Position numbers and translations under genes: made by a program | Shown: one piece after another, positions 1 through 64,000 of the stretch | Numbering within the stretch: position 1 is the first letter of the stretch | Layout: each line of letters opens with the position of its first letter | Source: a virus | Direction: 5' to 3' (one strand) | IMG/VR virus record: IMGVR_UViG_3300044712_000991 | Coordinates: 64,001 to 128,000 of that record | DNA: 64,000 nucleotides | Notes under the pieces: model-generated | The model's database searches: none | Seen by the model: the letters and a program-made list of their open reading frames with translations, nothing else | What the model was told of the DNA's origin: nothing

Positions 1-700
1 CCTCGGCATCGACTGCGGCGGTGTTCATGATGAGCACCGAATCGGGATGCGTCTGCCAGAAGCGCCGGAAGGCGACCACGATGTCCGCCGTACGCTTGCG
101 GAAGGTGTTGCGGTTGTTGTAGAACAGCACGAACTCGGGCTTCGTTGGGAGTTTGCCGAACACATTGCTCCTGATGGCCTCCACCTCCTCGGGCTCCAAC
201 GGATAGAACTCCGTGGGGTCACCTCCGTGGGGCGCGAACATCACGTCCACACCGTTGTCCTTCATCAGATCGTAGGAGAACTTGGAGAGCATCACCACCT
301 GGTCACAGGCCGCGTACCAAACCTTGTTGTACGCCGGGAACGGGCGATTGTCCCATGTGTGGTAGAACACGAGCTTGGTATGCTTCCTGATCTCATCGTC
401 CATGATGAACGCATAGGTGAAGAACCTCGGGTCGGAGAAGAGCACCGTTATCTCGGGCTTCTCCTGACCGATGACTGCCCGGAGGAGCGAGGGGTTGCCA
501 TACCCATCCGCCGTGGGATAGACCTTGATACCCTCGAACATCACGGGGCGTGGGTCCTGAGGGCGAATACTTCCGGCGATGGTCACAATCTCGTACTCGC
601 CCGACTTGAGCAAGCCCTTCATGAGCATGTACGCCTGAATACCGACCCCTGTCTTCTCGCGGATATCATCGGTCACGAACAGTATCTTGGTTCTCTTCAT
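1..700 (-). CDS. Glycosyltransferase, GT-B/GT4-like (its 3' end runs off the left edge of the window)
   Basis: Not in the ORF track. Manual translation from ATG at 700 (RBS GAGGTGAG) gives MKRTKILFVTDDIREKTGVGIQAY...YHTWDN...PHGGDPTEFYP...FYNNRNTFRKR, an open frame with GT4 N-terminal features. Confidence 0.8.
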   Translation of the reverse strand, partial: MKRTKILFVTDDIREKTGVGIQAYMLMKGLLKSGEYEIVTIAGSIRPQDPRPVMFEGIKVYPTADGYGNPSLLRAVIGQEKPEITVLFSDPRFFTYAFIMDDEIRKHTKLVFYHTWDNRPFPAYNKVWYAACDQVVMLSKFSYDLMKDNGVDVMFAPHGGDPTEFYPLEPEEVEAIRSNVFGKLPTKPEFVLFYNNRNTFRKRTADIVVAFRRFWQTHPDSVLIMNTAAVDAE

Positions 701-702
701 AC

Positions 703-1221
703 TCACCTCGTTAGTTCTGTTGGTACATCCTGAATGGTGTAATGATGCGGATTGCGGTCGGCATACAACGCCTTCAACCGAGCGACATCGGGAGTGAACT
801 TCTGGACTGCCTCCTGGTAGCCACCCAGGAACATACGATCATCTTCCAGTTTTCCAGCAACAGTCGCATCGATGAGGATGGCAATACAGGCTATGGCGTG
901 ACCAAGATGTGGTACGCCCGAATCTGGTGCAACCTCTTCACCCTCGAACCACGCACCCATGTGTCTCCACAGGGCATCGTAGTAGATCGAGGCACGCACC
1001 CCGACCGCACGCCAGTTGCACCGCCCGTACTTCAACGCCCCATCGAGGAGCCCGAGAGTACCGTAGATGGTCGCGGTGTTTGGCCACAAGTGCAGCGGAA
1101 GTTTGTTGCTCCCCACGATGTCTTTGGGGTTTGATGGTTTGCTGTCCGAAGGAAGACTGGTGTCAGCTACCCCTGGGTGTGACAGTCCCTCCCAGGGGCG
1201 CGAATCATTGGCAGAGGCCAT
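703..1221 (-). CDS. dATP/dGTP diphosphohydrolase-like protein (DUF5664 family)
   Basis: Motifs NPKD..GSNKLPLHL, GALKYGRCNW, YYDALWRH, DSGVPHLGHAIAC are typical of this phage family. Confidence 0.8.
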   Translation of the reverse strand: MASANDSRPWEGLSHPGVADTSLPSDSKPSNPKDIVGSNKLPLHLWPNTATIYGTLGLLDGALKYGRCNWRAVGVRASIYYDALWRHMGAWFEGEEVAPDSGVPHLGHAIACIAILIDATVAGKLEDDRMFLGGYQEAVQKFTPDVARLKALYADRNPHHYTIQDVPTELTR

Positions 1222-1504
1222 CGCGAGAGTCCATGAAAAATTGTTTGATAGGATATGCGTAGTAGGTACCGCACCACAAACCGATCAGCCAGAAACTGAC
1301 GAGCCACTTATTGGCCATCATGCCATCGACCATCAGCCACGAACCCATGCCGAGTGCGACAGACCACCACGCGGCTCGCCTACGATACTTCCGCAGTCCC
1401 GCTGTACTCTCAACGAGCGACATGTTCAGAAGGTAGTACGCCCAAAACAGGTCAGCAAGTGCCCCGGCGAGGAACAACGTGATGATAAAAAACGCGGTCT
1501 CCAT
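1205..1504 (-). CDS. Small membrane protein
   Basis: METAFFIITLFLAG..., three hydrophobic segments; start re-called at ATG 1504. Confidence 0.6.
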   Translation of the reverse strand: METAFFIITLFLAGALADLFWAYYLLNMSLVESTAGLRKYRRRAAWWSVALGMGSWLMVDGMMANKWLVSFWLIGLWCGTYYAYPIKQFFMDSRDGLCQ

Positions 1505-1505
1505 G

Positions 1506-2282
1506 CTACCTCTTGCTGAACTGTACGAGATAACGAAGAATATGGGTGAAAGGTCTACGCAGATACGGGAACCCTGGAGTGGCATCCACTCCAAAGTCTA
1601 CAGGAAACGATGGATGAATATACCCATTATTTTTTTCAAATGCAAATCGAGCGTGGAAGTAGTTGAATTTACAGCCAGCATGCCACACCCGCAGGTTTTG
1701 AAAGTACTTCTCCCGTACCGCCCGCGGTGCCCACTGCATGAGATACGTCGAAGAGAACATGGTGTTCACAATGGACCGAAGTCCATCATCGGACAGCCCG
1801 AACAGTGCATCCGCATTTTTCGGCAGAGGGTGCTCGTTGTTCATCACGCACACTCGTGCGAGAATGGAGGCACAGTATGCTTCGTACTCCTCCCGAATGA
1901 CCACGGGGTTGTACACAGGGATCAGCGGGAGTAGGGCGAACAGCGTGAACCACACACTCATCGACCACAGGGCGACCCCCACGACCACGACAAGGGCGAG
2001 TAGATATGGCCATGTGCGGTGCAGGGTGAACCAGCGATTGTTCGCCCTCTGCCACATATGCACATACTCGTGGGCTAACACTTCGGTCAGCAGGGGGCTG
2101 TCGGGTCTGCTCTGCATAAGAACCTCTGGGATGTACAGGGTGTGCTTGCCGAGAATCGCCACCTGTACCGTGCCCCCTACGAGACGCTTCCACCACCGCG
2201 CCCAGCGTGAGTGCTCGATCAGTTGCAACTTGATAGTCGGAAACTCACGATGAACGACATGATGCATAAAGTTCTGGCTCAT
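1506..2282 (-). CDS. Membrane-associated zincin-motif (HExxH) protein, DUF4157-like
   Basis: EVLAHEYVHMWQ followed by a hydrophobic hairpin and a downstream E..AY motif. Confidence 0.55.
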   Translation of the reverse strand: MSQNFMHHVVHREFPTIKLQLIEHSRWARWWKRLVGGTVQVAILGKHTLYIPEVLMQSRPDSPLLTEVLAHEYVHMWQRANNRWFTLHRTWPYLLALVVVVGVALWSMSVWFTLFALLPLIPVYNPVVIREEYEAYCASILARVCVMNNEHPLPKNADALFGLSDDGLRSIVNTMFSSTYLMQWAPRAVREKYFQNLRVWHAGCKFNYFHARFAFEKNNGYIHPSFPVDFGVDATPGFPYLRRPFTHILRYLVQFSKR

Positions 2283-3187
2283 AGCGTATGTACCTCCTGC
2301 CGTTCTTGGCGATAGTCCTTCATGCTCGTGTTGTTGATGTTGATCACCATGCCCTTATTCCCATCCGACAAACGACTAAACAAGCGTTCGTCAATCTGCT
2401 TGAAGTCTTCGAGGTGGAAGTTTGAGGTGAACACGGTGCGTTTGCCTTTGGTGTTCATCCGGTTCTCTAGAACGTTCAGCACGTTCTGCCGATTGAAGTC
2501 CGTGGCCTTGATGGAGAACAGATCATCCACAACAAGGAACTCTGCCTTGTACAACTCGTCCAAGATGTCCTTCTCAGTCACCCCGTTATCCTCGTTACCG
2601 AAGGTGTCGCGGATACGGAGAGCGATGTCTGCTTCCTGGGTGAATATCATGTACCCGTCAAACACATTCGGCGTGAGAAGTCCGTGCTCGTTACGGCGAG
2701 CGACCCCCGCGTGGTCGATAAAGTGCTGCGCCATAGCGGATATGGCGAGCCGTGTCTTGCCAATGCCCTTCTGCGGAGAGAGGAGCGCGAGAAAGGCCCA
2801 CTCGGGATTGCTCGACCAACGCTGAACGAGAGACAGTAGTTTCTCGTTCTTGCCCGTGAGCGCAAATGTTCCGAACGAGGCGTGTATTTCATTCTCGGGG
2901 ACTCCGGACACATACATCCAACGGGGAGCTAGCACGATGTTCTGTATACTCGTGTCCATACGTAAGAAACACTCGTAACAGATGGGGGCGGGATAGTAGG
3001 GCACCACATAGTTAGCCCACGCCAACTGTGCGATGATGTTCTCCCAGTCTCGTGCATCACTGGGTTCGCTATGAGTACACCCCTCGCAGTCGCAACCCAT
3101 CTGTCGAATGGTCTCGCACGCCTTAGTTATAGCCTCTTGTTCCGAATACGGAACCCGAGGAGCAACTTTGAATACTCGTTCACTCAT
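2279..3187 (-). CDS. DnaC/IstB-like AAA+ helicase loader
   Basis: Walker A (QKGIGKT), Walker B (LVVDDL), TVFTSN and RLFSRL; lies directly downstream of the O-like initiator. Confidence 0.85.
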   Translation of the reverse strand: MSERVFKVAPRVPYSEQEAITKACETIRQMGCDCEGCTHSEPSDARDWENIIAQLAWANYVVPYYPAPICYECFLRMDTSIQNIVLAPRWMYVSGVPENEIHASFGTFALTGKNEKLLSLVQRWSSNPEWAFLALLSPQKGIGKTRLAISAMAQHFIDHAGVARRNEHGLLTPNVFDGYMIFTQEADIALRIRDTFGNEDNGVTEKDILDELYKAEFLVVDDLFSIKATDFNRQNVLNVLENRMNTKGKRTVFTSNFHLEDFKQIDERLFSRLSDGNKGMVININNTSMKDYRQERQEVHTL

Positions 3188-4541
3188 GTGTTAGCATCTC
3201 CTGCTGAATGTTTTCACGCTCCTGTACATACGCATCCCAACCCGTATCGATGTCGGGGCGATAAAATCCCCCGCCACCATGAAGAACGATGCACGGGTGT
3301 CGGGTATCGTAGTATCGCTGCCGAGCCTGTTCCATGGTAAAGCCATCGTCCTCCAACGCCGCCGAAAGTTGTCGATTCATGCTCTGTAGATCGCGGGGCG
3401 GCCCCAGAGGGTTTTTCTGTAAAGCCTTGGCGACGTTCTTGCCCTGTGCGAGCCATGTTCTGTACAGATACGGGAGCCACGGAGTGGTCACCTTACCCGA
3501 TTCACCCGAGAAGTACTTGTCGGTGGTTGCAAAGAACCCAGGCATCGATCTCGAAAGTGTAACCAACGAGTATGTCTTGAACAAGTCCTTCCACACATCC
3601 ATCCTCACACTCTCAGCCATAACGAGATCGATAGCAGTGCCTGTTTTTGCCAAGTAATGCATGGCGAACTCACGGTCAACTTCAAGCATGTCTACCCGTT
3701 CATTACGCCTCTTCTCTGCCTCACTCATGGTATCCACCGGAGGTGGTGGTGGCTTTATTACCACCTCGTTAGATTTTTTGCGGGTCGGTAGTTTACTTTT
3801 ATTACCTTTCTTAGACGCCTGTAACGACTTGTCCTTCAAAGTGTTAGATGGGGTCTCCTGGTACTGTTGGTACCCAGTGCTTGGTACCGTTGGTACCAGG
3901 CTCTTGGTACCGTTGGTACCAGGCTCTTGGTACCGTTGGTACCAGGCTCTTGGTACCGTTGGTACCCAGTGCTTGGTACTGTTGGTACCAGGTGTTTGAC
4001 CTTCCTGGCTTGGTACCGTTGGTACCAGGCTCTTGGTACCGTTGGTACCAGGTGTTTGACCTTCCTGGCTTGGTACCGTTGGTACCAGGCTCTTGGTACC
4101 GTTGGTACCAGGTTCGGTGATGTCCTTCGAGTCTTCTCCAGCATCCGGGAATGGCCCGGGATTCAGTCGTCTGAATAGCAGTTCGATTGCCCGTTGATCC
4201 TCAGCCTCTGGTCTGCGCGGGACTCCCACCCACGTTTCGTGGTTTTTGTTGATGTACATGTAGTCATCGGGCTCGCGGACGAGGATGTTCTTGCGCACTA
4301 GTGAGTCAAGCGCACCCTTCAGTCGCTTACTGGGAATTCCTGTGTATCTCCGCAGGATGAACTGTGGAATGCGTGCTCGTTTTTGCTTGTACCACCCATA
4401 GGTGAACCGTAGGACGACCGAGATGATGTCCTTCTCCAAAACCTTGAGACCTGCTCGGTTGCTGAGTTCACATATGAGCTCGTTTGCGGTGGTCGTGAAA
4501 CCGTTCGCAAGTTGCACACCCTCTTCACGCTTCTTACTCAT
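3180..4541 (-). CDS. Phage replication initiator, lambda O-like, with intragenic iterons
   Basis: N-terminus MSKKREEGVQLANGFTTTANEL...VVLRFTYGW...YINKN resembles the phage O N-terminal wHTH domain; the central low-complexity part is encoded by iterons. Start re-called at 4541. Confidence 0.8.
   Translation of the reverse strand: MSKKREEGVQLANGFTTTANELICELSNRAGLKVLEKDIISVVLRFTYGWYKQKRARIPQFILRRYTGIPSKRLKGALDSLVRKNILVREPDDYMYINKNHETWVGVPRRPEAEDQRAIELLFRRLNPGPFPDAGEDSKDITEPGTNGTKSLVPTVPSQEGQTPGTNGTKSLVPTVPSQEGQTPGTNSTKHWVPTVPRAWYQRYQEPGTNGTKSLVPTVPSTGYQQYQETPSNTLKDKSLQASKKGNKSKLPTRKKSNEVVIKPPPPPVDTMSEAEKRRNERVDMLEVDREFAMHYLAKTGTAIDLVMAESVRMDVWKDLFKTYSLVTLSRSMPGFFATTDKYFSGESGKVTTPWLPYLYRTWLAQGKNVAKALQKNPLGPPRDLQSMNRQLSAALEDDGFTMEQARQRYYDTRHPCIVLHGGGGFYRPDIDTGWDAYVQERENIQQEMLTHE
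3859..4109. repeat. Ten iterons TGGTAC(C/T)GTTGGTACC; probable replication origin
   Basis: Units start at 3859, 3882, 3905, 3928, 3951, 3974, 4011, 4034, 4071 and 4094 (23-bp period with two 37-bp steps). An AT-rich tract lies at about 3756-3846. Confidence 0.9.
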
Positions 4542-4549
4542 GGGTCTCT

Positions 4550-4643
4550 TTGCTTTTTCCAGAAAATGTGTGTATATTGGGGATACGAAAACCGTGCTTG
4601 GTACCAACAGTACCAAGGTAAGCATAACTGGAGCGAAAATCAA
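4550..4643. promoter_or_regulatory. Two face-to-face sigma70-like promoters with one inverted iteron copy
   Basis: Plus strand: TTGCTT(4550-4555)-17 bp-TATATT(4573-4578). Minus strand: TTGATT(4643-4638)-17 bp-TACCTT(4620-4615). Iteron GGTACCAACAGTACCA at 4600-4615. Confidence 0.6.
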
Positions 4644-4647
4644 ATCC

Positions 4648-5724
4648 ATGAACGACCAGCATTTCCGCACATACGAGCAAAACTGGCTACGACTGATCTG
4701 CCCGGGCTACGAGCAGCACCGCGATGAGGTGTGGACCCCCGACACCCTGTGGTATCGCTCTCGTGTTGAAACATTGGGAGGGACGTTGGTGTCCCAGGGT
4801 TTCGGCAAGTTCTTCAACCTCGGTATGGGTCCTGAGTGGTGCAGAACAACCGCCGAGGATATTGCCACCGCCATCACCAAGGGAGATGCTTGGGCAAGTC
4901 TGAAACTCGATGGGAGCCTACTTATACGCTCGGTGTACGGTGGGCAGGTCATGTTTCGTACCCGCGAATCCCTAGGCTACGAGCAACAACCCAACGCATC
5001 GGAGGTCGGGGACATCTTCGTCGTGAAATCTCCAAAATTGCTCGATCCTGAACTCTACGCGCAGCACTCGCTCCTTTTCGAGTGGACTACTCCTTCGAAC
5101 CAAATCGTGTTGAAGTACGATGAACCACGACTAACGCTTGTAGGGGCCGTTAATCACGCCACGATGCGATATGAGCGCTTCCAGTGGCTAGAGGAGGTTC
5201 GGGCGCACCTCGATGTACCGCTGACTCCCCACTGGCGCTTAGATCGCGCTGGATTTGAGGACCTCATGCACTCGCTGGAGACTCGTACGGATGTCGAGGG
5301 ATGGGTGGTGCGCCTCCATGATGAACAACGCCTCGTGAAAATCAAGTGCGCCCCATACTTGCTGAAACATCGTCTGCGGTTTCATCTGACGGATGATAGC
5401 CTTGTGGATATGTGGCTGACTTCAGGGAGACCTACGCGGGAACAGTTCATGCAGTCCTTCAGGACAACCTTCGATGAGGAGATTCTCATGTGGGCGTTAC
5501 CGAAAATACTTGAACTGTTTGACAAAATTGATGACTTTAACACATCGACTGCAATAGCATTACATATTGCGCATAAAGCGAAAGATGATGGTGTTTCTCG
5601 TAAAGACTTTGCCATCAACATGTTAGAGCGTCACGGAAAAGGTGCTATTTTCGCCATTCACATGAAACTCTTTTCTGGAGAAATAATTGATGACTCTATG
5701 GTCAAGAAGTTCTTGATACCGTAG
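4648..5724 (+). CDS. RNA ligase, T4 Rnl1-like
   Basis: GFGKFFN, motif I KLDGS, LLFEW, EGWVV and KIK motifs; start re-called at ATG 4648. Confidence 0.85.
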   Translation: MNDQHFRTYEQNWLRLICPGYEQHRDEVWTPDTLWYRSRVETLGGTLVSQGFGKFFNLGMGPEWCRTTAEDIATAITKGDAWASLKLDGSLLIRSVYGGQVMFRTRESLGYEQQPNASEVGDIFVVKSPKLLDPELYAQHSLLFEWTTPSNQIVLKYDEPRLTLVGAVNHATMRYERFQWLEEVRAHLDVPLTPHWRLDRAGFEDLMHSLETRTDVEGWVVRLHDEQRLVKIKCAPYLLKHRLRFHLTDDSLVDMWLTSGRPTREQFMQSFRTTFDEEILMWALPKILELFDKIDDFNTSTAIALHIAHKAKDDGVSRKDFAINMLERHGKGAIFAIHMKLFSGEIIDDSMVKKFLIP

Positions 5725-5737
5725 GTTGTAAGTCGTT

Positions 5738-6214
5738 CTATTTCATTATCTTCTCCTTGTCATATGCTTCTTTTTCTAGAGGCATGTGTTTAAGTGCTAG
5801 TCCAACAATACCCATGTATCGTAGGGTATATACAATGAATTGCCACCAGTAGATGATGAAGAACTTCACACCAAACCACCCAAGTCTGTACTGCTGTTCG
5901 ACATGCACCAACTCGTGACGAATGATTTCCGCACGTCTCGCAGTATCCGCCGTTAGGTCTTCACGAATGAATATGTACTGTCCCAAGTTTTGCCCCATGA
6001 CCGCCGAGGATAATGGGAACTTCTTGACCGTGTGGACTCGAATGGTTTGGGGGTGTTGAGCGAACCAGGAGGGTTGTGTTGGGTAACTCAATGGAAACTC
6101 CACGATCTTGGGGGCTCTCCAAAGAAGTCTGAAGAGCCACCCAAGAATATTTCCAAACACTGGCTTGTCACACAGGTTGCACATAGAGCCTCCTGCTAGA
6201 AGTTTTCTGTCCAC
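5738..6214 (-). CDS. DUF4157-like HExxH protein
   Basis: GQNLGQYIFI, IIRHELVHVEQQ, PLEKEAY. Confidence 0.6.
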   Translation of the reverse strand: MDRKLLAGGSMCNLCDKPVFGNILGWLFRLLWRAPKIVEFPLSYPTQPSWFAQHPQTIRVHTVKKFPLSSAVMGQNLGQYIFIREDLTADTARRAEIIRHELVHVEQQYRLGWFGVKFFIIYWWQFIVYTLRYMGIVGLALKHMPLEKEAYDKEKIMK

Positions 6215-7920
6215 CCAAGTAGCGAGACGGTCGTACCAGCATCAACCGACCCTGTGGCACGATAGTAGTGTCCTCGTGGTATGATCCCTACGATGGTGCC
6301 CACCAAGACCATCGTGTCCGCCAGGGGATGACCGCCACCGACACTTCCGAGCGTGTTGCCTAGGAAACCCTTCTGCATGATGGAGCCTGAGTTTGTAAGC
6401 AGTTCCACATACCCCTGGGCACCCGAGGCGCTTTTGTTGATCTGCGCAGTGACAGTCACGAGCATGTTGTTGTTCGTGGTGTTCTGGTATGTGGTGTTCA
6501 TTGCCCGTGTGAGGGTGCTTCCACCATTGCTCTGGAATCTTCCATTGGAGTTCCCGTAGTTGGTGTGGCTGTGATATGCGTCCGCTATACTTTGCGATCC
6601 AGAGGTCAGCGGGTTGTTGCCCGACCACATGCTGCCACTACCAGTAAGCGCCTTGCCTATTTGGAAGCGCATGCGGTTCATGTTGTCGAGCAAGGTGGCC
6701 GTGCGTGGCAAAGACCCTGTTGGATTAGAACCACTCTCCAGGAAGTCCGCTCGTATCACACCCGCACTCATGGTGTAGAAGTTTCGATAATCGTAGAAGT
6801 CACCTATGGTCTGCCCCACGGGGTTTACATCGTAGGCATATCCTAGGACTACCGATTGCGAGAGGGTCTGGGGGAACCTCGGGTCGAACCCAACAGAACT
6901 CACGGACACAAACGAAGCCTGGAGAGAATCGTTGACCACAACCCAGTAGTCACCCGTGCTCGGAGCAGAACTTGAGTACACGGGGACAGTGATGGAACCC
7001 GTAACAATACGTCCATTGACAGCTAGGGCCGCACCCACGGGTTGTGCAAAACTGATGTAGTCATCGGCACCCGTACCGAGCGTACCGAGGTAACTTAGCG
7101 GGGAGAAATCGTCACGATAGACCACAATACCGCTCACATGGGAGTCCTTGCGATGCGTGCTAGTGTAGTCAATGAACCCGAAGTCATCGAGAGTATTTCC
7201 GTGGGGATTCTTTGTCGAAGCAACTCCTGATCCAGCGGCATGAATGTGATCGTACAATGTACTCTGACCAGAAAATACAGCGGGTCCCTCAAGTTTGACG
7301 GAACTGTCCACGGTGTGTACGCGCATGAACTGCCGCATATCGGTCAAAGTCCCCGCAGTGATCATACCCGAACCATCGGATGTGAATTGCGCGAGAGGAA
7401 TTTGAGAACTTCCTGTCGGGGGAACAGCAGTAACAAGGATGCGATAGTCGCCTGTATAACGAGCGTATTCTGTGGTACCCGTGAGCGTCGTGCCCACGGA
7501 TGCAGAGGCCTCTTGGTACTCCGCCACAACATACATCGTACTGTTGGCCGTGGATGTCCACGACTTATTGAATGCCTGTTCAGTACGAAGAATAGACACA
7601 GATGAGGCGAGAGTCACGAGGTCCATGTTGTCTGTTATACCCCACCCCGCGTTAATCGCCAACTCCTCGGAGGACATTTCCGCCACCAACATAGCCGTAG
7701 ACCCATACTGCCCACCCACGCCACGGTAGGTGCCTAGCGTGGGAGAGGCATCCGCCACCGCCTGCCTGAAATTGACAGGTATGGAACCCGTGTAGTAGTG
7801 ACTAAACTTCGCGAGCACGAGGGCCGTAAGTTGTTTCATACCCAACGTTTTCGCAGTTTCGATGTAGTTGAGGTCTGATGACGTAACTCGTTGTCCATTA
7901 AAGAAGTTGGCTCTGTTCAT
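6196..7920 (-). CDS. Baseplate wedge/tail fibre attachment protein
   Basis: The N-terminus MNRANFFNGQRVTSSDLN is typical of myophage baseplate-fibre proteins; last gene of the tail module. Confidence 0.55.
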   Translation of the reverse strand: MNRANFFNGQRVTSSDLNYIETAKTLGMKQLTALVLAKFSHYYTGSIPVNFRQAVADASPTLGTYRGVGGQYGSTAMLVAEMSSEELAINAGWGITDNMDLVTLASSVSILRTEQAFNKSWTSTANSTMYVVAEYQEASASVGTTLTGTTEYARYTGDYRILVTAVPPTGSSQIPLAQFTSDGSGMITAGTLTDMRQFMRVHTVDSSVKLEGPAVFSGQSTLYDHIHAAGSGVASTKNPHGNTLDDFGFIDYTSTHRKDSHVSGIVVYRDDFSPLSYLGTLGTGADDYISFAQPVGAALAVNGRIVTGSITVPVYSSSAPSTGDYWVVVNDSLQASFVSVSSVGFDPRFPQTLSQSVVLGYAYDVNPVGQTIGDFYDYRNFYTMSAGVIRADFLESGSNPTGSLPRTATLLDNMNRMRFQIGKALTGSGSMWSGNNPLTSGSQSIADAYHSHTNYGNSNGRFQSNGGSTLTRAMNTTYQNTTNNNMLVTVTAQINKSASGAQGYVELLTNSGSIMQKGFLGNTLGSVGGGHPLADTMVLVGTIVGIIPRGHYYRATGSVDAGTTVSLLGWTENF

Positions 7921-7947
7921 ATTATCCTCTTGTTGAATTGAAACACA

Positions 7948-8979
7948 TTACACGCTACCCGACACACTACTAAATACGGGTAACACATATAAATCTGTTG
8001 TTCGCCCATCGAATACCGAGCCCGAGTTGTGTTGGAGTCCACGGAGAGAGAAGGAGTGAAGTTCAAATTCCTGACTACCGCTAGCGTAGACTGTGAAGCG
8101 TGCCTGGTGGAAGGGCTGGAATGACCCACTGACCATCCCAAGGAAACGGAGGCGTTCCTTGGTCGTCGTGTACCGATAGAACGCCATATTCTCATCGAGA
8201 GCCCCACCCCACATTGAGAACTCATCGACAAACATGGATTCCCCACCACGTACGGCGAAGCCCACGCTTGCCGACAGCACCCCTCCGGTGTATGGAGTGT
8301 ACATCGCTTGTCGGCCATCGATGTACACATAAATACCCTGACCCTTCACGAACGATCCCGCAAAGTAATGGTAGTTCGCGGGGTAGCCTGACTCAGCTAA
8401 GACGGAGGCTATGGAGGCCGAGGCGGTACCCGAGATGGATGCAGACCCCACGGTGAACTTGAGCAACTTGTTGGGGATGTCGAAGTTTATCTGATATCCT
8501 TGAGTACCAGTTGTGTGCGAGAACAGTAGTCCCGTTGTGGTTACCGTGGCATCCAATCCGTAGACGTACATCTCCCATGTGAAATCGCTGTTGGGTACGG
8601 CCAAAGAGTGTATGCTCGATGCAGCATCCAACTGATACCCCGTTGTGCCCCCACCTAGAATGGGATAAAGACTTCTGCGGGACACCCAAAAATCGGTGGC
8701 TTCCGCGGCCACTTTGGAGTTCACTAAGGTCGCCCTGTGACCGGAGAGATCGTAGATGGAGCCCGAAGGGTGTGTGGTCATGAACGACCAGTGGGCATAG
8801 TGCGTACTCCCCGAAGGTGGTAGTAACCACGGTATGGGTGTCGATGTGTCGTAGGGCTTCCACGGAATCGAGTTCGGGATGGATTGGCTGTTGTACTGTC
8901 GAACCTCAACAGTACAGCGTGCATCATTCTTCAGAATGGTAGACCAATCGTAGTACCAATATGGGGAGAGGGTGCTCAT
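7948..8979 (-). CDS. Virion protein with a LamG/concanavalin-like domain
   Basis: SDFTWEMYV, YHYFAGSF, IYVYIDG and FVDEFSMWGGAL pattern. Confidence 0.65.
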   Translation of the reverse strand: MSTLSPYWYYDWSTILKNDARCTVEVRQYNSQSIPNSIPWKPYDTSTPIPWLLPPSGSTHYAHWSFMTTHPSGSIYDLSGHRATLVNSKVAAEATDFWVSRRSLYPILGGGTTGYQLDAASSIHSLAVPNSDFTWEMYVYGLDATVTTTGLLFSHTTGTQGYQINFDIPNKLLKFTVGSASISGTASASIASVLAESGYPANYHYFAGSFVKGQGIYVYIDGRQAMYTPYTGGVLSASVGFAVRGGESMFVDEFSMWGGALDENMAFYRYTTTKERLRFLGMVSGSFQPFHQARFTVYASGSQEFELHSFSLRGLQHNSGSVFDGRTTDLYVLPVFSSVSGSV

Positions 8980-8994
8980 CGAAATCTCGTGTCG

Positions 8995-11900
8995 TTAGGT
9001 TGTACCGTGGTTGCCGAAGTTATCGATATTGAACTTGTCCACGAATGTCGTACCACCATCCGAAGAGTACGCAAACCACAATTTCGATATCGGGGTGTAT
9101 GTACCATCATACCCCTTGACCTCGTGAAGCTTCCAGTTACCTATGCGTATGGATGTGGCAACAACATCCTGGACAGCCACAGTAGACTCGCTAGCAGGAT
9201 TTAGAGATATCCTATCTATCGGAGAACTGTACGCTTTGATACCCGTCTGGTTGACCTCCACCTTGGGTGTCGTGTAGCGGGTGATGGCTATATTATCCAC
9301 CTTGAGATCACATGGTGCCGAGTTTGTCCAGTAGGCACCAAAAATAAACTTCACACTCGTGGCGCTCGCAGGAACACGAACACGTAGTGTTTTTGAAACA
9401 ACTGTACCCCATGTCGGGAACGTACCTATGACCGATGGTGTACACGTAGTCATCTCCAACACGGATGTTCCATCAATCTCTATCATACCCACAGAACTGT
9501 ATGGAAGCGTGTTACCATCTCCGATAGCATCAGACCGAGAATTGGTGTCCCATGTAACAACCAACGTCTGTCCTCGCACGTCATCTGCGCCCGTTACAGG
9601 CAACGTTTTGGAGTAGCGTATACCGAAGCCATTTCCAGGTGCAGTCTCCGTGGTTGAAGTGATAATACCTGTACTCGTGTCGATGGAGAAAGTAGCTAAC
9701 TGATCATAGTCTTCCGTCCATGTACCAAGACCAGACACGGATGTTGAGGTGTACGTTTCACTAGGGTTGTCGAAGTACCCCACACGGACTACATCTGAAC
9801 CCGATACCGTCGTACGAAGTTGCATGATAGACCCCGTGACTTCCATAGCCACGGTAGCAGAAGCCCCGACATCTTGGTACAATTTCTTGCTATCGAACGA
9901 CCATCCTGCTATCTGAGACGTTCCGTTAAGACGGAGCGCAAATGACTCGGCACCGCTTGAGGTGTACCCGTAGATACCACTCGTACTCGTCGTTCCAGTC
10001 TGTGTGACCTTGATAGCAGAATTAGCGGTACCCGTGATATTTCCGAGCATGATCTGGGAGGGTCGCAGGGCAAGTGCCGATCCCGAGGGACTAATGATGA
10101 TATTGCCCTTAAAGTATCCATTCTGCGTGTAGACACCGTAGCCTGTAAGGGCGGATGTACCGAAATCTGGGTCGGTGATGTTCGTAAGAAGACCGACCTG
10201 GGTTTTTATAGTCGCGAGGTCACCAAAGTTCGTACCCACGGTGCCACCACTGTATGCACTAACGCCATCGATGACCCGCATGTACGGAGCACCCACCTCG
10301 TCTGCCGTTAGATACACCGACCCTCTCCTAGCAGCATCGCTTGTACTACCTATGCGGACGTAGTCCATACCTGGACTAGGCGGTGTTCCGTACACCAACG
10401 CGGCCGACAGACTGCCCGTATTAGCAACCGTGGCGACCTGCATCACACTCCTCCACACCGAGCCCCCAGCGATATTCGTACGCTGGGCAAGAAGGAGATC
10501 GCCCGAACTGAAGGGGTGTCCTACACCATTGGATGACACAAACTCCATAGTCCAACGGTCAAGACCCACGCTGTACACACTCGCAGACACTTGAGCACAG
10601 GCTGTAACCCACACCGATCCGTTCGTGGCTCGAATTTGCTGTATAAGTAGTTCGAACACACGCATCGTGCCACGTACAACGAGTTCATCGAGTTCGAGGC
10701 GCGACACACCAGCCACCTCGGACTCCAACTTCCATCCCGACCCAGTGAACCCACCGACGAACGAGTTTGATCCCACCACACGATTGTCCTGGACAATACC
10801 GTTGGCTTGAAGGCGCGTCAGACCGTTAATGGTAGTGATTGCGAGTGTCGTCGTACCATCAACATCAACTGCGCTTTTGAATCTCGCTGGTGCAACGACC
10901 TCCATGATACTTCCCGATATGATAGTATATCCACTACCGCCACTACCTTCCCCTGGGCGAAGTATCACGTTGCCCCCAATTTCATCCTGCTCCGCCGAGT
11001 CACCGCCTTCTATGCGAACCTCTCCCAACGATCCGCCTTGAAGGGTGTCACCAGCACGAACTACCACGCGAGCGGAATTGTATTCGGCACCACTATCGCT
11101 AGGAATCCACCCCACCCGAAAATCTCGGACATTTGAGGAGATGGCCTTTCTATTGATATCCACTTGTTGCGTATCACCATACAACACCATCGAATTACTC
11201 GTAGAGATGCTTCCAGTGACCTGCACATCCGCGTTGAAATGATTGTTCGTCGTGAAATCGTTCATAGCGGACAAGCCGGGGAAACCTGTGTGCCCCGATG
11301 TAGCGTACGATAGGTTGTTCAGTTCATTGTGGTACTGCTTTATGGAAGAACTCACGGAGTTTACGCGGGTCACCATGTTCCCGCTGACAAACTGAGCGTT
11401 CACCTGTGATTCAAATCCCGTATGTCCACTGTTGGCATAAGCGAGATTGCTAAGGAGAGCATGATTTACAGTTCCACCATTACCCCCAACCGTGACCTCG
11501 CCAGCAGCTAGGAAAACTGGAGCGGCAGCAAGTTGGCACTTACCTGTGGTCGTGGATGTTGCGGTAGTCCATGTCAAACGATATCCGAAAACCATTTCAT
11601 CTAAGGGAAACCCCGTGTAGTCCCACGATGACAGGCTTTCGGCTTGAGCGGATTCTAACGATGTAAACGTCGCCCTTCCTGGAAGGACTACAAACCCCGC
11701 ATCTCCAGTCAAGGATGTGAATAGGATGTACGAATTGACCCACTTCACAGGATCGATGAGCGTAGCCACATCAAGGATACTACCATCCACGTCATACTGA
11801 ATCCAGTTGGTGAGGGTATTGTACTTGAAGGGCATGGTGCTATATTCCCATGCCCATGTCGTGGCCGCTGTCCTGTAGAAAACCACATACGGTGCTGTTG

Positions 11901-13095
11901 CGCCGTTTGTATCGGTAAGAGCAGCCACAGTATGCTGGATGTCTTCATCCGCGACGATTGCTTCGCTAATGGAAGGCGTTTTAGCGGCATCGGTGTCGGT
12001 GTTCTCTGTGTATCCAGACAATGTACCGGCCTCGATGAGCTTGGTACCTACAGTGGTATGAAGGTAGGAGTGCATCCCCCTATCGATGAGAACAGTGTGG
12101 CGCTCATCAGATAGCCAGTATTTCGGGGTACACGCGGAGTTCCATATGATCTCGGCTACAAACACCTTGGAGGATGATAGCGACCACGGAGTGGTCGATG
12201 CTTCTAGAGTACCGTTACCATCATCGATGTAGATGTAGTGCTTCCCCGTTGTCATCGGCGTCAGATCAACGGTTTTCGATCCAGTGATGGTGTACTTTAC
12301 CCCCAACCTCCAATAACTCCAGGATGTACCTGTAGGGGCAAGCGTGAACACATCCGTGGTGTCGTTAAACGCTATGGTGGTCTCCGCCTGATTAAGGAAA
12401 CCAAACCTCTGTATGTTAGAAAAATCGGCGCGTGACAACATGTTAGTTACGATGTTGCCAGACACGAACTGAGCGTTCGCTGACGACTCAAAACCAGTGT
12501 GACCCGATGTTGCGTACGCCAGGTTCTGAAACTCGTTGTGGTACTGTTTGATTGACGCACTAATAGCGTTCGTGCGAGTAGCAAAGTTTCCACTAACAAA
12601 CTGCGCGTTGGCGGAAGATTCGAAACCTGTATGACCAGACACTGCGTATGCAAGGTTGTTCATACTGGAATGATCATATGTACCAACGACAGTGCTAGCA
12701 GCCCATTCTGCGTTTCCATCAATATCTGACGATATGAGTACTCTACCGGCCGCCGCTCCTGTTGGCATTTGAAATGCGGATGTGGATGTTTTTCCAACTA
12801 CATTGGCATCCCCACTGATATTGAAGTCGGATATGTAGTTGACATCACCTACGACCGAACCTAGCCATATCTTGCCCCAGTCTGTCTTCTTTGTACCATC
12901 GACGTACCAGTACCCAAATTTTTCTTGTTCCACCCAGGTAGCGACATACTGTCCACTTGATGCTGGGGTCTCTACTGCTGTAGCAACAAGAGATGGTGAC
13001 CCCTCATCCGTCTGGATAGTCACTGTCCAACCCGAGTCGGGCTGGAAGTTACCACCCACGAGTTTCACAATCAGACGTGTTAGTGAACGTGACAT
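8995..13095 (-). CDS. Large tail fibre/tail protein with four H..L..L.Y..SGHTGF repeats
   Basis: 1366 aa, S/T/G-rich; contains LDELVVRGTMRVFELLIQQIRA; lies in the tail module. Confidence 0.7.
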   Translation of the reverse strand: MSRSLTRLIVKLVGGNFQPDSGWTVTIQTDEGSPSLVATAVETPASSGQYVATWVEQEKFGYWYVDGTKKTDWGKIWLGSVVGDVNYISDFNISGDANVVGKTSTSAFQMPTGAAAGRVLISSDIDGNAEWAASTVVGTYDHSSMNNLAYAVSGHTGFESSANAQFVSGNFATRTNAISASIKQYHNEFQNLAYATSGHTGFESSANAQFVSGNIVTNMLSRADFSNIQRFGFLNQAETTIAFNDTTDVFTLAPTGTSWSYWRLGVKYTITGSKTVDLTPMTTGKHYIYIDDGNGTLEASTTPWSLSSSKVFVAEIIWNSACTPKYWLSDERHTVLIDRGMHSYLHTTVGTKLIEAGTLSGYTENTDTDAAKTPSISEAIVADEDIQHTVAALTDTNGATAPYVVFYRTAATTWAWEYSTMPFKYNTLTNWIQYDVDGSILDVATLIDPVKWVNSYILFTSLTGDAGFVVLPGRATFTSLESAQAESLSSWDYTGFPLDEMVFGYRLTWTTATSTTTGKCQLAAAPVFLAAGEVTVGGNGGTVNHALLSNLAYANSGHTGFESQVNAQFVSGNMVTRVNSVSSSIKQYHNELNNLSYATSGHTGFPGLSAMNDFTTNNHFNADVQVTGSISTSNSMVLYGDTQQVDINRKAISSNVRDFRVGWIPSDSGAEYNSARVVVRAGDTLQGGSLGEVRIEGGDSAEQDEIGGNVILRPGEGSGGSGYTIISGSIMEVVAPARFKSAVDVDGTTTLAITTINGLTRLQANGIVQDNRVVGSNSFVGGFTGSGWKLESEVAGVSRLELDELVVRGTMRVFELLIQQIRATNGSVWVTACAQVSASVYSVGLDRWTMEFVSSNGVGHPFSSGDLLLAQRTNIAGGSVWRSVMQVATVANTGSLSAALVYGTPPSPGMDYVRIGSTSDAARRGSVYLTADEVGAPYMRVIDGVSAYSGGTVGTNFGDLATIKTQVGLLTNITDPDFGTSALTGYGVYTQNGYFKGNIIISPSGSALALRPSQIMLGNITGTANSAIKVTQTGTTSTSGIYGYTSSGAESFALRLNGTSQIAGWSFDSKKLYQDVGASATVAMEVTGSIMQLRTTVSGSDVVRVGYFDNPSETYTSTSVSGLGTWTEDYDQLATFSIDTSTGIITSTTETAPGNGFGIRYSKTLPVTGADDVRGQTLVVTWDTNSRSDAIGDGNTLPYSSVGMIEIDGTSVLEMTTCTPSVIGTFPTWGTVVSKTLRVRVPASATSVKFIFGAYWTNSAPCDLKVDNIAITRYTTPKVEVNQTGIKAYSSPIDRISLNPASESTVAVQDVVATSIRIGNWKLHEVKGYDGTYTPISKLWFAYSSDGGTTFVDKFNIDNFGNHGTT

Positions 13096-13096
13096 G

Positions 13097-13519
13097 CTAT
13101 AGTACTCCTAAGTTATCATCGCTAATGGGCTCCACGTACTCACGCGGACGTAACCTGCTAGATATCACAAACGATGGTGTTCCTGTATTACGACCGTTAA
13201 CGGATACTAAACCCGCACCGATGTTCCTTACAACCCTCACCGTAATCATCGATAGAGGTGAATCGATAACCTTGTCGGCGGGATCGTCTTCAACTACAAC
13301 TTCTATGGCATACCAGTAGGTCTCCGTGTAGTTACCAAACTCTACCACATACAGCGTATTGTCTCGTGTGGGAAACACCTTAGCCGATCCATTTGGCGGC
13401 ATCTTGCCCACACTTGTGACAATGGCGTATTCAGCGCCTGATGATTGCCACGAGAGAATACACTCGCCACCGTTGAACCCTACAGTAGATGGGGTAATAC
13501 TAAGGGATGCATCTATCAT
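13097..13519 (-). CDS. Hypothetical virion protein (Ig-like beta fold)
   Basis: Tightly packed ORF in the baseplate module with a beta-strand pattern. Confidence 0.45.
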   Translation of the reverse strand: MIDASLSITPSTVGFNGGECILSWQSSGAEYAIVTSVGKMPPNGSAKVFPTRDNTLYVVEFGNYTETYWYAIEVVVEDDPADKVIDSPLSMITVRVVRNIGAGLVSVNGRNTGTPSFVISSRLRPREYVEPISDDNLGVL

Positions 13520-13535
13520 TGGGATGTTCTCCGTT

Positions 13536-14501
13536 TTACGGTATTTCTACGACATCTGTCACATACATCGATCCCGTGACAGAGGTTGGGGTGGCGTTAT
13601 ATATCCAACCCAATTTACTAACGGCAAACACATCCGATCCTACGACCATAGCATCTACAATGGGAGCCACGGGTCGCCATGTAACAAAATCTGTGGAGTA
13701 CTGTAACACTGCCTGAATATGTGCAGGTACGACCCGCTGGACAGCCGTGGTAAGCGCGGTCTTAATTGCCGTAGTCTGTTCCACGGAACTAGAGGGAAGA
13801 AAGAAGTACAAAAGTACCCCCGAGCGGTAGAATTCCTCGTCGTACACAGTCGTGTTGACACCGAGGACACTGTACGACAAATTGATGGTGTCTCCGACAG
13901 AGTAGATGCTCGCTGTAACTGGAAGAACATGACCGTACCTACCTATGGAGGAGTTGACATAGATGTATCTCTGTGAATCACTACCGTTAGACATTGTGAA
14001 CCTCATAGACCCCGTAATATTTGTGAGATTCCATCCAGGGTAGTTGTCTATGGGTTCGAGTATGACGGGGCTCATTCCTGTATAAGCCTGCCCCACACGC
14101 GCAATGGCATCCACGGTCGATCCCTCAGTGTGTGCAAGGGTCAAGAACCTAAGTGCCGTGCGATAACTATTAAGCAGCGACCCAGTGTTAAACTGACCGA
14201 ACTCTTGGTAAGGTAGTTTGTTGGCACCCACCTGTACACCGAAGTTCTCGTACATCTTGCTATTGGCGTGGCCATCAATTACGCCCGAACGAACGGTCTC
14301 GATGGATAGATCATCGGATACCTGCGTGGTCTCCATAGACCCAGATGAAAATTCCATACCGTACATGGACAATAGGTCATACAGAGTTGACCCTATGATG
14401 TTCACGGGGTACCACCGAGAAGACAGGCTTGAGAACAGGTTCGCTATGAATCTATCCTGGGTGTCTTTGACTGTCTGAGACCATTTTAAGTAGAGTGACA
14501 T
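13536..14501 (-). CDS. Baseplate wedge protein (P2 gpI/T4 gp7-like)
   Basis: Follows the baseplate J gene; contains AVQRVVPAHI and EGSTVDAI segments. Confidence 0.6.
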   Translation of the reverse strand: MSLYLKWSQTVKDTQDRFIANLFSSLSSRWYPVNIIGSTLYDLLSMYGMEFSSGSMETTQVSDDLSIETVRSGVIDGHANSKMYENFGVQVGANKLPYQEFGQFNTGSLLNSYRTALRFLTLAHTEGSTVDAIARVGQAYTGMSPVILEPIDNYPGWNLTNITGSMRFTMSNGSDSQRYIYVNSSIGRYGHVLPVTASIYSVGDTINLSYSVLGVNTTVYDEEFYRSGVLLYFFLPSSSVEQTTAIKTALTTAVQRVVPAHIQAVLQYSTDFVTWRPVAPIVDAMVVGSDVFAVSKLGWIYNATPTSVTGSMYVTDVVEIP

Positions 14502-14504
14502 AGG

Positions 14505-15908
14505 CTACACTATGGATACCGTGATTGTCCCTGCCGAGGCGTATGACTTGGAGGGTATAGTCAGATTATTGAACGAGTTTCGCACAACCGACCCATCGGC
14601 TGCTTGGAATGTGTTGAAGGGCAGAAAAACGTCATCGACACCTGCCGTGTTCAAAACTTCACGAGCAACGTCGGCCTGCTGAACCTCTTCCCCAATACCC
14701 ATAGTGCTGAGGAAGTCTGTCACAACAGAAACCACGGCATCGGCAACATCCGATCCTGAAAAACCATCGAGGATGCGAACATTCATGGATATGTTGATAG
14801 GTACTTCGGTGGCCCACTTGATGAGCGTGTCGGAGTTGAGGATGTCTTGATTATCCCTCGCCATCATGGATTGAAGGTCTTCCACAAGACCGTTGTACTG
14901 GTAATTGACCACAATAGACCCAGATGATGTTGGGACTGCTGTGTTCCATGCTAGGGAGTCTTGTCCTAGGATGGAACCCCCATATCCGCTACTATCCTTG
15001 GATAGCATCCACGATGCGGATGGCAATGTACCCGAGGCACTCGCGAGAACCGACGATACCGTGTTCGGTATGACAGGCTGCTTTGAGAACACGAATGCTG
15101 GGTATGGAGAGAACGGGTCAGAAAATTCATCCGTGAAGTTCCTATAGGTCTTTCCCTTCACATAGATATCCACAGCACCGATATCCGCTCTGTCTGTAGC
15201 ACCTCCTCCGACAACTAGCACATCCTCCACAGCATCCTGTTCGAGGACGAAAGAGGTGAGCCCTGCGGAAGTACCTATGGCCACCCCGGCAAGCGCCGTG
15301 CTTAGTCGTGCCTGTAGTTGTTGGGATGTCTCTTCTGGAAGACCACCTGTGGTTGCAAAAGGATTGTAGATACCGTTTATGCCACCCACAGAACCGTTGA
15401 CGATCAGAATCGTACCAGCACCGACGTTTCCAAGGATGCCCCCAGAAATAGCCTCGACCTCCACCGACACTTCGTACTTGGCGGTCGATGTATTGAAGTA
15501 ACTCAGCGCCTGGGTGTAGCGCATGGTAACCGTCTGGGTGGTGCGGAACTGTACGGGACTTGTCGTTCCCTCACTAACCGTGGTCACAATGGTTCCTGCT
15601 GGAATAGTGATGTCAGCGGTTGGAGCGGAGTTGCTGTAGAATCTGACAAGACCACGCGATCTCCGAGCACCCTTTTTAACCTTCGAGAAATTACGTGCTA
15701 TAGCATCAAGACCGACTTCACTAGCGGTGTCTATACCTTGGTCAGCAGACACCTGATCTATCCTGCTGTACAAGTTCTCGAACTCTTTGGCTGGGGCATC
15801 TATCACCACATCGCGTGTGAAAGTACCTTCGGATATCTCAATCTTGGAGTTCTTCGCACGAATGAAGTTCTTGAACCCCTGTACAATGGTTAGAAAGTCG
15901 CGTGACAT
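14505..15908 (-). CDS. Baseplate J-like wedge protein
   Basis: LDAIARNFSKVKKGARRSRG, TIPAGTIV, GNVGAGTI, NPFATTGG. Confidence 0.85.
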   Translation of the reverse strand: MSRDFLTIVQGFKNFIRAKNSKIEISEGTFTRDVVIDAPAKEFENLYSRIDQVSADQGIDTASEVGLDAIARNFSKVKKGARRSRGLVRFYSNSAPTADITIPAGTIVTTVSEGTTSPVQFRTTQTVTMRYTQALSYFNTSTAKYEVSVEVEAISGGILGNVGAGTILIVNGSVGGINGIYNPFATTGGLPEETSQQLQARLSTALAGVAIGTSAGLTSFVLEQDAVEDVLVVGGGATDRADIGAVDIYVKGKTYRNFTDEFSDPFSPYPAFVFSKQPVIPNTVSSVLASASGTLPSASWMLSKDSSGYGGSILGQDSLAWNTAVPTSSGSIVVNYQYNGLVEDLQSMMARDNQDILNSDTLIKWATEVPINISMNVRILDGFSGSDVADAVVSVVTDFLSTMGIGEEVQQADVAREVLNTAGVDDVFLPFNTFQAADGSVVRNSFNNLTIPSKSYASAGTITVSIV

Positions 15909-15911
15909 TTT

Positions 15912-16400
15912 CTAGTTCCTTATGGGGATGTTTGATACGGCTGCGGTAGTCCCCGCCTTCGTCACAACAGCCACGGATACGTACATCTTACGAGGATCAT
16001 CGCTCGCTATATACGCATCGAGAGATGACACACTCGATATCTCCTCTGAAGGTATGTATGCGTACCCTTCAAGACGTTCCTGGTTCTGGATACTCATCAG
16101 ATACTGCATACAACGAAACACCTCAGATTTTACGGCCGTTATTGATGACTGATCTAAGGTACCAGTGAGAACCGATAAATCAAAACCGTAGCCCGTAGTG
16201 CGCTTTTTCTCGGTTAGTATTTTGGCTATCTGCTGCGCAAGTTTGTTAGAGCCCGCGACAACTACTATCTTTCCGTCATGCCCTATGGAGTACGCGTGGT
16301 ACTCGTCTGTGCCCAAACACCTAGGACACGTCAGCGTGCGAAGACGCTGCGCTGGGATACCAACCACGTGATCACACTGTACGGAGAACTTGGCGTCCAT
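15912..16400 (-). CDS. Baseplate gp25/W-like sheath initiator
   Basis: KLAQQIAKILTEKK...GYGFDL; immediately upstream of J. Confidence 0.6.
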   Translation of the reverse strand: MDAKFSVQCDHVVGIPAQRLRTLTCPRCLGTDEYHAYSIGHDGKIVVVAGSNKLAQQIAKILTEKKRTTGYGFDLSVLTGTLDQSSITAVKSEVFRCMQYLMSIQNQERLEGYAYIPSEEISSVSSLDAYIASDDPRKMYVSVAVVTKAGTTAAVSNIPIRN

Positions 16401-16960
16401 TATTGTGTCCTAGAAAGTATGTCGAGATACTGATCCATGAGTTCCAACGCTCTGTCGAGCTCCGCAGACTGTTTGCTCAACCTATCGGATGCCGATAACG
16501 CCCGTTGAGAACGAAACGCCAGTTCATCAAGTTTATTGGTCATACTGTTGTAGTCCGTGACACCCGCGAAGATATCGAAACCATCAATGTTCGCCGCCTG
16601 TGAGATAAATGTAGAGGGAATCTGGGTGGGTAGCGCATCTATTATCTGACCCATCTCTCCCACAATGAGGGGGCAGTTTTCCGCCATTTGCGCAAAAGGG
16701 ATGGCTCCTAGAATGGTGTCGAAGGGTGCCATTGCCGCTCTACCTGCGTTGGCTACAACCGCTATCTGCTCGGCCACGACGTTTGCTTGAGAAATAAGCC
16801 CCACCAGTTTTGCTTTGTCCTGGATGAGGATAACACGGTAAGCATTGAAGAAAGCGATAAGAGCAGCCCTGAGAGGGAACGACAGACCGACCAAGGCCGA
16901 CACCACACACCTTGAGTATCCCGTCTCATCCACTATTTTGTCAACCAGAGTGTCTGCCAT
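16400..16960 (-). CDS. Hypothetical helical protein in the baseplate module
   Basis: ORF coupled to the gp25-like gene. Confidence 0.5.
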   Translation of the reverse strand: MADTLVDKIVDETGYSRCVVSALVGLSFPLRAALIAFFNAYRVILIQDKAKLVGLISQANVVAEQIAVVANAGRAAMAPFDTILGAIPFAQMAENCPLIVGEMGQIIDALPTQIPSTFISQAANIDGFDIFAGVTDYNSMTNKLDELAFRSQRALSASDRLSKQSAELDRALELMDQYLDILSRTQ

Positions 16961-17016
16961 ACAAAATATACCTCAAAGTACAAGAATTTGTAGTTGTTGG
17001 GGTCTATGATTCCGAA

Positions 17017-18171
17017 TTATGCATCACCCACTACGATATTCGGGGCACCCGAGGTGATCTCTCCCTGTAATTCAAGATTTCCAGACAAAAGTGCGGGGTT
17101 CAGGGTGCATGGAGAGCCCGCGGCGATGATTGCTCCCGCCAAAGATTGCAAAAATGCAATATTGTGCTGACTCTTGATGGAAAGTTGTGCATTTTCGCTG
17201 TCAGAGTAGCCAACACCACATGGTATGGTCACAGTATCGTGCTGACGAGCCACATGTTGCCCCTTGGTCCCCAAACTCGCGGTGTTGGTCTCAATTCCGA
17301 GCGCGACATCGGGGTCCGTGGCATCCACACTACCTCCGTTGATGTTCATTTTGACGTTCTTGATGCTCAAACGGCCTTCTTTGTCAATGTCTATCTGCAC
17401 ACCACTAGCTAGCGAGATGCGAGCCGCCAGTTGTTTCGTTGGGGTGGTGGCAGGATTGTCGTTTTTGTCAACCACAACCCCAGAGGAATCCACGATGGTG
17501 CCTATGGTCATCTTCAAGATGGGTGTGGTATCACCCTGCTTAGCTAGTACGGATACCGAGTGCTCGGTGTACGGGGTGCCGGAGGTGAAAACTGGGGTCG
17601 GAATACCATCGGTGATGATCTTAGAGTTTTCCCCGAAGACCCACCGTCTAACAACGCCCGCTGTTTGCACGCCTCCTGCCGTGGATGCCTGCCAGTTCAC
17701 GGACTTGCTCTTGACCTGGTGCATATCGGGATCAAGTTCGAGCATATCATCCAATGCGGAGGACATGATGATGCGCCCTTTGTCGGTCATGTACATGTAC
17801 GCACCACCGACACTCTCCCAGAACTTCTCACCAGGCTTTAGTTTTGGTAGGTCACCGTAGCCTTGTTCGGCCTTGGATAGAATTCTCTGCGCCTGGTTGA
17901 TGTTCGCGTAGCGCATTATACGCACACGATCGAAGAGGTCACACTGGCAGAACACAATGGCACCCTTCACCGGGACATGGTACTCCCCCCACGCTCCTTG
18001 GAGAAGTTCCACATCCTGCCGACCTCCTGGATTGTCCAACCATCGAATGGAGCACGTGCCCTTTTCTGGGCTGACAGTATCCACAACTGCCATACGGGTG
18101 TACTTCGACAGGTGTTGCTGCGGATGATGTGCATCGAACTCAAATGTGCGTTTGAATCGCATACGTGGCAT
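17017..18171 (-). CDS. Baseplate central spike (gp5/gpV-like), possibly with a PAAR-like C-terminus
   Basis: N-terminal OB-fold pattern (AVVDTVSPEKGTCSIRW, HVPVKGAIV); C-terminal HVARQHD...GEITSGAPNIVVG. Confidence 0.65.
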   Translation of the reverse strand: MPRMRFKRTFEFDAHHPQQHLSKYTRMAVVDTVSPEKGTCSIRWLDNPGGRQDVELLQGAWGEYHVPVKGAIVFCQCDLFDRVRIMRYANINQAQRILSKAEQGYGDLPKLKPGEKFWESVGGAYMYMTDKGRIIMSSALDDMLELDPDMHQVKSKSVNWQASTAGGVQTAGVVRRWVFGENSKIITDGIPTPVFTSGTPYTEHSVSVLAKQGDTTPILKMTIGTIVDSSGVVVDKNDNPATTPTKQLAARISLASGVQIDIDKEGRLSIKNVKMNINGGSVDATDPDVALGIETNTASLGTKGQHVARQHDTVTIPCGVGYSDSENAQLSIKSQHNIAFLQSLAGAIIAAGSPCTLNPALLSGNLELQGEITSGAPNIVVGDA

Positions 18172-18179
18172 AGGATTCT

Positions 18180-20114
18180 CTAGGATGCTGATATGTACCC
18201 GTTATACCCCGACCTCTGGGAAGATGTGTTGCTAGCCACACAGCAGGACATGGTTGCCCCTAGACCAGCAAGGTTCACAGTAGACACCGTCACTGGAGAA
18301 GCGATGTTCGTTATGTCAACGACGGTGATGTTCTTATTGGTTGTCCCCAAGAGATACGCGTACTTCGTCACACCGTCGTAGGTAATGATGAGGTCGGATA
18401 CAGGACTGTTTACACTACCCAAATCACACACAAACGAGGGGATTGCGGGGTTCTGAACATCCCATACCGTAACACCATAGGTTGTTCCTGTAGTAGCTGT
18501 TCTACAGATGAACATGTATCGGTTGTCCATGATGTACACCCTGCCGATGGCAGAACTCGCGGGGTTTCCACTAGTATTAAACGTCCCAATGACACTTCCG
18601 CCGGAGGTCAGTGGTAGTTCATATGATCTCCACCCAGCCGATGATGTGAGAGACCAGAGAATGTTGGGAGATGCTGGCATCCTACGCTGAACCACTTGGC
18701 GAGTTTGAGATATTGCCGTGGATATGCCAGCCACCTGTAACGGGGACACGTAAGTGGCCGCCAGCGGAATGCTTAGATTTTCATCAAGATGTGCGGAAGA
18801 GAATCTGTCTGTGACCGAGTTTCCATCACCGTAGATAGCCCATAGCACATGGTCATCGGGGTCGAAAATCATGGAATCGGGGTGACGGTTTCCTGTCATC
18901 GCCCCCACATTAAGTTGTTGTAACATCGTGGGAGATGAGGGATCACTGAGTTCCCACGCTTGGTACCCTGTGTTGTACTGCGTGACGACCAACAATGGGG
19001 CGGCTAAAACGACGCCATACCCATCTGTAGATGTTGGAAACTTACTCCTGTATATAAGCGACCCAGGTGTGGCTGTCCAATCAAATGCGTACACCTGCCC
19101 GGAGGATGCCGTTCCCACAGCCATGTATATCAACGAGTCATCGTGCACCATGCGTATGGGCGGAGAACTATTGGTAATCTGCGTAGTGAAGTCGTGATCC
19201 ACAACGAGCGATGGTGCGGCACGAGAACTGATGTCTATGACATACAGGTGCTTGTTGTTGCTCGCGGCATACATGTATGTCGGAAGACTCAATGGTGTTA
19301 TGGTTACCTCCACAGCGTTTGAAAACGGTCCAGCGCCAGAAATGGGTATCTGTGCACTAACCTCGTAGGAGTAGGTAGCCCCAAGAGAAATACTTGAGTC
19401 GGTGTACGTCGTGGATGCTGAGTCACCAATAAGCACGTAATCTCCATCAACACCTATACACTTTCGGTATACGCTGTATGTGGTGGCTGATGGTATGCTA
19501 GACCATACGAGAACAACGGAAGAAGTTGTTGCCTCCTGGATGTATAGAACGGGTGTCACGACAGGTGGGGGCTCATACGACTGTGGAATGTTGATAGATC
19601 GCAGTCCATCAAACAGTTTTCGAATCTCTAGTTTGGAGGGTACCATTCGCACCCCAGGACACGATGTACCAACGACATCGCTGTGAAACAGAACATCCAC
19701 AAGATTAGGTAATTTTGCCACAGCCTCAGCTATTATGGCCCTCACCGAGTTTTGCTGTGCTATTGTGGGAACACCATCATCAAAGTTTCCAATGATGAGC
19801 ACATGCATGGCCTGGTAATTCATTTGCTTCTGTTCACAGGAGTCCGACACATCATGTACGTTGTATCGAAAAATATTGTGCAGGGGGACATTCTTTTCAT
19901 ACTGTAGAGGAGTTCCTCCTCGAATCCACCGCGAGGAAAGATCGAATCTACCGTTGGTGTTGATGACCACATCCTGACCGAGACCAAAGAAGCCTTCCTG
20001 GACAGCCGACTTGTTCACATCTTCTCCCGTTACAGGATAGAAGTGCTCCGACTGATGAAGCATGATGTACCGGATGTCGCTATTGTAGCGTATGTTCCGA
20101 CTGAGTTGTGCCAT
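18180..20114 (-). CDS. N-acetylmuramoyl-L-alanine amidase (Amidase_2) + FN3 + LVIVD-repeat protein
   Basis: YIMLHQS, IIGNFD..VPTIAQ and FHSDVVGTSCPG amidase motifs; FN3 segment (VVLVWS...YSYEVSA); repeated DISS..P / ELSDPSSP / DVQNPAIP / DITNIASP. Confidence 0.75.
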   Translation of the reverse strand: MAQLSRNIRYNSDIRYIMLHQSEHFYPVTGEDVNKSAVQEGFFGLGQDVVINTNGRFDLSSRWIRGGTPLQYEKNVPLHNIFRYNVHDVSDSCEQKQMNYQAMHVLIIGNFDDGVPTIAQQNSVRAIIAEAVAKLPNLVDVLFHSDVVGTSCPGVRMVPSKLEIRKLFDGLRSINIPQSYEPPPVVTPVLYIQEATTSSVVLVWSSIPSATTYSVYRKCIGVDGDYVLIGDSASTTYTDSSISLGATYSYEVSAQIPISGAGPFSNAVEVTITPLSLPTYMYAASNNKHLYVIDISSRAAPSLVVDHDFTTQITNSSPPIRMVHDDSLIYMAVGTASSGQVYAFDWTATPGSLIYRSKFPTSTDGYGVVLAAPLLVVTQYNTGYQAWELSDPSSPTMLQQLNVGAMTGNRHPDSMIFDPDDHVLWAIYGDGNSVTDRFSSAHLDENLSIPLAATYVSPLQVAGISTAISQTRQVVQRRMPASPNILWSLTSSAGWRSYELPLTSGGSVIGTFNTSGNPASSAIGRVYIMDNRYMFICRTATTGTTYGVTVWDVQNPAIPSFVCDLGSVNSPVSDLIITYDGVTKYAYLLGTTNKNITVVDITNIASPVTVSTVNLAGLGATMSCCVASNTSSQRSGYNGYISAS

Positions 20115-20115
20115 G

Positions 20116-22260
20116 CTAGTTGGTAATTACCTTAGGAATAGGCGCGACCGTCGTGCGCGTGGAGGTGCGTTTTCCCTTGTTAGTAGTTTTCGGCTGGTTA
20201 ACCGATGTGTCGCGTTCGAGTTTGATGTGACCATCCGTGGAATGGATCATATCGAACGATTGAGTGATTATCTCGGGTATGACCTCCCACGGTTTTCTAC
20301 CGTAGGACAGATGCAGCACGGTCTCATACCGACCACCGAACTGCAAAGAGTGGTCAACGCTCTCCACCCAGTACACCATGTTCCTGAACGGTATGTACAC
20401 AGGATACCCAGGATCGATCTCTGCCCTGCCCGTGATGGTTATCTGCCCCTGCATCTTGTTCGCCAAGAGTTTCTGAAGCGTGGCCTTGGCATAGAACAGA
20501 GCCTCCTCGGATGAAAAGGTAGTTGATCCCCCACCGAGAGACGATATGAAGGGGTTGGATACCGTGATGATCTTCGTGCCAAACTTGTACATCAGCATCT
20601 CATCGACGTACGAACCACGGTTGTAGTCAGATGATCCTTCGGACACGTTCTTACGTATATCTGGCTCTGAGGACACAACACACGCAGAGTACACATTGGT
20701 GTCATCCTCGACAAAACCGTAACTGATGATGGAGTCATCATCGACAATGTACAACTTGTCATTCTCCTGCGTGAGTAGCCACGCGTTAGAGTATCTCGGG
20801 GGATGAAACCATATGTGACCCTTCCTATCCGCATAGAAGTTGAAATTGGAGTCCGCCGCAGCCGAGTAGCAAATCTCCCGCCTGTTCTTGAACTCCGTTT
20901 GTACACTATCGGAGGTCTTGTAATTCATGTTATACGCTAGATACACATCCATCCCCGTCTCTGTGGGATCAACGACATGCACAGAGGACTTTGAAAACAA
21001 CGACCCAAGCATACCCTTGAAGTCTATGATGGAAAAGGTCGAGACATCCGTGTTGTTTCGGCGGACTACGAACATCCCTGTTTGCGGGTCGAACACGATG
21101 TTCTCGTTGCTGGTGTTCTTGGTCTTAGCCGCAGTGTACGTACCTATCCCTCTGAGTTTGATGTTCTTCAGACCATGTAGTTTGGACTTGGAATTCCCTT
21201 CGAACCCCTCCGACCCTATGGTGAGGAGACGAATAAGGTCAGGTGTGGTAAGACCTTGAAAAAGATTGGTATAGTAGTTGATGTAGTAGTTGTCACCGGC
21301 CGCAAAACGGAGAACCCCACCCACCTGGTCTGTTTCTGGGATGGCTGTCGGACTAAGAGGCACCACGGATAGTCTCATCCACTTCGTGACATCCTCCCCG
21401 TTGACGGTCACAACATTTCCCGTGTCCGAATAACTCATCTGCACCGTATTGACCAACCCCGTGAAGGCCTGCACGAGTTCCGTACGGGCTTGTTCACACA
21501 CTTGGTACTTTCCATCCGAGGACTTCTGAAACCTTCGCGACAGGAAGATTACCACGCGATCCATGGGCTCGATCTTACACCTACCGACCATGTTCTGGTC
21601 TGTGACGGATGCTTGATATTTCGTAGAGAAGTCGGAGTTGCTGTACTTCAAGAAAATGAACGTCCTAGGATGTGAAACACCATCTTGGTTCTTGACGTTG
21701 ATTGTAACAGAACTTCCATTGCTTGTGGGGCTGGTGAAAAACTCCTCGTTGTAGGTATCGGAGAAGCGTATGACGCGCCCACGGGAGTCAAATGCCCACC
21801 TCTCAGCCACAGTACCGTTGGGCAACCGTCGATACTGCATCACGCAGCGATCTTGTGTTTCAGTGTCGATAAGCACACCGTACTCGAAGGATAGCCACGG
21901 ACTCTTTCCATCCTTGTACCCATCGAATTCGTAGTAGGATACACCACCGCGAGCCCGTAATTTGTATGAGCGCTGTTCCATGTCACGCTTGACTTGAAAC
22001 TCGGAGTTGTTCCTGATGTTGCTTACCTCTTGGACAGGATCATCTGGTACGGAAAACTTGTTTGCCACATCATTCAACGTCAGACTGAACGTGCATGGAT
22101 TAGCCCCCACGGTGGTGGATATCTGCACGGACATGATCTCCTTGGCATATCCTGATGCCGTTAGAAGGTCTTCGGGCTTGAAGTTCTCAACATCTAGGTC
22201 TTTGAAGGACTTGAGAAACACCACGAGTGCATCGGGGTAGTAGTGGATGGTGGAGCCCAT
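20116..22260 (-). CDS. Baseplate hub protein (gp27/gpD-like)
   Basis: FYADRKGHIWFHPPRY, GQITITGRAEIDPGYPV, YWVESVDHS. Confidence 0.7.
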   Translation of the reverse strand: MGSTIHYYPDALVVFLKSFKDLDVENFKPEDLLTASGYAKEIMSVQISTTVGANPCTFSLTLNDVANKFSVPDDPVQEVSNIRNNSEFQVKRDMEQRSYKLRARGGVSYYEFDGYKDGKSPWLSFEYGVLIDTETQDRCVMQYRRLPNGTVAERWAFDSRGRVIRFSDTYNEEFFTSPTSNGSSVTINVKNQDGVSHPRTFIFLKYSNSDFSTKYQASVTDQNMVGRCKIEPMDRVVIFLSRRFQKSSDGKYQVCEQARTELVQAFTGLVNTVQMSYSDTGNVVTVNGEDVTKWMRLSVVPLSPTAIPETDQVGGVLRFAAGDNYYINYYTNLFQGLTTPDLIRLLTIGSEGFEGNSKSKLHGLKNIKLRGIGTYTAAKTKNTSNENIVFDPQTGMFVVRRNNTDVSTFSIIDFKGMLGSLFSKSSVHVVDPTETGMDVYLAYNMNYKTSDSVQTEFKNRREICYSAAADSNFNFYADRKGHIWFHPPRYSNAWLLTQENDKLYIVDDDSIISYGFVEDDTNVYSACVVSSEPDIRKNVSEGSSDYNRGSYVDEMLMYKFGTKIITVSNPFISSLGGGSTTFSSEEALFYAKATLQKLLANKMQGQITITGRAEIDPGYPVYIPFRNMVYWVESVDHSLQFGGRYETVLHLSYGRKPWEVIPEIITQSFDMIHSTDGHIKLERDTSVNQPKTTNKGKRTSTRTTVAPIPKVITN

Positions 22261-22265
22261 GAGGT

Positions 22266-23102
22266 CTAGTTCCCATACTTGGTGTACGGTGCCATGGTCT
22301 GTGTTGAAACGGCTACTTCGCCACGGATGCTCGGAGAGAGAGATGACACATTCATCTCGTTCAATATCTTCATAGTGAAACTATAGGAGAACTGGAATGG
22401 TTTTTCGGCATCATGTACTGGTCCCGTAAATCCCGTGAAGTATCCTACATAGAACGTATCGTACACGGATATGCCGAGAAGACTCAACTGATCCCTGTTT
22501 CTTACAGCATGGTCTACATCGTACAGTTGCCGAAGCTCCACGAGCCTATTCCACGCTTTTGTATTGGTTATGGACTCGAAGTTCTCGATACCATCTACGC
22601 CAGTAGTTATGTTCTTTGTAGACACCGCATCATTGGGGTTTGAAACAATGGCGACCGTAGATCGCCTGTGAGTTCCTCCGGACACCCCATCTATAGTGAG
22701 GTCTGTAAGAGCATCCCCCCAGTGCTGAACTTCCCAACCACCGCGTGTGCGTATCTCCGAGTGCAATTTTTGGTATGTGGGTGTAAGTCGTTGGGGGTTG
22801 ACATAGAACGTGAACACTTGGTATGTCTTATCCTCGGGCTTTCCTGTAGGGATATACAACTTCTCCGCCCCTCCGAGAATGACGTACTGCCCACGGAAGT
22901 CCAAGTATACCCTGGTAGGTGTAGAGGCTGCGAGTGGTTGCCCGACAGGCCGTTCCCCGAGGTCTATGGATTGCGTTCCGTCGCCATTGTCGAACACCTT
23001 GTCCGCCGTAACCCCCTGAAGATAGCGTGTCGGAGCAACATCGAGGCGACCATCGCTACCTCGGACGAGTTTGAATATCTTTATGGGGATGCGCTGTGGC
23101 AT
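22266..23102 (-). CDS. Tail tube initiator/distal-tail-like protein
   Basis: FYVNPQ, RTRGGWEVQHWGD and FQFSYSFT; follows the tape measure gene. Confidence 0.6.
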   Translation of the reverse strand: MPQRIPIKIFKLVRGSDGRLDVAPTRYLQGVTADKVFDNGDGTQSIDLGERPVGQPLAASTPTRVYLDFRGQYVILGGAEKLYIPTGKPEDKTYQVFTFYVNPQRLTPTYQKLHSEIRTRGGWEVQHWGDALTDLTIDGVSGGTHRRSTVAIVSNPNDAVSTKNITTGVDGIENFESITNTKAWNRLVELRQLYDVDHAVRNRDQLSLLGISVYDTFYVGYFTGFTGPVHDAEKPFQFSYSFTMKILNEMNVSSLSPSIRGEVAVSTQTMAPYTKYGN

Positions 23103-23128
23103 GATTCAAGCCTTACTTGATATGCAAA

Positions 23129-25105
23129 TCATTTGTTCATGGTACGAGGAGTAACATAGTTCTGGCGAGTGGCGGCATCTTTCATAAGACTCGCTACATA
23201 CTCCCCATCGATGTAGTTATGCACCACAACATTCACCGATTGCCCAGCACTACCTCCGCCAGATTGATTTTGTGATTGTGCGCCACTAGATGGTGTGCCC
23301 CTAGGTGTCTGGACCCCATTACGTTCGGCTTCTTTTTTTAAGAATTCAGTCGAAAATCTATTTGTCTCATCCATGAAATCCTGATCCAAAAAACCGAGAC
23401 TCATACTACCAGCACCTTTGAATATTCTACCGAGAGTTCCCGCTATTTTACCTAGTATACCAGGTTGTTTGGCTACTTCTTCGGCTACTTTGGCTGCCTT
23501 GAGAGCACCTGTTGATGTCGAGGTGGTGGTTGCATCCTGTAGATAGCTTGGAGCGACCGTTGTGACTTTAGAGGCTGTCTCTGCTGCTGTCTCAGCGACT
23601 TTACCTGCTACTGCGGGGACTTTGGTTCTCCACTTTTTTACCATGCTCCATGCTATGCCACCGAGCACCATAGGTAGAGCACCAGACCCCAGGACTGTAT
23701 CGATACCTGTTCCAAGAACGTCCTGCATGGGACCCATCATTTTGAACTGCTTGAAGAACGCATCTAGAGCATCTTGCCACGATGCTGCTTTCGCTATCAT
23801 GTCATCAAGGGCTTTGGCAAAATCAGCTAGATTTTTATCCGCAATTTCTTTCATTTTGGCATCAATGCTTTGACCAGGAGTCAACTTCGATATGTCGATA
23901 TCCTCAGACATACCGAGTTGGAGCATGCTCGGTACATCATACCCCGGGGATACACGAGGTTTGAGAAAACTTTGATACTGGAAAGAACTCGCACGAGCGT
24001 AGTCAATTTTGCCATCGGGCGTTGTTGGTAGAAGACTCCGAGCATATTGTTGTTGCACGGCCGCAAGTTTACCGGGGTCTTGGGCTTGCATGGCACCCAA
24101 TGCATCTGCCATGGACTGCCCCTTATCCGTATACGGTTTGAACGCTGCTTTTATGACGGGGTTGTTTTTCAGAGGCTCCAAGAACATCGCTAGGTGTTGT
24201 CTAGCAGTAGCTGCCTCTTGTCCTTGCCCAACGAGAGTATTATTCCTCTCGTACATCTCAACCATACCCTGAGGAGACAACTTCAACTGCCTAGCAACAA
24301 GGTTGAGTTGCTGGATGTTCGCCATGGCCTGATGGGGTCCCATGTTCTTCCCCATATCTGTCATGAGACGGATATTGGTTTCCATGGTATCATTCAGGTT
24401 ACCCATAACAGAGTTACCGCTCGCCCACATATCGTGAAGCATCACGGTCTCCGCCAACGCCATCTCCATCGTGTTCCCGTACTGCGCAAACGTGTCTTGT
24501 AGTTGTGATATGAAACGACTGTAGTCGGCACCCGTGCGAGACAGACCTGCCACAAGTTCCAGATAGTCTTCTTTCCTGGAGGCTGTCATATCCTTTTCAT
24601 ACTTCAGCCTGTATCCGATATCGTTGACCGTCTTCATATACAATTGTACGAACTCCTTGCCGTACTTGTACTGAAGATCGAGGGTCTTCTTAGTGAACCC
24701 AAACGCCGCAGCAAATCCCCCCTCGCCCGACATATCACCGCCCCGTACAGCATAAAGGGACAACCGAGTCTGGTTTATCTCCTGCCGGAGAGTCTTGAGA
24801 TTCATGACTACGCCAAGAACGGCGGCGGAGACCATTGTGACGTTCTGTGAATTGAACGCCCCCTTGATACCACCTCCAGCGGCCTTGCTCTCGTCCCGCA
24901 CACGGCGCAGAGCACCGACAACAGTCTCCAACTGCTTGTTCAACTGGTACACAGCGAACGTGGCTGTCAGAGGGTTCTTGCTCATGTCATACAGAAGACC
25001 CTTCATCTGTGTCAGCAGGGATATTCCCGACTGCATGGATGCTAGGGTGGCTCCTGTGAGAGCAGCAGAGGTATCTGCACTATTTGGTTTTTCTTCTTCG
25101 GCCAT
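23129..25105 (-). CDS. Tape measure protein
   Basis: 658 aa, helical and Ala/Gln-rich; downstream of the tube and chaperone genes; C-terminal VNVVVHNYIDG. Confidence 0.7.
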   Translation of the reverse strand: MAEEEKPNSADTSAALTGATLASMQSGISLLTQMKGLLYDMSKNPLTATFAVYQLNKQLETVVGALRRVRDESKAAGGGIKGAFNSQNVTMVSAAVLGVVMNLKTLRQEINQTRLSLYAVRGGDMSGEGGFAAAFGFTKKTLDLQYKYGKEFVQLYMKTVNDIGYRLKYEKDMTASRKEDYLELVAGLSRTGADYSRFISQLQDTFAQYGNTMEMALAETVMLHDMWASGNSVMGNLNDTMETNIRLMTDMGKNMGPHQAMANIQQLNLVARQLKLSPQGMVEMYERNNTLVGQGQEAATARQHLAMFLEPLKNNPVIKAAFKPYTDKGQSMADALGAMQAQDPGKLAAVQQQYARSLLPTTPDGKIDYARASSFQYQSFLKPRVSPGYDVPSMLQLGMSEDIDISKLTPGQSIDAKMKEIADKNLADFAKALDDMIAKAASWQDALDAFFKQFKMMGPMQDVLGTGIDTVLGSGALPMVLGGIAWSMVKKWRTKVPAVAGKVAETAAETASKVTTVAPSYLQDATTTSTSTGALKAAKVAEEVAKQPGILGKIAGTLGRIFKGAGSMSLGFLDQDFMDETNRFSTEFLKKEAERNGVQTPRGTPSSGAQSQNQSGGGSAGQSVNVVVHNYIDGEYVASLMKDAATRQNYVTPRTMNK

Positions 25106-25106
25106 G

Positions 25107-25826
25107 TTAGACTATGATATCCAAATCTTGGGATGACTGTTCGTTACCTTCATCATCGGACTTCTTTAGTTCACGAAACACCTTCTTGTCGGACTCCGAT
25201 ACTCCAAACGTACCAGAGATCATGCGCGTTCGTGCCTCTTCGTAGTTGACGTTCTTACGCTTTCCGCCCTCGCTCTTTTGTTGTGCACGGTAGAGTTCGA
25301 TGTCCAACCACGGTTTAAGACTCTCCACGATATCGATGGTGAACTTGCGCTCACCATTCTTGTGGGTCATACTCGCGAAGGCTATCCACAGGCGCTGTTC
25401 CATAGACAGCGGTGGTGGCATAATGGTCGAAATACCTATGGATGTCGCTATCTCCCACTGGAACTTTGAGTACGTGGTGCTCACATACTCCCCTATCTCC
25501 TTTTGAAAGTAGGTATACCATGCGCCGTACTTCTCAACAACTGCCACGGATATCATGTCCACCACAACAACGCCCGAGGACAAAATGAACTCCCTAAGTT
25601 CATCCTTGCTGATACTAGACTCCTTGACCTTCACGACACAGTTCACAAGCTTGTCCACGGCATCCATGGTGTCCGCTACGGGAGCGAGGCTTATGGTGAA
25701 CCCCATGGACTGCAACGGACTCACGCACGATCCATAGAAGGGGTAAACCACCACCTGAGGGTAGACCCCGAAGAACAAGAACTGCTCAATGTCCCTATGG
25801 GTGAACTTCGGGTTCTGTGGTGTCAC
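25107..25826 (-). CDS. Tail assembly chaperone (second)
   Basis: Sits before the tape measure gene; GTG start with a GGAG RBS. Confidence 0.5.
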   Translation of the reverse strand: MTPQNPKFTHRDIEQFLFFGVYPQVVVYPFYGSCVSPLQSMGFTISLAPVADTMDAVDKLVNCVVKVKESSISKDELREFILSSGVVVVDMISVAVVEKYGAWYTYFQKEIGEYVSTTYSKFQWEIATSIGISTIMPPPLSMEQRLWIAFASMTHKNGERKFTIDIVESLKPWLDIELYRAQQKSEGGKRKNVNYEEARTRMISGTFGVSESDKKVFRELKKSDDEGNEQSSQDLDIIV

Positions 25827-26583
25827 CGCTGTCTCCGAGTTCTATGAGATACGTCTTATAGTCCTCAAGCGATGTGAAGTCAGCCTGAGTCAGGATGCGT
25901 GGGGTTGCCACTTCTGGTGCCGCACCCGCATCTTCTTTCTTGGGTGTGTCATCTACCCTTGGGGTTTCAAAATCAAACCCATCTTCATCCACGACAGTTT
26001 GATCACACGCCGCACACACGTATTCGGCGGTGTTGAAGCGTATCTTTCTATCCTTGTCTCCCAACGCCGTGGTCTGCTTCTTACACACCGCGCACTGGTG
26101 GAGACCCATGACCTTCCGTACCTGCTTGTTCTGAAGTTCTGTGTACAGGGTATACAGGTAGTCCAGAAAGTATTGTTCGAAGTCCTGGATGAACACCCGT
26201 TTGTACTCCACCTCACTTAGGAGGGTCTTGTGCGCCTGATTGTACGCATCGAGGTCTTCCTTGTTGGCCACGGTCTGACCATCTATCGCCCACAACGCCC
26301 TCGCCATGACTTCCTTCTTGAGAGCCTGTTCCTGAGCGGTTGCGGACACGGTGGACACCGCTTCTAGAGCGGACTCTATTTCCTTGACGTTCAGAAGGCG
26401 GAGACTCACCGTACGCCCGCGCCAGGATTCTATACCGTACCACGGTCGAAAAGGCTTTAGGACGGTGATGCCAGATGAACTGAGTGCAGTGAGTTCTGTG
26501 AGGACTTTGAGGATGGAGGTAGACATACGACGTACCTTATACTGTGAGGAAGAAAAACACCCGGCGACGTCTTGAGTCGCCAT
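25795..26583 (-). CDS. Tail assembly chaperone with a Zn-ribbon
   Basis: Follows the tube gene; contains CAVC...CAAC. Confidence 0.5.
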   Translation of the reverse strand: MATQDVAGCFSSSQYKVRRMSTSILKVLTELTALSSSGITVLKPFRPWYGIESWRGRTVSLRLLNVKEIESALEAVSTVSATAQEQALKKEVMARALWAIDGQTVANKEDLDAYNQAHKTLLSEVEYKRVFIQDFEQYFLDYLYTLYTELQNKQVRKVMGLHQCAVCKKQTTALGDKDRKIRFNTAEYVCAACDQTVVDEDGFDFETPRVDDTPKKEDAGAAPEVATPRILTQADFTSLEDYKTYLIELGDSGDTTEPEVHP

Positions 26584-26643
26584 CGCCGGGTGTTGTAGTG
26601 GTCATTGCCACGGGTGTAATGAGGGGGAAGTGTTTGAGGTGCA

Positions 26644-27102
26644 CTAGGACATGAAGATGCGCTCTACTTCGAGTGCCACGTTCTCCTTGGTGGTTATCTG
26701 ACCTTCCTGGATGGTCTTTGTCCACGAGGTGATCCAGCACCTGTCGTACGTGATGATACGGGACTCCCCATTGGGTCCCGTGAGTTGCTCGACGATGGTG
26801 ATGGGGTCGCGAATCTGCGCCATGGACTCCCCGAAAATGTTGAACCCGAGTGCCTGAGTGACGCTCTTGTTGTAGGTCTCGATGCGGTCGATGGTGATCT
26901 TGAACTCCGACCTCCCTGGCACAATCTCAAATGTGTCTTCCAGGGTGTTGAGAATCTCACGTACGCGCTCGACAGCACGACTCCCGCTCGGATTGAACCC
27001 CTGAAGGGTACCGATCTCCACGCCGTTCGCCTTGATCGTGTACGCATAACTCACGACGGACTGTGTGTTCGGGATGACTGTGGCTGGATGAATGTTAAGC
27101 AT
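26644..27102 (-). CDS. Tail tube protein
   Basis: 152 aa directly after the sheath; YTIKANGVEIG, ITYDRCWITSW; start re-called at 27102. Confidence 0.8.
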   Translation of the reverse strand: MLNIHPATVIPNTQSVVSYAYTIKANGVEIGTLQGFNPSGSRAVERVREILNTLEDTFEIVPGRSEFKITIDRIETYNKSVTQALGFNIFGESMAQIRDPITIVEQLTGPNGESRIITYDRCWITSWTKTIQEGQITTKENVALEVERIFMS

Positions 27103-27125
27103 GGGCTGTCTCCTATGATTCGATG

Positions 27126-28616
27126 TTAGACGTACGTGCTGACCGTGACGGTGATGTACTTCAACGGATACAGGTACTTGATGGAGCACGTGGCGTTGAT
27201 ACGCCGTGGCTCCTGCGGGTCCTGTACCGCCGTGATCTTGGTCTCACCTGTCGTGGGGTCATCCTTGGTGCCGTACCCGAAAATCTCACCCTCCGTGCGC
27301 ATAGCGTTCAGAATTGACCGGATGGTCGCCTCCACATCCCGTGGAGTGCTCGGGTTGATGGTCTTGCCCTTGTTCGTGTACGTCTCGAACAGCTTGGTCT
27401 CCAACGTACGTTGCACATTGCGCTTCTGACCAATGACACTCTGTTCTTGCGTATCAGCCGATGTGGAGTCGGTGGTGATGGCATCACGGATGGTATTCAC
27501 CCCCGCGACATTCTGCACGACACACACACCACCTGCTCCGAGGGAATCCATCTGGAACATGTCCCACTTCTCTTCCTCGATGGTGAAGCCCACAAGCGTA
27601 GCGCCTGTGATTGGTGTTGACCTCAGGTCTTCCGCCGAGCGACGACCACCGATGGCGCACGCAAGGTACGATGCATCGAGTTCGATGCGGTTGTTGTTCG
27701 AGTCAAAACGCCACACGTACGATGGGGCAGGGACGATAACATCTTCATGCCCGTACGCCGAGGCCTTGCCAAGGTACGATGCGGGAGTCGATGAGTCACC
27801 GATGGTGTCGAACCCTGTAGGGTTGTAGTACGGAGATGCACATCCGTAGAACATCCCGCGCCAGCGACCCTTCATACCCATGAGTTGGGTGTGCTGGAAC
27901 AGGTAGGTCTGCACATCATCCCTGAGAGTACTCGGTGTGAGCGACCCACTCGGGAAGATACACACGATCTCCTCGATGTTGCTCTTCTTGCGGAGTTTGT
28001 CGATGGCATCCCGATAGGCGGCAGCCGTGGGGTTCGTGGATGAGCCCGATACTTGGACACAGATGACTGCGGGGGCACCGTTCTCAAGTGCCAGACTACC
28101 GGCCACTGAGAGGCTTCCCGAGGTGTTGTTCTCTGGACCGAAGAAACTCACGAGGTCGTTTTTGTCGGAGAACGTTGTTGGCAGGAACTGTGTCGAGGGC
28201 ACGCTGTACGAGTAACTCACGTAGTACACACTGCCCGATGCAGGTACACTGCCTGTCGCGACCATCACCGGGTCTTGCGACCAATTGAGGCGACCATCAC
28301 CGACACTTCCGTACATCGATCCGCTGTACAGACTTCCGTACAGACCGGGAATGGCATCGATGTCGTTGCTCGATGATCCTGCGGTATACACGAGACCCGT
28401 GCGTTTGGCGATCTTGGAGATGACCACATTGGTCGTGGGGTATCCTGCGAGATAGTCCGTACCCCCGAGACCGCGTGTGACACTCTCGTCTACAACTGTG
28501 CGAAATGTCGGGCCTGTGCCAACGATGGCAAGAAGGCGTGCGTCCCCTGCGATGTTGATTACACGCGGATTGGGGACAACATTGACATCCACTTTCGGCG
28601 GCGAATATTGACTCAT
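27126..28616 (-). CDS. Contractile tail sheath protein
   Basis: ALENGAPAVICV, LGAGGVCVV, IRDAITT, KYLYPLKYITVT; start re-called at MSQYSPPKV. Confidence 0.9.
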   Translation of the reverse strand: MSQYSPPKVDVNVVPNPRVINIAGDARLLAIVGTGPTFRTVVDESVTRGLGGTDYLAGYPTTNVVISKIAKRTGLVYTAGSSSNDIDAIPGLYGSLYSGSMYGSVGDGRLNWSQDPVMVATGSVPASGSVYYVSYSYSVPSTQFLPTTFSDKNDLVSFFGPENNTSGSLSVAGSLALENGAPAVICVQVSGSSTNPTAAAYRDAIDKLRKKSNIEEIVCIFPSGSLTPSTLRDDVQTYLFQHTQLMGMKGRWRGMFYGCASPYYNPTGFDTIGDSSTPASYLGKASAYGHEDVIVPAPSYVWRFDSNNNRIELDASYLACAIGGRRSAEDLRSTPITGATLVGFTIEEEKWDMFQMDSLGAGGVCVVQNVAGVNTIRDAITTDSTSADTQEQSVIGQKRNVQRTLETKLFETYTNKGKTINPSTPRDVEATIRSILNAMRTEGEIFGYGTKDDPTTGETKITAVQDPQEPRRINATCSIKYLYPLKYITVTVSTYV

Positions 28617-28689
28617 ACGAGGTCTCCTTACGGCTGTATTCGATGAATAGGGGCAACGGCTTACCATCCTATACTTAACCAAATACAGA

Positions 28690-28705
28690 CCAAATTTATA
28701 GGGGG
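28690..28705 (-). promoter_or_regulatory. Putative late promoter motif CCCCCTATAAATTTGG (upstream of sheath)
   Basis: Exact 16-bp copy also found at 46125-46140. Confidence 0.65.
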
Positions 28706-28717
28706 AGCACGTTTTTT

Positions 28718-29794
28718 CTACTGATAACTTGTGATGTCCCCACTCACATCGATGTCAAGGATGTGCTGTTCATCGTAATCCACAAACCACTCCGATCTGA
28801 GCTCGACGGTAACGCCCGTGGTGAACACAATGTCGTTGTCGCCACGTTTTCTGTCGGTCATTCCCAGTTTGTTGACCGATTTTACTGAAAAACCTCGGTC
28901 TGTGAGGTACTTCGCACCATCCACATACAACCTAGCGAGGTCTGTGCGCGTGATGTTCGTACTTGCTCGGTTGATGTCCCCATGTTGGGCGAGCCTAGTG
29001 TAGATTTCAGCCAAATCTGCCAAATCTTGAGCTTTTTTCATGCTATTTTTGGCAGAACACTTGATGTTCAGCAGGACTTCATGTGCGCCTCCCATGCGCA
29101 TCACGGGAGAGTACCGCACACCCCCCGCCAAACTGCCTGAGACGAGGTCTCCGAGGGGTGCTGGGGTGATATAACCGTATGTAGAGGTCGTGTCCACGGC
29201 TATTTTGTACACAGACCCCGACTGTGGCGTGAACACCACCCAGTACTCGGTGCCTCTGTTGAGATACACGTGGGGGTAGACCCCCGCAAAGAAGGTTTTG
29301 AGCACCTCGGTGTCGGTATTTTGGATACTTCCAGAGGAGAGTAAGACACTTCCTGTGGAAGTGTATCCTGAGTAGACTTCGATACCAATGTCATCGACAT
29401 TGTACCCCCGTTTCCAGATGAGATCGACCTCGAAACCACTGACAGACCCCGTGACTGTCGAAGGCAAACGAAACGCCACGGGCGCATCCGTGGAGAACTC
29501 CACGAGACCGAGTGAGCGCTCCCCCATGGGATACACCACATCGTACAAATTTTCGATCTGATTGTTGAGGCTCATAGGAACATTCTGCCCCGCGCCTGTA
29601 CTTACGGTCACCACGGGGTAGTGCTCGGCTTCTTCGAAGAATGCTTCGTATACGGTGTCCGTGACAGACCCACTGAGAGACACAATTTCGAGGTCTGTGT
29701 TAGCCCACGGGCCACCGTAACGGTACACCCTTCGCAGGAACTCCACGAATGTGTCCCTCGCCGTTTGTTCGAATCTGTAATAGAGTTTGCTCAT
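28718..29794 (-). CDS. Tail completion/neck protein
   Basis: Lies between the head-closure gene and the sheath; YPVVTVS and FTTGVTVELRSEW. Confidence 0.55.
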   Translation of the reverse strand: MSKLYYRFEQTARDTFVEFLRRVYRYGGPWANTDLEIVSLSGSVTDTVYEAFFEEAEHYPVVTVSTGAGQNVPMSLNNQIENLYDVVYPMGERSLGLVEFSTDAPVAFRLPSTVTGSVSGFEVDLIWKRGYNVDDIGIEVYSGYTSTGSVLLSSGSIQNTDTEVLKTFFAGVYPHVYLNRGTEYWVVFTPQSGSVYKIAVDTTSTYGYITPAPLGDLVSGSLAGGVRYSPVMRMGGAHEVLLNIKCSAKNSMKKAQDLADLAEIYTRLAQHGDINRASTNITRTDLARLYVDGAKYLTDRGFSVKSVNKLGMTDRKRGDNDIVFTTGVTVELRSEWFVDYDEQHILDIDVSGDITSYQ

Positions 29795-29796
29795 GG

Positions 29797-30693
29797 CTAT
29801 GCCGAGGTGACGTAAGGAATATTGTATCGAGGATCAGAGGCCTCGATGAGGTTTAGTTTGAAACGCTGACTCACTAGTTCCCTCTGGATGATGGAGTTCG
29901 TGGAATTCACGATTTCATAGCGATGTTCCTGACCATCCGGGCTATCATCAGCCGCTAGCACGAGAATGTCGAAGTCATCCACATAGGGATACCATATCAT
30001 CCACGAGTCCCTGTTCTCGATGACCGTGCGACCTTCATCCATGATCACGATGTCGTTGAGATTTATGGGGAACCTCACGAGCACCTGGTTCGGTCGCTGA
30101 AAGTCATCCCAATGGGAGGACTTGTACTGACTCCACCCAAACACAGACTGTGCTACGCTGTCACCCCGCTTGTTCGCCAAGTCTTCCACGCCATCCTCCC
30201 AAGTAAGGTAGTGGTAGGTGACGTTTGATGTGTCGGTAAACCCTCGATTGAACACCACTTCCACCCGCGTGGGAGAGACATCTCTGCGCTCGACCACTGC
30301 GAACTCGGTGTTCGCTATGATGTCCTCGGGGGTTAACACGCGTGTCATGGGTGTACCCGAGTAATACACATGGATATTGCCCCGACCATTGTTGACATAC
30401 TGCCGCATGTCGGGATGATTGCTACCACCCTCCCAGAGCGTAAGACGATACTGTGCATCCGATACCACCCACGCTGCGGACAGGGGAGTGATGCGAGCGC
30501 CAGGATATCCAACGGGCATCCCCCCTGTCACCTGCTGTATGAGATAGCATGGTGTGGGGGATATCCGCGACTGGATGATGTGCGACTGCTTGATGTACTG
30601 AATGTGCACAGGATCAAGACCTAGACCGTAGTCGTAGCCGAAGCCCGTTGTGCGCGGAGGTAGTTCACCAAGTCGATATGGTGTGTTGTGCAT
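29797..30693 (-). CDS. Head closure/neck protein
   Basis: Position in the module; SWMIWYPYVDDFDILV...RYEIVN...LVSQRFKL resembles head-tail adaptors. Confidence 0.55.
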   Translation of the reverse strand: MHNTPYRLGELPPRTTGFGYDYGLGLDPVHIQYIKQSHIIQSRISPTPCYLIQQVTGGMPVGYPGARITPLSAAWVVSDAQYRLTLWEGGSNHPDMRQYVNNGRGNIHVYYSGTPMTRVLTPEDIIANTEFAVVERRDVSPTRVEVVFNRGFTDTSNVTYHYLTWEDGVEDLANKRGDSVAQSVFGWSQYKSSHWDDFQRPNQVLVRFPINLNDIVIMDEGRTVIENRDSWMIWYPYVDDFDILVLAADDSPDGQEHRYEIVNSTNSIIQRELVSQRFKLNLIEASDPRYNIPYVTSA

Positions 30694-30920
30694 TACTGTG
30701 CCCCATTGTTTTTACTTCGAGGAGAGTTCGTAGGGAGTTTCATATGCGAGAAGAGCACGCTCGCGGCGTTCTGGAGTTGTGCTTCCGTCACACTCTGCCC
30801 ATCCTTAGGTGTCTCCCATTCGTGTATATCCTGCCGAAACACAGGCTCATCACTGGTGCTTATCTCTTCGATTATCTCCACGTACACTATTTTGCGTGTC
30901 TCACCCATGGTGATCCTCAC
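30693..30920 (-). CDS. Hypothetical protein
   Basis: Coupled 75-aa ORF. Confidence 0.4.
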   Translation of the reverse strand: MRITMGETRKIVYVEIIEEISTSDEPVFRQDIHEWETPKDGQSVTEAQLQNAASVLFSHMKLPTNSPRSKNNGAQ

Positions 30921-30938
30921 TGTGCGCTGTATGTTGGG

Positions 30939-31313
30939 TTACGTCGGTGACGACCCACCGTTTGGGGACGACTCTCTGGCCCGTGTCTCCATCACAGACT
31001 GCGCCGCCCGTATACCGAGACCCACAAGGAAAAACGTGAGCCAGTTCGCGGGCATGTCGGGTATGATGGTGGCCTTAGTTGCGACCACCACACGCATAAA
31101 GGACACAAAGAACGCCCATGCACCAATGAGCATCACGAGGTTCTTGTGTGATGGTTTGTTCGGCTGCCCAGCAGTTTCCTCGAAGAAACCCTTGAACCAG
31201 TCGAATTGGGCTGACAGCCACGTGCGTGATCCATTGCCACGGACAATAATACCCACGATGGTCAGGAACAACGTAGCCAATATGAATGCGAATAACCAAG
31301 CTGTGATAGTCAT
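30939..31313 (-). CDS. Holin-like membrane protein (three TM segments)
   Basis: Hydrophobic helices, PSHKNL motif and a hydrophilic C-tail; start re-called at 31313. Confidence 0.5.
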   Translation of the reverse strand: MTITAWLFAFILATLFLTIVGIIVRGNGSRTWLSAQFDWFKGFFEETAGQPNKPSHKNLVMLIGAWAFFVSFMRVVVATKATIIPDMPANWLTFFLVGLGIRAAQSVMETRARESSPNGGSSPT

Positions 31314-31326
31314 GACGTACTCACGG

Positions 31327-32139
31327 TTAACATATGAAGACCCTGCGTTTTGTACGCACGGGTGATGCTGGTATGAATGCCGCTCCACACACAGACCACT
31401 GCTGAGTTCCACTCATATTCCAATTCAACTGATTGGTGCCAGCGGTGGCACTCTCGATATACACGCCACAACCTATTTCGTTGTCAACATCGTTGTACTG
31501 TAACCACAACTGGGTGTCCACGGCTGACAAATCAGACCCGTTACGAAGACACACCCCCGCTACAAAATCTCCCGCCAAGCAGTTTGGGACATCGATGTAG
31601 GGCACGACGCTCGACACATCATCCGTGGAGAAAGATGATTCAGTACCTGTTCGCACGGGTGTAGTTTGATTGACGTTGGCGAACGTAGATGCCCCAGCAG
31701 TGGCTCCAATAACGAAGTCCGAGAAGGTTACTTCAACATTCGCCGTTATCTCAGGCGGAGCTAACAGATACCACATCGCTGTCTTCCACGAGGTGGTGGT
31801 TATAGATTCTACAATCTTGGTAAGACCCACACCATTGAAGGTCACATTGGTGATTGTAGGATTACCAAACATAGCCACCTCTACAAGCAACACCTTCGAC
31901 TGTCCAGCCGCCACAGTATGGCTGAATATCAGAGATGTTGCATAGGCGGTCGTGTATCCTGTAGATGACGATCCGACAACAGATATGGGAGTAGATTGGT
32001 TCGGTGGCGGGTCTGGGGGTGCAGGTGCAGGAGCTTCAAAAAATTCACCCAAAAGAATGGTTTTCGAAGGACCGTATAACCAAGATGAATCACCACCGCG
32101 TAATCGTGCCCATTGATATTTTTGTAATGTGGTGGCCAT
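31327..32139 (-). CDS. Virion structural protein, beta-rich, with a Pro-rich linker
   Basis: PAPAPPDPPP linker; SHTVAAGQSKVLLV..ITNVTFNGV. Confidence 0.55.
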   Translation of the reverse strand: MATTLQKYQWARLRGGDSSWLYGPSKTILLGEFFEAPAPAPPDPPPNQSTPISVVGSSSTGYTTAYATSLIFSHTVAAGQSKVLLVEVAMFGNPTITNVTFNGVGLTKIVESITTTSWKTAMWYLLAPPEITANVEVTFSDFVIGATAGASTFANVNQTTPVRTGTESSFSTDDVSSVVPYIDVPNCLAGDFVAGVCLRNGSDLSAVDTQLWLQYNDVDNEIGCGVYIESATAGTNQLNWNMSGTQQWSVCGAAFIPASPVRTKRRVFIC

Positions 32140-32957
32140 TAGCCTTGCACTAACTTGAGATCACCCACTAGTGTTCCAGAGGAAGTAGTGCCTGTCATCA
32201 ATATGAAGAACAGGCATGCCTGGTCGTGTACACGAGGGAACCCAAGTTGCGCCCAATCGCGTTCGTTCGGGTAGTTTGCAAGCGGAGCACCTATGGTAGC
32301 GAGCCTTCTCGTGGCCGTTATACCGTAACTTCCAGCCGTGCCTGTAGTGGCGTGGATGATGTTGCCAATGGCGCGTATCTTTTCACCGTTATTGCCAGTG
32401 ATGGGGAAGATACGGCTATCTTGGTTAAGTGGAGACGTCCCACCTATCGTAAGGGTCGTACTTCCCGGGGAACCCGATGCGTTTTCATACGATATGGTTG
32501 CCGTTGCGCCTGTGGTGCCGATGTCGGTGTAAATTTCAAGCCACCATTCGACATCCGAATAATCTGAGGCACCTCTACGGTTGTTCATGTTGCTTGTACT
32601 GCCAGAGACACCCACACCCACCACCTGAGCGGTTGTGGTTGTACCGCTGAGACCCCCCATGTGGGCAAGACGATCGTATACATAGATTGTTGTACCAGAG
32701 TTACTTGAATTTAACATGCCTCTTGCAAAGTAACTCATACTTCCTGTTACGGGGTCTGTAAATAACCACGCTCCGGTCAGCGTGTCATCACATATGGCGG
32801 CCGTACTTGGTATGGCCCCTTGCCCAGGAGTGCCAGTGGCACGCCACAGGGATGTGAATCCTGCCGTACCCTGAGTAGCGATACTTGCCTTGTTGACAAC
32901 CATGGTCTGCCCACTAGCATAAGCGGCAACAATACCATCGAGAGTTGTAATAGCCAT
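32139..32957 (-). CDS. Virion structural protein
   Basis: MAITTLDGIVAA...; T/G/S-rich; start re-called at 32957. Confidence 0.55.
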   Translation of the reverse strand: MAITTLDGIVAAYASGQTMVVNKASIATQGTAGFTSLWRATGTPGQGAIPSTAAICDDTLTGAWLFTDPVTGSMSYFARGMLNSSNSGTTIYVYDRLAHMGGLSGTTTTAQVVGVGVSGSTSNMNNRRGASDYSDVEWWLEIYTDIGTTGATATISYENASGSPGSTTLTIGGTSPLNQDSRIFPITGNNGEKIRAIGNIIHATTGTAGSYGITATRRLATIGAPLANYPNERDWAQLGFPRVHDQACLFFILMTGTTSSGTLVGDLKLVQG

Positions 32958-32970
32958 ACTTAGTTCTCCG

Positions 32971-35900
32971 TTAGAAATACATATCGCAGTGGAAACTCGT
33001 GACAGCCGCACCCACAGAACCCGAGATAGCCAGCCACACAACGGAACCCGAGGGGATGGCGGATGCACTGAACGACCGCACAATTTGAGGATTTGTGGTG
33101 CTCGTAACTATCGTGGTACCCACGAGAGTACCCGATGCCCTCGATGCTCCGTAGTACACCGAGGCCGTTACAGGAGACCCTCCCGTGAGCACGTACGCAA
33201 TTTCCGAGATAAACAACGGGTTCGGCGTACGGAACCACGTGATGTTGTCCCCCGACACGGGGGAGTCCACGGTGATAGACCGTGGAATGTTCATCTGCGA
33301 GCCCTGTACGGTCAGCGACCCCGAGACGTTCACACTCCCACTCGGGACATGCACGTTGCCCATGAACTTCGTCCACCCCGACTCCCAGCGACCAGTCTCG
33401 CGCCCACCACTGTAGATACTCACGGGCTGCGTGCCCACGACATCCGTGCGACCGATGGTCGTGCTGTCAGTACTTGCCGTACCGAGGAGGAGATTCCCAG
33501 CGGGCTGTATTGTCAGGCTACCTACACTACCCACGACATCGATGGTCGTACTCCCATCTGCTGCCACGGTGGTCTTGTAGTAGTTCGACACATCGTACTG
33601 CGTTTGGGAGGATGTGGTGAAGACCGCCGCGTAGTTCCACACGAGTTGCTTGGTGGTCGCCACGTACCCCGCGAGCGACCCAGACTGCATGAACTCCACG
33701 GTGTACCCCTGGGTCGTTCCAATCTGGAAGGCCTTACCGTAGGCCATGGAGGTAACATACGAGGAAGTCGTTTGGACATCCAAGTACTCACCACTGTTGC
33801 GGGCGATGCGGAAAATCCCCGTATTGCCAATAAAAAGCGTGTGGTTCGTAGGAACATCGGCCACACCTGCTGTGAGTGCTGAACTAATATACACCGACCC
33901 CGTGACCTGGAGGTTGCCCGTTATGCGCTGCCCTGCGGAGAAGGCGTTCACCACATCTGTGCCAGCGAATCCTGTATGACCAGATGTAGCATACGCAAGA
34001 TTTGTGAGACCCGCGTGATCCTTGGTAAGGGAGCCCGTGACGTTCGTGAGCAACGCGCCATCACCAATGATTGAGGAACTAAAGCGAACGGAGCCCGTGA
34101 CCACAAGGTCACCCGTTATCTTCGTCCTCCCAGTGACCACCAATGGGTCTGTCGGAGCCGCCGTGTTTCCCACTCCAAGCCAACCACCCACGATGTTCAA
34201 GTCCGAAGTGCCTGGTATGTACAGACCGTAGGCATTCGAGATATCGGCGGTCTTTACGGGATCGATGTACAGTCCATAGGCTGTAGTTATTGTTGCCGGG
34301 GCTCCGAGACCGTTGCTGACCGTGATGTACTCACCTGCCACTTGATTGTGGTTGCCCGTTGCTCCCCAGAAAGCCACCTCCACCCTGTGACCAATCATCT
34401 GAATAGTGGAGCCCGTCATGGCCTTCGTAGACCTATTCTGCACCGTACTGTATGCCCCAATGTACGCCCCCGATAGGGTGGTGGGAGCCCCAGTGACCGT
34501 ATCGGGTATCATCGCACGGTTGTACGTACCGATAACATTGCCCGATGAATCCAAGGCATCCATTAGCACGGCTTCGTTTTCCTGAGCAATCGCCCATCCG
34601 CTTGAAGCAGGCCACGCAAGTGCAAGCGTATTGGCCGTAGCACGCATACTCCACGCGGAGTACGGGGTGTAGTTCGAGAAGTTTCCAATAGACAGACTTC
34701 CACTTACAACCACGCCTCCCGATATGTGCTGTATGGGGATGAAGGTGTTGCTCACGGCGGTGCCAGCGAAACCAGTGTGACCAGAGGTAGCGTACGGCAA
34801 GTTCGACAGACCCGCATGATCCGTTATGACCGCAGGTAGCCCAGCAAACCTAGAGTTGATACCCGAACTCACATACTGTGCGTGGTCGGAGGATTCAAAA
34901 CCAGTGTGACCGGATGAAGCGTAGTCCAATGCTGTAAGACCCGAGTGGACTGTCACTACAGCAGGTAGCGCATTGAACCGAGAGTTGATACCTGAACTGA
35001 CATACTGAGCATCTGCTGAGGACTGAAAGCCTGTGTGCCCTGATGTAGCATACGCTAGGTTCTGAAGTTCATTGTGGTACTCGTGAATCGAGGAGCTCAC
35101 GCCATTGATACGAGTCACGAGGTTCCCACTCACGAACTGCGCGTTCGTTTGGGATTCAAACCCAGTATGCCCTGATGTAGCGTACGATAGGTTCTGGAGT
35201 TCGTTGTGGTACTCGTGTATTGATGCGCTCACGTTGTTGATACGTGTTACGAGGTTACCACTAACGAACTGAGCATTGGTTTGCGATTCAAATCCAGTAT
35301 GCCCCGAAGATGCATAAGTAAGGTTGGACAGTCCGGCATGGTCGGTAATGACCGCTGGCAAGGCATTGAACCGCGAGTTGATACCAGAACTAACATACTG
35401 TGCATTGGCTGAGGATTCGAAACCCGTATGACCTGAGGATGCGTAGTCCAACGCCGAGAGACTAGAGTGGACGGTCACGACCGCAGGTAGTGCATTGAAA
35501 CGAGCATTGATACCCGAACTCACATACTGTGCATCCGCAGAGGACTGGAACCCTGTGTGGCCCGATGTGGCGTACGCTAGGTTCGTGAGACCCGCATGGT
35601 CTTTGGTGAGGGAACCCGTGACGTTGGTCAGCAGGGAGCCATCCCCTGACAGGGTACCAAGAACTGCTAGCGATCCGCTTACAGTGACCGAGCCTGTAAC
35701 GCGTAGTCCACCCACAGTGACCTGACGGTTGGCGAGGTTCCCCGAGTACTCCTCGCTCGATAGGTGGTAGTACTCTGATGGATAGAGACCTCCTTGTAAG
35801 GTCGTAAGTGAGTTGTGATCTATCGCCGCACCGGAGCCTACAGTATTCACCGAGCCGATGGACAGGAACGTCGGTGTGGCAGCCAAACGGCATTGCCCGG

Positions 35901-38900
35901 TAGATGTAGATGTTATGGTACTCCATGTCAGACGATAGGCGAACGATGCTTCTATAAGAGGGAACCCCGTGTAGTCCCACGCGGATAGATTTTCCGCCTC
36001 GGCTGCCGCTAGAGATGTGTACGTGGCTCTCCCCGGTATGATGGTATACGCGGCACTCCCCGAGAGGTTCGTGAACAACAGATACGAGTTCACCCACCGG
36101 ACTAATCCACCTCCACCACCTCCCGTAGCATCTATGAGTGCACCACTGTTATCCCACTGAATCCAGTTGGTTGCCGTGTTGTACTTAAACGGTACGCTAC
36201 TTGATGTCCACGCCCAGACCGTGGGTGCTGTTCTGTACATCACGGTGTACACAGGGAGAGTACCATTTTGGTCTGTCAAAGCTGGTAAACTGTGTACAAT
36301 ATCCTCATCTGCAATTACCGTGGCACTCACCCCAAACGTTTTAGCCGCATCATTATCGGTATCCACCGTAAGGCCGGATAACGCTCCTGCGGTAACAACC
36401 TGTGTTCCGTTTGTAGAGTGCTCGTAGTAATGGCTACGCCTATCGATGAGAACCGTGTGGCGTTCATCTCCGATCCAGTACTTGGGTACACTGCCCGAGT
36501 TCCACAAAATCTCAGCCACGGGTACTACAGTCGATAGCAGAGACCACGGAGAACTCGATACGCTGAGAGTACCTGCGGTGTCATCGATATAGATGAAGTT
36601 CTGCCCCTGGGTGAGCGGTGCCAACGATATGTTCTTAGAACCCGTTATCGTGTGCTTCAAGCCCATTCGCCAATAACTCCATGTGCTGCTCACAGGAGCC
36701 ACGGTGAACACTGAACTCCCATCGAACGAAAGCGTGGTCTCGGTCTGGTTGAGGAACCCATAGCGCCCAATGTTTGCAAAATCTGCACGGGAGAGCAAGG
36801 TCAGGTCGGCAGCAGCACGGTCAGACACTTCCTGTACCACGGAGGCCGAGATGGAGTTCATGCGGGTCACGATGTTGCCCGACACGAACTGGGCGTTCAC
36901 CTTGGTCTCCATGGTGGACACCATGTTCCCACTCACGAACTGCGCGTTTACCTGAGATTCGAAACCCGTGTGACCTGATGTAGCGTACGAGAGATTCTGG
37001 AGTTCGTTGTGGTACTCATGAATAGAGGAACTCACGCTATTGATGCGGGTCACTAGGTTACCACTCACAAACTGTGCGTTCGTCTGCGATTCAAACCCTG
37101 TGTGACCTGATGTAGCGTACGAGAGATTCTGGAGTTCGTTATGATATTCGTGGATTGATGCGCTCACATTGTTGATGCGCGTCACGAGATTGCCACTGAC
37201 GAACTGAGCATTCGTTTGCGATTCGAACCCCGTATGACCAGAAGCAGCATATGTCAGGTTCGACAGACCCGCGTGATCGGTGATGACCGCAGGCAAGGCC
37301 GCGAAGCGGGCATTGATACCCGAACTCACGTACTGTGCATCCGCCGCCGACTGAAATCCCGTATGGCCGCTGGAAGCGTAGTCGAGGTTCAGGAGAGCCG
37401 CGTGATTGGTGGTACCCCCACCAACGGATGCGGATGTCCACCGCGCATTACCTGCATTGTCGGAGGCCACGAGGTAGTACCCCGCGACAGCACCCGAAGC
37501 CATCTGTAGGCGTTGGGTGTTAACCGATCCCGTGACGGTCACACCCCCCTGGAAAGTCTGCGAGGAGGTGAAGGTGTTTCCTACTCCAGTGCCAGCGAAA
37601 CCCGTATGACCCGCCGAGGCGTAATCAAGTTGAGTAAGCTCCGAGTGAGCCACGACGCTCGATGTCGGGAGAGCCGATATGCGTGCGTTGATCCCTGAAC
37701 TCACATACTGCGCATTGGCAGAAGATTCAAAGCCCGTATGACCGGAGGAAGCGTAGTCGAGTGCTGTGAGGGATGAGTGGACTGTCACGACCGCAGGTAG
37801 AGCGTTGAATCGTGCGTTGATCCCTGAACTCACATACTGTGCATTTGCTTGGGACTCAAAACCCGTATGACCCGAGGTAGCGTATGCTAGGTTCTGAAGT
37901 TCATTGTGGTACTCATGAATAGAGGAACTCACGCCATTGATGCGGGTGACGAGATTGCCACTGACGAACTGGGCATTGGTTTGCGATTCAAACCCCGTAT
38001 GACCGGAAGAAGCGTACGAAAGGTTTTGGAGTTCATTGTGATACTCATGTATCGAGGAACTCACACCATTGATACGGGTCACGAGATTACCCGACACAAA
38101 CTGAGCATTCGTTTGCGACTCGAATCCCGTGTGTCCCGAGGATGCGTAGGTCAGGTTCGATAGGGCTGCATGATCGGTGATAACGGATGGCAAGGCATTG
38201 AAACGAGAGTTGATACCCGAACTGACGTACTGAGCATTCGCTTGAGACTCAAACCCCGTATGCCCCGATGCAGTGTACGATAGGTTCTGGAGTTCGTTGT
38301 GATACTCATGGATCGAGGAACTCACGCTATTGATGCGCGTCACAAGGTTCCCCGATACAAACTGAGCATTCGCCTCGGACTCAAAACCCGTATGACCCGA
38401 TGAGGCGTACGACAGCCCTTGCAGACTAGCGTGTGGTATGCTGCTCGATGTGAAGTGTATGGAGGTATCGAGGACATGCTGCGCCACGCTCGCACTGAGC
38501 GCTTGCAGACCTATCGAGGTCGCCACGGCAGATGAGGATACGAGTTGTAGTGTGGCTTGTGTGCCGACCAAACTGCCTGACACGAGGTTCAGCGTATAGA
38601 TGGTGCTGTCCAAACTGCTCGACACGAGTTGCAGGGTAGCCTGGGTGCTGACAAGACTTCCACTGATGGACATCACGAGCAGGGAGGTGCTGTCTACACT
38701 GCCCGAGAGGAGTGCGAGTGCCTGTTGCGTGCTTACGAGGCTCCCCGACACCACTGCTAGTGTGTACCACGCGGCATCCACCGAGGAACTCACAAGTTGG
38801 AGCTCGACTGAACTAGCGAACCCCGTGTGACCCGAGGAGGTGTAGTCCAGGTGTGCGAGGAGTTCGTGGGCTCCTCCCGCTATGCTACCCGTAAAGGGCA

Positions 38901-39063
38901 GTCCCACAGGCCCCTGGGGTCCAGGGGGACCCTGTACCCCGACCTGGATCACATGGGGGACCACGATGCTATTTGGTCGGACTTCAACCACTGTATTGGC
39001 GACACTCAATTGATTGGCGGTGACCAATTCAGGCGAGTTGATTTCGACATTGATGGTGGGCAT
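32971..39063 (-). CDS. Giant fibre-like virion protein with about 20 H..L..L.Y..SGHTGF repeats
   Basis: 2030 aa; short collagen-like GVQGPPGPQGPVG segment; heptad segment; tandem His repeats. Confidence 0.75.
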   Translation of the reverse strand: MPTINVEINSPELVTANQLSVANTVVEVRPNSIVVPHVIQVGVQGPPGPQGPVGLPFTGSIAGGAHELLAHLDYTSSGHTGFASSVELQLVSSSVDAAWYTLAVVSGSLVSTQQALALLSGSVDSTSLLVMSISGSLVSTQATLQLVSSSLDSTIYTLNLVSGSLVGTQATLQLVSSSAVATSIGLQALSASVAQHVLDTSIHFTSSSIPHASLQGLSYASSGHTGFESEANAQFVSGNLVTRINSVSSSIHEYHNELQNLSYTASGHTGFESQANAQYVSSGINSRFNALPSVITDHAALSNLTYASSGHTGFESQTNAQFVSGNLVTRINGVSSSIHEYHNELQNLSYASSGHTGFESQTNAQFVSGNLVTRINGVSSSIHEYHNELQNLAYATSGHTGFESQANAQYVSSGINARFNALPAVVTVHSSLTALDYASSGHTGFESSANAQYVSSGINARISALPTSSVVAHSELTQLDYASAGHTGFAGTGVGNTFTSSQTFQGGVTVTGSVNTQRLQMASGAVAGYYLVASDNAGNARWTSASVGGGTTNHAALLNLDYASSGHTGFQSAADAQYVSSGINARFAALPAVITDHAGLSNLTYAASGHTGFESQTNAQFVSGNLVTRINNVSASIHEYHNELQNLSYATSGHTGFESQTNAQFVSGNLVTRINSVSSSIHEYHNELQNLSYATSGHTGFESQVNAQFVSGNMVSTMETKVNAQFVSGNIVTRMNSISASVVQEVSDRAAADLTLLSRADFANIGRYGFLNQTETTLSFDGSSVFTVAPVSSTWSYWRMGLKHTITGSKNISLAPLTQGQNFIYIDDTAGTLSVSSSPWSLLSTVVPVAEILWNSGSVPKYWIGDERHTVLIDRRSHYYEHSTNGTQVVTAGALSGLTVDTDNDAAKTFGVSATVIADEDIVHSLPALTDQNGTLPVYTVMYRTAPTVWAWTSSSVPFKYNTATNWIQWDNSGALIDATGGGGGGLVRWVNSYLLFTNLSGSAAYTIIPGRATYTSLAAAEAENLSAWDYTGFPLIEASFAYRLTWSTITSTSTGQCRLAATPTFLSIGSVNTVGSGAAIDHNSLTTLQGGLYPSEYYHLSSEEYSGNLANRQVTVGGLRVTGSVTVSGSLAVLGTLSGDGSLLTNVTGSLTKDHAGLTNLAYATSGHTGFQSSADAQYVSSGINARFNALPAVVTVHSSLSALDYASSGHTGFESSANAQYVSSGINSRFNALPAVITDHAGLSNLTYASSGHTGFESQTNAQFVSGNLVTRINNVSASIHEYHNELQNLSYATSGHTGFESQTNAQFVSGNLVTRINGVSSSIHEYHNELQNLAYATSGHTGFQSSADAQYVSSGINSRFNALPAVVTVHSGLTALDYASSGHTGFESSDHAQYVSSGINSRFAGLPAVITDHAGLSNLPYATSGHTGFAGTAVSNTFIPIQHISGGVVVSGSLSIGNFSNYTPYSAWSMRATANTLALAWPASSGWAIAQENEAVLMDALDSSGNVIGTYNRAMIPDTVTGAPTTLSGAYIGAYSTVQNRSTKAMTGSTIQMIGHRVEVAFWGATGNHNQVAGEYITVSNGLGAPATITTAYGLYIDPVKTADISNAYGLYIPGTSDLNIVGGWLGVGNTAAPTDPLVVTGRTKITGDLVVTGSVRFSSSIIGDGALLTNVTGSLTKDHAGLTNLAYATSGHTGFAGTDVVNAFSAGQRITGNLQVTGSVYISSALTAGVADVPTNHTLFIGNTGIFRIARNSGEYLDVQTTSSYVTSMAYGKAFQIGTTQGYTVEFMQSGSLAGYVATTKQLVWNYAAVFTTSSQTQYDVSNYYKTTVAADGSTTIDVVGSVGSLTIQPAGNLLLGTASTDSTTIGRTDVVGTQPVSIYSGGRETGRWESGWTKFMGNVHVPSGSVNVSGSLTVQGSQMNIPRSITVDSPVSGDNITWFRTPNPLFISEIAYVLTGGSPVTASVYYGASRASGTLVGTTIVTSTTNPQIVRSFSASAIPSGSVVWLAISGSVGAAVTSFHCDMYF

Positions 39064-39078
39064 AAGGTAGTCTGAACG

Positions 39079-39465
39079 TTATGGGCGTGTCACAGCAGGG
39101 CGTATCCAGGCATCGCCTTGAAGGATACGTATTTCGGAGGCTCCGATGTAAAGTTTCATGTCCCACACTGCGCGGATATACGGCATACTGGCTGTCTGAG
39201 AGGCGGTCAGGGACAGAACAACCGATCCAGATGAGCCAGCACTTCCGGTAACAACACCGCTACTGCTCGATCCAAAGTTCACACCGAACTCCGCGAGCAC
39301 GCTTGGGTTGTTGTAGAAATCACGAATCTGAGCCCGACAAGTATAGCCTGTCAAGTCCATCGGGACTAGCGTCGGGTCGGAAACAGATAGGGGTACCTGA
39401 AGTGTCAGAGGAAGTTCGAAGGTCGCGCCTTGGTCTATCGTGATGTCATATTTTCCTGCTGGCAT
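39079..39465 (-). CDS. Small virion/fibre-associated protein
   Basis: MPAGKYDITIDQGATF...AVWDM...RILQG; start re-called at 39465. Confidence 0.6.
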   Translation of the reverse strand: MPAGKYDITIDQGATFELPLTLQVPLSVSDPTLVPMDLTGYTCRAQIRDFYNNPSVLAEFGVNFGSSSSGVVTGSAGSSGSVVLSLTASQTASMPYIRAVWDMKLYIGASEIRILQGDAWIRPAVTRP

Positions 39466-39466
39466 A

Positions 39467-40006
39467 CTAGTCCTCTGATTTTCTACGCATCCCCTTGGTC
39501 TTCCACTCACCAAACTTCACATACACTCTGAGTTTGTCAAGCAACCAGTTGGGGAATGGGATGTTCAGGAGAGTGCACGAATTTTCAACAACGGATATCG
39601 CCTCGGTCATCGCGAGCCACATCAAGGCCGCCTTGTCCAAGGACAGGAAACCGAAGATCGCGCTATTCACATACTCCAGGGAATGAAATGTGGCTATGAT
39701 GATACAGTAGAACAGGAGCTTTATCAGACCGTTCCTGAACGCCGAGGAACTGAGGGTGCGTTTGCGTAGTGCCACCCACACACCCGTAACCTGATCAACA
39801 AGCACGAGACCCACGAGCACGGAGAGACCGATGAGGTTCTCGTGAATGAGATACTCCACAGCGCCCAACATGAACACCAGGGCAGTTTTGACCCACGAGA
39901 GGTCTATTGCCGCATCCCAGGCTTTCTGTATAGGTAACAGCAGTAGACGGGTGTAGGACATGGTTGTCATAGTGTATTCCGATGTACACATGAAATATAC
40001 CTCCAT
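39467..40006 (-). CDS. Holin (phage holin family 4-like)
   Basis: LVLVDQVTGVWVALRKRTLSSSAFRNGLIKLLFY...EAISVVENSC. Confidence 0.75.
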   Translation of the reverse strand: MEVYFMCTSEYTMTTMSYTRLLLLPIQKAWDAAIDLSWVKTALVFMLGAVEYLIHENLIGLSVLVGLVLVDQVTGVWVALRKRTLSSSAFRNGLIKLLFYCIIIATFHSLEYVNSAIFGFLSLDKAALMWLAMTEAISVVENSCTLLNIPFPNWLLDKLRVYVKFGEWKTKGMRRKSED

Positions 40007-40062
40007 CCACCCAGTTTTGACAGCCCTACTGGGAGCAGAGTACGAAACAGGTTATCCGCAGG

Positions 40063-41457
40063 TTAGTTCTTAACCATCAACACACCTGCCGATGTTTTGT
40101 AGAGCATTCCAGAGGTTAATCCGGCAGTACCCGCAGCCGTATCATCAGCGTAAGTAGGAAGACCTCCGATATATCCACTGTCTCCGCGTATCTTGAATAC
40201 TGTGTTTGCAAGTAGAGTGTCATTTGTGGCGGGGAGTATTGGTTCGTACCCGTTCACGTATATCTTATCCTGCGGAGGCTTGAACCTCCATCCAGCGTAT
40301 CCAGATGGAGCCCCGCCCACGAACCATGTATCATACGGCCCAGGATACTGTGCAGGTTTGAATAGCGTCCCATCCGCGCCATTTTGTGCGGAGACTATGA
40401 CGTTGTTCGTTCCTCCGACGTTTGCCAAGTCAAACCAATATCCTGAGTTGCCTGTCATGGTGATGATGAGATTTGCCGATCCACCATCGATTTTCACCCC
40501 CGTGTCGGTGGTGTTTTGTACTATGCCTGTGATGACTTGACCAACGGCACGTATCTCCACGCCGATAGGACCAGTGGCCGAAATGTCCGAGATAGAGTTG
40601 CACCCCACACCCGCATCGATGAGCATCCCCCATCCCGTTGCGGTCGTGGCATGAATGTCCGATCCGAAGATCACGCCGCTGTAACAGATGTGGACCGCCC
40701 CAGTGTCGTTCAGATACCCATTGTATTGCGAGAGGTGCATCGGGGACATGACCTTGATGCCCCAGGCTTTGTTCTGATACGACAACATCCCCGAAACTTC
40801 AATATCACCGGGACCATCAAATCTCCACCCATTGCCATCGTTGAAGATGGTTTTGATGCGACCCACAAACGCCTCTTGATCTTCCGAGGGGTTGTTGTAA
40901 CTTGCTACACCGCCCCACTCCGTATACAGTCCATCCTTTTTCGCATTCTGTATTGTCACATCGAATATCTTGAACCTCTTTCCATACACTCTCACACCAT
41001 ACCCCGAGTCGGGGTTTGAAGCCTTGTTCGCATCTATGGTCATGTGAGAGATTTCAAAGTCCACATTCCCGCCGAAGGTAGATGTTCCAGTCCAGGTATA
41101 GAATGAATCTGATTGCACGACGGCTCTATTTGATCCTGCACGTGACTTAAGGGTAGTGAGATTAAATCCAGCGCCCCTAAGTTTCACACGACTTTTGATT
41201 TTCACATTGGCGATGTATGTGCCAGAAGGAATGTAGACCACACCACCACCTACCGCGTATGCTGTGTTGATTGCAGTCTGTATGGACGCAGAATCCGATG
41301 CCACACCATTTCCCACCGCTCCATAATCTAGCACGTTGTAGATTTTGAGATTTGCGGTATTACCGCCACCGCCTCTCCGCATAATACCATCCCCGTAGGA
41401 TAGGGAGGCGCAGAAAACAAACAGAAGTATGAGTAGTCGCTTCATAGGAATCCTCAA
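40063..41457 (-). CDS. Pectate_lyase_3-like beta-helix protein (depolymerase) with a Sec-type signal peptide
   Basis: IYNVLDYGAVGNGVASDSASIQTAINTA...VVYIPSGTY; N-terminal MKRLLILLFVFCASLSYG. Confidence 0.75.
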   Translation of the reverse strand: MRIPMKRLLILLFVFCASLSYGDGIMRRGGGGNTANLKIYNVLDYGAVGNGVASDSASIQTAINTAYAVGGGVVYIPSGTYIANVKIKSRVKLRGAGFNLTTLKSRAGSNRAVVQSDSFYTWTGTSTFGGNVDFEISHMTIDANKASNPDSGYGVRVYGKRFKIFDVTIQNAKKDGLYTEWGGVASYNNPSEDQEAFVGRIKTIFNDGNGWRFDGPGDIEVSGMLSYQNKAWGIKVMSPMHLSQYNGYLNDTGAVHICYSGVIFGSDIHATTATGWGMLIDAGVGCNSISDISATGPIGVEIRAVGQVITGIVQNTTDTGVKIDGGSANLIITMTGNSGYWFDLANVGGTNNVIVSAQNGADGTLFKPAQYPGPYDTWFVGGAPSGYAGWRFKPPQDKIYVNGYEPILPATNDTLLANTVFKIRGDSGYIGGLPTYADDTAAGTAGLTSGMLYKTSAGVLMVKN

Positions 41458-41486
41458 TGTCTTGCAGATGTAGTGTGGGACGACAG

Positions 41487-41843
41487 TTATTCAATGGTCA
41501 CCGTGAGTGGTACCTCCCCCTTTACCCTGTAGAACGTTTGGTCTCGCGTCAAAAACGGTCGGGCATCACCGTATGAACCACCAGTACCTGGGCGAATCGG
41601 AATAGCGTTTAGGCTGTCGTTACCGAAACATATCCACGCAGTTGTTGTTCCAGCAGTTGAATCTAGCGCCGCTGTGACTTTATTCCATCCGTTAGGAGTG
41701 GCGAAAAAGTTACTGTCTACCGCAAACGATGCCCCGCCGTACTTCGTGCGTGAGTACGGTTTGCCATAGCGTTCGACGTATGATTGCGGTATCGTAATAG
41801 ATACGCAGAGCATAAGCATAAGGACTACAGTGAATGCTTTCAT
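41487..41843 (-). CDS. Small exported protein
   Basis: N-terminal MKAFTVVLMLMLCVSIT is signal-like. Confidence 0.5.
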   Translation of the reverse strand: MKAFTVVLMLMLCVSITIPQSYVERYGKPYSRTKYGGASFAVDSNFFATPNGWNKVTAALDSTAGTTTAWICFGNDSLNAIPIRPGTGGSYGDARPFLTRDQTFYRVKGEVPLTVTIE

Positions 41844-41868
41844 TACAGTCTCCTAGAAAGTGTATATC

Positions 41869-42423
41869 CTATCCACCCATACCAAGGCGTGTACCACGCA
41901 AACCCCGCGTAAGACTCCTGGGGAAGCCCACCTGCCCCGAGAACTGACCCTTCGGGGATATCCTGTCGAATGCTATGGCCTTCTTCAAAATAGGAACGGT
42001 CGCGTTGATGAACGAGAGTATGGAGCCGTTGGCGATTGAAGCGTAATCCTGCTGCTTCTTGCGCATGAGGCTGATGCCGTTATCATTGTACTCGAAGTGC
42101 ACCCCAGCCTCAAACCACTGGAGACGGATGCCCACGAAGAACTCCGCGCACATCATGACCGCCGTGGACAGCGCAGACTGTGGGTCTTCCGATGCAGGAT
42201 TAGCCGATCCTGCGTACAAGTCGGTCGAGGAGTAGGTGGTAATCACAGGGGGGAACATGTTGAAGTAGTTCAGTCCCAACCTGAAGTCCTCCCACAGTTC
42301 ATCGTTGCCCAACTGCCCTGGGAGGCGCATGGATGATCCCGATGCGAGTTGCGTTCGCATACTCATCCGACTCCGGAGCAAGTCTACGAAAAACTGCTGT
42401 TCCGTGGAAAGTTCGTATCCCAT
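41869..42423 (-). CDS. Head-tail connector/adaptor
   Basis: First gene after the capsid gene; FEYNDNGISLMRKKQQDY. Confidence 0.6.
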   Translation of the reverse strand: MGYELSTEQQFFVDLLRSRMSMRTQLASGSSMRLPGQLGNDELWEDFRLGLNYFNMFPPVITTYSSTDLYAGSANPASEDPQSALSTAVMMCAEFFVGIRLQWFEAGVHFEYNDNGISLMRKKQQDYASIANGSILSFINATVPILKKAIAFDRISPKGQFSGQVGFPRSLTRGLRGTRLGMGG

Positions 42424-42491
42424 GGGGTTCCTCAGAATGTGGTCGCACTCGTACGAGTATGCGTACAGGGTGTACTGCGTGTTAGAAAGAC

Positions 42492-42526
42492 AAAAGGGTT
42501 AACCTTTTTTGAAGGTTAACCCTTTT
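42492..42526 (-). terminator. Hairpin terminator after the major capsid gene
   Basis: 13-bp inverted repeat AAAAGGGTTAACC / GGTTAACCCTTTT. Confidence 0.7.
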
Positions 42527-42568
42527 GAAAGGTTACTACGGTTCAACTTCGGACTGCCGCATCACCCA

Positions 42569-43516
42569 TTACTGGCTGATGGTGCCGGAGTGTGTACCGC
42601 GTGCCACGCCGTTTGCGACCAGCGCCGCCATACCGATCTCTTCGTAGGCCACGTAACCAATCGAGGCCTGCTTCGGAGCATCATCCGGCATGAGGATCAG
42701 TTCGGTACGGACAGGCATCACACCGAAGAAGCGGGGCTCCGCAAGGGAGTACACGCTACCACGCTGGATGAGGCGGCTGACGATGAGGTCAATCCCCCAG
42801 ATCGAGCCGTACAGGCCGGTCTCAAGGACTTCACGCAACGACACCGGATCGAGGTCCTTGGTGGACCACACGCGGATATCCGCGAACGAACGGAAGCGCA
42901 TGAGGAACGCGTACTGAGGCAGATCGTTGTCCATCACACTCGTGCTCAGGTCGTTCAGGAACGTCTTGGACGCACCGGCCGCACCGACCACGTACGGAAC
43001 TGCGGTCGTGTTGCCAGCGGTGGTGGCGTTCAGGAGGGCGATGAACTGAAGGTCTTCCTGCTCCTGCACGGAAATCTTCAACGCCTCTTGGGTACGATCG
43101 AGGATGTTGAAGCGCCGTTGCTGGATTTCGCTCAGACGGATGTTGGCATCCGCGAAGATTTCCCAGGTTGTGGGCTCAACGTACGTGCCGTTGATGTCCA
43201 CCTGGTTCACTGCGCCCTGCTTGGCCACCACGAACGCCGCGATCTGGGACTTGATGTCCTTATCGTAGCGGACGATCTGACCCTGTGCCAGGATGTCGAT
43301 CTCCAGGAACTTCCGAGCCACACCGACGTAGTCGAGTTGCTCGCGGATCGGGACTGCCATCTGCGCACCGACTGCCTGCCGACCTGCTTCGGTCTGGAGG
43401 GCATCGAATACCTGGTCAACGCCCATTGCGGCGTCGTTGTACGTCTGGTACGCATCGTTCATCGGGGCATCGCTCGATGTGGTGGCAAACCCTGCTTGGG
43501 GTTGGTTCTTGCTCAT
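42569..43516 (-). CDS. Major capsid protein (HK97 fold)
   Basis: 315 aa; VEPTTWEIFADANIRLSEIQQRRFNILDR, GLYGSIWGIDLIVS, YVAYEEIGMA; strong codon bias. Confidence 0.85.
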   Translation of the reverse strand: MSKNQPQAGFATTSSDAPMNDAYQTYNDAAMGVDQVFDALQTEAGRQAVGAQMAVPIREQLDYVGVARKFLEIDILAQGQIVRYDKDIKSQIAAFVVAKQGAVNQVDINGTYVEPTTWEIFADANIRLSEIQQRRFNILDRTQEALKISVQEQEDLQFIALLNATTAGNTTAVPYVVGAAGASKTFLNDLSTSVMDNDLPQYAFLMRFRSFADIRVWSTKDLDPVSLREVLETGLYGSIWGIDLIVSRLIQRGSVYSLAEPRFFGVMPVRTELILMPDDAPKQASIGYVAYEEIGMAALVANGVARGTHSGTISQ

Positions 43517-43641
43517 GATCTACCTCTCTCATGTGATGATGGTGAATATGTCTGCGGGAGTACCGCAGTTATGGAACAGCGTGCAGCCATGGGGGTGGAG
43601 TTTACGGTACCCCACCCAGACCGTGTGGATCGCGCCGAGTG

Positions 43642-44115
43642 TTAGATGCGGAACAGCACGCCCAACGTGTAGTCGTTGGCGGCCGAAGGCACCTGGATGA
43701 CCTTGGCGATGACCGAGGCCGACCCCGGGTTGTTCGGTACACCCGATGCCACGGAGGCCGTGACAGTCAGGCGACCGAGGGAGTTCACCCACAGGCTCTG
43801 ACCGACCGAGGCGCTCTCGACATCGAGGGCATACGCACGCGTGGCGCTGGATGTAGCGACTTCCGTGCTGTGATTGATGTACACCTTGGTACCCGAACCG
43901 TAGATACCCGACAGCACAGACCCCGTTGGGGGTGCGCTCAGGTTGGTCGTCGGATCGGTGCCCATGAACAGTGCGTTGTCGCCGGAAGCCAGGGATGCCT
44001 CACCACTTGCATTGAGGGTGAAGAAGTTTCCCGGCTGCCAGCCAGTGGTGATCGTGGTCGCGGTGACCTTGAAGGTGTCCTTGGCGAACGTGCGTTGAAC
44101 CAGTACTTTACTCAT
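43642..44115 (-). CDS. Capsid cement/decoration protein
   Basis: 157 aa between the scaffold and capsid genes; WQPGNFFTLNASG. Confidence 0.65.
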   Translation of the reverse strand: MSKVLVQRTFAKDTFKVTATTITTGWQPGNFFTLNASGEASLASGDNALFMGTDPTTNLSAPPTGSVLSGIYGSGTKVYINHSTEVATSSATRAYALDVESASVGQSLWVNSLGRLTVTASVASGVPNNPGSASVIAKVIQVPSAANDYTLGVLFRI

Positions 44116-44211
44116 GTGATACCTCTCTCAGAATGAAACAGTGGACGAGCGAACGACTTGTGTCTCAGGGTGACCCCCGCGCAAACGGAGGTCACCCGAC
44201 GAGCGTGCTTC

Positions 44212-46044
44212 TTACTTCTGCCGATACGTGGCCTTCACGCGCCGCGTGGCCTCGGTCTCGGGATTGATACCCTTCTTCCGCAGCCTGTTCGCAATGGTGT
44301 TCAGACCATGCACGAAGGACTTCGGAGCCAGGGAGGACGTGGTGTGCATCTGTGGCACGAGCGAACTCGCCGCGCTGATCTTGCCTTCGGACTTCACTTC
44401 CGGCTTCAGACCATCCGTACTGACCGAACTGTTCTTCGGGTCACGGACGCTCTCGTGGGTGTTCGCGAGAATACCCGTTTCCACCTCTTCGTTCTCGGGG
44501 ATGCGTGCCTCTTTGATGGCCGCTTCCTTCACGATGGGCAGGGTGTTCAGGAGTTCGAGTTGCGCAGCGAACTTCTCGTTCGAGTACGCCACGACCTCAC
44601 GCGCCTTCGTAGCAATGGCCTGCTTCGTGAACGGAATCACGCCACGGGAGGCTGCCACGCGGGCGAAGTCCACAGCCTTGCGGGCGCGAGCTGCGCGTAC
44701 CTGGAGCGATGCTTCGGTCTTGACCGAGCCCGTACCAACGGACTCCCCGGTGTTCCCGCCTTCGAGACCGCCTTCGGTATCATTCGCGGACTCTGTTTCG
44801 GGCTTGTATGCGACGTTCATCTCCGCACCACCCTTGGTCACCGCACCGGCCTTGTCCTGATTGATGCCCATGCCGAGGTCGGTGGCCTGCTTCTGGCTCG
44901 ATGTCAGTTCGCGTGCGAACTCCGAATCACCGAATGCATCGGCGTAGTACGCACGGAGCTTCGACTTGTCCTTCACCTTCGGTTCACGCGCCGTGGTCTG
45001 CAACCCGAGGGAATCCAGTTCGGCGTTCATGAACGATGCGACGGTCTCAATGCCGTTCTTGCGGATGTGCTCCTCCACGTTCCGAGCAAAACTCGGGGAG
45101 GTGAAGATTTCGTAGTTCGCGGCGGTCTTCGGACCGATGGCGGGGCTCAGTTGCTCCCATGTGGCGACCGCATAGCGACCCTTGCCATCCTTGTTGAGCG
45201 AACGCATGACGATCGCGGAGCCGAACACGGGGTTCTTCTTCACGACCTTCGCATTGACATACGCGCCGAACTCGTGGGGGTTACCCTCATCGATCAGCCG
45301 TGGGTCGGACGAGGGGTTGGGCATCCGATCTTCTTTGCCCTTGTTACGCTTGAACTCCTCGTTACCCGCCTCGAACTGCTTGATCTCCTTGCGAGCCGAG
45401 TAGTTGATGTCGCCGTTGATACCCTTGTCACCCGAGAACTCTGCGCCCGTTGGGGGCACGGCAGTCGCCAGGACTTTCCCGAGCTCGTTCCACACGCGGA
45501 TACCCTCGCGGACGTTCTGCACGATCTCGTGGGTGGAACCCGCCTGGGCCGACCCTTGCTTCCGACGCAGGAGGTACGCCCAGTGCCGAATGCTGTCCTT
45601 CGCATCGTCAATGGCCGAGGCCGCTTGCTTGGTCAGAAGACCGAACTCGTTCTGCATCTTCGAGGAGAACCGCGCCGTTTGGCTGGCAGTCTTCTCTTCC
45701 ATCTCTTCTCCCTGCCCGGTGATGGCATCGATGCCATCCACAACGGCCTTGAGGTCTGTGATAGCTTCATTCACGACCTTCTTCGCCTCTTCGGGGGTCT
45801 TGATCTCTTCTTCCTTCTTCTCACCCTTTTCGCCACCGATTTCATCCGGCACGGGCGTGGCCATCTCGGGTCCACCCAGTCCAGCCTCATCTTCGGGAGC
45901 CATGTCACCATCACCCGCACCAACGAACTGCTCGGGCATTGAGTCCGCGATCTTCTTCAGGAGGAAACTCGCCCACTTCCGTGTGGTGTGAAGTTCGGAG
46001 AGCATCGACTTGAGATTCGAGTTGACTTGCGCTGTACTGAGCAT
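44212..46044 (-). CDS. Prohead scaffolding protein
   Basis: Acidic, helical and low-complexity, with KTAS/KEA-type motifs; GGAG RBS before ATG 46044. Confidence 0.6.
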   Translation of the reverse strand: MLSTAQVNSNLKSMLSELHTTRKWASFLLKKIADSMPEQFVGAGDGDMAPEDEAGLGGPEMATPVPDEIGGEKGEKKEEEIKTPEEAKKVVNEAITDLKAVVDGIDAITGQGEEMEEKTASQTARFSSKMQNEFGLLTKQAASAIDDAKDSIRHWAYLLRRKQGSAQAGSTHEIVQNVREGIRVWNELGKVLATAVPPTGAEFSGDKGINGDINYSARKEIKQFEAGNEEFKRNKGKEDRMPNPSSDPRLIDEGNPHEFGAYVNAKVVKKNPVFGSAIVMRSLNKDGKGRYAVATWEQLSPAIGPKTAANYEIFTSPSFARNVEEHIRKNGIETVASFMNAELDSLGLQTTAREPKVKDKSKLRAYYADAFGDSEFARELTSSQKQATDLGMGINQDKAGAVTKGGAEMNVAYKPETESANDTEGGLEGGNTGESVGTGSVKTEASLQVRAARARKAVDFARVAASRGVIPFTKQAIATKAREVVAYSNEKFAAQLELLNTLPIVKEAAIKEARIPENEEVETGILANTHESVRDPKNSSVSTDGLKPEVKSEGKISAASSLVPQMHTTSSLAPKSFVHGLNTIANRLRKKGINPETEATRRVKATYRQK

Positions 46045-46124
46045 AGGGCACTCCATGGAAAATTGACAGTATCGTATCGGCGGGTAGTAGTTCGCCATTC
46101 AACATATACATAGGCGGGAGACCC

Positions 46125-46140
46125 CCAAATTTATAGGGGG
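46125..46140 (-). promoter_or_regulatory. Putative late promoter motif CCCCCTATAAATTTGG (upstream of scaffold)
   Basis: Exact 16-bp match to 28690-28705; lies just downstream of a terminator. Confidence 0.65.
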
Positions 46141-46147
46141 TGGGGAC

Positions 46148-46183
46148 AAAAAAATACGTTGCCCCCTGGGAGGGCAACGTATT
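46148..46183 (-). terminator. Intrinsic terminator separating the accessory region from the head module
   Basis: 12-bp stem AATACGTTGCCC/GGGCAACGTATT followed by a U-tract on the minus strand. Confidence 0.8.
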
Positions 46184-46222
46184 GTTTACCTGTAAGCCTG
46201 TAACGGGTAGACCCCGTTGGGG

Positions 46223-47071
46223 TTAACCCTTGTTGACTGGTTCCCCACATGAACCACAGAATTTGTCCCGTAATTCAAGGGGTTCCCGACATTGTGTGCA
46301 GAACTTCCTGAGGGTCATGCAGGTTTCCTTGACCGTCACGGGCTGCCCTAGAGCGGGGGCGTTGATTTGGAACTCCATCGTGACCTCCGTATCACCGAGA
46401 GCCTGGGCGTAGGTGTAGGAGAACTTCTGGTTGGACCCCCCTCCCTCGACCGTCGCACCCTTCAGCGTGCCCGAGGTGTATTCGGGGGCAAAGGAGGTCG
46501 AGCAGTTTAGGGCAGTGTTGCCAATCATTCCCTGCTCCATGACGACCCCTGCGCTCGATGTACTACAGGGCATAGATTGCGCGGAGTCATGTACAGCATC
46601 GGGACAGTATGACAGGGGTTCGATACGCACGGATCGGATGCTGATGCGCGGTCGCGGGGCTTCCCACTGGGCGGTAATACGTACGAGGCCGTTTGCGTTC
46701 GATGTGGGATTCTGCACTTCAGATGAGGTCAGGGACACGAATTTGAACTTCCGCCCCTTATCGAGCCGCCCATCGAGAACGAAGCGTTCGAGGTGAGTCT
46801 CGGCCTTACCATCCACGACGAGTTTGTTTCCACCGAGAACATCCGTACCATCGATCTCGACACCGATGATGGCGCGTTCAGTGGACATGTTCTTGAAGAA
46901 CAACACGTACTCCGAGTCGAAGGGTAGGTACAAGAAGGCCTTCTTGCGGAAATGTGTTTTGCTGTGGAGGAGAGAGTTTGAGACCGATGCTCCTGAGGAG
47001 TAAATGTTGGTCTCGCGGAGAGTGGAGCCATCAGTCTTCTGAACGGCTACCACGAGTTGGTGGAGATGCAT
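46223..47071 (-). CDS. Hypothetical protein with a C-terminal double Zn-ribbon
   Basis: KFCTQC...KFCGSCG; AAAGGA RBS before ATG 47071. Confidence 0.65.
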   Translation of the reverse strand: MHLHQLVVAVQKTDGSTLRETNIYSSGASVSNSLLHSKTHFRKKAFLYLPFDSEYVLFFKNMSTERAIIGVEIDGTDVLGGNKLVVDGKAETHLERFVLDGRLDKGRKFKFVSLTSSEVQNPTSNANGLVRITAQWEAPRPRISIRSVRIEPLSYCPDAVHDSAQSMPCSTSSAGVVMEQGMIGNTALNCSTSFAPEYTSGTLKGATVEGGGSNQKFSYTYAQALGDTEVTMEFQINAPALGQPVTVKETCMTLRKFCTQCREPLELRDKFCGSCGEPVNKG

Positions 47072-47220
47072 AGAGGTGTATCCTTTCACACGACTGTTCC
47101 AACGGCAGTCGTACTTTTTTGAGTTGGAGGTCTACAATGGGGGAGTTGGGGCGGCACCATTATCGCCCGTTGGACTCTGTGTTCGCAGATTATCGCATAT
47201 CGCGATTTGCAAACTGGAAT

Positions 47221-47261
47221 AAAAATTCTACCCCATAGATAGGCTCCATGGGGTAGAATTT
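47221..47261 (-). terminator. Intrinsic terminator
   Basis: 14-bp inverted repeat AAATTCTACCCCAT/ATGGGGTAGAATTT followed by U residues. Confidence 0.7.
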
Positions 47262-47290
47262 ATAGCCTACGGGAGGGTCTTGTGCGAGGA

Positions 47291-47593
47291 TCACCACCCG
47301 TTGTCGGGTGGGTCTCCCTCCTTGCGCTCCTTGGCTTCAGCGGTGTAGTTGTAACTGACATACGCGCTGACCACAAAGCGCTCAGGTTCCTCCGTACCGG
47401 GTTCGGCCTCGGCGTGCTTGATGTACACCACGACCGACTCGCTCTCATCCCTGAGGAGTGGATGTTCATCTTCATCATACAACTTCCCTGCCTCCGATGC
47501 TGCATCCTCGGCATCGAGACCCTCAATGGGACGCCACTCATCCTCCCCATGATACCCAGGAATGTTGTACAAGAACTTGATGGTGCTACCCAT
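47291..47593 (-). CDS. Hypothetical acidic protein
   Basis: Coupled to the phosphatase gene. Confidence 0.55.
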   Translation of the reverse strand: MGSTIKFLYNIPGYHGEDEWRPIEGLDAEDAASEAGKLYDEDEHPLLRDESESVVVYIKHAEAEPGTEEPERFVVSAYVSYNYTAEAKERKEGDPPDNGW

Positions 47594-48362
47594 GAGCGGG
47601 TACTCCTTTCACTTGAAGTACATGTAGTTCAGGGAAGGACACAGCGGTCAGTACACCAGACTCGTAGCATCCTGTGTCCACCCCGCACGTGTGGTTCACG
47701 AACCTCGGGGTCTCCCCGATGATGCGGTGACCGTAGAACACGAAGTCCTTCCCTTCGTATGTGTTCTCCCACTCAATGCGATTGGGGAACCCCTCGGGGG
47801 TCACGCCATCCCTCGGACCGAACAGCGCGTACGGTGCGACCTTCTCCACCGGATCGTTGAGCATGCCCTCGTAGTACCCCGCGTGCACCACGACCGCCTG
47901 TTGACCATCGGGTGTGCGCAGGACAGCCATGAGAGGCCACTTGGCAAGCAATCTCCTGTAGTTCTCGACCCACGGGTGACCCACCCCCGTGACTTGGAAC
48001 ATCGTCTGCTCCAGACCGTTCGTGAGTTGCACCTGTGCACCCCCGAGAGCCCTCATGAGTTTGTGGTCGTGATTGCCGAGCACGACCTCGAACGCCGAGT
48101 GGGGATTGTCATCGTACACCCCCACGGTGTACGCCTTGTAGTACGCCGTGTGCAAGGCCATCAGCGAGTCGGGTCCACGGTCGCAGATGTCCCCCGCACA
48201 GACCACCGCGCTCTGTACAGGCACCTCCCCACCGAGATCGTACTCCTTGATCTGTTGCAGGAGTTGCTCGAACTGCGTGTTCATCCCGTGCACATCTCCG
48301 ATGATCCAGAAGCGCGGGGCTTCGATGACCTTCGTCTTCAACAGATTACTGAACTTCGCCAT
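47586..48362 (-). CDS. Calcineurin-like metallophosphoesterase (Pnkp phosphatase/PrpE-like)
   Basis: GDVHG, GDICDRG, GNHD, VHAG, YGH, DTGC. Confidence 0.9.
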   Translation of the reverse strand: MAKFSNLLKTKVIEAPRFWIIGDVHGMNTQFEQLLQQIKEYDLGGEVPVQSAVVCAGDICDRGPDSLMALHTAYYKAYTVGVYDDNPHSAFEVVLGNHDHKLMRALGGAQVQLTNGLEQTMFQVTGVGHPWVENYRRLLAKWPLMAVLRTPDGQQAVVVHAGYYEGMLNDPVEKVAPYALFGPRDGVTPEGFPNRIEWENTYEGKDFVFYGHRIIGETPRFVNHTCGVDTGCYESGVLTAVSFPELHVLQVKGVPAHG

Positions 48363-48840
48363 TGCTCACCTTGTCCTCGTTGATGAATGGAAACGATCTC
48401 TGGAGATCGATGTGATATCTCGCCACAACATCCTCGGGCACCTTGCGGTCTCGCAGGGCGTTCGCCGCGAGAGCCTCCTCCACGGAGGTGTCGATGATGA
48501 TGTACACCACGCGGTAGCCGTACTTGCGTGCGTAGTCCTGCATGATCTTCCGTGTGCGTGCCTTCACCATGTACGCCGCATCGAAGATGACATCCACACG
48601 GGCGGTCATCGTGGCGTGCATGCGTTCGTACGCGAGTGCCCAGGCACGACCGTTCACCGACTGGTCGGACTCATTACCCACGAGTTCCCCACGGATGGTG
48701 TCGGGGCAGATGACGTTCACCCTCAGGAGATCGGCGTGCGTGAGCAGACCGTACTCCAGGATTTTGGCTAGCGTGGACTTCCCGCTCGCGATACCCCCGA
48801 TAAGGAGGTACAACACGGGGGTTCTGTTCGGCATCTCCAT
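48346..48840 (-). CDS. Polynucleotide kinase (AAA_33, Pnkp kinase-like)
   Basis: GGIASGKST P-loop, ICPDTIR, IFDA, RDRKVPEDVV. Confidence 0.85.
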   Translation of the reverse strand: MEMPNRTPVLYLLIGGIASGKSTLAKILEYGLLTHADLLRVNVICPDTIRGELVGNESDQSVNGRAWALAYERMHATMTARVDVIFDAAYMVKARTRKIMQDYARKYGYRVVYIIIDTSVEEALAANALRDRKVPEDVVARYHIDLQRSFPFINEDKVSNGEVQ

Positions 48841-49259
48841 CAGTCTTCTTCCTTTTCTGCTTTCGGGCGTGCCACCTTCTTCACGAGTTCCGCGTGTTTC
48901 GCGGGGTCGTACGGGATGACCTCTGTGTTGGGCGAGATGCCCGTGGTACTTCCTGTGGCGGGGTACGCAACATCTATGGTGCCCCACCCAACACCGAGAA
49001 TCTTGACCACCTTGTTGCACTCGGGGATGACGTACATCTCCCCCACCTTCCCCTCGTAGAGAAAGAACACCCCCTTGGGGAGTGCGTACGGGCGTTCGGT
49101 CGGGACATCCGATTCCTCGGGCGCTGGTGTTTGCGGGGGCGCTTGCCGTGCCTTCTCTTCCTCAAGCATCTCCTGGATTGCGATGGCCTTCTGCCCCTCG
49201 TACTCCGCCTCCACCAACTGCTCAGTCTGTTCTTCGGACATCTGTTGCTGCTCTGACAT
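48840..49259 (-). CDS. Hypothetical protein
   Basis: Coupled ORF with an acidic N-terminus; start re-called at 49259. Confidence 0.5.
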   Translation of the reverse strand: MSEQQQMSEEQTEQLVEAEYEGQKAIAIQEMLEEEKARQAPPQTPAPEESDVPTERPYALPKGVFFLYEGKVGEMYVIPECNKVVKILGVGWGTIDVAYPATGSTTGISPNTEVIPYDPAKHAELVKKVARPKAEKEED

Positions 49260-49333
49260 ACAGTACGCTCCTTGTGCGTAATACAAGAGGGGTGCCCCGA
49301 AGGAGCGCCCCCGTGCTGTGTGCGTTCAGTGAG

Positions 49334-50386
49334 TTAGTTACTGCTGATCGACATTCCTGTACTCTGCATGGGCTTCAGGCGCTCCGAGTACTCGACCGCG
49401 AGGTCGAACGCCTTCTGCTTGTTCGCCCGTGCGGGGCCGGTGAGGATGCTCAACGCCCGCGTGTCTGCCGAGCGGAAGTTCGACGCGTGATCCACGAACT
49501 CCGTGTACGCGTTGTACGCTCCCCAGACCGTGCCGTGCGTGGTCTCCAACTGCGCACCATGACCGACCTCCGCGAGCTTCATCACCAGCTCACGACGCTC
49601 CTTGATCCGTCCGACCACGAGCTCGGACACAGCCTCCTCGTTCTCCTTCTTCTCGGGCATCGGGAGCAGAGTCTCCACATACTTCACGAGATCATCGGCA
49701 GACATCCGTGCGACTGCCATCGAGTTGAACGCCCGTTCGAGTTCCTTGTTGTACTGATTGACGAGTCCCATCGTGCGCGAGGCCTCCTTCATGCGCTCCT
49801 CGGCGGATGCGGTGTGCCTGATGGCGACCTGCGAGACTGCCGAGCGCAGAGCGGCGTTGAGAGTGTTGTTGCACACCACGCGCACGTCGGTGAACATCGC
49901 GAGCAACGAGCTTGTACCATCATGCCAGTTCGCCAACAGCACGAACTTCTTGATCTTGTCCTCATCCGACCCGAGAATCTTGATGTACTCGGGGAGTGCC
50001 GCGAGGAGGAACACCGAGCGACCGGCCTTGAGGATGCCCGCGGTTTCGTAGATCGCTTCACCCGCGCCGACCACATGGTCGAAGAACCCGAAGGCCGCCG
50101 TATTCTGAATGGGCGTGTAGTCCCGACCCACCCGACCGCACAGGACGCTCTCCGAGCCATCCTTGTTCACCCGCACCGTGGAGAAACTGTCGCGGAGGGT
50201 CACCACCTGGGGGCGTCCAGCGACCATCAGGTGCGTCTGGTTCGGACGCTTCTCGACCTTGAAGTCAAACCCGATGGCCTCGATGATCTCCTGCGCGTTC
50301 ACCAGGTCCTTGGGGGTGACGACCCCCAACTCGTGCCACGGCAGGATACCCTTGGCGCTGATCATGTTCTCGACTTCGTGTGACAT
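49334..50386 (-). CDS. DUF932 (TIGR03299-type phage/plasmid) protein
   Basis: PWHELG, YTPIQN, YETAG, ANWHDG, VRVVCNNTL, TVWGAYNAYTE. Confidence 0.85.
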   Translation of the reverse strand: MSHEVENMISAKGILPWHELGVVTPKDLVNAQEIIEAIGFDFKVEKRPNQTHLMVAGRPQVVTLRDSFSTVRVNKDGSESVLCGRVGRDYTPIQNTAAFGFFDHVVGAGEAIYETAGILKAGRSVFLLAALPEYIKILGSDEDKIKKFVLLANWHDGTSSLLAMFTDVRVVCNNTLNAALRSAVSQVAIRHTASAEERMKEASRTMGLVNQYNKELERAFNSMAVARMSADDLVKYVETLLPMPEKKENEEAVSELVVGRIKERRELVMKLAEVGHGAQLETTHGTVWGAYNAYTEFVDHASNFRSADTRALSILTGPARANKQKAFDLAVEYSERLKPMQSTGMSISSN

Positions 50387-50439
50387 AGTGTGCCTTTCTT
50401 CGTTGTGTGCTACGATCGGTTGTTTATTAAGTACGTACC

Positions 50440-50468
50440 AATATAGCACACGCAGGACTGAAAGTCAA
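50440..50468 (-). promoter_or_regulatory. Early sigma70-type promoter
   Basis: TTGACT-17 bp-TATATT; one of seven copies. Confidence 0.8.
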
Positions 50469-50482
50469 GTACAAAATGCAGT

Positions 50483-50704
50483 CTACCGAACTTTTTTCTT
50501 GAACTTCCGGAGGTGGTTGTAGTGCCTGATGTGCGTGACCCCCTTGGTCTCCCCGCACACACAGCACACACCCTCGTGCATCGTGACCACCCAGTCCGCC
50601 ATACCCCTGCGATGTATCTGCTCGGCGGTCAGGAAGCGTATCCCGCATGAGGGACACACATAGTTCGGGTCGTGCTTAGGCTTCTTTTTTCGGGGTGCGC
50701 CCAC
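50483..50704 (-). CDS. Small Zn-finger protein
   Basis: CPSC...CCVC. Confidence 0.5.
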   Translation of the reverse strand: MGAPRKKKPKHDPNYVCPSCGIRFLTAEQIHRRGMADWVVTMHEGVCCVCGETKGVTHIRHYNHLRKFKKKVR

Positions 50705-51005
50705 TGCGTTCCTCCTTGAGCCGCTTGTTTCTTCGCTTCACGACCTCAAACGCTTCATCCGCATCGACCATCGTCTCGTACGTCCCCCGTGTGGGGCGGA
50801 TGGTCGTGTACTCCCACTCAGGGAGCCCCGTAGTGGGGCTGTCCCTGAGAAAGATGTACGCACGCTCTTCCTGTTTGTGCGTGGAGTCCGAAAGAGAGAA
50901 CGCATCTCCTGCTCCTCCCGTGTCCTGTGCTGGTTCTGCTGCAAGTAGTTCCATCAGCGCCATGTCCTCTCTTGTTGGTAGATCAAAATCATGTTCGGTG
51001 TCCAT
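50676..51005 (-). CDS. Hypothetical protein
   Basis: RBS and ATG, coupled to the neighbouring gene. Confidence 0.5.
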   Translation of the reverse strand: MDTEHDFDLPTREDMALMELLAAEPAQDTGGAGDAFSLSDSTHKQEERAYIFLRDSPTTGLPEWEYTTIRPTRGTYETMVDADEAFEVVKRRNKRLKEERSGRTPKKEA

Positions 51006-51029
51006 AGGGTGTTCCTCGGGAGTTGTTTC

Positions 51030-51857
51030 TCACAACTCCGGCAAGTACAACATTTCCGCGTCCCATGCGCCGAGGATGTGGTAGTAGAACCCGAACGGCG
51101 AGGAGGCGAGCAAGATGGGGTCGCGCTTCCCGTACGCTTCGTTGAACGACTCGGGGGTCGCGATGACGAACAGCAGGGGCTTCTTGCCCGTGAGTTCCTT
51201 GCACTTCTTGATGTACGCGGTCATGATGCGCGTGGCATCCGCAGGGAACTCAGGGATGAAGATGTCCGCAGGGCGCTTCACAAGCCCGTGCTTGGTGCAC
51301 AGCGCCTGGACCTTGGCATCATCCGTGGTGTCGAACTGAGCGAAGAACTGCCCGAACGGGGTGCCCGTGGAGTCCAGTTCCTCGACCTTCTTCCGGTTCT
51401 CCAGGAGGTCGATGAGCGCTTGGAGTTCGTTGCGAGCAACATGCTGCTGTGTGATCTCCAGTTTCTCCTTCAGGAGGTCGATCTTGGAGTCCAGACCGTT
51501 GAGTGCCCACATGGTAGGGCGACGTTCGAGTTCCGCTAGGACGGACTTGGGGGTCACGGGGACTTCGATGGTCTGCCGTTTCACGCGCTTCCGCCTTGAG
51601 GAGGCTTTTGTGCGCCCCCGCCGACCAGGAAAGTCGTTCTGCGAAACTTCCACAACCCCTCCCGAGCCATAACGGTCGGGGCTGAAGTCCATGAGATACT
51701 CCGCCTCCTGCTTGAAGAACACGTCATTCGGGGGGGATGTGATGTACATGGAGCCCGAGGACACTGTGCTCGTTTCTGGCACGGGCACATCAACTACGGG
51801 CGCACTCGGTGCGATGCCAATCAGCTTCTGAAACATCTGTGCGATATACTGGAACAT
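51030..51857 (-). CDS. Hypothetical protein
   Basis: GGAGG RBS; C-terminal RDPILLASSPFGFYYHILGAWD. Confidence 0.6.
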   Translation of the reverse strand: MFQYIAQMFQKLIGIAPSAPVVDVPVPETSTVSSGSMYITSPPNDVFFKQEAEYLMDFSPDRYGSGGVVEVSQNDFPGRRGRTKASSRRKRVKRQTIEVPVTPKSVLAELERRPTMWALNGLDSKIDLLKEKLEITQQHVARNELQALIDLLENRKKVEELDSTGTPFGQFFAQFDTTDDAKVQALCTKHGLVKRPADIFIPEFPADATRIMTAYIKKCKELTGKKPLLFVIATPESFNEAYGKRDPILLASSPFGFYYHILGAWDAEMLYLPEL

Positions 51858-51880
51858 GTGAACCTCCTGTGATTGAATGG

Positions 51881-52384
51881 TTATTTACCGTGACACTTCT
51901 TGTACTTCTCGCCGCTTCCGCAGAAACAGGGGTCGTTGCGACCGATGTTCGTCGGGATAACGACCCCTGTGTCGGTCATCAGAAGACCATCGAGGTGGTC
52001 GAGTTCGTGCTGGTAGACGATGGCATCCATCTCGGTCAGCACGTACGTCCCACCGAGGTCATCCGAGGCCTCGCACTGAGAGTAGCGTGGGACGAGACAT
52101 TGTACTCCGGGAAGGCTGAGGCAACCCTCGCGGGACTCCACGAGGGGCTCCCGGAGTTCGCGCATCATGGGGTTCGCCACCCTGATGATCTTCCGCTCGT
52201 CCTCAACCATCGAGTAGTACACGAACGCCCTGCGCTGGATACCCACCTGTGGGGCGGACACTCCAATGGCCTCCGAGCATCCTCTGAGCGTTTCTTCGAG
52301 GATGCGGAAGACCTGCTCCTGTTCCTCGACCGCAAGGGGGAGGCAGATGAGACTCAACTGCTGCCTGTCGGTCACGATGCGCAT
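51881..52384 (-). CDS. def: Peptide deformylase with a C-terminal SEC-C motif
   Basis: GVSAPQVG, EGCLS and QHELDHLDG; ends GRNDPCFCGSGEKYKKCHGK. Confidence 0.9.
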   Translation of the reverse strand: MRIVTDRQQLSLICLPLAVEEQEQVFRILEETLRGCSEAIGVSAPQVGIQRRAFVYYSMVEDERKIIRVANPMMRELREPLVESREGCLSLPGVQCLVPRYSQCEASDDLGGTYVLTEMDAIVYQHELDHLDGLLMTDTGVVIPTNIGRNDPCFCGSGEKYKKCHGK

Positions 52385-52632
52385 GTGCACCCTCCTGCAT
52401 CGCACAGCGTAGGCGCTTCAATCGTGGAGGTGGATAAGACCTTCACGAACAGCACGCCCCGATGTTTCTGCTCCTCAGGGGCATCCTCGACACCCACACT
52501 GACAAGTCCTGCCAGGGGTGGGACTTCCTTGTACGCCACCTGTGTCGAGATAGAAGCGAGCAGTTGCTTCGCATCATCCTCCGACAGCAGGAGAGTCCAG
52601 CGCTTCATGCTCTCATTGTATTCCAGAGTCAT
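52372..52632 (-). CDS. Hypothetical protein
   Basis: Coupled ORF. Confidence 0.45.
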   Translation of the reverse strand: MTLEYNESMKRWTLLLSEDDAKQLLASISTQVAYKEVPPLAGLVSVGVEDAPEEQKHRGVLFVKVLSTSTIEAPTLCDAGGCTCAS

Positions 52633-53251
52633 CCGTACGTTCCTCCTCAGTTGTTCGTTGATTTTCCACTGCGTTTGCGTAGTACTTCCAGACCATGCTG
52701 TCGGCCTCGACGCTAGAGAGGCACATCAGATCACAGGCGGCCAACCACAGGCGTTCGAGTTCATCGTACTGCTTGGGGCTGGTCGGGGTGCTCTTGGGAA
52801 TCACGCGCTCGGGATGTATCTTTTGCAGGTATTTCAGGATGTGGGTGTCCAGCACGGCCATGCGTAGGTTCAGGCGGCTGTGGAGCAGGAAGAACCTGCT
52901 CGTCTTCGGTCCCACCCCGTGGAACTTCCGCAGGTCTTCCAAGGTGCACATTCTAAGGTTGATCCCCGAGGTGACTATCTGCTTGTACGACTTGGTCAGC
53001 ACATCATACCGACCGAGGTGTGCGCGTTGAAGGTTGATCCGGAGAGTCCCGTTACCGACCATGTGGCGTACACGACCAAACGGGGTGCCACCCTTGTCCA
53101 TCGCTAGGAACTTGTCAAGTGCCTTCTCTATCATGGTTGCCCTTTTTCCGGCCACTGCGACCGCAAAGAGGAGGAAGCGTTCAAGTTGTTCCTGGGTGAG
53201 GGTAGTATGGGGATCAGGTGACTTGACATCGAATGGTCGTTCGTTTATCAT
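52613..53251 (-). CDS. HhH-GPD DNA glycosylase (Ogg-like)
   Basis: HhH motif LRKFHGVGPKTS and catalytic-type LDTH; start re-called at 53251. Confidence 0.8.
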   Translation of the reverse strand: MINERPFDVKSPDPHTTLTQEQLERFLLFAVAVAGKRATMIEKALDKFLAMDKGGTPFGRVRHMVGNGTLRINLQRAHLGRYDVLTKSYKQIVTSGINLRMCTLEDLRKFHGVGPKTSRFFLLHSRLNLRMAVLDTHILKYLQKIHPERVIPKSTPTSPKQYDELERLWLAACDLMCLSSVEADSMVWKYYANAVENQRTTEEERTDDSGIQ

Positions 53252-53257
53252 GCTCTC

Positions 53258-53286
53258 AATATACAACATTTTTTGCGAGAAGTCAA
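53258..53286 (-). promoter_or_regulatory. Early sigma70-type promoter (leaderless)
   Basis: TTGACT-17 bp-TATATT; ATG lies 6 nt after the -10 box. Confidence 0.8.
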
Positions 53287-53288
53287 GT

Positions 53289-53753
53289 TCAATTTACGCT
53301 CACCTTCGCGTTCAGTGGTATTGGGCGTGCGCCAAGTACACCTCGTTCAATCCCTTGTGCAAGGAGGATACATGTATCCGCCACGCAGCAGATACCGAGA
53401 GCGTACTGTGCCGAGGCAACAAACTCCCGTACCTCCGCAAAGCGACCTTCCGGGGGAGCGCTTGCGGTTGCCCAAGTGAACAAACAATCATCGATGAATC
53501 GCGTGATCTCCGCGTACAGTGCGACCTTATCGGTCTCAGGTCTAATCATGTCCACGAGGTAGTCATCCACAGGGTATCCCTCATCTCTGAGAACTTCTCC
53601 ACCCACACGGTCTCGTACGGCCATCAGGAAGCGCATATACACTTGAGCGGGTGTGTACTCCTCCACAGGAATGAGCGACCCATCCTCCCGCGTACGGGCG
53701 AGGGGTCCCATGGTAGATGAATACAACTTCAGAGCTTCCGCCATGGGCATCAT
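53289..53753 (-). CDS. Hypothetical protein
   Basis: Coupled (ATGA overlap) ORF. Confidence 0.5.
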   Translation of the reverse strand: MMPMAEALKLYSSTMGPLARTREDGSLIPVEEYTPAQVYMRFLMAVRDRVGGEVLRDEGYPVDDYLVDMIRPETDKVALYAEITRFIDDCLFTWATASAPPEGRFAEVREFVASAQYALGICCVADTCILLAQGIERGVLGARPIPLNAKVSVN

Positions 53754-54226
53754 CGGGGACTGTCCTTCACATGGTAGTACGTACTCACGGGTCTACTGTG
53801 ATACGTGGATTGCTGTAGCACGTTGGACACCGTAATGAACGCGTACACAAGACCCCCTATCTTTGTGTACTGTGCCAGATAGGTCACGGTGTACATCTGT
53901 CCATCCGATCCCACACAGCGAAACTCCCGTACCACCCCGTTCACGGCCACGAAGTTCTGCACGGTCGCGGCGATACGGAACTTGGTCTCCCCGATGTGGA
54001 TGGTCTGTCCCTCGTGGTACACCCGAAGGGACTTCGGGGCAGGTCCAGAACTCTCATACTTTGGTGTACGCACGACCACCCCCTGGGGGTAGAACATGAA
54101 TGCGGGGGGCTTCCTGGGTTCCCCGTGTGCGCTTGAGATAGCGAGCAACCACAGACCGCCGATCAACAGGAGCAGTACGACGATTGTCGCGGATGCCCAC
54201 ACGTAGTCCTTTGTTCTCTGTGTCAT
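53750..54226 (-). CDS. Membrane-anchored/exported protein
   Basis: N-terminal TM segment. Confidence 0.5.
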   Translation of the reverse strand: MTQRTKDYVWASATIVVLLLLIGGLWLLAISSAHGEPRKPPAFMFYPQGVVVRTPKYESSGPAPKSLRVYHEGQTIHIGETKFRIAATVQNFVAVNGVVREFRCVGSDGQMYTVTYLAQYTKIGGLVYAFITVSNVLQQSTYHSRPVSTYYHVKDSPR

Positions 54227-54939
54227 ACTTCGTTCTCCCTCGGTAGTGCTGCGCGTATCTTACGACCAACACGGGATTGTACGACCTTCCACACTCGTTT
54301 GTCCTCGGAGATCAGGGGGCGCAACAATCCCACTTCTGCTCTCCATTTGGATCGCGCTTCGAGGCACAGTCCGAGGATTTCCACGCGGGACATCGGGCAG
54401 TCCCCACCAAACCCATCGTGGAGCTTATCCACGACGTCCATGAGGAGCGTGTGCTCGATGAGCATCTCCTGCGTGTACTGATCCCGCACCGCCCACAGTT
54501 GGGGCATCTCCGCCCGAAACTCGGGGATATCGGGACACACCTCTTCCACGAAGTACCGCATGTCCTCGCAGTCCATGAGGTCGTAGTTCACAACGTTCGC
54601 ATCATGCCAGTAGACCCACAGACGCACGGGGAGAGTCCATCCCTCGGGGACGTACTCGATGAGGTACTTGAGGTTCGTGTTCCCCTGCTCGTGCCGGACG
54701 TCCTTAACGGCGTACACCCCGATAGCTGGCAGAGGTACACTCATGGTCAACGCGACAGGTAGCGAGGAGTCCACTCGGGACTGCCAGTCGATGATAAGGT
54801 CCCCCTTGAGGGGTGGGAGCCACAACAATTTGGTTCCCTGGGATACTCTGCGCATCCCATCGTTCTTCCACTGTTCGAAGGTCTTTCGGCTCGGTTGCCA
54901 CGCGGAGCGTTTGACGGTTTGATATGATTGGTAGTCCAT
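54223..54939 (-). CDS. Hypothetical protein
   Basis: 238-aa ORF immediately after a promoter. Confidence 0.55.
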   Translation of the reverse strand: MDYQSYQTVKRSAWQPSRKTFEQWKNDGMRRVSQGTKLLWLPPLKGDLIIDWQSRVDSSLPVALTMSVPLPAIGVYAVKDVRHEQGNTNLKYLIEYVPEGWTLPVRLWVYWHDANVVNYDLMDCEDMRYFVEEVCPDIPEFRAEMPQLWAVRDQYTQEMLIEHTLLMDVVDKLHDGFGGDCPMSRVEILGLCLEARSKWRAEVGLLRPLISEDKRVWKVVQSRVGRKIRAALPRENEV

Positions 54940-54944
54940 GGTCT

Positions 54945-54973
54945 AATATACAACAACTGCTGGAAAAAGTCAA
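54945..54973 (-). promoter_or_regulatory. Early sigma70-type promoter (leaderless)
   Basis: TTGACT-17 bp-TATATT; ATG lies 5 nt after the -10 box. Confidence 0.8.
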
Positions 54974-54983
54974 GTCCCTAGGC

Positions 54984-55023
54984 AAAGAAAAACCCAGGAT
55001 GACCGTTACGCGCATCCTGGGTT
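54984..55023 (-). terminator. Intrinsic terminator
   Basis: 11-bp stem AACCCAGGATG/CATCCTGGGTT followed by a U-tract. Confidence 0.75.
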
Positions 55024-55048
55024 GAGGTCTCTTTATCGGGTATGCCTT

Positions 55049-55468
55049 CTACTGAAGCGCGTACACCCATTGATAGTTCGCATCTCTGACCCTCAAGAAC
55101 ATCAGCTTCTTCTGCAACAATACATGGAGGGTGACGAGTACGGGGGTGTTCTGTTCATCCCGACATATCCACGACACGGATTTCTCCTGCTCGGTGTCCA
55201 AGCCTTGCCCGTGGGAGACAATGGTATACTGCTGTGACTCCTCGGAATTGATGGTAATGACCCCCGTGGTGATGCTGATGGCCACCCGAGGGACGACTTC
55301 GGAGGTTCGCGTTTCGCCCGTGTTGAGATCAGTACGCGAGATCGCCACAGCCCAGACGGTCTTGTACTCCGCAAACTGCGTGTAGGCCGGTGTACAGGAA
55401 ATCATCTGTGTCAAGGGAAGGAGGATGCTCAGAATGAACACCGCTCGCAGTGAGGTACGTGTGTGCAT
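55049..55468 (-). CDS. Exported protein/possible lipoprotein
   Basis: Signal-like N-terminus ending ...QMISC. Confidence 0.5.
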   Translation of the reverse strand: MHTRTSLRAVFILSILLPLTQMISCTPAYTQFAEYKTVWAVAISRTDLNTGETRTSEVVPRVAISITTGVITINSEESQQYTIVSHGQGLDTEQEKSVSWICRDEQNTPVLVTLHVLLQKKLMFLRVRDANYQWVYALQ

Positions 55469-55485
55469 ATACTACTATCCTTTCG

Positions 55486-55893
55486 TTAGGTGGTGATGAT
55501 GATGTATAGCACGAGCGCCGCGATGTTCACGACCCACAGGAGTCCCCACAAGAGTTTCTTGTCCCCCCACCATTTGCCGTGGTTAGCATCCGTGTGAAAC
55601 ACCCGATCGACCACGAAGTGTGACCAGCAGTGGGGAATCCACTGAGCGATCTTGTACAACTTGCCATCTGGCCGGTGGAAACTGCTGTACAGATTCCAGG
55701 TCCCGAACGCATAGAGTTCGAGACTGAAACTAATGTCGGGCGCAGCGCCCAGCACCCAGTTGACCGTGGTGTACACCCCCAACCAGAGGGGCGCGAGGTG
55801 CACGCCGAACAGCGAGAGCACCAGGAGATCGAGGTAGAGCCCAACGAGGGCGGTGAATGTACCGTGCCAAACGAAATCCGTAGCGATAGCCAT
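55486..55893 (-). CDS. Membrane protein
   Basis: AAGGAGG RBS; MAIATDFVWHG..., with PD..., SFH and HFVVD motifs. Confidence 0.55.
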   Translation of the reverse strand: MAIATDFVWHGTFTALVGLYLDLLVLSLFGVHLAPLWLGVYTTVNWVLGAAPDISFSLELYAFGTWNLYSSFHRPDGKLYKIAQWIPHCWSHFVVDRVFHTDANHGKWWGDKKLLWGLLWVVNIAALVLYIIITT

Positions 55894-55913
55894 ATGTTTC
55901 CTCCTTAGATAAG

Positions 55914-55987
55914 TGGCTGTGGGCAAAGGAGTCGAACCTCTACTAGCGCCTCCAAAGGGCGCTGTCCTGCCATTAGACGAGCCCACA
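55914..55987 (-). tRNA. tRNA-Gln(UUG)
   Basis: Cloverleaf; anticodon arm GCGCC-CTTTGGA-GGCGC; CCA encoded. Confidence 0.95.
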
Positions 55988-55994
55988 ATGTGTA

Positions 55995-56378
55995 CTACTG
56001 GTGTATCCATGTATTCACACGCGCCCTGTACTCACGTGATCTCTCCGCTCTCGCAGTACGGCATTCCGGGCATCGACAACCTTTTCTATAAGCGGTCGAT
56101 GTACCATGTTTCAGGGGCTTCTTCAACAATTTTGATGTTTCCTCCTGATGATGCTTTGCACATAGTACAATACATTTCGCAAGTTCCTCGTCTCTGCGCA
56201 CTTGTGACCAGGACCATATGCGGTGGGATACCTTCTGTTCGGAATCTACGTGATGGAGTTCCAGCCCATCGGTCTCTGTGCAGCGTGCGCAGGTCTTACC
56301 AATGAAGTAGTAGGCACGCCGTTCAGCGTACCACCGTCTCTGGAATGCTCGCTGTTTATCCCGATTCTTATACCCCAC
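55995..56378 (-). CDS. HNH endonuclease
   Basis: CARC..LELHHVD...KCIVLCAKHH and HGT..AY..GCRCPEC. Confidence 0.85.
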   Translation of the reverse strand: MGYKNRDKQRAFQRRWYAERRAYYFIGKTCARCTETDGLELHHVDSEQKVSHRIWSWSQVRRDEELAKCIVLCAKHHQEETSKLLKKPLKHGTSTAYRKGCRCPECRTARAERSREYRARVNTWIHQ

Positions 56379-56682
56379 GGAGTTGCTCCATTATTGGACG
56401 ACCGTAACCTTCGGCTCGTAGTTTCTTCACGAGTTTGGTAGACAACAGGGTCTCGTTGCGCCCAATGTGGTACAGATGACACTCCGAGCACTTGTAGGCC
56501 ACCAACTTGTATGTGCTTGTGCCCATGGCGTTCATGTGCTTCGCGGCCTCCACAGCCTGATCGTGGTTCGCGAACTTCTTCTTCGGGAGTTTAATCAGCA
56601 GTCCATCGGGACCCATACCGAGCGTCTTGTTGCAGGGGTTGTGGTGGACTACCTTCGGCTTGTCATTCTTGTCTGGTTGCAT
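56368..56682 (-). CDS. Hypothetical basic protein
   Basis: GGAG RBS; AYKCSECHLYHIG; start re-called at 56682. Confidence 0.55.
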   Translation of the reverse strand: MQPDKNDKPKVVHHNPCNKTLGMGPDGLLIKLPKKKFANHDQAVEAAKHMNAMGTSTYKLVAYKCSECHLYHIGRNETLLSTKLVKKLRAEGYGRPIMEQLRGV

Positions 56683-56759
56683 ACTCCTGTCGGATGTTAA
56701 CAACATACGCGCACGATAACGCCGTGAATGTTACTATGCACCACACATGTTACTACGAT

Positions 56760-57009
56760 GAAAAAGAAGCGCCCGTTAGCACGTTGTCCCTCTACGGAAT
56801 CAGAGAAGGTTGGAGTCGCCCGGGGAGAAAGGGTAAGCCCTGGGTCGGTATAAGGCACGTGCCCTCACCTGATAAACAACAGCGCATGTCCTTGGCGTTC
56901 ATCTCACTCCCGTGCACATGCTGATCTGCCCACGGGTCATCGAATGATTTGCATTGGTGGCATTAAGCCAGTCCTGATCAGACTTCTGCTGGCACCAAGG
57001 ACACGCGCT
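56760..57009 (-). ncRNA. Candidate structured ncRNA or cis-regulatory leader
   Basis: 17-bp helix 57009-56993 paired with 56897-56881, further hairpins and a terminal U-tract; no convincing ORF. Confidence 0.5.
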
Positions 57010-57012
57010 AGT

Positions 57013-57237
57013 CTACGGCTTCCCGCCGTTGGTGTTCTCGGGATGCGCCGCGTGGCGCTCTTCATACTGATCCCGAGCGAGAATCTCGCGCCGCACGGCG
57101 GCATCCGTGCTGTCCACGCTCCGTTGATACTCGGAGGCCGACCGCACGGTCTTCTGCGTTGTGCATCCGCTCGTGAGTACGCCTACGGTCACCATAAGCA
57201 GAAGCACAGTGAGTGTCGAAAACTTATGAGTTCGCAT
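57013..57237 (-). CDS. Small lipoprotein
   Basis: Lipobox LTSGC; start re-called at 57237. Confidence 0.65.
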   Translation of the reverse strand: MRTHKFSTLTVLLLMVTVGVLTSGCTTQKTVRSASEYQRSVDSTDAAVRREILARDQYEERHAAHPENTNGGKP

Positions 57238-57264
57238 ACTAGCCTTTCGTTGGGTACCACACAT

Positions 57265-57366
57265 CTACAACGCGTTGCCTATCAAGGAGAACACAGCCAC
57301 CACTATCGCATCCCACACGAGGAACAACCCTATCCACGTCAGCCTCTCCCGCGAGTCCTCTAGCAT
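57265..57366 (-). CDS. 33-aa single-TM protein
   Basis: AAGGAGG RBS after a promoter; MLEDSRERLTWIGLFLVWDAIVVAVFSLIGNAL (not in the ORF track). Confidence 0.55.
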   Translation of the reverse strand: MLEDSRERLTWIGLFLVWDAIVVAVFSLIGNAL

Positions 57367-57390
57367 GGCGACCTCCTTGTGCTTGTATGG

Positions 57391-57419
57391 AATATACCAC
57401 ATCCTGTGGTGAAAGTCAA
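57391..57419 (-). promoter_or_regulatory. Early sigma70-type promoter
   Basis: TTGACT-17 bp-TATATT. Confidence 0.8.
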
Positions 57420-57453
57420 GTCCCCTTGAAAATAAAGTTGCCCCCGCGCAGGT

Positions 57454-57705
57454 CTAGAGCGAGGCGTGGACTGCCTCCTGAATATCGACCGTACTGTGAG
57501 AGCATGTGGTATCCAAGCGATGCCGAAGCCTTTCTAGGACAAGGTCGCTCTCATGCTCCTGCGCCTCATCGCGTTCCCATTCCATGAGCTTCGCCAGGAC
57601 TTCCTCTTCCCACGAAGCCAACTGTCGTTTGATCTCCTTCTGTCCTTCCCGACGAAGGTGTTTACTGTTCTGTCGCGCACGAATACGGTTGGACACTTCC
57701 TGCAT
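57454..57705 (-). CDS. Hypothetical coiled-coil protein
   Basis: RBS and ATG; charged helical sequence. Confidence 0.45.
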   Translation of the reverse strand: MQEVSNRIRARQNSKHLRREGQKEIKRQLASWEEEVLAKLMEWERDEAQEHESDLVLERLRHRLDTTCSHSTVDIQEAVHASL

Positions 57706-57728
57706 AGACCTGTTCTCCGTGATAATGA

Positions 57729-57962
57729 TTAGTCAACTAGTAGAATATCGACTACCGTGGGATGGAAAGAACCCCACTCCAGCGTGAACACTCTGAGCGC
57801 CTCTTCCTTGTTGTTTGCGAGAAAGAAGGCATCCCCGTGCACTAGTCTTCCCGAGCGTTTGGATGTGTACGCAAAGCGCACACGCCACGATCCGAACTCC
57901 GACTCACGCATGGGGGTTGTCATTTTTGGGTGCCGTGTTGTTGGGTTCGAAGTTGCGCCCAT
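57729..57962 (-). CDS. Hypothetical protein (start uncertain)
   Basis: ORF-track call overlapping the upstream gene. Confidence 0.35.
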   Translation of the reverse strand: MGATSNPTTRHPKMTTPMRESEFGSWRVRFAYTSKRSGRLVHGDAFFLANNKEEALRVFTLEWGSFHPTVVDILLVD

Positions 57963-58167
57963 CCGTACAGTACTCCACGAGGGCGTTTGCCACGAGTTCC
58001 GCCTGTTGGCGGGTCATTACCACGCGTTCCGCGATCTCATCCTTGCCTGTGACCGAGCGAAGTTCCACGAGGTCGAGTCCATCGGCATCGGGTGCGACTT
58101 CGAGGTATTCACCACTCGCATCATCGTAGATGCGGATGTGTCGTTCGATTGAGTACTGCTGTGCCAT
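57904..58167 (-). CDS. Hypothetical protein
   Basis: AAAGGAG RBS after a promoter. Confidence 0.55.
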   Translation of the reverse strand: MAQQYSIERHIRIYDDASGEYLEVAPDADGLDLVELRSVTGKDEIAERVVMTRQQAELVANALVEYCTDGRNFEPNNTAPKNDNPHA

Positions 58168-58193
58168 AGAGAACTCTCCTTTGTGTAGGACTC

Positions 58194-58222
58194 AATATAC
58201 ACAACAAGAGGTCAAAAGTCAA
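58194..58222 (-). promoter_or_regulatory. Early sigma70-type promoter
   Basis: TTGACT-17 bp-TATATT. Confidence 0.8.
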
Positions 58223-58264
58223 GTCTATCTGTCCGAAAAAAGTGCTATATCTCGGACAAATACC

Positions 58265-58858
58265 TTAGACTTCCACGCGCTCGTAGACCTTCTTCATCAC
58301 ACCCATCCCCTCAAGATTCTGACAAATCTTGAGGATATCCCCAGGGTGTACGGCGTTCTGATCATACCCCTGGATGTTGATGGCCGCCACGACGATAGGA
58401 GAATCCGTGGTGAGAAGCATGCCCACAAACTCGACCTCCGAACAAATCTCGTTGTCGGGGAAGAAGTTTTTGTGTGCCCAGCGTGCGGGGAGGTGCAAGC
58501 CCGTGACCATCCAGCGCCACATGAACCAGAACAACTGTGCCCACCCGTAGGTGTTCCCCACATACTTGTGGTAGACTGACCACATAGCTTTCTCAGCGTT
58601 CCGTGCGTGCTTGAGCCAACGGTAGACCATCACGTCGTAGTGTGGGTTGGCGGCAGTCCTCTCCCACGGAGTGACGCTCACTGTGAGGTTGGCCTCGAAG
58701 ATTGTCTGCTCACCGTTCTGCTGATTGAAGAACCCGAGAGCGCAGTGGGACCATGGGCTACCAGTGAAGAACCGAATAGCCTTGGACAGGAAATTACCAT
58801 CCCTGTTGTTCACGAAGATGACATCCCCGGGGTTGATAACAAACGTCGTTTTCTGCAT
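58265..58858 (-). CDS. Permuted papain-like NlpC/P60 (YiiX/YaeF-type) amidase
   Basis: PGDVIFV, AIRFFTGSPWSHCAL, EICSE and VHPGDI (His before Cys); start re-called at 58858. Confidence 0.75.
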   Translation of the reverse strand: MQKTTFVINPGDVIFVNNRDGNFLSKAIRFFTGSPWSHCALGFFNQQNGEQTIFEANLTVSVTPWERTAANPHYDVMVYRWLKHARNAEKAMWSVYHKYVGNTYGWAQLFWFMWRWMVTGLHLPARWAHKNFFPDNEICSEVEFVGMLLTTDSPIVVAAINIQGYDQNAVHPGDILKICQNLEGMGVMKKVYERVEV

Positions 58859-58892
58859 TGGGGTTCTCCTTGACAGATGGAAGTACTGTGGA

Positions 58893-58967
58893 TGGCACAT
58901 CCACCTCGATTCGAACGAGGAAAACAGGATTTGGAGTCCTGCGGTTTACCGTTGAGCCTATGGATGC
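58893..58967 (-). tRNA. tRNA-Trp(CCA)
   Basis: Anticodon arm CAGGA-CTCCAAA-TCCTG; T-loop TTCGAAT; CCA encoded; G1.U72 wobble. Confidence 0.9.
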
Positions 58968-58979
58968 GAGTACATAAAG

Positions 58980-59053
58980 TTGCGGGGACGAGATTTGAAC
59001 TCGCGACCTCCTGGCTATGAACCAGGCGGGATACCAGACTTCCCCACCCCGCG
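58980..59053 (-). tRNA. tRNA-Met(CAU), initiator-like
   Basis: CGCGGGG acceptor with a C1:A72 mismatch; anticodon arm CCTGG-TTCATAG-CCAGG; CCA not encoded. Confidence 0.9.
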
Positions 59054-59059
59054 ATTGAA

Positions 59060-59335
59060 CTACAAGTCTTGAGGCTGTTGCCCAAGCCATTCGACGTACA
59101 GCATCACCGGCCAGAAGACCCAGCTCACACCGAACACGAGTGCCGCATGCTGGAAGGAAGGATCATCTTCACGCCCCCTGATGACCGCCCCGATAGTCCA
59201 GGAGACCCCGAACGCGAAGTACGTCATGAACGGGAGGAAGAAGTACAGCACGAGCAGAATGCCGAGTATCCAGAGGATGTCCTTCAGCGTGAGTGGCACG
59301 CCGAGGAAGTCCGTGATGCGCGAGAAGATGGACAT
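59060..59335 (-). CDS. Small membrane protein
   Basis: Three hydrophobic segments; AAAGGA RBS; start at 59335. Confidence 0.55.
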   Translation of the reverse strand: MSIFSRITDFLGVPLTLKDILWILGILLVLYFFLPFMTYFAFGVSWTIGAVIRGREDDPSFQHAALVFGVSWVFWPVMLYVEWLGQQPQDL

Positions 59336-59355
59336 GGTGTTTCCTTTCCGAAATG

Positions 59356-59815
59356 TGGTGGACATGCCGGGAGTCGAACCCGGTTCTACCAAGTACCACG
59401 TACAGAGTCTTTCACAGGTTTGGTCGGTTTACCACGCATCCTGAGGCAAGGACTCCGACAAACCTCCGTCCTCGGATGTTGCGTTCCCACAGCACAATCC
59501 CCAGGGAACGCCATGGGGTACAACACGTACCGCGATCGATCGGCTTTTGTTATCGTGAGGCAAGAGCATTTGCTGTGTCCGTCCGGGTGGAAACGGTCTT
59601 GCGACCTCGGTGCCTACTCTTGAGCCGACTACCCCACACCCTAGTGGCTGTTAGGCCAGTTCGAGTTCACCCGCGCCGACCAACGCCAGAGCGTCGTCGA
59701 AGGTGAAGGCAGAGATTTGTTCTGCGTTTGTTTTTTGAACCCTGATTTACGTGGTGTGTTCACCCACGACCTGCACCCTGGACATAACACTCAGTATCGA
59801 GGCCAAGTCATGCCC
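59356..59815 (-). ncRNA. ssrA: tmRNA (460 nt); tag ORF 59725-59651 encodes AEQISAFTFDDALALVGAGELELA*
   Basis: Acceptor GGGCATG/CATGTCC-ACCA with G3.U70; T-arm CCGGGTTCGACTCCCGG; pk1-like CGTGG..CCACGTAAA; GCA resume codon. Confidence 0.92.
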
Positions 59816-59922
59816 ATATGTGGCTGTCTTCCTATTCGAACGACCGAGGCTCCCAAGGTGTCACAGCCACATGGCTCACTAGGGAGTCGTTTGGTGACTT
59901 TTAGGGCTACCCCAACCAAAAT

Positions 59923-60135
59923 CTAACCTTTTTGCGTGGTCTTTATAGTCTCCTCCTGTAGTCGTTTGTTGAATGAGCACTGGTCGCACACAACCCTCTG
60001 AGATGCACCGAACGCCGCGTGATCTGTCACGAGTTTCACATGCCCACACTCCAGTTCCACATTGACGTGGTTGAGGTCTGTCTCACCGAACTTTGAGACC
60101 ACGCGCACGATCTTGCGTATCACCCTGCGTTTCAT
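59923..60135 (-). CDS. Small Zn-binding protein
   Basis: LECGH...VCDQC. Confidence 0.5.
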   Translation of the reverse strand: MKRRVIRKIVRVVSKFGETDLNHVNVELECGHVKLVTDHAAFGASQRVVCDQCSFNKRLQEETIKTTQKG

Positions 60136-60536
60136 GCGCGGGAGGCCTTTCGCTCAGCCTTGTACTTCCGGCAGCAGTCCGCCGAGCAGAAGGCGTTCGA
60201 GTGCGAATGCTCGTGCCCACAGCGTACGCACTTCTTGGGTGCCACACCTTGGCTGGGATTGCCCATCAAGCGCGTGGTCAACGGGAACTGTGCCCCCACC
60301 CCCATCGCCATCGCTAGGAGCATCCCGATCGCTCCCGCACCCCTGCTCCGCCTGCCCATCATGTACGGATCGGGCGGGAGCGGTGGAGGCGGAGGTGGCA
60401 TGGCAACCACAAGACTGTCATCGGCTGCCTTGGAGAGACCGTAGGGGATACCATCCTCATCCACAACGAGCACCTTCTTCGACTTCTCTGCCCCGAGTAG
60501 TTCATCCTTCTTGGCGGACATCATACGCTGGGTCAT
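60132..60536 (-). CDS. Hypothetical protein with a Pro tract and C-terminal Cys cluster
   Basis: PPPPPPLPP; CVRC...FCSADCC. Confidence 0.5.
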   Translation of the reverse strand: MTQRMMSAKKDELLGAEKSKKVLVVDEDGIPYGLSKAADDSLVVAMPPPPPPLPPDPYMMGRRSRGAGAIGMLLAMAMGVGAQFPLTTRLMGNPSQGVAPKKCVRCGHEHSHSNAFCSADCCRKYKAERKASRA

Positions 60537-60823
60537 CCTTTCTTCTTATACCGCGCTGTGAGTTTGTAGACCGTGGTGGGGAACGCCCCCGCCCCGACAT
60601 CCTGTTCGATGATACCATCCTGGAACATGTTGAACACAACATTCGTGCGCACCGTCTTCGTCTCTCCGCCCTGCCCCGCACCATCCTTCTGGAGCCACGC
60701 GTACCTACTCGCGGATCGCATGCGGGAGGCCGTGCAAAGTGCCCACCCGAGGTTCATCATGTCCACCACCGCTTGCTGTGCTTTGGTCATCCTACTAGTC
60801 TCCCATCTCGTTCGGCTGTCCAA
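60533..60823 (-). CDS. Hypothetical small protein
   Basis: Coupled ORF. Confidence 0.45.
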   Translation of the reverse strand: MDSRTRWETSRMTKAQQAVVDMMNLGWALCTASRMRSASRYAWLQKDGAGQGGETKTVRTNVVFNMFQDGIIEQDVGAGAFPTTVYKLTARYKKKG

Positions 60824-61332
60824 TCTAACATAGCCTGGGAAAGTGTGGGATGCTTCCGGCAGAACAGGCGACTCCGAGGTTCTCGCTTGTGGAGCGCTAT
60901 CCGAAGGCGTGCTCCACGCACCCCACTGATCTCCACACGAATGCCCTTCTCGTGCGCGAGGAACACCATGCGGGTGAGAAGCGAGTCATCGTACGTTGCG
61001 GGCGCTCCCTGGATAACGATCGCCCACCCGAAGCCGTACGGCTGTAGCCCACACTTCTTGCCTCGGGGGATATGATGCTCTCCTCTGAAGATAATCGAGA
61101 AGAACAGCGTGGCTTCCATTTCGGACATCCTTGGAGCCTCCCGAGCGAGGTCGCGCTTGCGCTGCTCAGCGATCAACCGCGCCCGTTCCACGAGTTGCAT
61201 CGTACCCTCCATGGGAGTCCCATGGAAGCGCACACCCTCCGCGTTCAGTTCCTGGAAGGCTTCCTCCCAGTACGGGCTCTCCTTGAGCTCCGCCTTGAGC
61301 TCCTCGTGGGTCATATCGTGCAGGGCTTTCAC
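60787..61332 (-). CDS. Hypothetical protein
   Basis: GAGG RBS; GTG start. Confidence 0.55.
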   Translation of the reverse strand: MKALHDMTHEELKAELKESPYWEEAFQELNAEGVRFHGTPMEGTMQLVERARLIAEQRKRDLAREAPRMSEMEATLFFSIIFRGEHHIPRGKKCGLQPYGFGWAIVIQGAPATYDDSLLTRMVFLAHEKGIRVEISGVRGARLRIALHKREPRSRLFCRKHPTLSQAMLDWTAERDGRLVG

Positions 61333-61676
61333 GGTCGCCTCTCAAAGTACCGCGATATCCGTGAGGTCATGTTGTTCCATTGGCGAGCGATCGATGGCGT
61401 GATGGTGACAAGAGCCAGTAACCCCTTCACTCCGATCAGGATGTCCCGCAGTTCCTTCACATGTCGCTGTTCCTCCGCAAGCTGGCACACGGCGCACACA
61501 TGGGTGCCCTCAAACCCGCAGGAGTTCGTCCCACGCTCACCCGTGGTATGGCAGTCGAGCCAGTAGTCTGTCGCAGCCTTAGCCGCTAATTCTTGCACAC
61601 GCTTCTTGAGCGCCTCGTTCTCTTCCTCAATATCTTGCGGTTTGATCTGTGTACGTACGCGCTTCATGTTAGGCAT
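61329..61676 (-). CDS. Hypothetical coiled-coil/Zn protein
   Basis: Start re-called at MPNMKR; CHTT..C...CAVC. Confidence 0.5.
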   Translation of the reverse strand: MPNMKRVRTQIKPQDIEEENEALKKRVQELAAKAATDYWLDCHTTGERGTNSCGFEGTHVCAVCQLAEEQRHVKELRDILIGVKGLLALVTITPSIARQWNNMTSRISRYFERRP

Positions 61677-61739
61677 ATCGTGCCCTCTTGATGAACTCGT
61701 TAAGTTCCTTGTCATCGTGGGTCATGTCGTGCAGGGCTG

Positions 61740-62315
61740 TCATCGGGGGTTCCTCCGACGATGTTCAAGAATCGACTGTATCTCTCGTTCGGCGGCTTCC
61801 CGCATATCCTGTGGGCGCGTATCATCCATCGGGGGTGCTGCGTAGCCGTAGATGTATTTTTTGAGATGCGCCTCAATCTGTTGATACACCCCCGTGGATG
61901 TCCCATACTGGTGGATGATCTTCAACAAGTGTCGCGCCGCGGCCGCTTCTTCTCTTGCGCCATCCCGCTCGTTCATGAAGCGCTCGTCGTTCTCGGACTT
62001 GGCGCGTTTGTACGCATCGCGCTCGTGGGCAAGCTTCTCCGCCTGTGCAAACAGGCGAGCCGCCCGCTCCTCCACGGCTTTCAACTGATCGATGTGGTCG
62101 TTCAGTTGCTCGCCCAGGACCTTCTCACGGTCGTACGCGGCATCCATCTCCGCCGCGAGTTCGAGCATCGCCAGTTCGGCCGGTACATACTGGAGCATCA
62201 CGGGGTTCGGCTCGCTCACGAGCTCTTCCCACTCGCCGTACCGCACTTCGCCCTCGGGTGCAAAGAGCAGGGCAGGATCGACTAGGATAACCTGTGGGGG
62301 TTCACGCTTTGACAT
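61740..62315 (-). CDS. Hypothetical coiled-coil protein
   Basis: GGAG RBS; contains AYKRAKSENDERFMNERD. Confidence 0.55.
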   Translation of the reverse strand: MSKREPPQVILVDPALLFAPEGEVRYGEWEELVSEPNPVMLQYVPAELAMLELAAEMDAAYDREKVLGEQLNDHIDQLKAVEERAARLFAQAEKLAHERDAYKRAKSENDERFMNERDGAREEAAAARHLLKIIHQYGTSTGVYQQIEAHLKKYIYGYAAPPMDDTRPQDMREAAEREIQSILEHRRRNPR

Positions 62316-62493
62316 CGGTCTGCTCCTCCTGTTGGAATGGTAATGCTATGGTCACCATGACCACATGAACTTCTCGTTTGCCAATGAGATACCCCTCTTC
62401 TTCAACAGACACAGAGTTCTGTACGTTGTTCTGTATAGCAGAGCGTTTGAGCCTCTCCGCAAACGCAAGCGCTTCTCGTTTGCTTGCCATCAC
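62302..62493 (-). CDS. Hypothetical protein
   Basis: Coupled ORF. Confidence 0.4.
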   Translation of the reverse strand: MMASKREALAFAERLKRSAIQNNVQNSVSVEEEGYLIGKREVHVVMVTIALPFQQEEQTDVKA

Positions 62494-62711
62494 CCTTCCT
62501 TCTTCACGGGCTTCACGTTCACGTACGGGATGCGCACGGTCACCACGAGCATACCCACACCACCCTCGGTCGTAGGCTTCTGATCCACAACCTCCACCGT
62601 GGGGTCGCGCTCAACCAAGCCCACCGACGCTCGCTGAGCAGTCATCCGCAAGCGCAGGGCGAGGCTCTTGGCACTGATGAGATTCCTGATGTTGGTCGTC
62701 TGCGAGGTCAT
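62490..62711 (-). CDS. Hypothetical protein
   Basis: Coupled ORF. Confidence 0.4.
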   Translation of the reverse strand: MTSQTTNIRNLISAKSLALRLRMTAQRASVGLVERDPTVEVVDQKPTTEGGVGMLVVTVRIPYVNVKPVKKEG

Positions 62712-63043
62712 TGTTTTGCCTTTTCCCTTTCTAGTCTTTGTACTTCACGGCGTATGATGTTCCCCAATAAGTTGACCGTGCGAATGAAGGTCATGTATCC
62801 GCTCTCTACGTGGTGTGCGGGATGCTCACCCGACTCCAGGTGCTCCCGGACTTTGATCATCCACTTCCGGAGGCGTAGGCTGTCCACATGCGTCCTGCGC
62901 AGGGTCCTCAGTTGCTCCTCGGTGTACAGAAGAAGTGCCTGGGTCGCCGCGAGGTTCCGAGCGTAGATGACGTTCTGGTCACGCTCCATGGCGAGTGCGG
63001 TCTCAAGTTCTGCTATGATCTGGTCATCGGTCATGGTTGCCAT
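62708..63043 (-). CDS. Hypothetical coiled-coil protein
   Basis: AGGAGG RBS after a promoter; start re-called at 63043. Confidence 0.55.
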   Translation of the reverse strand: MATMTDDQIIAELETALAMERDQNVIYARNLAATQALLLYTEEQLRTLRRTHVDSLRLRKWMIKVREHLESGEHPAHHVESGYMTFIRTVNLLGNIIRREVQRLEREKAKQ

Positions 63044-63056
63044 TTGATGTCCTCCT

Positions 63057-63085
63057 AATATACAACACTCGGGGCTGAAAGTCAA
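63057..63085 (-). promoter_or_regulatory. Early sigma70-type promoter
   Basis: TTGACT-17 bp-TATATT. Confidence 0.8.
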
Positions 63086-63243
63086 GTCCTTGTTGAGTAC
63101 CACACGCGAATTTTTGCCCACACTGTCTGACAACCAAGCATGAACAGCCCCATAATCAACGCTGTCACCAACACCAGGATAACTGGCAGCGGGAGACAGA
63201 GAATGACCATGAATGCGAAAAAGGATGAGAATGATTTGTCCAC
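63082..63243 (-). CDS. Small membrane protein
   Basis: AAGGAGG RBS and GTG at 63243; hydrophobic sequence. Confidence 0.5.
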   Translation of the reverse strand: MDKSFSSFFAFMVILCLPLPVILVLVTALIMGLFMLGCQTVWAKIRVWYSTRT

Positions 63244-63267
63244 GATTGACCTCCTTGGTCTGTCTGT

Positions 63268-63296
63268 AATATACAACAGCCAGATATGAAAGTCAA
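63268..63296 (-). promoter_or_regulatory. Early sigma70-type promoter
   Basis: TTGACT-17 bp-TATATT. Confidence 0.8.
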
Positions 63297-63323
63297 GTGA
63301 AAAATGAAGAATCTTTGGAGGGG

Positions 63324-63396
63324 AGCCACCGGAGGGACTTGAACCCCCGACCCGCGCATTACAGGTGCGCCGCTCTACCAACTGAGCTACAGTGGC
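63324..63396 (-). tRNA. tRNA-Thr(UGU)
   Basis: Cloverleaf; anticodon arm GCGCA-CCTGTAA-TGCGC (C33); CCA not encoded. Confidence 0.9.
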
Positions 63397-63402
63397 TAGA
63401 AT

Positions 63403-63566
63403 CACAAGAGGCACCGGTGGTGGAACAGTCCAATAAAGGGGTAGATGGTACTTGAAACCATCGTCGTGTTACTGGCTTGCGCCCTGCTCCTCGGTTTTTG
63501 CCGAGGACTCCTCGGAGCCCGTATGCACTACACGCATCCACCGTTCGTGGCTACCGGCCTCTTGTG
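63403..63566 (-). ncRNA. Candidate 164-nt structured ncRNA
   Basis: 10-bp closing stem CACAAGAGGC/GCCTCTTGTG, further stacked helices, a GCAA tetraloop and a T-loop-like hairpin. Confidence 0.6.
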
Positions 63567-63583
63567 CTTGAAATACACCCAGG

Positions 63584-63757
63584 GCTGTGGCGGGATTTCA
63601 CTCGCAACTCCACACCCTGCCTAGCCATTCGGCCACCTCCCTTCGTACGACCGGGAGCGGGGGATTCGAACCCACCATACTAAGTGTGTCTGTTATCTTT
63701 GTTCCGCTCCTCATCTCGTACCCGAATGGTACGCGAGGTTACGTCTAACCCCACAGC
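63584..63757 (-). ncRNA. Candidate 174-nt ncRNA with a circularly permuted tRNA-like (YrlA-type) domain at 63611-63688
   Basis: Order T-arm, loop-capped acceptor stem, D-arm, closed by CACACTT/GGGTGTG; outer stem GCTGTGG/CCACAGC. Confidence 0.65.
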
Positions 63758-63760
63758 ATG

Positions 63761-63837
63761 TGGTCGGAGCGACACGACTTGAACGTGCGGCCACTCGCTC
63801 CCAAAGCGAGTGCTCTACCGGGCTGAGCTACGCTCCG
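63761..63837 (-). tRNA. tRNA-Pro(UGG)
   Basis: CGGAGCG acceptor; anticodon arm CTCGC-TTTGGGA-GCGAG; CCA encoded. Confidence 0.95.
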
Positions 63838-63845
63838 AATACACT

Positions 63846-63959
63846 TTACCACGTTGTCCACATGTGTCGCAACAACTCTATCAGTTTACCAAAACAGTAA
63901 GCAGTCGCAAGAACGATTGCAATCTGCACCCACGGAGACAACTGCATCATGTGATCCAT
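63846..63959 (-). CDS. 37-aa membrane peptide
   Basis: MDHMMQLSPWVQIAIVLATAYCFGKLIELLRHMWTTW with a GAAGGGG RBS (not in the ORF track). Confidence 0.45.
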   Translation of the reverse strand: MDHMMQLSPWVQIAIVLATAYCFGKLIELLRHMWTTW

Positions 63960-64000
63960 ACTTACACCCCTTCATCTTTTGCGCATTCGTCGCCACTGCC

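Follow-up and report, generated by a model that had tools for sequence, protein, structure and literature searches.

A structured, non-coding element between two tRNA genes of an uncultured myovirus resembles the tRNA-cluster stable RNAs of phages T4 and T5

A 164-nt element located between two tRNA genes of a phage genome, here called element B, is a structured sequence without coding potential and has a paralogue, element C, in the same genome. In its context and predicted architecture, B resembles the "stable RNAs" of the T4 and T5 tRNA clusters, a likeness that would define a kind of RNA and not a sequence family. We hold, with about even confidence, that B is co-transcribed with the adjacent tRNAs, freed by RNase P and by an endonuclease acting in a linker, and stabilised by its terminal stalk, and that it represents an orphan member of the T4/T5 kind.

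Genomic setting and predicted fold

The window, meaning the whole 64,000-nt stretch of DNA that was analysed, corresponds to bases 64001–128000 of a 194,278-bp IMG/VR virus record that is rated complete. The virus was recognised as a myovirus from its tail sheath and baseplate genes. The best isolate match of the tail sheath was Bacillus phage G at 27% identity, and the phage is thus far from isolates. The phage that carries element B is uncultured. B lies on the gene strand, which is common to all genes of the phage. The RNA block and its borders consist of the following features, given in window coordinates.

63761–63837, minus strand: tRNA-Pro(UGG), its CCA encoded, marking where the RNA block begins on the upstream side (ARAGORN and Rfam)
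63584–63757, minus strand: element A, a tRNA mimic of rotated order beside B, folding independently of B
63567–63583, minus strand: 17-nt linker between A and B with a U-rich centre (GGGUGUAUUUCAAG...), read from the sequence and unpaired in the 363-nt fold
63403–63566, minus strand: element B, 164 nt, between two tRNA genes
63398–63402, minus strand: short linker from the stalk to tRNA-Thr, AUUCUA (counted to G1) (sequence, ARAGORN and Rfam)
63321–63397, minus strand: flanking tRNA, read as Thr(UGU) with C33 (Rfam alignment and relaxed ARAGORN)
After the tRNA at 63321–63397 in minus-strand order: TTGACT-N17-TATATT promoter of the next gene

Read along the minus strand, the order is small ORFs, tRNA-Pro, A, the 17-nt linker, B, 6 nt, tRNA-Thr and the promoter of the next gene. 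A preliminary description of this DNA had placed the 3′ end of B 6 nt from G1 of tRNA-Thr and its 5′ end 17 nt past A, with the two elements filling the gap between the tRNAs. This spacing was confirmed, and A and B together occupy the gap entirely. The flanking tRNA at 63321–63397 was called Tyr(GUA) by ARAGORN with default settings, while the Rfam alignment and relaxed ARAGORN both gave Thr(UGU) with C33. Within the RNA block, no promoter-like or terminator-like sites separating tRNA-Pro, A, B and tRNA-Thr were seen. Other tRNA pairs of the same phage are 11 nt apart and lack any stalk. The region is poor in ORFs, and no credible ORF was found in B; a small-protein reading was rejected, as the only ORF has 22 codons and no usable ribosome-binding site. 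No target-site duplication was present in the sequence at B. No functional clues were obtained from the neighbouring proteins.

A sequence check located every motif of B named in the preliminary description at the positions given there, the CGGU/ACCG helix sequences among them. The predicted fold of B comprises the features listed here.

63566–63557 and 63412–63403, minus strand: outer helix CACAAGAGGC/GCCUCUUGUG, a perfect 10-bp inverted repeat at the termini
63553–63566, minus strand: 5′ strand of the P1 stalk, B nt 1–14, containing CACAAGAGG (pair probability 0.85–1.0)
63403–63418, minus strand: 3′ strand of the P1 stalk, B nt 149–164, with a 2-nt bulge (G153, U154) (folding and B–C comparison)
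63538–63550, minus strand: H1 hairpin CCAC-GAACG-GUGG, preceded by GUAG (shared GUAGCC motif) (pair probability 0.9)
63530–63534, minus strand: CGUGU, common to C, a possible 5′ strand of a stem with ACACG (63465–63469)
63489–63515, minus strand: CCGAGG/CCUCGG/CCGAGG trio, B nt 52–78, in which the middle member pairs with either neighbour
63474–63483, minus strand: GGC-GCAA-GCC hairpin with a GNRA tetraloop (pair probability 0.98)
63444–63462, minus strand: T-arm-like hairpin GAUGGU-UUCAAGU-ACCAUC (pair probability 1.0)
63422–63428, minus strand: CUGUUCC/ACUGUUC segment, with GGAGCAG (63484–63490) as its MFE partner (probability 0.96)

Folded alone, B reached an MFE of −68.8 kcal/mol (z −4.41), and none of 200 shuffles folded as well. 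After GC correction it ranked 33rd by MFE among 4735 genome segments of 164 nt; B is therefore structured, yet it is not the most extreme stretch of the phage genome. In the 363-nt inter-tRNA context, B kept the same fold, and A and B formed separate domains with no pairing between them; the whole 363-nt stretch had a z of −2.0, weaker than that of B alone. The partition function assigned pair probabilities of 0.85–1.0 to the stalk, H1, the GCAA hairpin and the T-like hairpin. The stalk that closes B is formed by the two ends of the element and comprises 14 bp, or ~21 bp including internal loops if the third segment of the preliminary description is counted.

The interior of B is less clearly defined. 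The proposed GAACGGU/ACUGUUC and CGUGU/ACACG helices both have their sequences in B, but neither is part of the MFE structure. Enforcing the first, in which the CUGUUCC/ACUGUUC segment takes GAACGGU (63540–63546) as an alternative partner, costs 2.7 kcal/mol, and enforcing the second costs ~6–7 kcal/mol. The suggestion that CCUCGG has two possible partners was borne out, since either CCGAGG hairpin, when enforced, lies ~3 kcal/mol above the MFE. Competing interior folds were found within 3–7 kcal/mol. According to these predictions, the outer architecture of B appears solid, whereas its interior connectivity is ambiguous among the competing folds. The plus strand of B folds equally well (−68.2, z −3.99), so the strand cannot be identified by stability alone; context and the T-loop are the grounds for its assignment.

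The loop of the T-arm-like hairpin, UUCAAGU, has exactly the sequence of the T-loops in the two flanking tRNAs (tRNA-Pro and tRNA-Thr). A census of T-loop-type hairpins, defined by a TTCRANY loop on a stem of 5 bp or more, returned 14 genome-wide (both strands, 388 kb), with nine in tRNA/tmRNA genes, one in B and four elsewhere. This corresponds to ~0.002 expected per 164 nt, and it is unlikely that the hairpin of B arose by chance. Compared with a true T-arm, it has 6 bp and a closing pair U–A instead of G53–C61. It sits 25 nt from the 3′ strand of the stalk, and at this distance it does not stack on the stalk as in tRNA or form an acceptor/T minihelix of the tRNA type.

A paralogous element in the same genome

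The phage contains only one other long non-coding gap between tRNA genes, which is occupied by element C.

Genome positions 157315–157504: element C, 190 nt, between tRNA-Met and tRNA-Val, with a terminal helix of 12 bp

The first 40 nt of B, with the layout CACAAGAGG-N3/4-GUAGCC-hairpin-CGUGU, recur at the start of C. This 5′ module reads CACAAGAGG-CCG-GUAGCC-AC...GG-AUG-CGUGU in B and CACAAGAGG-UACA-GUAGCC-GC...GG-AC-CGUGU in C, and CACAAGAGG in the 5′ strand of the stalk is common to both elements. The match has a z of ~5, with one of 3000 shuffles as good. When the first 40 nt of B were compared with ~388,000 windows covering both strands, the start of C was the best match apart from B itself, although the margin is thin (score 30, against 29 for the next unrelated match, the maximum of the genome background). 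It is the coincidence of position, rather than the score margin, that carries the argument for paralogy. Full-length similarity between B and C was tried and was not significant; significance was obtained for the 5′ module alone. No third copy of the module was found in the genome.

The covariation comparison of B and C involves two sequences. In the stalk, two compensatory changes (C–G to U–A and G–C to A–U) keep the pairing, and one one-sided change converts G–C to G·U. The third pair of H1 is A–U in B and G–C in C, a compensatory change that also keeps the pairing. CGUGU/ACAC is invariant in B and C and is therefore uninformative either way on that stem. In both elements a hairpin comes after ACAC, namely the T-like arm for B and GGC-GAA-GCC for C, and CCAC-N immediately precedes the 3′ strand of the stalk. 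The stalk-proximal frame is thus common to B and C, whereas their interiors differ. A cloverleaf-like frame is colinear in the two elements, with an insert of 60 nt in B and ~122 nt in C. This frame lies 6.5–7 kcal/mol above the MFE in both, and it is offered here as a hypothesis rather than a result.

Relatives were searched for in other genomes. A blastn search against 50,697 phage records matched the flanking tRNAs, while B was not matched. Exact and degenerate patterns of the B hairpins returned nothing in IMG/VR, metagenome contigs or GTDB genome contigs, and the B/C frame pattern gave two matches in IMG/VR, both within AT-rich coding region and consistent with chance. Neither A nor B was present in the loci reached via a 121-aa neighbour (18 loci) or via the tail sheath (three loci, 66–68% identity). 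With the anticodon arm of tRNA-Thr, the contigs reached were unrelated and AT-rich, and a coding gene separated their tRNAs. The 3′ half of tRNA-Pro identified six viral loci, of which two have a tRNA-Pro(GGG) gene and the other four the 3′ part only; none of the six contained A or B. This half also matched Bacillota chromosomes. The 111-aa protein encoded just downstream of B had no relative among 5.8 billion proteins. A single-sequence covariance model of B (R1) recovered only B in its own genome and found nothing in C, T4, T5, the other loci searched or 151 genomes of the candidate host class. Positions 102–123 of R1 align weakly to genuine tRNA T-arms. Since no copy was found outside this genome, no population-level covariation is available.

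Likeness to phage tRNA-cluster RNAs and proposed processing

In the T4 cluster, tRNA-Arg, rnaD (119 nt) and rnaC (139 nt) are arranged in tandem, 1 and 6 nt apart, and the primary transcript gives rise to eight tRNAs as well as to the species I and II RNAs (PMC2330249). Like B, the species 1/2 RNAs (rnaC and rnaD) are located on the tRNA strand, within a tRNA cluster and a few nucleotides from a tRNA. rnaC is predicted to fold into internal hairpins and a T-arm within a closing stem, with a z (−4.57) similar to that of B. The T-arm of rnaC is canonical, closed by G–C and adjoining the closing stem, whereas that of B is closed by U–A and lies 25 nt away. Additionally, the T4 RNAs are found at the end of the cluster, whereas B lies between two tRNAs, and no similarity to B was detectable in T4 by sequence or with R1. 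No Rfam family covers the T4 species 1/2 RNAs.

The tRNA region of T5 encodes a series annotated as "stable RNA with unknown functions", which abut tRNAs and are in some cases tRNA-like, including the tandem run RNA1-RNAI-RNAIII-tRNA-His. The comparison covered RNAI, RNAIII, RNAIV and RNA2H, together with the tRNA-like RNA1, RNA2 and RNA3. Among these, RNAIII and RNAIV fold into several hairpins closed by a stalk, and T-arms occur in RNA1 and RNA2; closure by a terminal helix or the presence of T-arms, along with the position next to a tRNA, is shared with B. The T5 RNAs differ in being shorter and AT-rich, and they show no similarity to R1. Their accumulation was demonstrated experimentally according to the record annotation, whereas that of B is a prediction. 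B itself is non-coding, lies on the tRNA strand inside a tRNA cluster, abuts a tRNA and has paired ends. Small stable RNAs were recognised in the tRNA clusters of T4 and T5 some fifty years ago and, to our knowledge, still lack an assigned function.

Other phage-encoded structured RNAs, such as GOLLD, ROOL and manA, whose function is not known, often occur near tRNA islands (PMC12286853). B is far smaller than GOLLD, of which many members exceed 800 nt (PMC12286853), and the Rfam models of GOLLD, ROOL and manA gave no match to B.

From its position and predicted fold, we infer that B would be transcribed from the upstream TTGACT-N17-TATATT promoter together with the small ORFs, tRNA-Pro, A and tRNA-Thr. 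RNase P cleaves at the 5′ end of tRNAs; its cut at tRNA-Thr, 6 nt past the stalk, would free the 3′ end of B, and an endonuclease cut after A, in the 17-nt linker with its U-rich centre, would free the 5′ end. The 14-bp stalk would then shield B from exonucleases, and a stable RNA of ~165–170 nt would be expected. Co-transcription and release by tRNA processing had been proposed in the preliminary description, and the location of B on the gene strand, its abutment to tRNA-Thr and the lack of an internal promoter-like or terminator-like site are consistent with this proposal. Most likely, B would act as a mimic or decoy, offering its tRNA-like T-arm and other loops to a host factor that handles tRNAs. 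This putative role is the weakest step of the explanation.

Known RNA families, alternative readings and significance

The Rfam scan that had been suggested as a check was performed at gathering score, at E≤10 in a 651-nt region and at E≤10 on B by itself. Of the 4227 families, none matched B at gathering score or at E≤10, a null result that covers 6S, SRP, YrlA, GOLLD, ROOL, manA, tmRNA and ribozymes. A tRNA or recognisable pseudogene was rejected, as ARAGORN at default settings and the Rfam models at E≤10, among them RF00005 for tRNA, found nothing in B; ARAGORN at a 70% threshold gave just an implausible 90-nt candidate in B. With relaxed ARAGORN, poor tRNA-like candidates were obtained in both A and B. 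A permuted or two-piece tmRNA was likewise rejected, with no such Rfam match in the scan of the 651-nt region, as was pairing of B with A, the tRNAs or tmRNA, for which duplex energies were not above those of shuffles.

Two readings put forward earlier would assign B to known families. A 6S-like RNA-polymerase decoy agrees with its size of 164 nt and its paired ends, but this assignment is extremely improbable, given that B has no match among the Rfam 6S families, even when scanned by itself at E≤10, and that both the MFE and the ensemble describe a stalk with a multibranch interior and not a bulged rod with a central, open-promoter-like bubble. The Y RNAs (YrlA, RF02553, and YrlB) share with B a long stem made of the two ends, a structured interior and a T-arm-like hairpin. 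Bacterial Y RNAs contain the motif GNCGAAN0-1G (the proposed Ro60 contact, near the 5′ end) and T- and D-like modules, and have a Ro60 gene within a few kb; in Mycobacterium smegmatis, YrlA and YrlB derive from one precursor, and YrlB has a T-arm (PMC4201824). B also stands beside a tRNA mimic, A, probably in one precursor, as YrlA and YrlB do in M. smegmatis, and in that species, too, the tRNA mimic precedes a second RNA that has a T-arm and a long terminal stem (PMC4201824). B could accordingly be pictured as a YrlB-type partner of A that docks on a host Ro60/Rsr ring, as in M. smegmatis. Several results make such a second Y-like RNA highly improbable. The sole YrlA match scored 17.5 bits (E 0.78) against a gathering score of 69 and was a chimera in which a 57-nt insert bridges the T-like hairpin of B and the tRNA-Thr D-arm; the YrlA model found no match on B alone. 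The GNCGAAN0-1G motif is absent from B, where the nearest sequence, ACGAACG, lacks the leading G, and this motif is weak evidence in itself, occurring in 22% of shuffles of the 363-nt A+B block. As to the near-invariant T- and D-like stem-loops that build the tRNA-like module of Y RNAs, B gives a mixed picture: the T-like hairpin is present, and no D-arm of the GUAGCUCA...GGUAGAGC type was found, only GUAGCC with a 4-bp hairpin. Furthermore, no TROVE/Ro60 gene was detected in the 194-kb record, in searches whose positive controls worked, the RtcB gene was absent from the record, and TROVE was found in one of the 151 genomes of the candidate host class.

The remaining alternatives concern the origin and extent of B. 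It could act as a DNA-level element with no RNA, either a small insertion, palindromic or mobile, that has inverted repeats at its ends, or a cluster of protein-binding palindromes, in keeping with the equal folding of the plus strand, the perfect 10-bp inverted repeat at the termini and the CCGAGG/CCUCGG palindromes. This reading also appears very improbable: there are two copies only, both oriented as the tRNAs and both exactly filling tRNA–tRNA gaps, a target-site duplication is absent, the T-loop sequence makes sense on the minus strand alone, and the G·U pair in the stalk of C would be a C·A mismatch on the opposite strand. A neutral relic, left behind by the decay of one or two tRNA genes or by the loss of a cluster insert and now without function, would explain the loop sequence shared with the neighbouring tRNAs, the orphan status of B and the poor tRNA-like candidates in A and B. 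Relics lose structure, whereas B has a z of −4.4, a perfect 10-bp terminal helix found in no tRNA and a frame kept in a second copy through compensatory changes, and no tRNA model matches it even at E≤10; we consider this origin improbable. Much the same probability is given to the proposal that A and B are two domains of one ~355-nt RNA that is left uncut. The 17-nt separation, the joint filling of the inter-tRNA gap and the lack of a promoter-like or terminator-like site between A and B would fit one RNA; the independent folding of the two domains, the weaker z of the 363-nt stretch, the unpaired linker with its U-rich centre and the cutting apart of tandem stable RNAs in T4 and T5 argue against it, and the earlier suggestion that B may be half of a larger RNA was not supported. 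Finally, B might be a passive processing spacer, whose stalk only juxtaposes and insulates the tRNAs or offers a site to an RNase III-like, double-strand-specific nuclease, the interior being a by-product. The stalks of B and C begin and end within 1–6 nt of the flanking tRNAs or linker, the elements share the stalk-proximal frame and not the interior, and the stalk of B reaches ~21 bp with internal loops on the more generous count. We nevertheless regard the spacer reading as unlikely, considering that other tRNA pairs of the phage manage with 11 nt and no stalk, that the MFE stalk has just 14 bp and is bulged, and that an interior of ~100 nt, well folded and bearing a T-arm and a GNRA loop, exceeds the needs of a cleavage site.

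An extension of the favoured reading, in which B is a stable RNA of the T4/T5 kind, can be formulated for B and C together. The two elements might be the founding pair of a class of phage RNA cassettes not described before, in which a conserved, tRNA-derived scaffold frame is trimmed by host tRNA enzymes and carries interchangeable cargo; we treat this proposal as speculative and quite unlikely. The frame would consist of an extended acceptor-like stalk, GUAGCC with a hairpin at the D position, a CGUGU/ACACG stem at the anticodon-stem position and a hairpin at the T-arm position. Host tRNA-processing enzymes would recognise and trim this frame, and the cargo, 60 nt in B and ~122 nt in C, would take the place of the anticodon loop. 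The cargo of B would include CCGAGG/CCUCGG/CCGAGG as a possible switch between two states.

As a stable RNA of the T4/T5 kind, B opens no long-standing question by itself; it is an orphan element with a putative role. Each unrelated new tRNA-cluster RNA, B included, shows that the habit is general among large phages, and B extends such RNAs to a lineage whose nearest isolate has 27% tail-sheath identity. The new point is that two cassettes, B and C, occur in one genome with a common stalk-proximal frame and different interiors. The split distinguishes a part that processing and stability probably require from another that could bear the function.

Inner domain of B and its paralogue C

In the minimum-free-energy fold of B, the 164-nt structured RNA element next to tRNA-Thr, a 7-bp stem closes an inner domain, and both the GCAA hairpin and the T-like arm lie within it.

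Window 63422-63490 (B nt 77-145), minus strand: inner domain of B, 69 nt, minimum-free-energy fold
G000:C1:157315-157504 in whole-genome coordinates (= L026:516-705:-), outside the window, minus strand: element C, a 190-nt spacer
G000:C1:63491-63509, shortly before the window start, minus strand: T-loop-type hairpin UCUACG-UUCAAGU-CGUGGG

The tRNA-Trp of T5 aligned weakly (7.9 bits, E 0.63) with positions 78-144 of R1, the single-sequence covariance model of B. This offers a further tRNA-like reading, nested within B and just as unproven as the first. The 5' module of B is also present in element C, which spans precisely the interval separating tRNA-Met from tRNA-Val and contains no ORF within its 190 nt. 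It folds (z -2.5) into a multibranch interior closed by a terminal helix of 12 bp. One of its hairpins, long at about 58 nt and bracketed by the 9-nt direct repeat GACCGUGUG, looks as if it were an insertion. A 411-aa ORF carries the other T-loop-type hairpin at its 3' end, and no predicted tRNA covers this hairpin.

Genes, promoters and enzymes

Successive small genes around the RNA block (tRNA-Pro, the tRNA mimic A, B and tRNA-Thr) are preceded by near-identical promoters, and a gene for a 121-aa protein lies upstream of the block.

L001:2394-2759 (genome about 128296-128661, past the window end), minus strand: gene for a 121-aa protein, PHROG 12224 (function unknown)
Window 63057-63085 and 63268-63296, and L001:2765-2793, minus strand: promoters TTGACTTT-N-TGTATATT
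G000:C1:34899-36143, outside the window, minus strand: 414-aa ORF, Pfam RNA_ligase match

Of the 18 other viral loci found to hold a relative of the 121-aa protein, two (L014 and L016) have it upstream of tRNA genes, no farther away than about 4 kb. The 414-aa ORF matched the RNA_ligase family (PF09414, 77 bits) and may encode either an RNA-repair or a DNA ligase. A search of the phage for a CCA-adding enzyme (PF01743) found none.

Separately, L016 (IMGVR_UViG_3300014204_000177) carries at 6851-6930 an 80-nt 'mini-tmRNA' that scored 67 bits against the Rfam tmRNA model, of which it covers the two ends only; it has an encoded CCA, with a tRNA-Thr 3 nt downstream. The same contig also matches the type II hammerhead ribozyme at L016:4303-4368, with 38 bits.

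Flanking tRNAs and a host hint

Window 63321-63397, minus strand: tRNA next to B, anticodon arm GCGCA-CCUGUAA-UGCGC
Window 63761-63837, minus strand: tRNA-Pro, 3' part compared with loci L042-L121

The anticodon arm of the tRNA next to B reads as Thr(UGU) with C33, or as Tyr(GUA) if the stem is shifted; U33 is near-universal in tRNAs. This tRNA may represent a recurrent phage variant, because the identical arm recurs in unrelated AT-rich phage contigs (L024:3758-3831; L025:3930-4003). Over the 24-nt 3' part, the phage tRNA-Pro is identical to chromosomal tRNA-Pro genes in many Bacillota (Pelotomaculum, Desulfotomaculum, Peptococcaceae, Heliobacteria and Sporomusaceae), an identity that gives a weak hint of an anaerobic Bacillota host.

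What the first reader, a model, noticed from the sequence alone, without database searches (positions are those of the whole stretch)
63584..63757. Phage ncRNA with a circularly permuted tRNA-mimic domain (YrlA/Y-RNA-like topology) between tRNA-Pro and tRNA-Thr
Seen: the minus strand of 63688-63611 reads CACACTT-AGTAT-GGTGGG TTCGAAT CCCCC-G CTCCC GGTCGTACGAA GGGAG G-TG GCC GAATGGCTA GGC A-GGGTGTG. This is a T-arm first, then an acceptor-like stem sealed by a loop (no free CCA), then a D-arm (A14, GG). The whole is closed by a 7-bp anticodon-equivalent stem, and the domain is 78 nt, tRNA-sized. It lies within a 174-nt element closed by GCTGTGG/CCACAGC, with extra hairpins (GGTTA-GACG-TAACC; GTACC-ATTCG-GGTAC), starting 3 nt after the tRNA-Pro CCA. 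The acceptor loop holds the palindrome TCGTACGA. Established: bacterial YrlA Y RNAs carry a tRNA-like domain that lacks a free CCA end, and their anticodon-equivalent stem links to a Ro60-binding stem. Inference: this is either a divergent phage Y RNA or a new tRNA-mimic RNA. It could decoy T/D-loop-recognising nucleases or modification enzymes and might dimerise through the palindromic loop. I could not identify a canonical Ro60-binding motif, and no Ro60 gene is in this window.
Basis: partly seen in the sequence, partly recalled or inferred. Interest (0 to 1): 0.85.

Follow-up and report, generated by a model that had tools for sequence, protein, structure and literature searches.

The report
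Orphan back-to-front tRNA mimic in phage
Between two tRNA genes of an uncultured 194-kb phage lies a small non-coding stretch that folds like a tRNA written in rotated order. This is the same design as the tRNA-like part of bacterial Y RNAs, but it lacks their Ro60-docking site and any Ro60 gene, and it is the most worn copy of its kind that I found.

Summary
On the minus strand, 63688-63611 reads closing stem, 5-nt variable loop, T-arm, loop-capped acceptor stem, U8, D-arm, closing stem. Neither half belongs to a detectable tRNA.

The same design occurs in 45 other stretches of phages and bacteria that overlap no tRNA. In five phage contigs it lies directly beside a Ro60/TROVE gene, and one is a sub-threshold Rfam YrlA match. 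Across 39 such modules (this one included) the capping helix covaries. The YrlA-like topology is therefore real.

It cannot be filed as a Y RNA. There is no YrlA or YrlB match, and the 5' flank resembles Ro60-linked handles no better than shuffles. The complete genome has no TROVE, Ro60-vWA, DUF2828 or RtcB.

It is the only copy with a T-stem mismatch and has 5 of 7 cap pairs. A competing fold is 5.6 kcal/mol more stable. The nearest relative lacks the whole tRNA region, so conservation could not be tested.

Best reading (0.42): a processed, partner-unknown tRNA-mimic RNA. Main rival (0.33): a decaying relic.

This scan has reported similar permuted tRNA mimics on other phage DNA; this one has neither of their proposed partners. 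I class it as a new variant of a known kind, of moderate interest.

The parts
63761..63837 (-). tRNA-Pro(UGG) with encoded CCA; upstream neighbour in the same transcription unit
   Evidence: ARAGORN; Rfam tRNA 63.6 bits
63584..63757 (-). Cassette 1 (174 nt): outer stem GCTGTGG/CCACAGC, two 5-bp hairpins (63750-63737, 63732-63718), a 29-nt purine-rich linker (63717-63689), the tRNA-like domain and a 20-nt 3' linker
   Evidence: Sequence. The outer stem is kept in the minimum-energy fold of the cassette, and partly in that of the whole 363-nt spacer. Not above chance on its own (z -1.46).
63611..63688 (-). 78-nt circularly permuted tRNA-like domain, opened at the anticodon stem and capped at the acceptor end
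   Evidence: Model R1 34.5 bits; ARAGORN tRNA call after re-permutation; cloverleaf as minimum-energy fold
63659..63676 (-). T-arm: stem GG(U)GGG/CCCCC with one U.C mismatch or bulged U; loop UUCGAAU (U54 U55 C56 A58 intact)
   Evidence: Sequence. It is the only one of 39 aligned modules with a non-standard T-stem pair.
63637..63657 (-). Acceptor-equivalent stem CUCCC/GGGAG (5 bp, flanked by G.G and G.A) capped by the 11-nt loop GGUCGUACGAA
   Evidence: Sequence. 5 of 7 model pairs, whereas 39 of 46 other tRNA-free modules have 6-7.
63619..63636 (-). G7, U8, G9 and a class-II-type D-arm GCC-GAAUGGCUA-GGC (A14, A15, G18, G19, A21 present; A15 can form the Levitt pair with U48 at 63677)
   Evidence: Sequence; 3 of 3 D-stem pairs
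63405..63566 (-). Cassette 2: a second structured non-coding domain closed by a 14-bp bulged helix, with a GNRA hairpin and a T-arm-like hairpin (63462-63444); class unknown
   Evidence: Fold z -2.72, 3 of 200 shuffles as good. It forms a separate domain in the fold of the whole spacer. Only a 17.5-bit YrlA match, which bridges into the next tRNA's D-arm.
63321..63397 (-). Downstream tRNA: Thr(UGU) with C33 by Rfam's alignment, Tyr(GTA) by ARAGORN
63268..63296 (-). Next TTGACT-17-TATATT promoter, marking the start of the following unit directly after the downstream tRNA
   Evidence: Promoter scan. An identical promoter lies upstream, outside the window, at window-equivalent 64697-64669.

Best explanation
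Cassette 1 is a gene for a small non-coding RNA whose core is a YrlA-type tRNA mimic. It is a tRNA body (T-arm, D-arm, elbow nucleotides) with the acceptor end sealed by a loop and the anticodon loop replaced by a 7-bp stem that leads into flanking RNA.

Shown:
- the four helices are in tRNA register and all elbow and tertiary nucleotides are intact;
- the design is a recurrent, covarying RNA module in phages and bacteria.

Inferred:
- It is transcribed from the TTGACT-17-TATATT promoter about 900 nt upstream, as part of one unit: phrog_12224 gene, two tiny membrane-peptide ORFs, tRNA-Pro, cassette 1, cassette 2, downstream tRNA.
- The enzymes that process the flanking tRNAs (RNase P and 3'-end trimming) set it free.
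- It folds into an L-shape that the host's elbow-reading enzymes accept, as was shown experimentally for Salmonella YrlA.
- It serves as a stable docking or sponge module for a tRNA-binding factor.

It has no recognisable Ro60 handle and the phage has no Ro60-like gene. I therefore take the partner to be something other than a phage Ro60, still unidentified. The phage's other investments in the translation apparatus (8 tRNAs, a tmRNA, a T4 Rnl1-type RNA ligase) make a role in the conflict over host tRNAs the most natural setting.
For: - Sequence and register of all four helices.
- The isolated domain folds to the cloverleaf.
- ARAGORN accepts the re-permuted domain as a tRNA.
- Model R1, built without it, finds it at E about 1e-8.
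- Neither half is part of a tRNA.
- Of 142 R1 matches, the 46 that overlap no tRNA form a separate class: 39 of 46 have 6-7 of 7 cap pairs, whereas the 80 tandem-tRNA junctions spread over 0-7.
- In 39 aligned modules, all 7 cap pairs show double changes and 91.9% of cells are paired. No shuffle reaches the observed covariation, and slid controls give 37-54% paired.
- Three other complete phage genomes (G001, G003, G015) also carry such modules without TROVE or DUF2828.
- It lies inside a promoter-driven unit between two intact tRNAs.
- No coding signal lies over the spacer.
- An Rnl1-type RNA ligase is present in the genome.
- Modification of YrlA by TruB and DusA is reported in Chen et al. 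2014 (PMC4201824).
Against: - No homologue of the cassette was found anywhere, so nothing shows that selection acts on this copy.
- The nearest relative, G007, is syntenic only up to about genome position 114 kb and has no tRNAs.
- It is the weakest module of its class: the only T-stem mismatch among 39, 5 of 7 cap pairs, 34.5 bits against 50-68 for clear members.
- Enforcing the tRNA-like fold costs 5.6 kcal/mol against a fold in which the linker GGAGCGG pairs with CCGCUCC.
- No partner gene was found.
- There are no expression data.
Confidence: 0.42

Rival explanations
1. Evolutionary relic. This is the remains of a Y-like RNA whose handle and partner gene were lost, or of a tandemly duplicated class-II-type tRNA whose outer halves were deleted. 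It is still transcribed because it sits in a tRNA operon, but it has no function of its own.
For: - It is the most degenerate of 46 tRNA-free modules: T stem 4 of 5 (all others 5 of 5) and cap 5 of 7.
- It has no Ro-type handle.
- No partner gene was found.
- It is a single copy, where Ro60-linked loci usually carry 2-4 tandem modules.
- It is absent from the nearest relative.
- A competing fold is more stable.
- The linker GAGGAGC resembles the expected 5' acceptor strand at 5 of 7 positions, though that is chance-level by my estimate.
Against: - All elbow and tertiary positions (U8, A14, A15:U48, G18, G19, A21, U54, U55, C56, A58) are intact, and the only defects are in stems. The counts are too small to be significant.
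- The closing stem is 7 bp, two more than a tRNA anticodon stem, with non-tRNA nucleotides at positions 33 and 37. That is a derived, closed design and not a leftover.
- No trace of the missing tRNA halves lies in the flanks.
- Phage genomes rarely keep 363 nt of junk between two genes.
Confidence: 0.33
2. A true Y RNA that works with the host's own Ro60 (Rsr), with a docking helix too divergent to recognise.
For: - The complete phage genome G001 (L004) carries RNAs with the canonical CGAAUGC...UUGUCG helix and no TROVE gene, so phages can encode Y RNAs without encoding Ro60.
- The tRNA-like module is of the type found next to phage Ro60 genes.
- AGCGGAA lies 29 nt upstream of the T-arm, where Ro60-linked elements have the motif GNCGRA.
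Against: - No YrlA or YrlB match covers the element, even at E up to 10.
- The AGCGGAA stretch fails the published motif GNCGAAN0-1G and has no partner strand in the 3' flank.
- Alignment of the 5' flank to 16 Ro60-linked (and L004 YrlA-type) handles is no better than shuffles: 465 of 500 shuffles score as high.
- The host, and whether it has Rsr, is unknown.
Confidence: 0.1
3. A processing or punctuation element. The tRNA-like shape only recruits RNase P, RNase Z or the CCA-adding enzyme to cut the polycistronic transcript, as with M. smegmatis YrlA or the mascRNA of MALAT1. The cuts would release or stabilise cassette 2 and the flanking tRNAs.
For: - It sits in a tRNA operon, 3 nt after a CCA.
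- M. smegmatis YrlA is cut by RNase P in its capped acceptor stem (PMC4201824).
Against: - The same paper attributes cleavage to a 7-bp acceptor stem. YrlA RNAs with shorter stems are not cut, and this one has 5 bp.
- There is no CCA or discriminator context in the cap loop.
- The flanking tRNAs already supply processing sites.
Confidence: 0.08
4. Chance resemblance, or an unrecognised protein-coding stretch.
For: ORFs of 60-68 codons cross the spacer on both strands.
Against: - The T-arm, cap, D-arm and closing helix all lie in tRNA register. My estimate for the two in-register helices alone is 1e-5 or less.
- Model R1 gives E about 1e-8.
- The ORFs have no PHROG match, and one overlaps a tRNA gene.
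Confidence: 0.03

Closest known systems
YrlA, the tRNA-like Y RNA of bacteria and mycobacteriophages (Rfam RF02553; Chen et al. 2014, PMC4201824)
   Same: Same order of parts: V region, T-arm, loop-capped acceptor-like stem, D-arm, with the anticodon-equivalent stem leading out of the domain. Same conserved T- and D-loop nucleotides, including an A15:U48 Levitt pair. Found in phages.
   Different: - No Ro60-binding helix (GNCGAAN0-1G), no YUAY motif, no adjacent or distant Ro60 gene, and no Rfam match.
- The D-arm is of the class-II tRNA type (3-bp stem GCC/GGC), not the near-invariant GCUC/GAGC.
- The domain is embedded in a longer cassette with extra hairpins.
Uncultured-phage Y-like RNAs next to Ro60/TROVE genes, found here (L005, L110, L118, L144, L286)
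   Same: Same capped module. Several have the same UGGCNGARUGG D-arm. L110, L144, L118 and L005 are also opened at the anticodon-equivalent stem. They lie among or beside tRNA genes.
   Different: They come in tandem sets of 2-4, share a conserved 5' handle (GGCGUAGA..., GCGGAUACUUC...) and a pairing 3' strand, and abut the TROVE gene. This element has none of these features.
Stable RNAs of unknown function in the tRNA clusters of phages T4 and T5
   Same: Stem-closed, non-coding cassettes that fill gaps between phage tRNA genes and are released by tRNA processing.
   Different: As far as I know, those are not described as permuted tRNA mimics. I made no sequence comparison.
Circularly permuted tRNA genes of Cyanidioschyzon merolae (my own knowledge)
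   Same: The 3' half lies before the 5' half, with the acceptor strands joined by a short linker.
   Different: Those mature into real tRNAs through a circular intermediate made by the eukaryotic/archaeal splicing machinery, and they keep an anticodon loop. Here there is no anticodon loop, no bulge-helix-bulge motif and a bacterial setting.
tRNA-like domain of tmRNA, including two-piece permuted tmRNA (Rfam RF00023, RF04321)
   Same: A T-arm plus acceptor-type helix used outside decoding. The phage has its own tmRNA at 59356-59815.
   Different: tmRNA has a free, alanine-accepting CCA end and a tag reading frame. This element has neither, and only its T-loop matches the tmRNA model, at 9.7 bits.

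Membership tests
YrlA / bacterial Y RNA (RF02553) | tRNA-like domain in the order T-arm, capped acceptor-like stem, D-arm, with the tertiary nucleotides | tested here: met
   Sequence; R1 34.5 bits; ARAGORN after re-permutation. Weak points are the T-stem mismatch and the 5-bp cap.
YrlA / bacterial Y RNA (RF02553) | Ro60-binding helix with GNCGAAN0-1G on the 5' strand (Chen et al. 2014) | tested here: not met
   The motif regex finds nothing in the 75-nt 5' flank. The nearest string, AGCGGAAC, fails the motif and has no partner strand. The flank is no more similar to 16 Ro60-linked (and L004 YrlA-type) handles than shuffles are.
YrlA / bacterial Y RNA (RF02553) | Match to the Rfam covariance model at the gathering score (69 bits) | tested here: not met
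   No match on the element at E up to 10. The only genome match is 17.5 bits at 63348-63485, which bridges cassette 2 and the next tRNA. There is no YrlB match either.
YrlA / bacterial Y RNA (RF02553) | Encoded next to, or together with, a Ro60/TROVE gene | tested here: not met
   No TROVE (PF05731), Ro60-vWA (PF25045) or RtcB in the 194-kb genome, which CheckV rates 100% complete. The host genome is unknown.
YrlA / bacterial Y RNA (RF02553) | Binds Ro60 and is modified by TruB/DusA in vivo | not testable with these tools
   Needs immunoprecipitation and modification mapping.
Canonical tRNA | Native 5'-to-3' order with free acceptor end and anticodon loop | tested here: not met
   ARAGORN and the Rfam tRNA model find nothing at 63584-63757. 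The acceptor end is looped and there is no anticodon loop.
Junction of two adjacent tRNA genes (the known false positive for YrlA searches) | The T-arm belongs to a complete upstream tRNA and the D-arm to a complete downstream tRNA | tested here: not met
   No tRNA overlaps either half, and the flanks give no partial tRNA match.
ACAGCAA-handle RNAs with a DUF2828 partner (earlier notes of this scan; unpublished) | Terminal stem followed by unpaired ACAGCAA, with a DUF2828 gene in the genome | tested here: not met
   No ACAGCAA in the spacer and no PF11443 match in the genome.
Two-headed tRNA-mimic RNA with a DUF7873 partner (earlier notes of this scan; unpublished) | About 360-380 nt of RNA with two permuted tRNA-like modules, directly after a protein of about 245 aa | tested here: inconclusive
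   The spacer is 363 nt but holds only one R1 module, and cassette 2 has only a T-arm-like hairpin. No protein of about 245 aa lies upstream. No DUF7873 appeared among the 25 best families for 69 ORFs of 170-330 aa. I did not know the Pfam accession and could not search for it directly.

The most novel reading that the evidence does not exclude
A Ro60-independent phage tRNA mimic with a job of its own in the fight over host tRNAs. Sealed at the acceptor end and ending in a stem where the anticodon loop should be, it looks like a tRNA nicked in the anticodon loop. It could soak up a host tRNA-directed defence factor or elbow-binding enzyme. Alternatively, it could engage the phage's own Rnl1-type ligase, either alone or together with cassette 2.
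Probability: 0.15. Interest if true: 0.7.

Novelty: new variant of a known kind. Interest (0 to 1): 0.4.

Why it matters
tRNA-shaped Y RNAs have been studied only as partners of Ro60. This scan's census suggests that the capped, rotated tRNA module is a common building block in phage tRNA clusters. It also shows that several complete phage genomes, this one included, carry the module with no Ro60-like gene.

If this copy is active, tRNA mimicry by phages would not be tied to Ro60, and some other host or phage factor would be reading the tRNA elbow. If it is a relic, it records the loss of a Y-RNA system in a deeply divergent myovirus lineage.

Either way, one RNA blot from infected cells would decide the question. 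The practical obstacle is that the phage is known only from a metagenome.

Tried and rejected
Searches for homologues of the cassette all found nothing:
- blastn against 50,697 phage records found only the flanking tRNAs.
- Exact-pattern scans of IMG/VR, 185,579 species genomes and JGI metagenomes found only analogous modules.
- DNA and covariance-model searches of the four nearest IMG/VR records were empty.
- The neighbouring 191-aa protein has no homologue among 5.8 billion proteins. The 913-aa neighbour matches only through its Ig domain.
- The nearest relative is syntenic only over the structural and replication block.

Other ideas rejected:
- Rfam: no family fits either cassette.
- A degenerate Ro handle (AGCGGAAC, AGAUAACA): rejected by the shuffle test.
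- A scan for GCGGAA upstream of a T-loop mostly returned ordinary tRNA-Leu genes. Its only useful result was L286.
- The phrog_12224 protein that heads the unit as the RNA's partner: its homologues in CR3-like and T7-like phages are not next to tRNAs.
- An outer, normal-order tRNA formed by GCUGUGG/CCACAGC: no D-arm or T-arm fits.
- A coding explanation: no support.
- The loop palindrome as a dimerisation signal: undermined by the genome-wide excess of CGTACG.
- Fold energies do not discriminate: z -0.45 for the domain and -1.46 for the cassette.
- My first constrained fold used a mis-sized structure string and is void. One search is the valid one.

Full report
**What is there**

The window is positions 64001-128000 of a 194,278-bp IMG/VR virus record that CheckV rates complete. 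The phage is a myovirus with no close cultured relative. Its tail sheath matches only Bacillus phage G, at 27% identity. On the minus strand, ARAGORN and Rfam find tRNA-Pro(UGG) at 63761-63837 and a second tRNA at 63321-63397, with 363 nt between them.

- CACACUU (63688-63682)
- AGUAU
- T-arm GGUGGG-UUCGAAU-CCCCC (63676-63659)
- G
- CUCCC, the 11-nt loop GGUCGUACGAA, then GGGAG (63657-63637)
- G, then UG
- D-arm GCC-GAAUGGCUA-GGC (63633-63619)
- A
- GGGUGUG (63617-63611)

The outer stem GCUGUGG/CCACAGC (63757-63751 with 63590-63584), the two 5-bp hairpins and the 3-nt gap after the CCA of tRNA-Pro are also as stated.

**Is it more than chance?**

Rotated into native order, the 78-nt domain is called a tRNA by ARAGORN at 90% of its default threshold. 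Its minimum-energy fold is the four-way cloverleaf. The nucleotides that build the tRNA elbow are all present: U8, A14, G18, G19, A21, U54, U55, C56, A58 and an A15:U48 Levitt pair.

I built a covariance model (R1) from nine other phage modules. It finds the element at 34.5 bits, and the next match in the window scores 17 bits. That score alone is not proof. In 96 sources, R1 gave 142 matches, and 80 of them are junctions of two adjacent tRNA genes scoring 25-45 bits. This is the false positive that Chen et al. 2014 warned about.

Two things separate this element from such junctions. First, no tRNA overlaps either half. Second, the cap helix and the 7-bp closing helix both lie in the exact tRNA register. 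The closing helix is two pairs longer than an anticodon stem, and it has non-tRNA nucleotides where positions 33 and 37 would be. It is therefore a derived, closed design.

The outer 174-nt closure and the small hairpins are plausible but not significant (z -1.46). The minimum-energy fold of the whole spacer does split it into two stem-closed domains.

**What kind of thing is it?**

Pattern scans for a T-loop, a short gap and a class-II-type D-arm recovered the same architecture elsewhere in phage contigs, metagenomes and bacterial genomes. The 46 R1 matches that overlap no tRNA form a distinct class. Of these, 39 have 6-7 of 7 cap pairs, and every one except this element has a perfect T stem.

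On 39 aligned modules, all seven cap pairs show compensatory double changes and 91.9% of cells are paired. No shuffle reached the observed covariation, and slid controls gave 37-54% paired. The alignment was fitted to the model, so this result leans toward the structure.

The modules sit directly beside Ro60/TROVE genes in five phage contigs:
- L005
- L110, two tandem modules and then a 535-aa TROVE + vWA_Ro60 protein
- L118 and L144
- L286, three tandem modules immediately upstream of the TROVE ORF

In L004 the module is part of a 38.5-bit YrlA match, beside a 50-bit YrlA match and a 32.5-bit YrlB match. All three carry the CGAAUGC...UUGUCG helix.

Two subtypes exist. One is opened at the anticodon stem: YrlA, L110 and this element. 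The other is opened at the long variable arm and keeps a full anticodon arm: L022, L198/L204, L209 and the myxobacterial loci.

**Why it cannot be filed as a Y RNA**

- No YrlA or YrlB match touches the element, even at E up to 10.
- The published 5'-strand motif GNCGAAN0-1G is absent. The nearest string, AGCGGAAC at -29, fails it and has no partner strand.
- The 5' flank aligns to 16 Ro60-linked (and L004 YrlA-type) handles no better than its own dinucleotide shuffles. 465 of 500 shuffles score as high.
- The genome has no TROVE, Ro60-vWA, DUF2828 or RtcB.
- The handles proposed in earlier notes of this scan are absent too. There is no stem plus ACAGCAA with DUF2828. A second permuted module after a DUF7873 gene is not evident either. 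I could not search for DUF7873 by accession.

Lack of a phage Ro60 is not unusual. Three other complete phage genomes with such modules (G001, G003, G015) also lack TROVE and DUF2828. G001's RNAs have the canonical Ro helix, which implies use of a host protein.

**Arguments for a relic**

- This is the weakest module of its class. It has the only non-standard T-stem pair among 39 modules, 5 of 7 cap pairs and an 11-nt cap loop.
- It is a single copy, where Ro60-linked loci have 2-4.
- Enforcing the tRNA-like fold in the 177-nt cassette gives -57.4 kcal/mol against -63.0 for a fold in which the linker GGAGCGG pairs with CCGCUCC of the T and cap strands. Nearest-neighbour energies ignore the tertiary contacts of a tRNA elbow.
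- No homologue of the cassette was found in any collection.
- The closest relative, G007 (66% sheath identity), is syntenic only from genome position 72.7 kb to 114.2 kb and has no tRNA at all.
- The neighbouring 191-aa protein is unique among 5.8 billion proteins.

The whole tRNA and non-coding-RNA region is a lineage-specific accessory block, so conservation and covariation of this particular copy cannot be tested.

**Context**

An identical TTGACT-17-TATATT promoter lies about 900 nt upstream (window-equivalent 64697-64669). Another lies directly after the downstream tRNA (63296-63268). The unit therefore reads: phrog_12224 gene, two 37-codon membrane-peptide ORFs, tRNA-Pro, cassette 1, cassette 2, downstream tRNA.

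Homologues of the phrog_12224 protein in CR3-like and T7-like phages are not beside tRNAs, so it is not a candidate partner.

The genome carries 8 tRNAs, a 460-nt tmRNA and a T4 Rnl1-type RNA ligase. These are typical equipment of phages that face attacks on tRNAs.

Cassette 2 (63405-63566) is a separate structured domain of unknown class (z -2.72).

**Verdict**

The YrlA-like design is real and belongs to a recurrent, covarying module class. Membership in the Y RNA family fails on the handle, the Rfam model and the partner gene.

My preferred reading, at 0.42, is a processed tRNA-mimic RNA with an unknown, non-phage-Ro60 partner. The main rival, at 0.33, is a decaying relic. A Y RNA for host Ro60 (0.10) and a processing signal (0.08) are minor rivals.

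The dimerisation idea loses its basis, because CGTACG is threefold over-represented across the genome.

Similar permuted tRNA mimics were reported before by this scan on other phage DNA. This one differs in having neither of their proposed partners.

Noticed in passing
window 63321-63397 (-): The downstream tRNA is ambiguous. With the 5-bp stem GCGCA/UGCGC the loop is CCUGUAA, which gives Thr(UGU) but with C33 in place of the near-universal U33. ARAGORN shifts the loop and calls Tyr(GTA), yet there is no long variable arm as bacterial tRNA-Tyr has. The gene ends ...CUCCC with no encoded CCA.
   Followed up: partly
window 63405-63566 (-): Second stem-closed non-coding domain. It has a 14-bp bulged helix CACAAGAGGCCGGU/ACCGGUGCCUCUUGUG, a GGC-GCAA-GCC hairpin, and a T-arm-like hairpin GAUGGU-UUCAAGU-ACCAUC (63462-63444). 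A 7-bp helix GGAGCAG/CUGUUCC is followed by ACCA, like an acceptor end. The fold z-score is -2.72 and there is no Rfam family.
   Followed up: partly
whole genome G000; e.g. window 63643-63650: The palindrome CGTACG occurs 172 times in 194 kb against about 57 expected from composition. TCGTACGA occurs 10 times against about 3. Palindromes are usually depleted in phages, so this enrichment points to a binding or modification site.
   Followed up: no
window 4402-5724 (+): A 440-aa protein with the T4 RNA ligase 1 catalytic domain and C-terminal (tRNA-binding) domain. It is a tRNA-repair ligase in a phage that also carries tRNAs, a tmRNA and the tRNA mimic.
   Followed up: partly
window 59356-59815 (-): A 460-nt tmRNA found by Rfam (83 bits) but missed by ARAGORN in both runs.
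   Followed up: no
L004:11728-12938 (IMG/VR 70-kb complete phage genome): One YrlB-like and two YrlA-like RNAs carry the canonical Ro60 helix, all below Rfam's thresholds, in a genome with no TROVE gene. Directly after them lies a 264-aa protein with only a vWA domain.
   Followed up: partly
L286 minus strand, about 6200-6900 (IMG/VR 111-kb complete genome): Three tandem capped tRNA-mimic RNAs share the handle CCCGGUGCC...(G)UUACUUC...CAACCUCGGG, and the TROVE/Ro60 ORF starts immediately after them. This makes a clean phage Ro60-Y RNA operon.
   Followed up: partly
L022:4820-5060; L204:200-560; L209; L171, L178, L181, L182 (Myxococcota): A second subtype: complete class-II tRNAs (T-arm, capped acceptor, D-arm and a full anticodon arm with U33 and purine 37) opened at the long variable arm, which becomes the closing helix. 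They are often in tandem. The myxobacterial copies share CCUACACGCA upstream and have no TROVE gene within 2.5 kb.
   Followed up: partly
genome 157315-157504 (-), outside the window: The 190-nt spacer between tRNA-Met and tRNA-Val is another stem-closed non-coding cassette (GGUACAGUA.../...UACUGUAC). It contains CGUCGUACGC and has no T-loop. The 448-nt Leu-Met spacer instead holds two small membrane-peptide ORFs.
   Followed up: no
L001:2296-2670 (-) = window-equivalent 64296-64670: A basic 124-aa protein of phrog_12224 (E 5e-32) heads the transcription unit that contains the tRNAs and both cassettes. Homologues are early genes of T7-like phages and of CR3/phiTE-like myoviruses. Its function is unknown.
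   Followed up: partly
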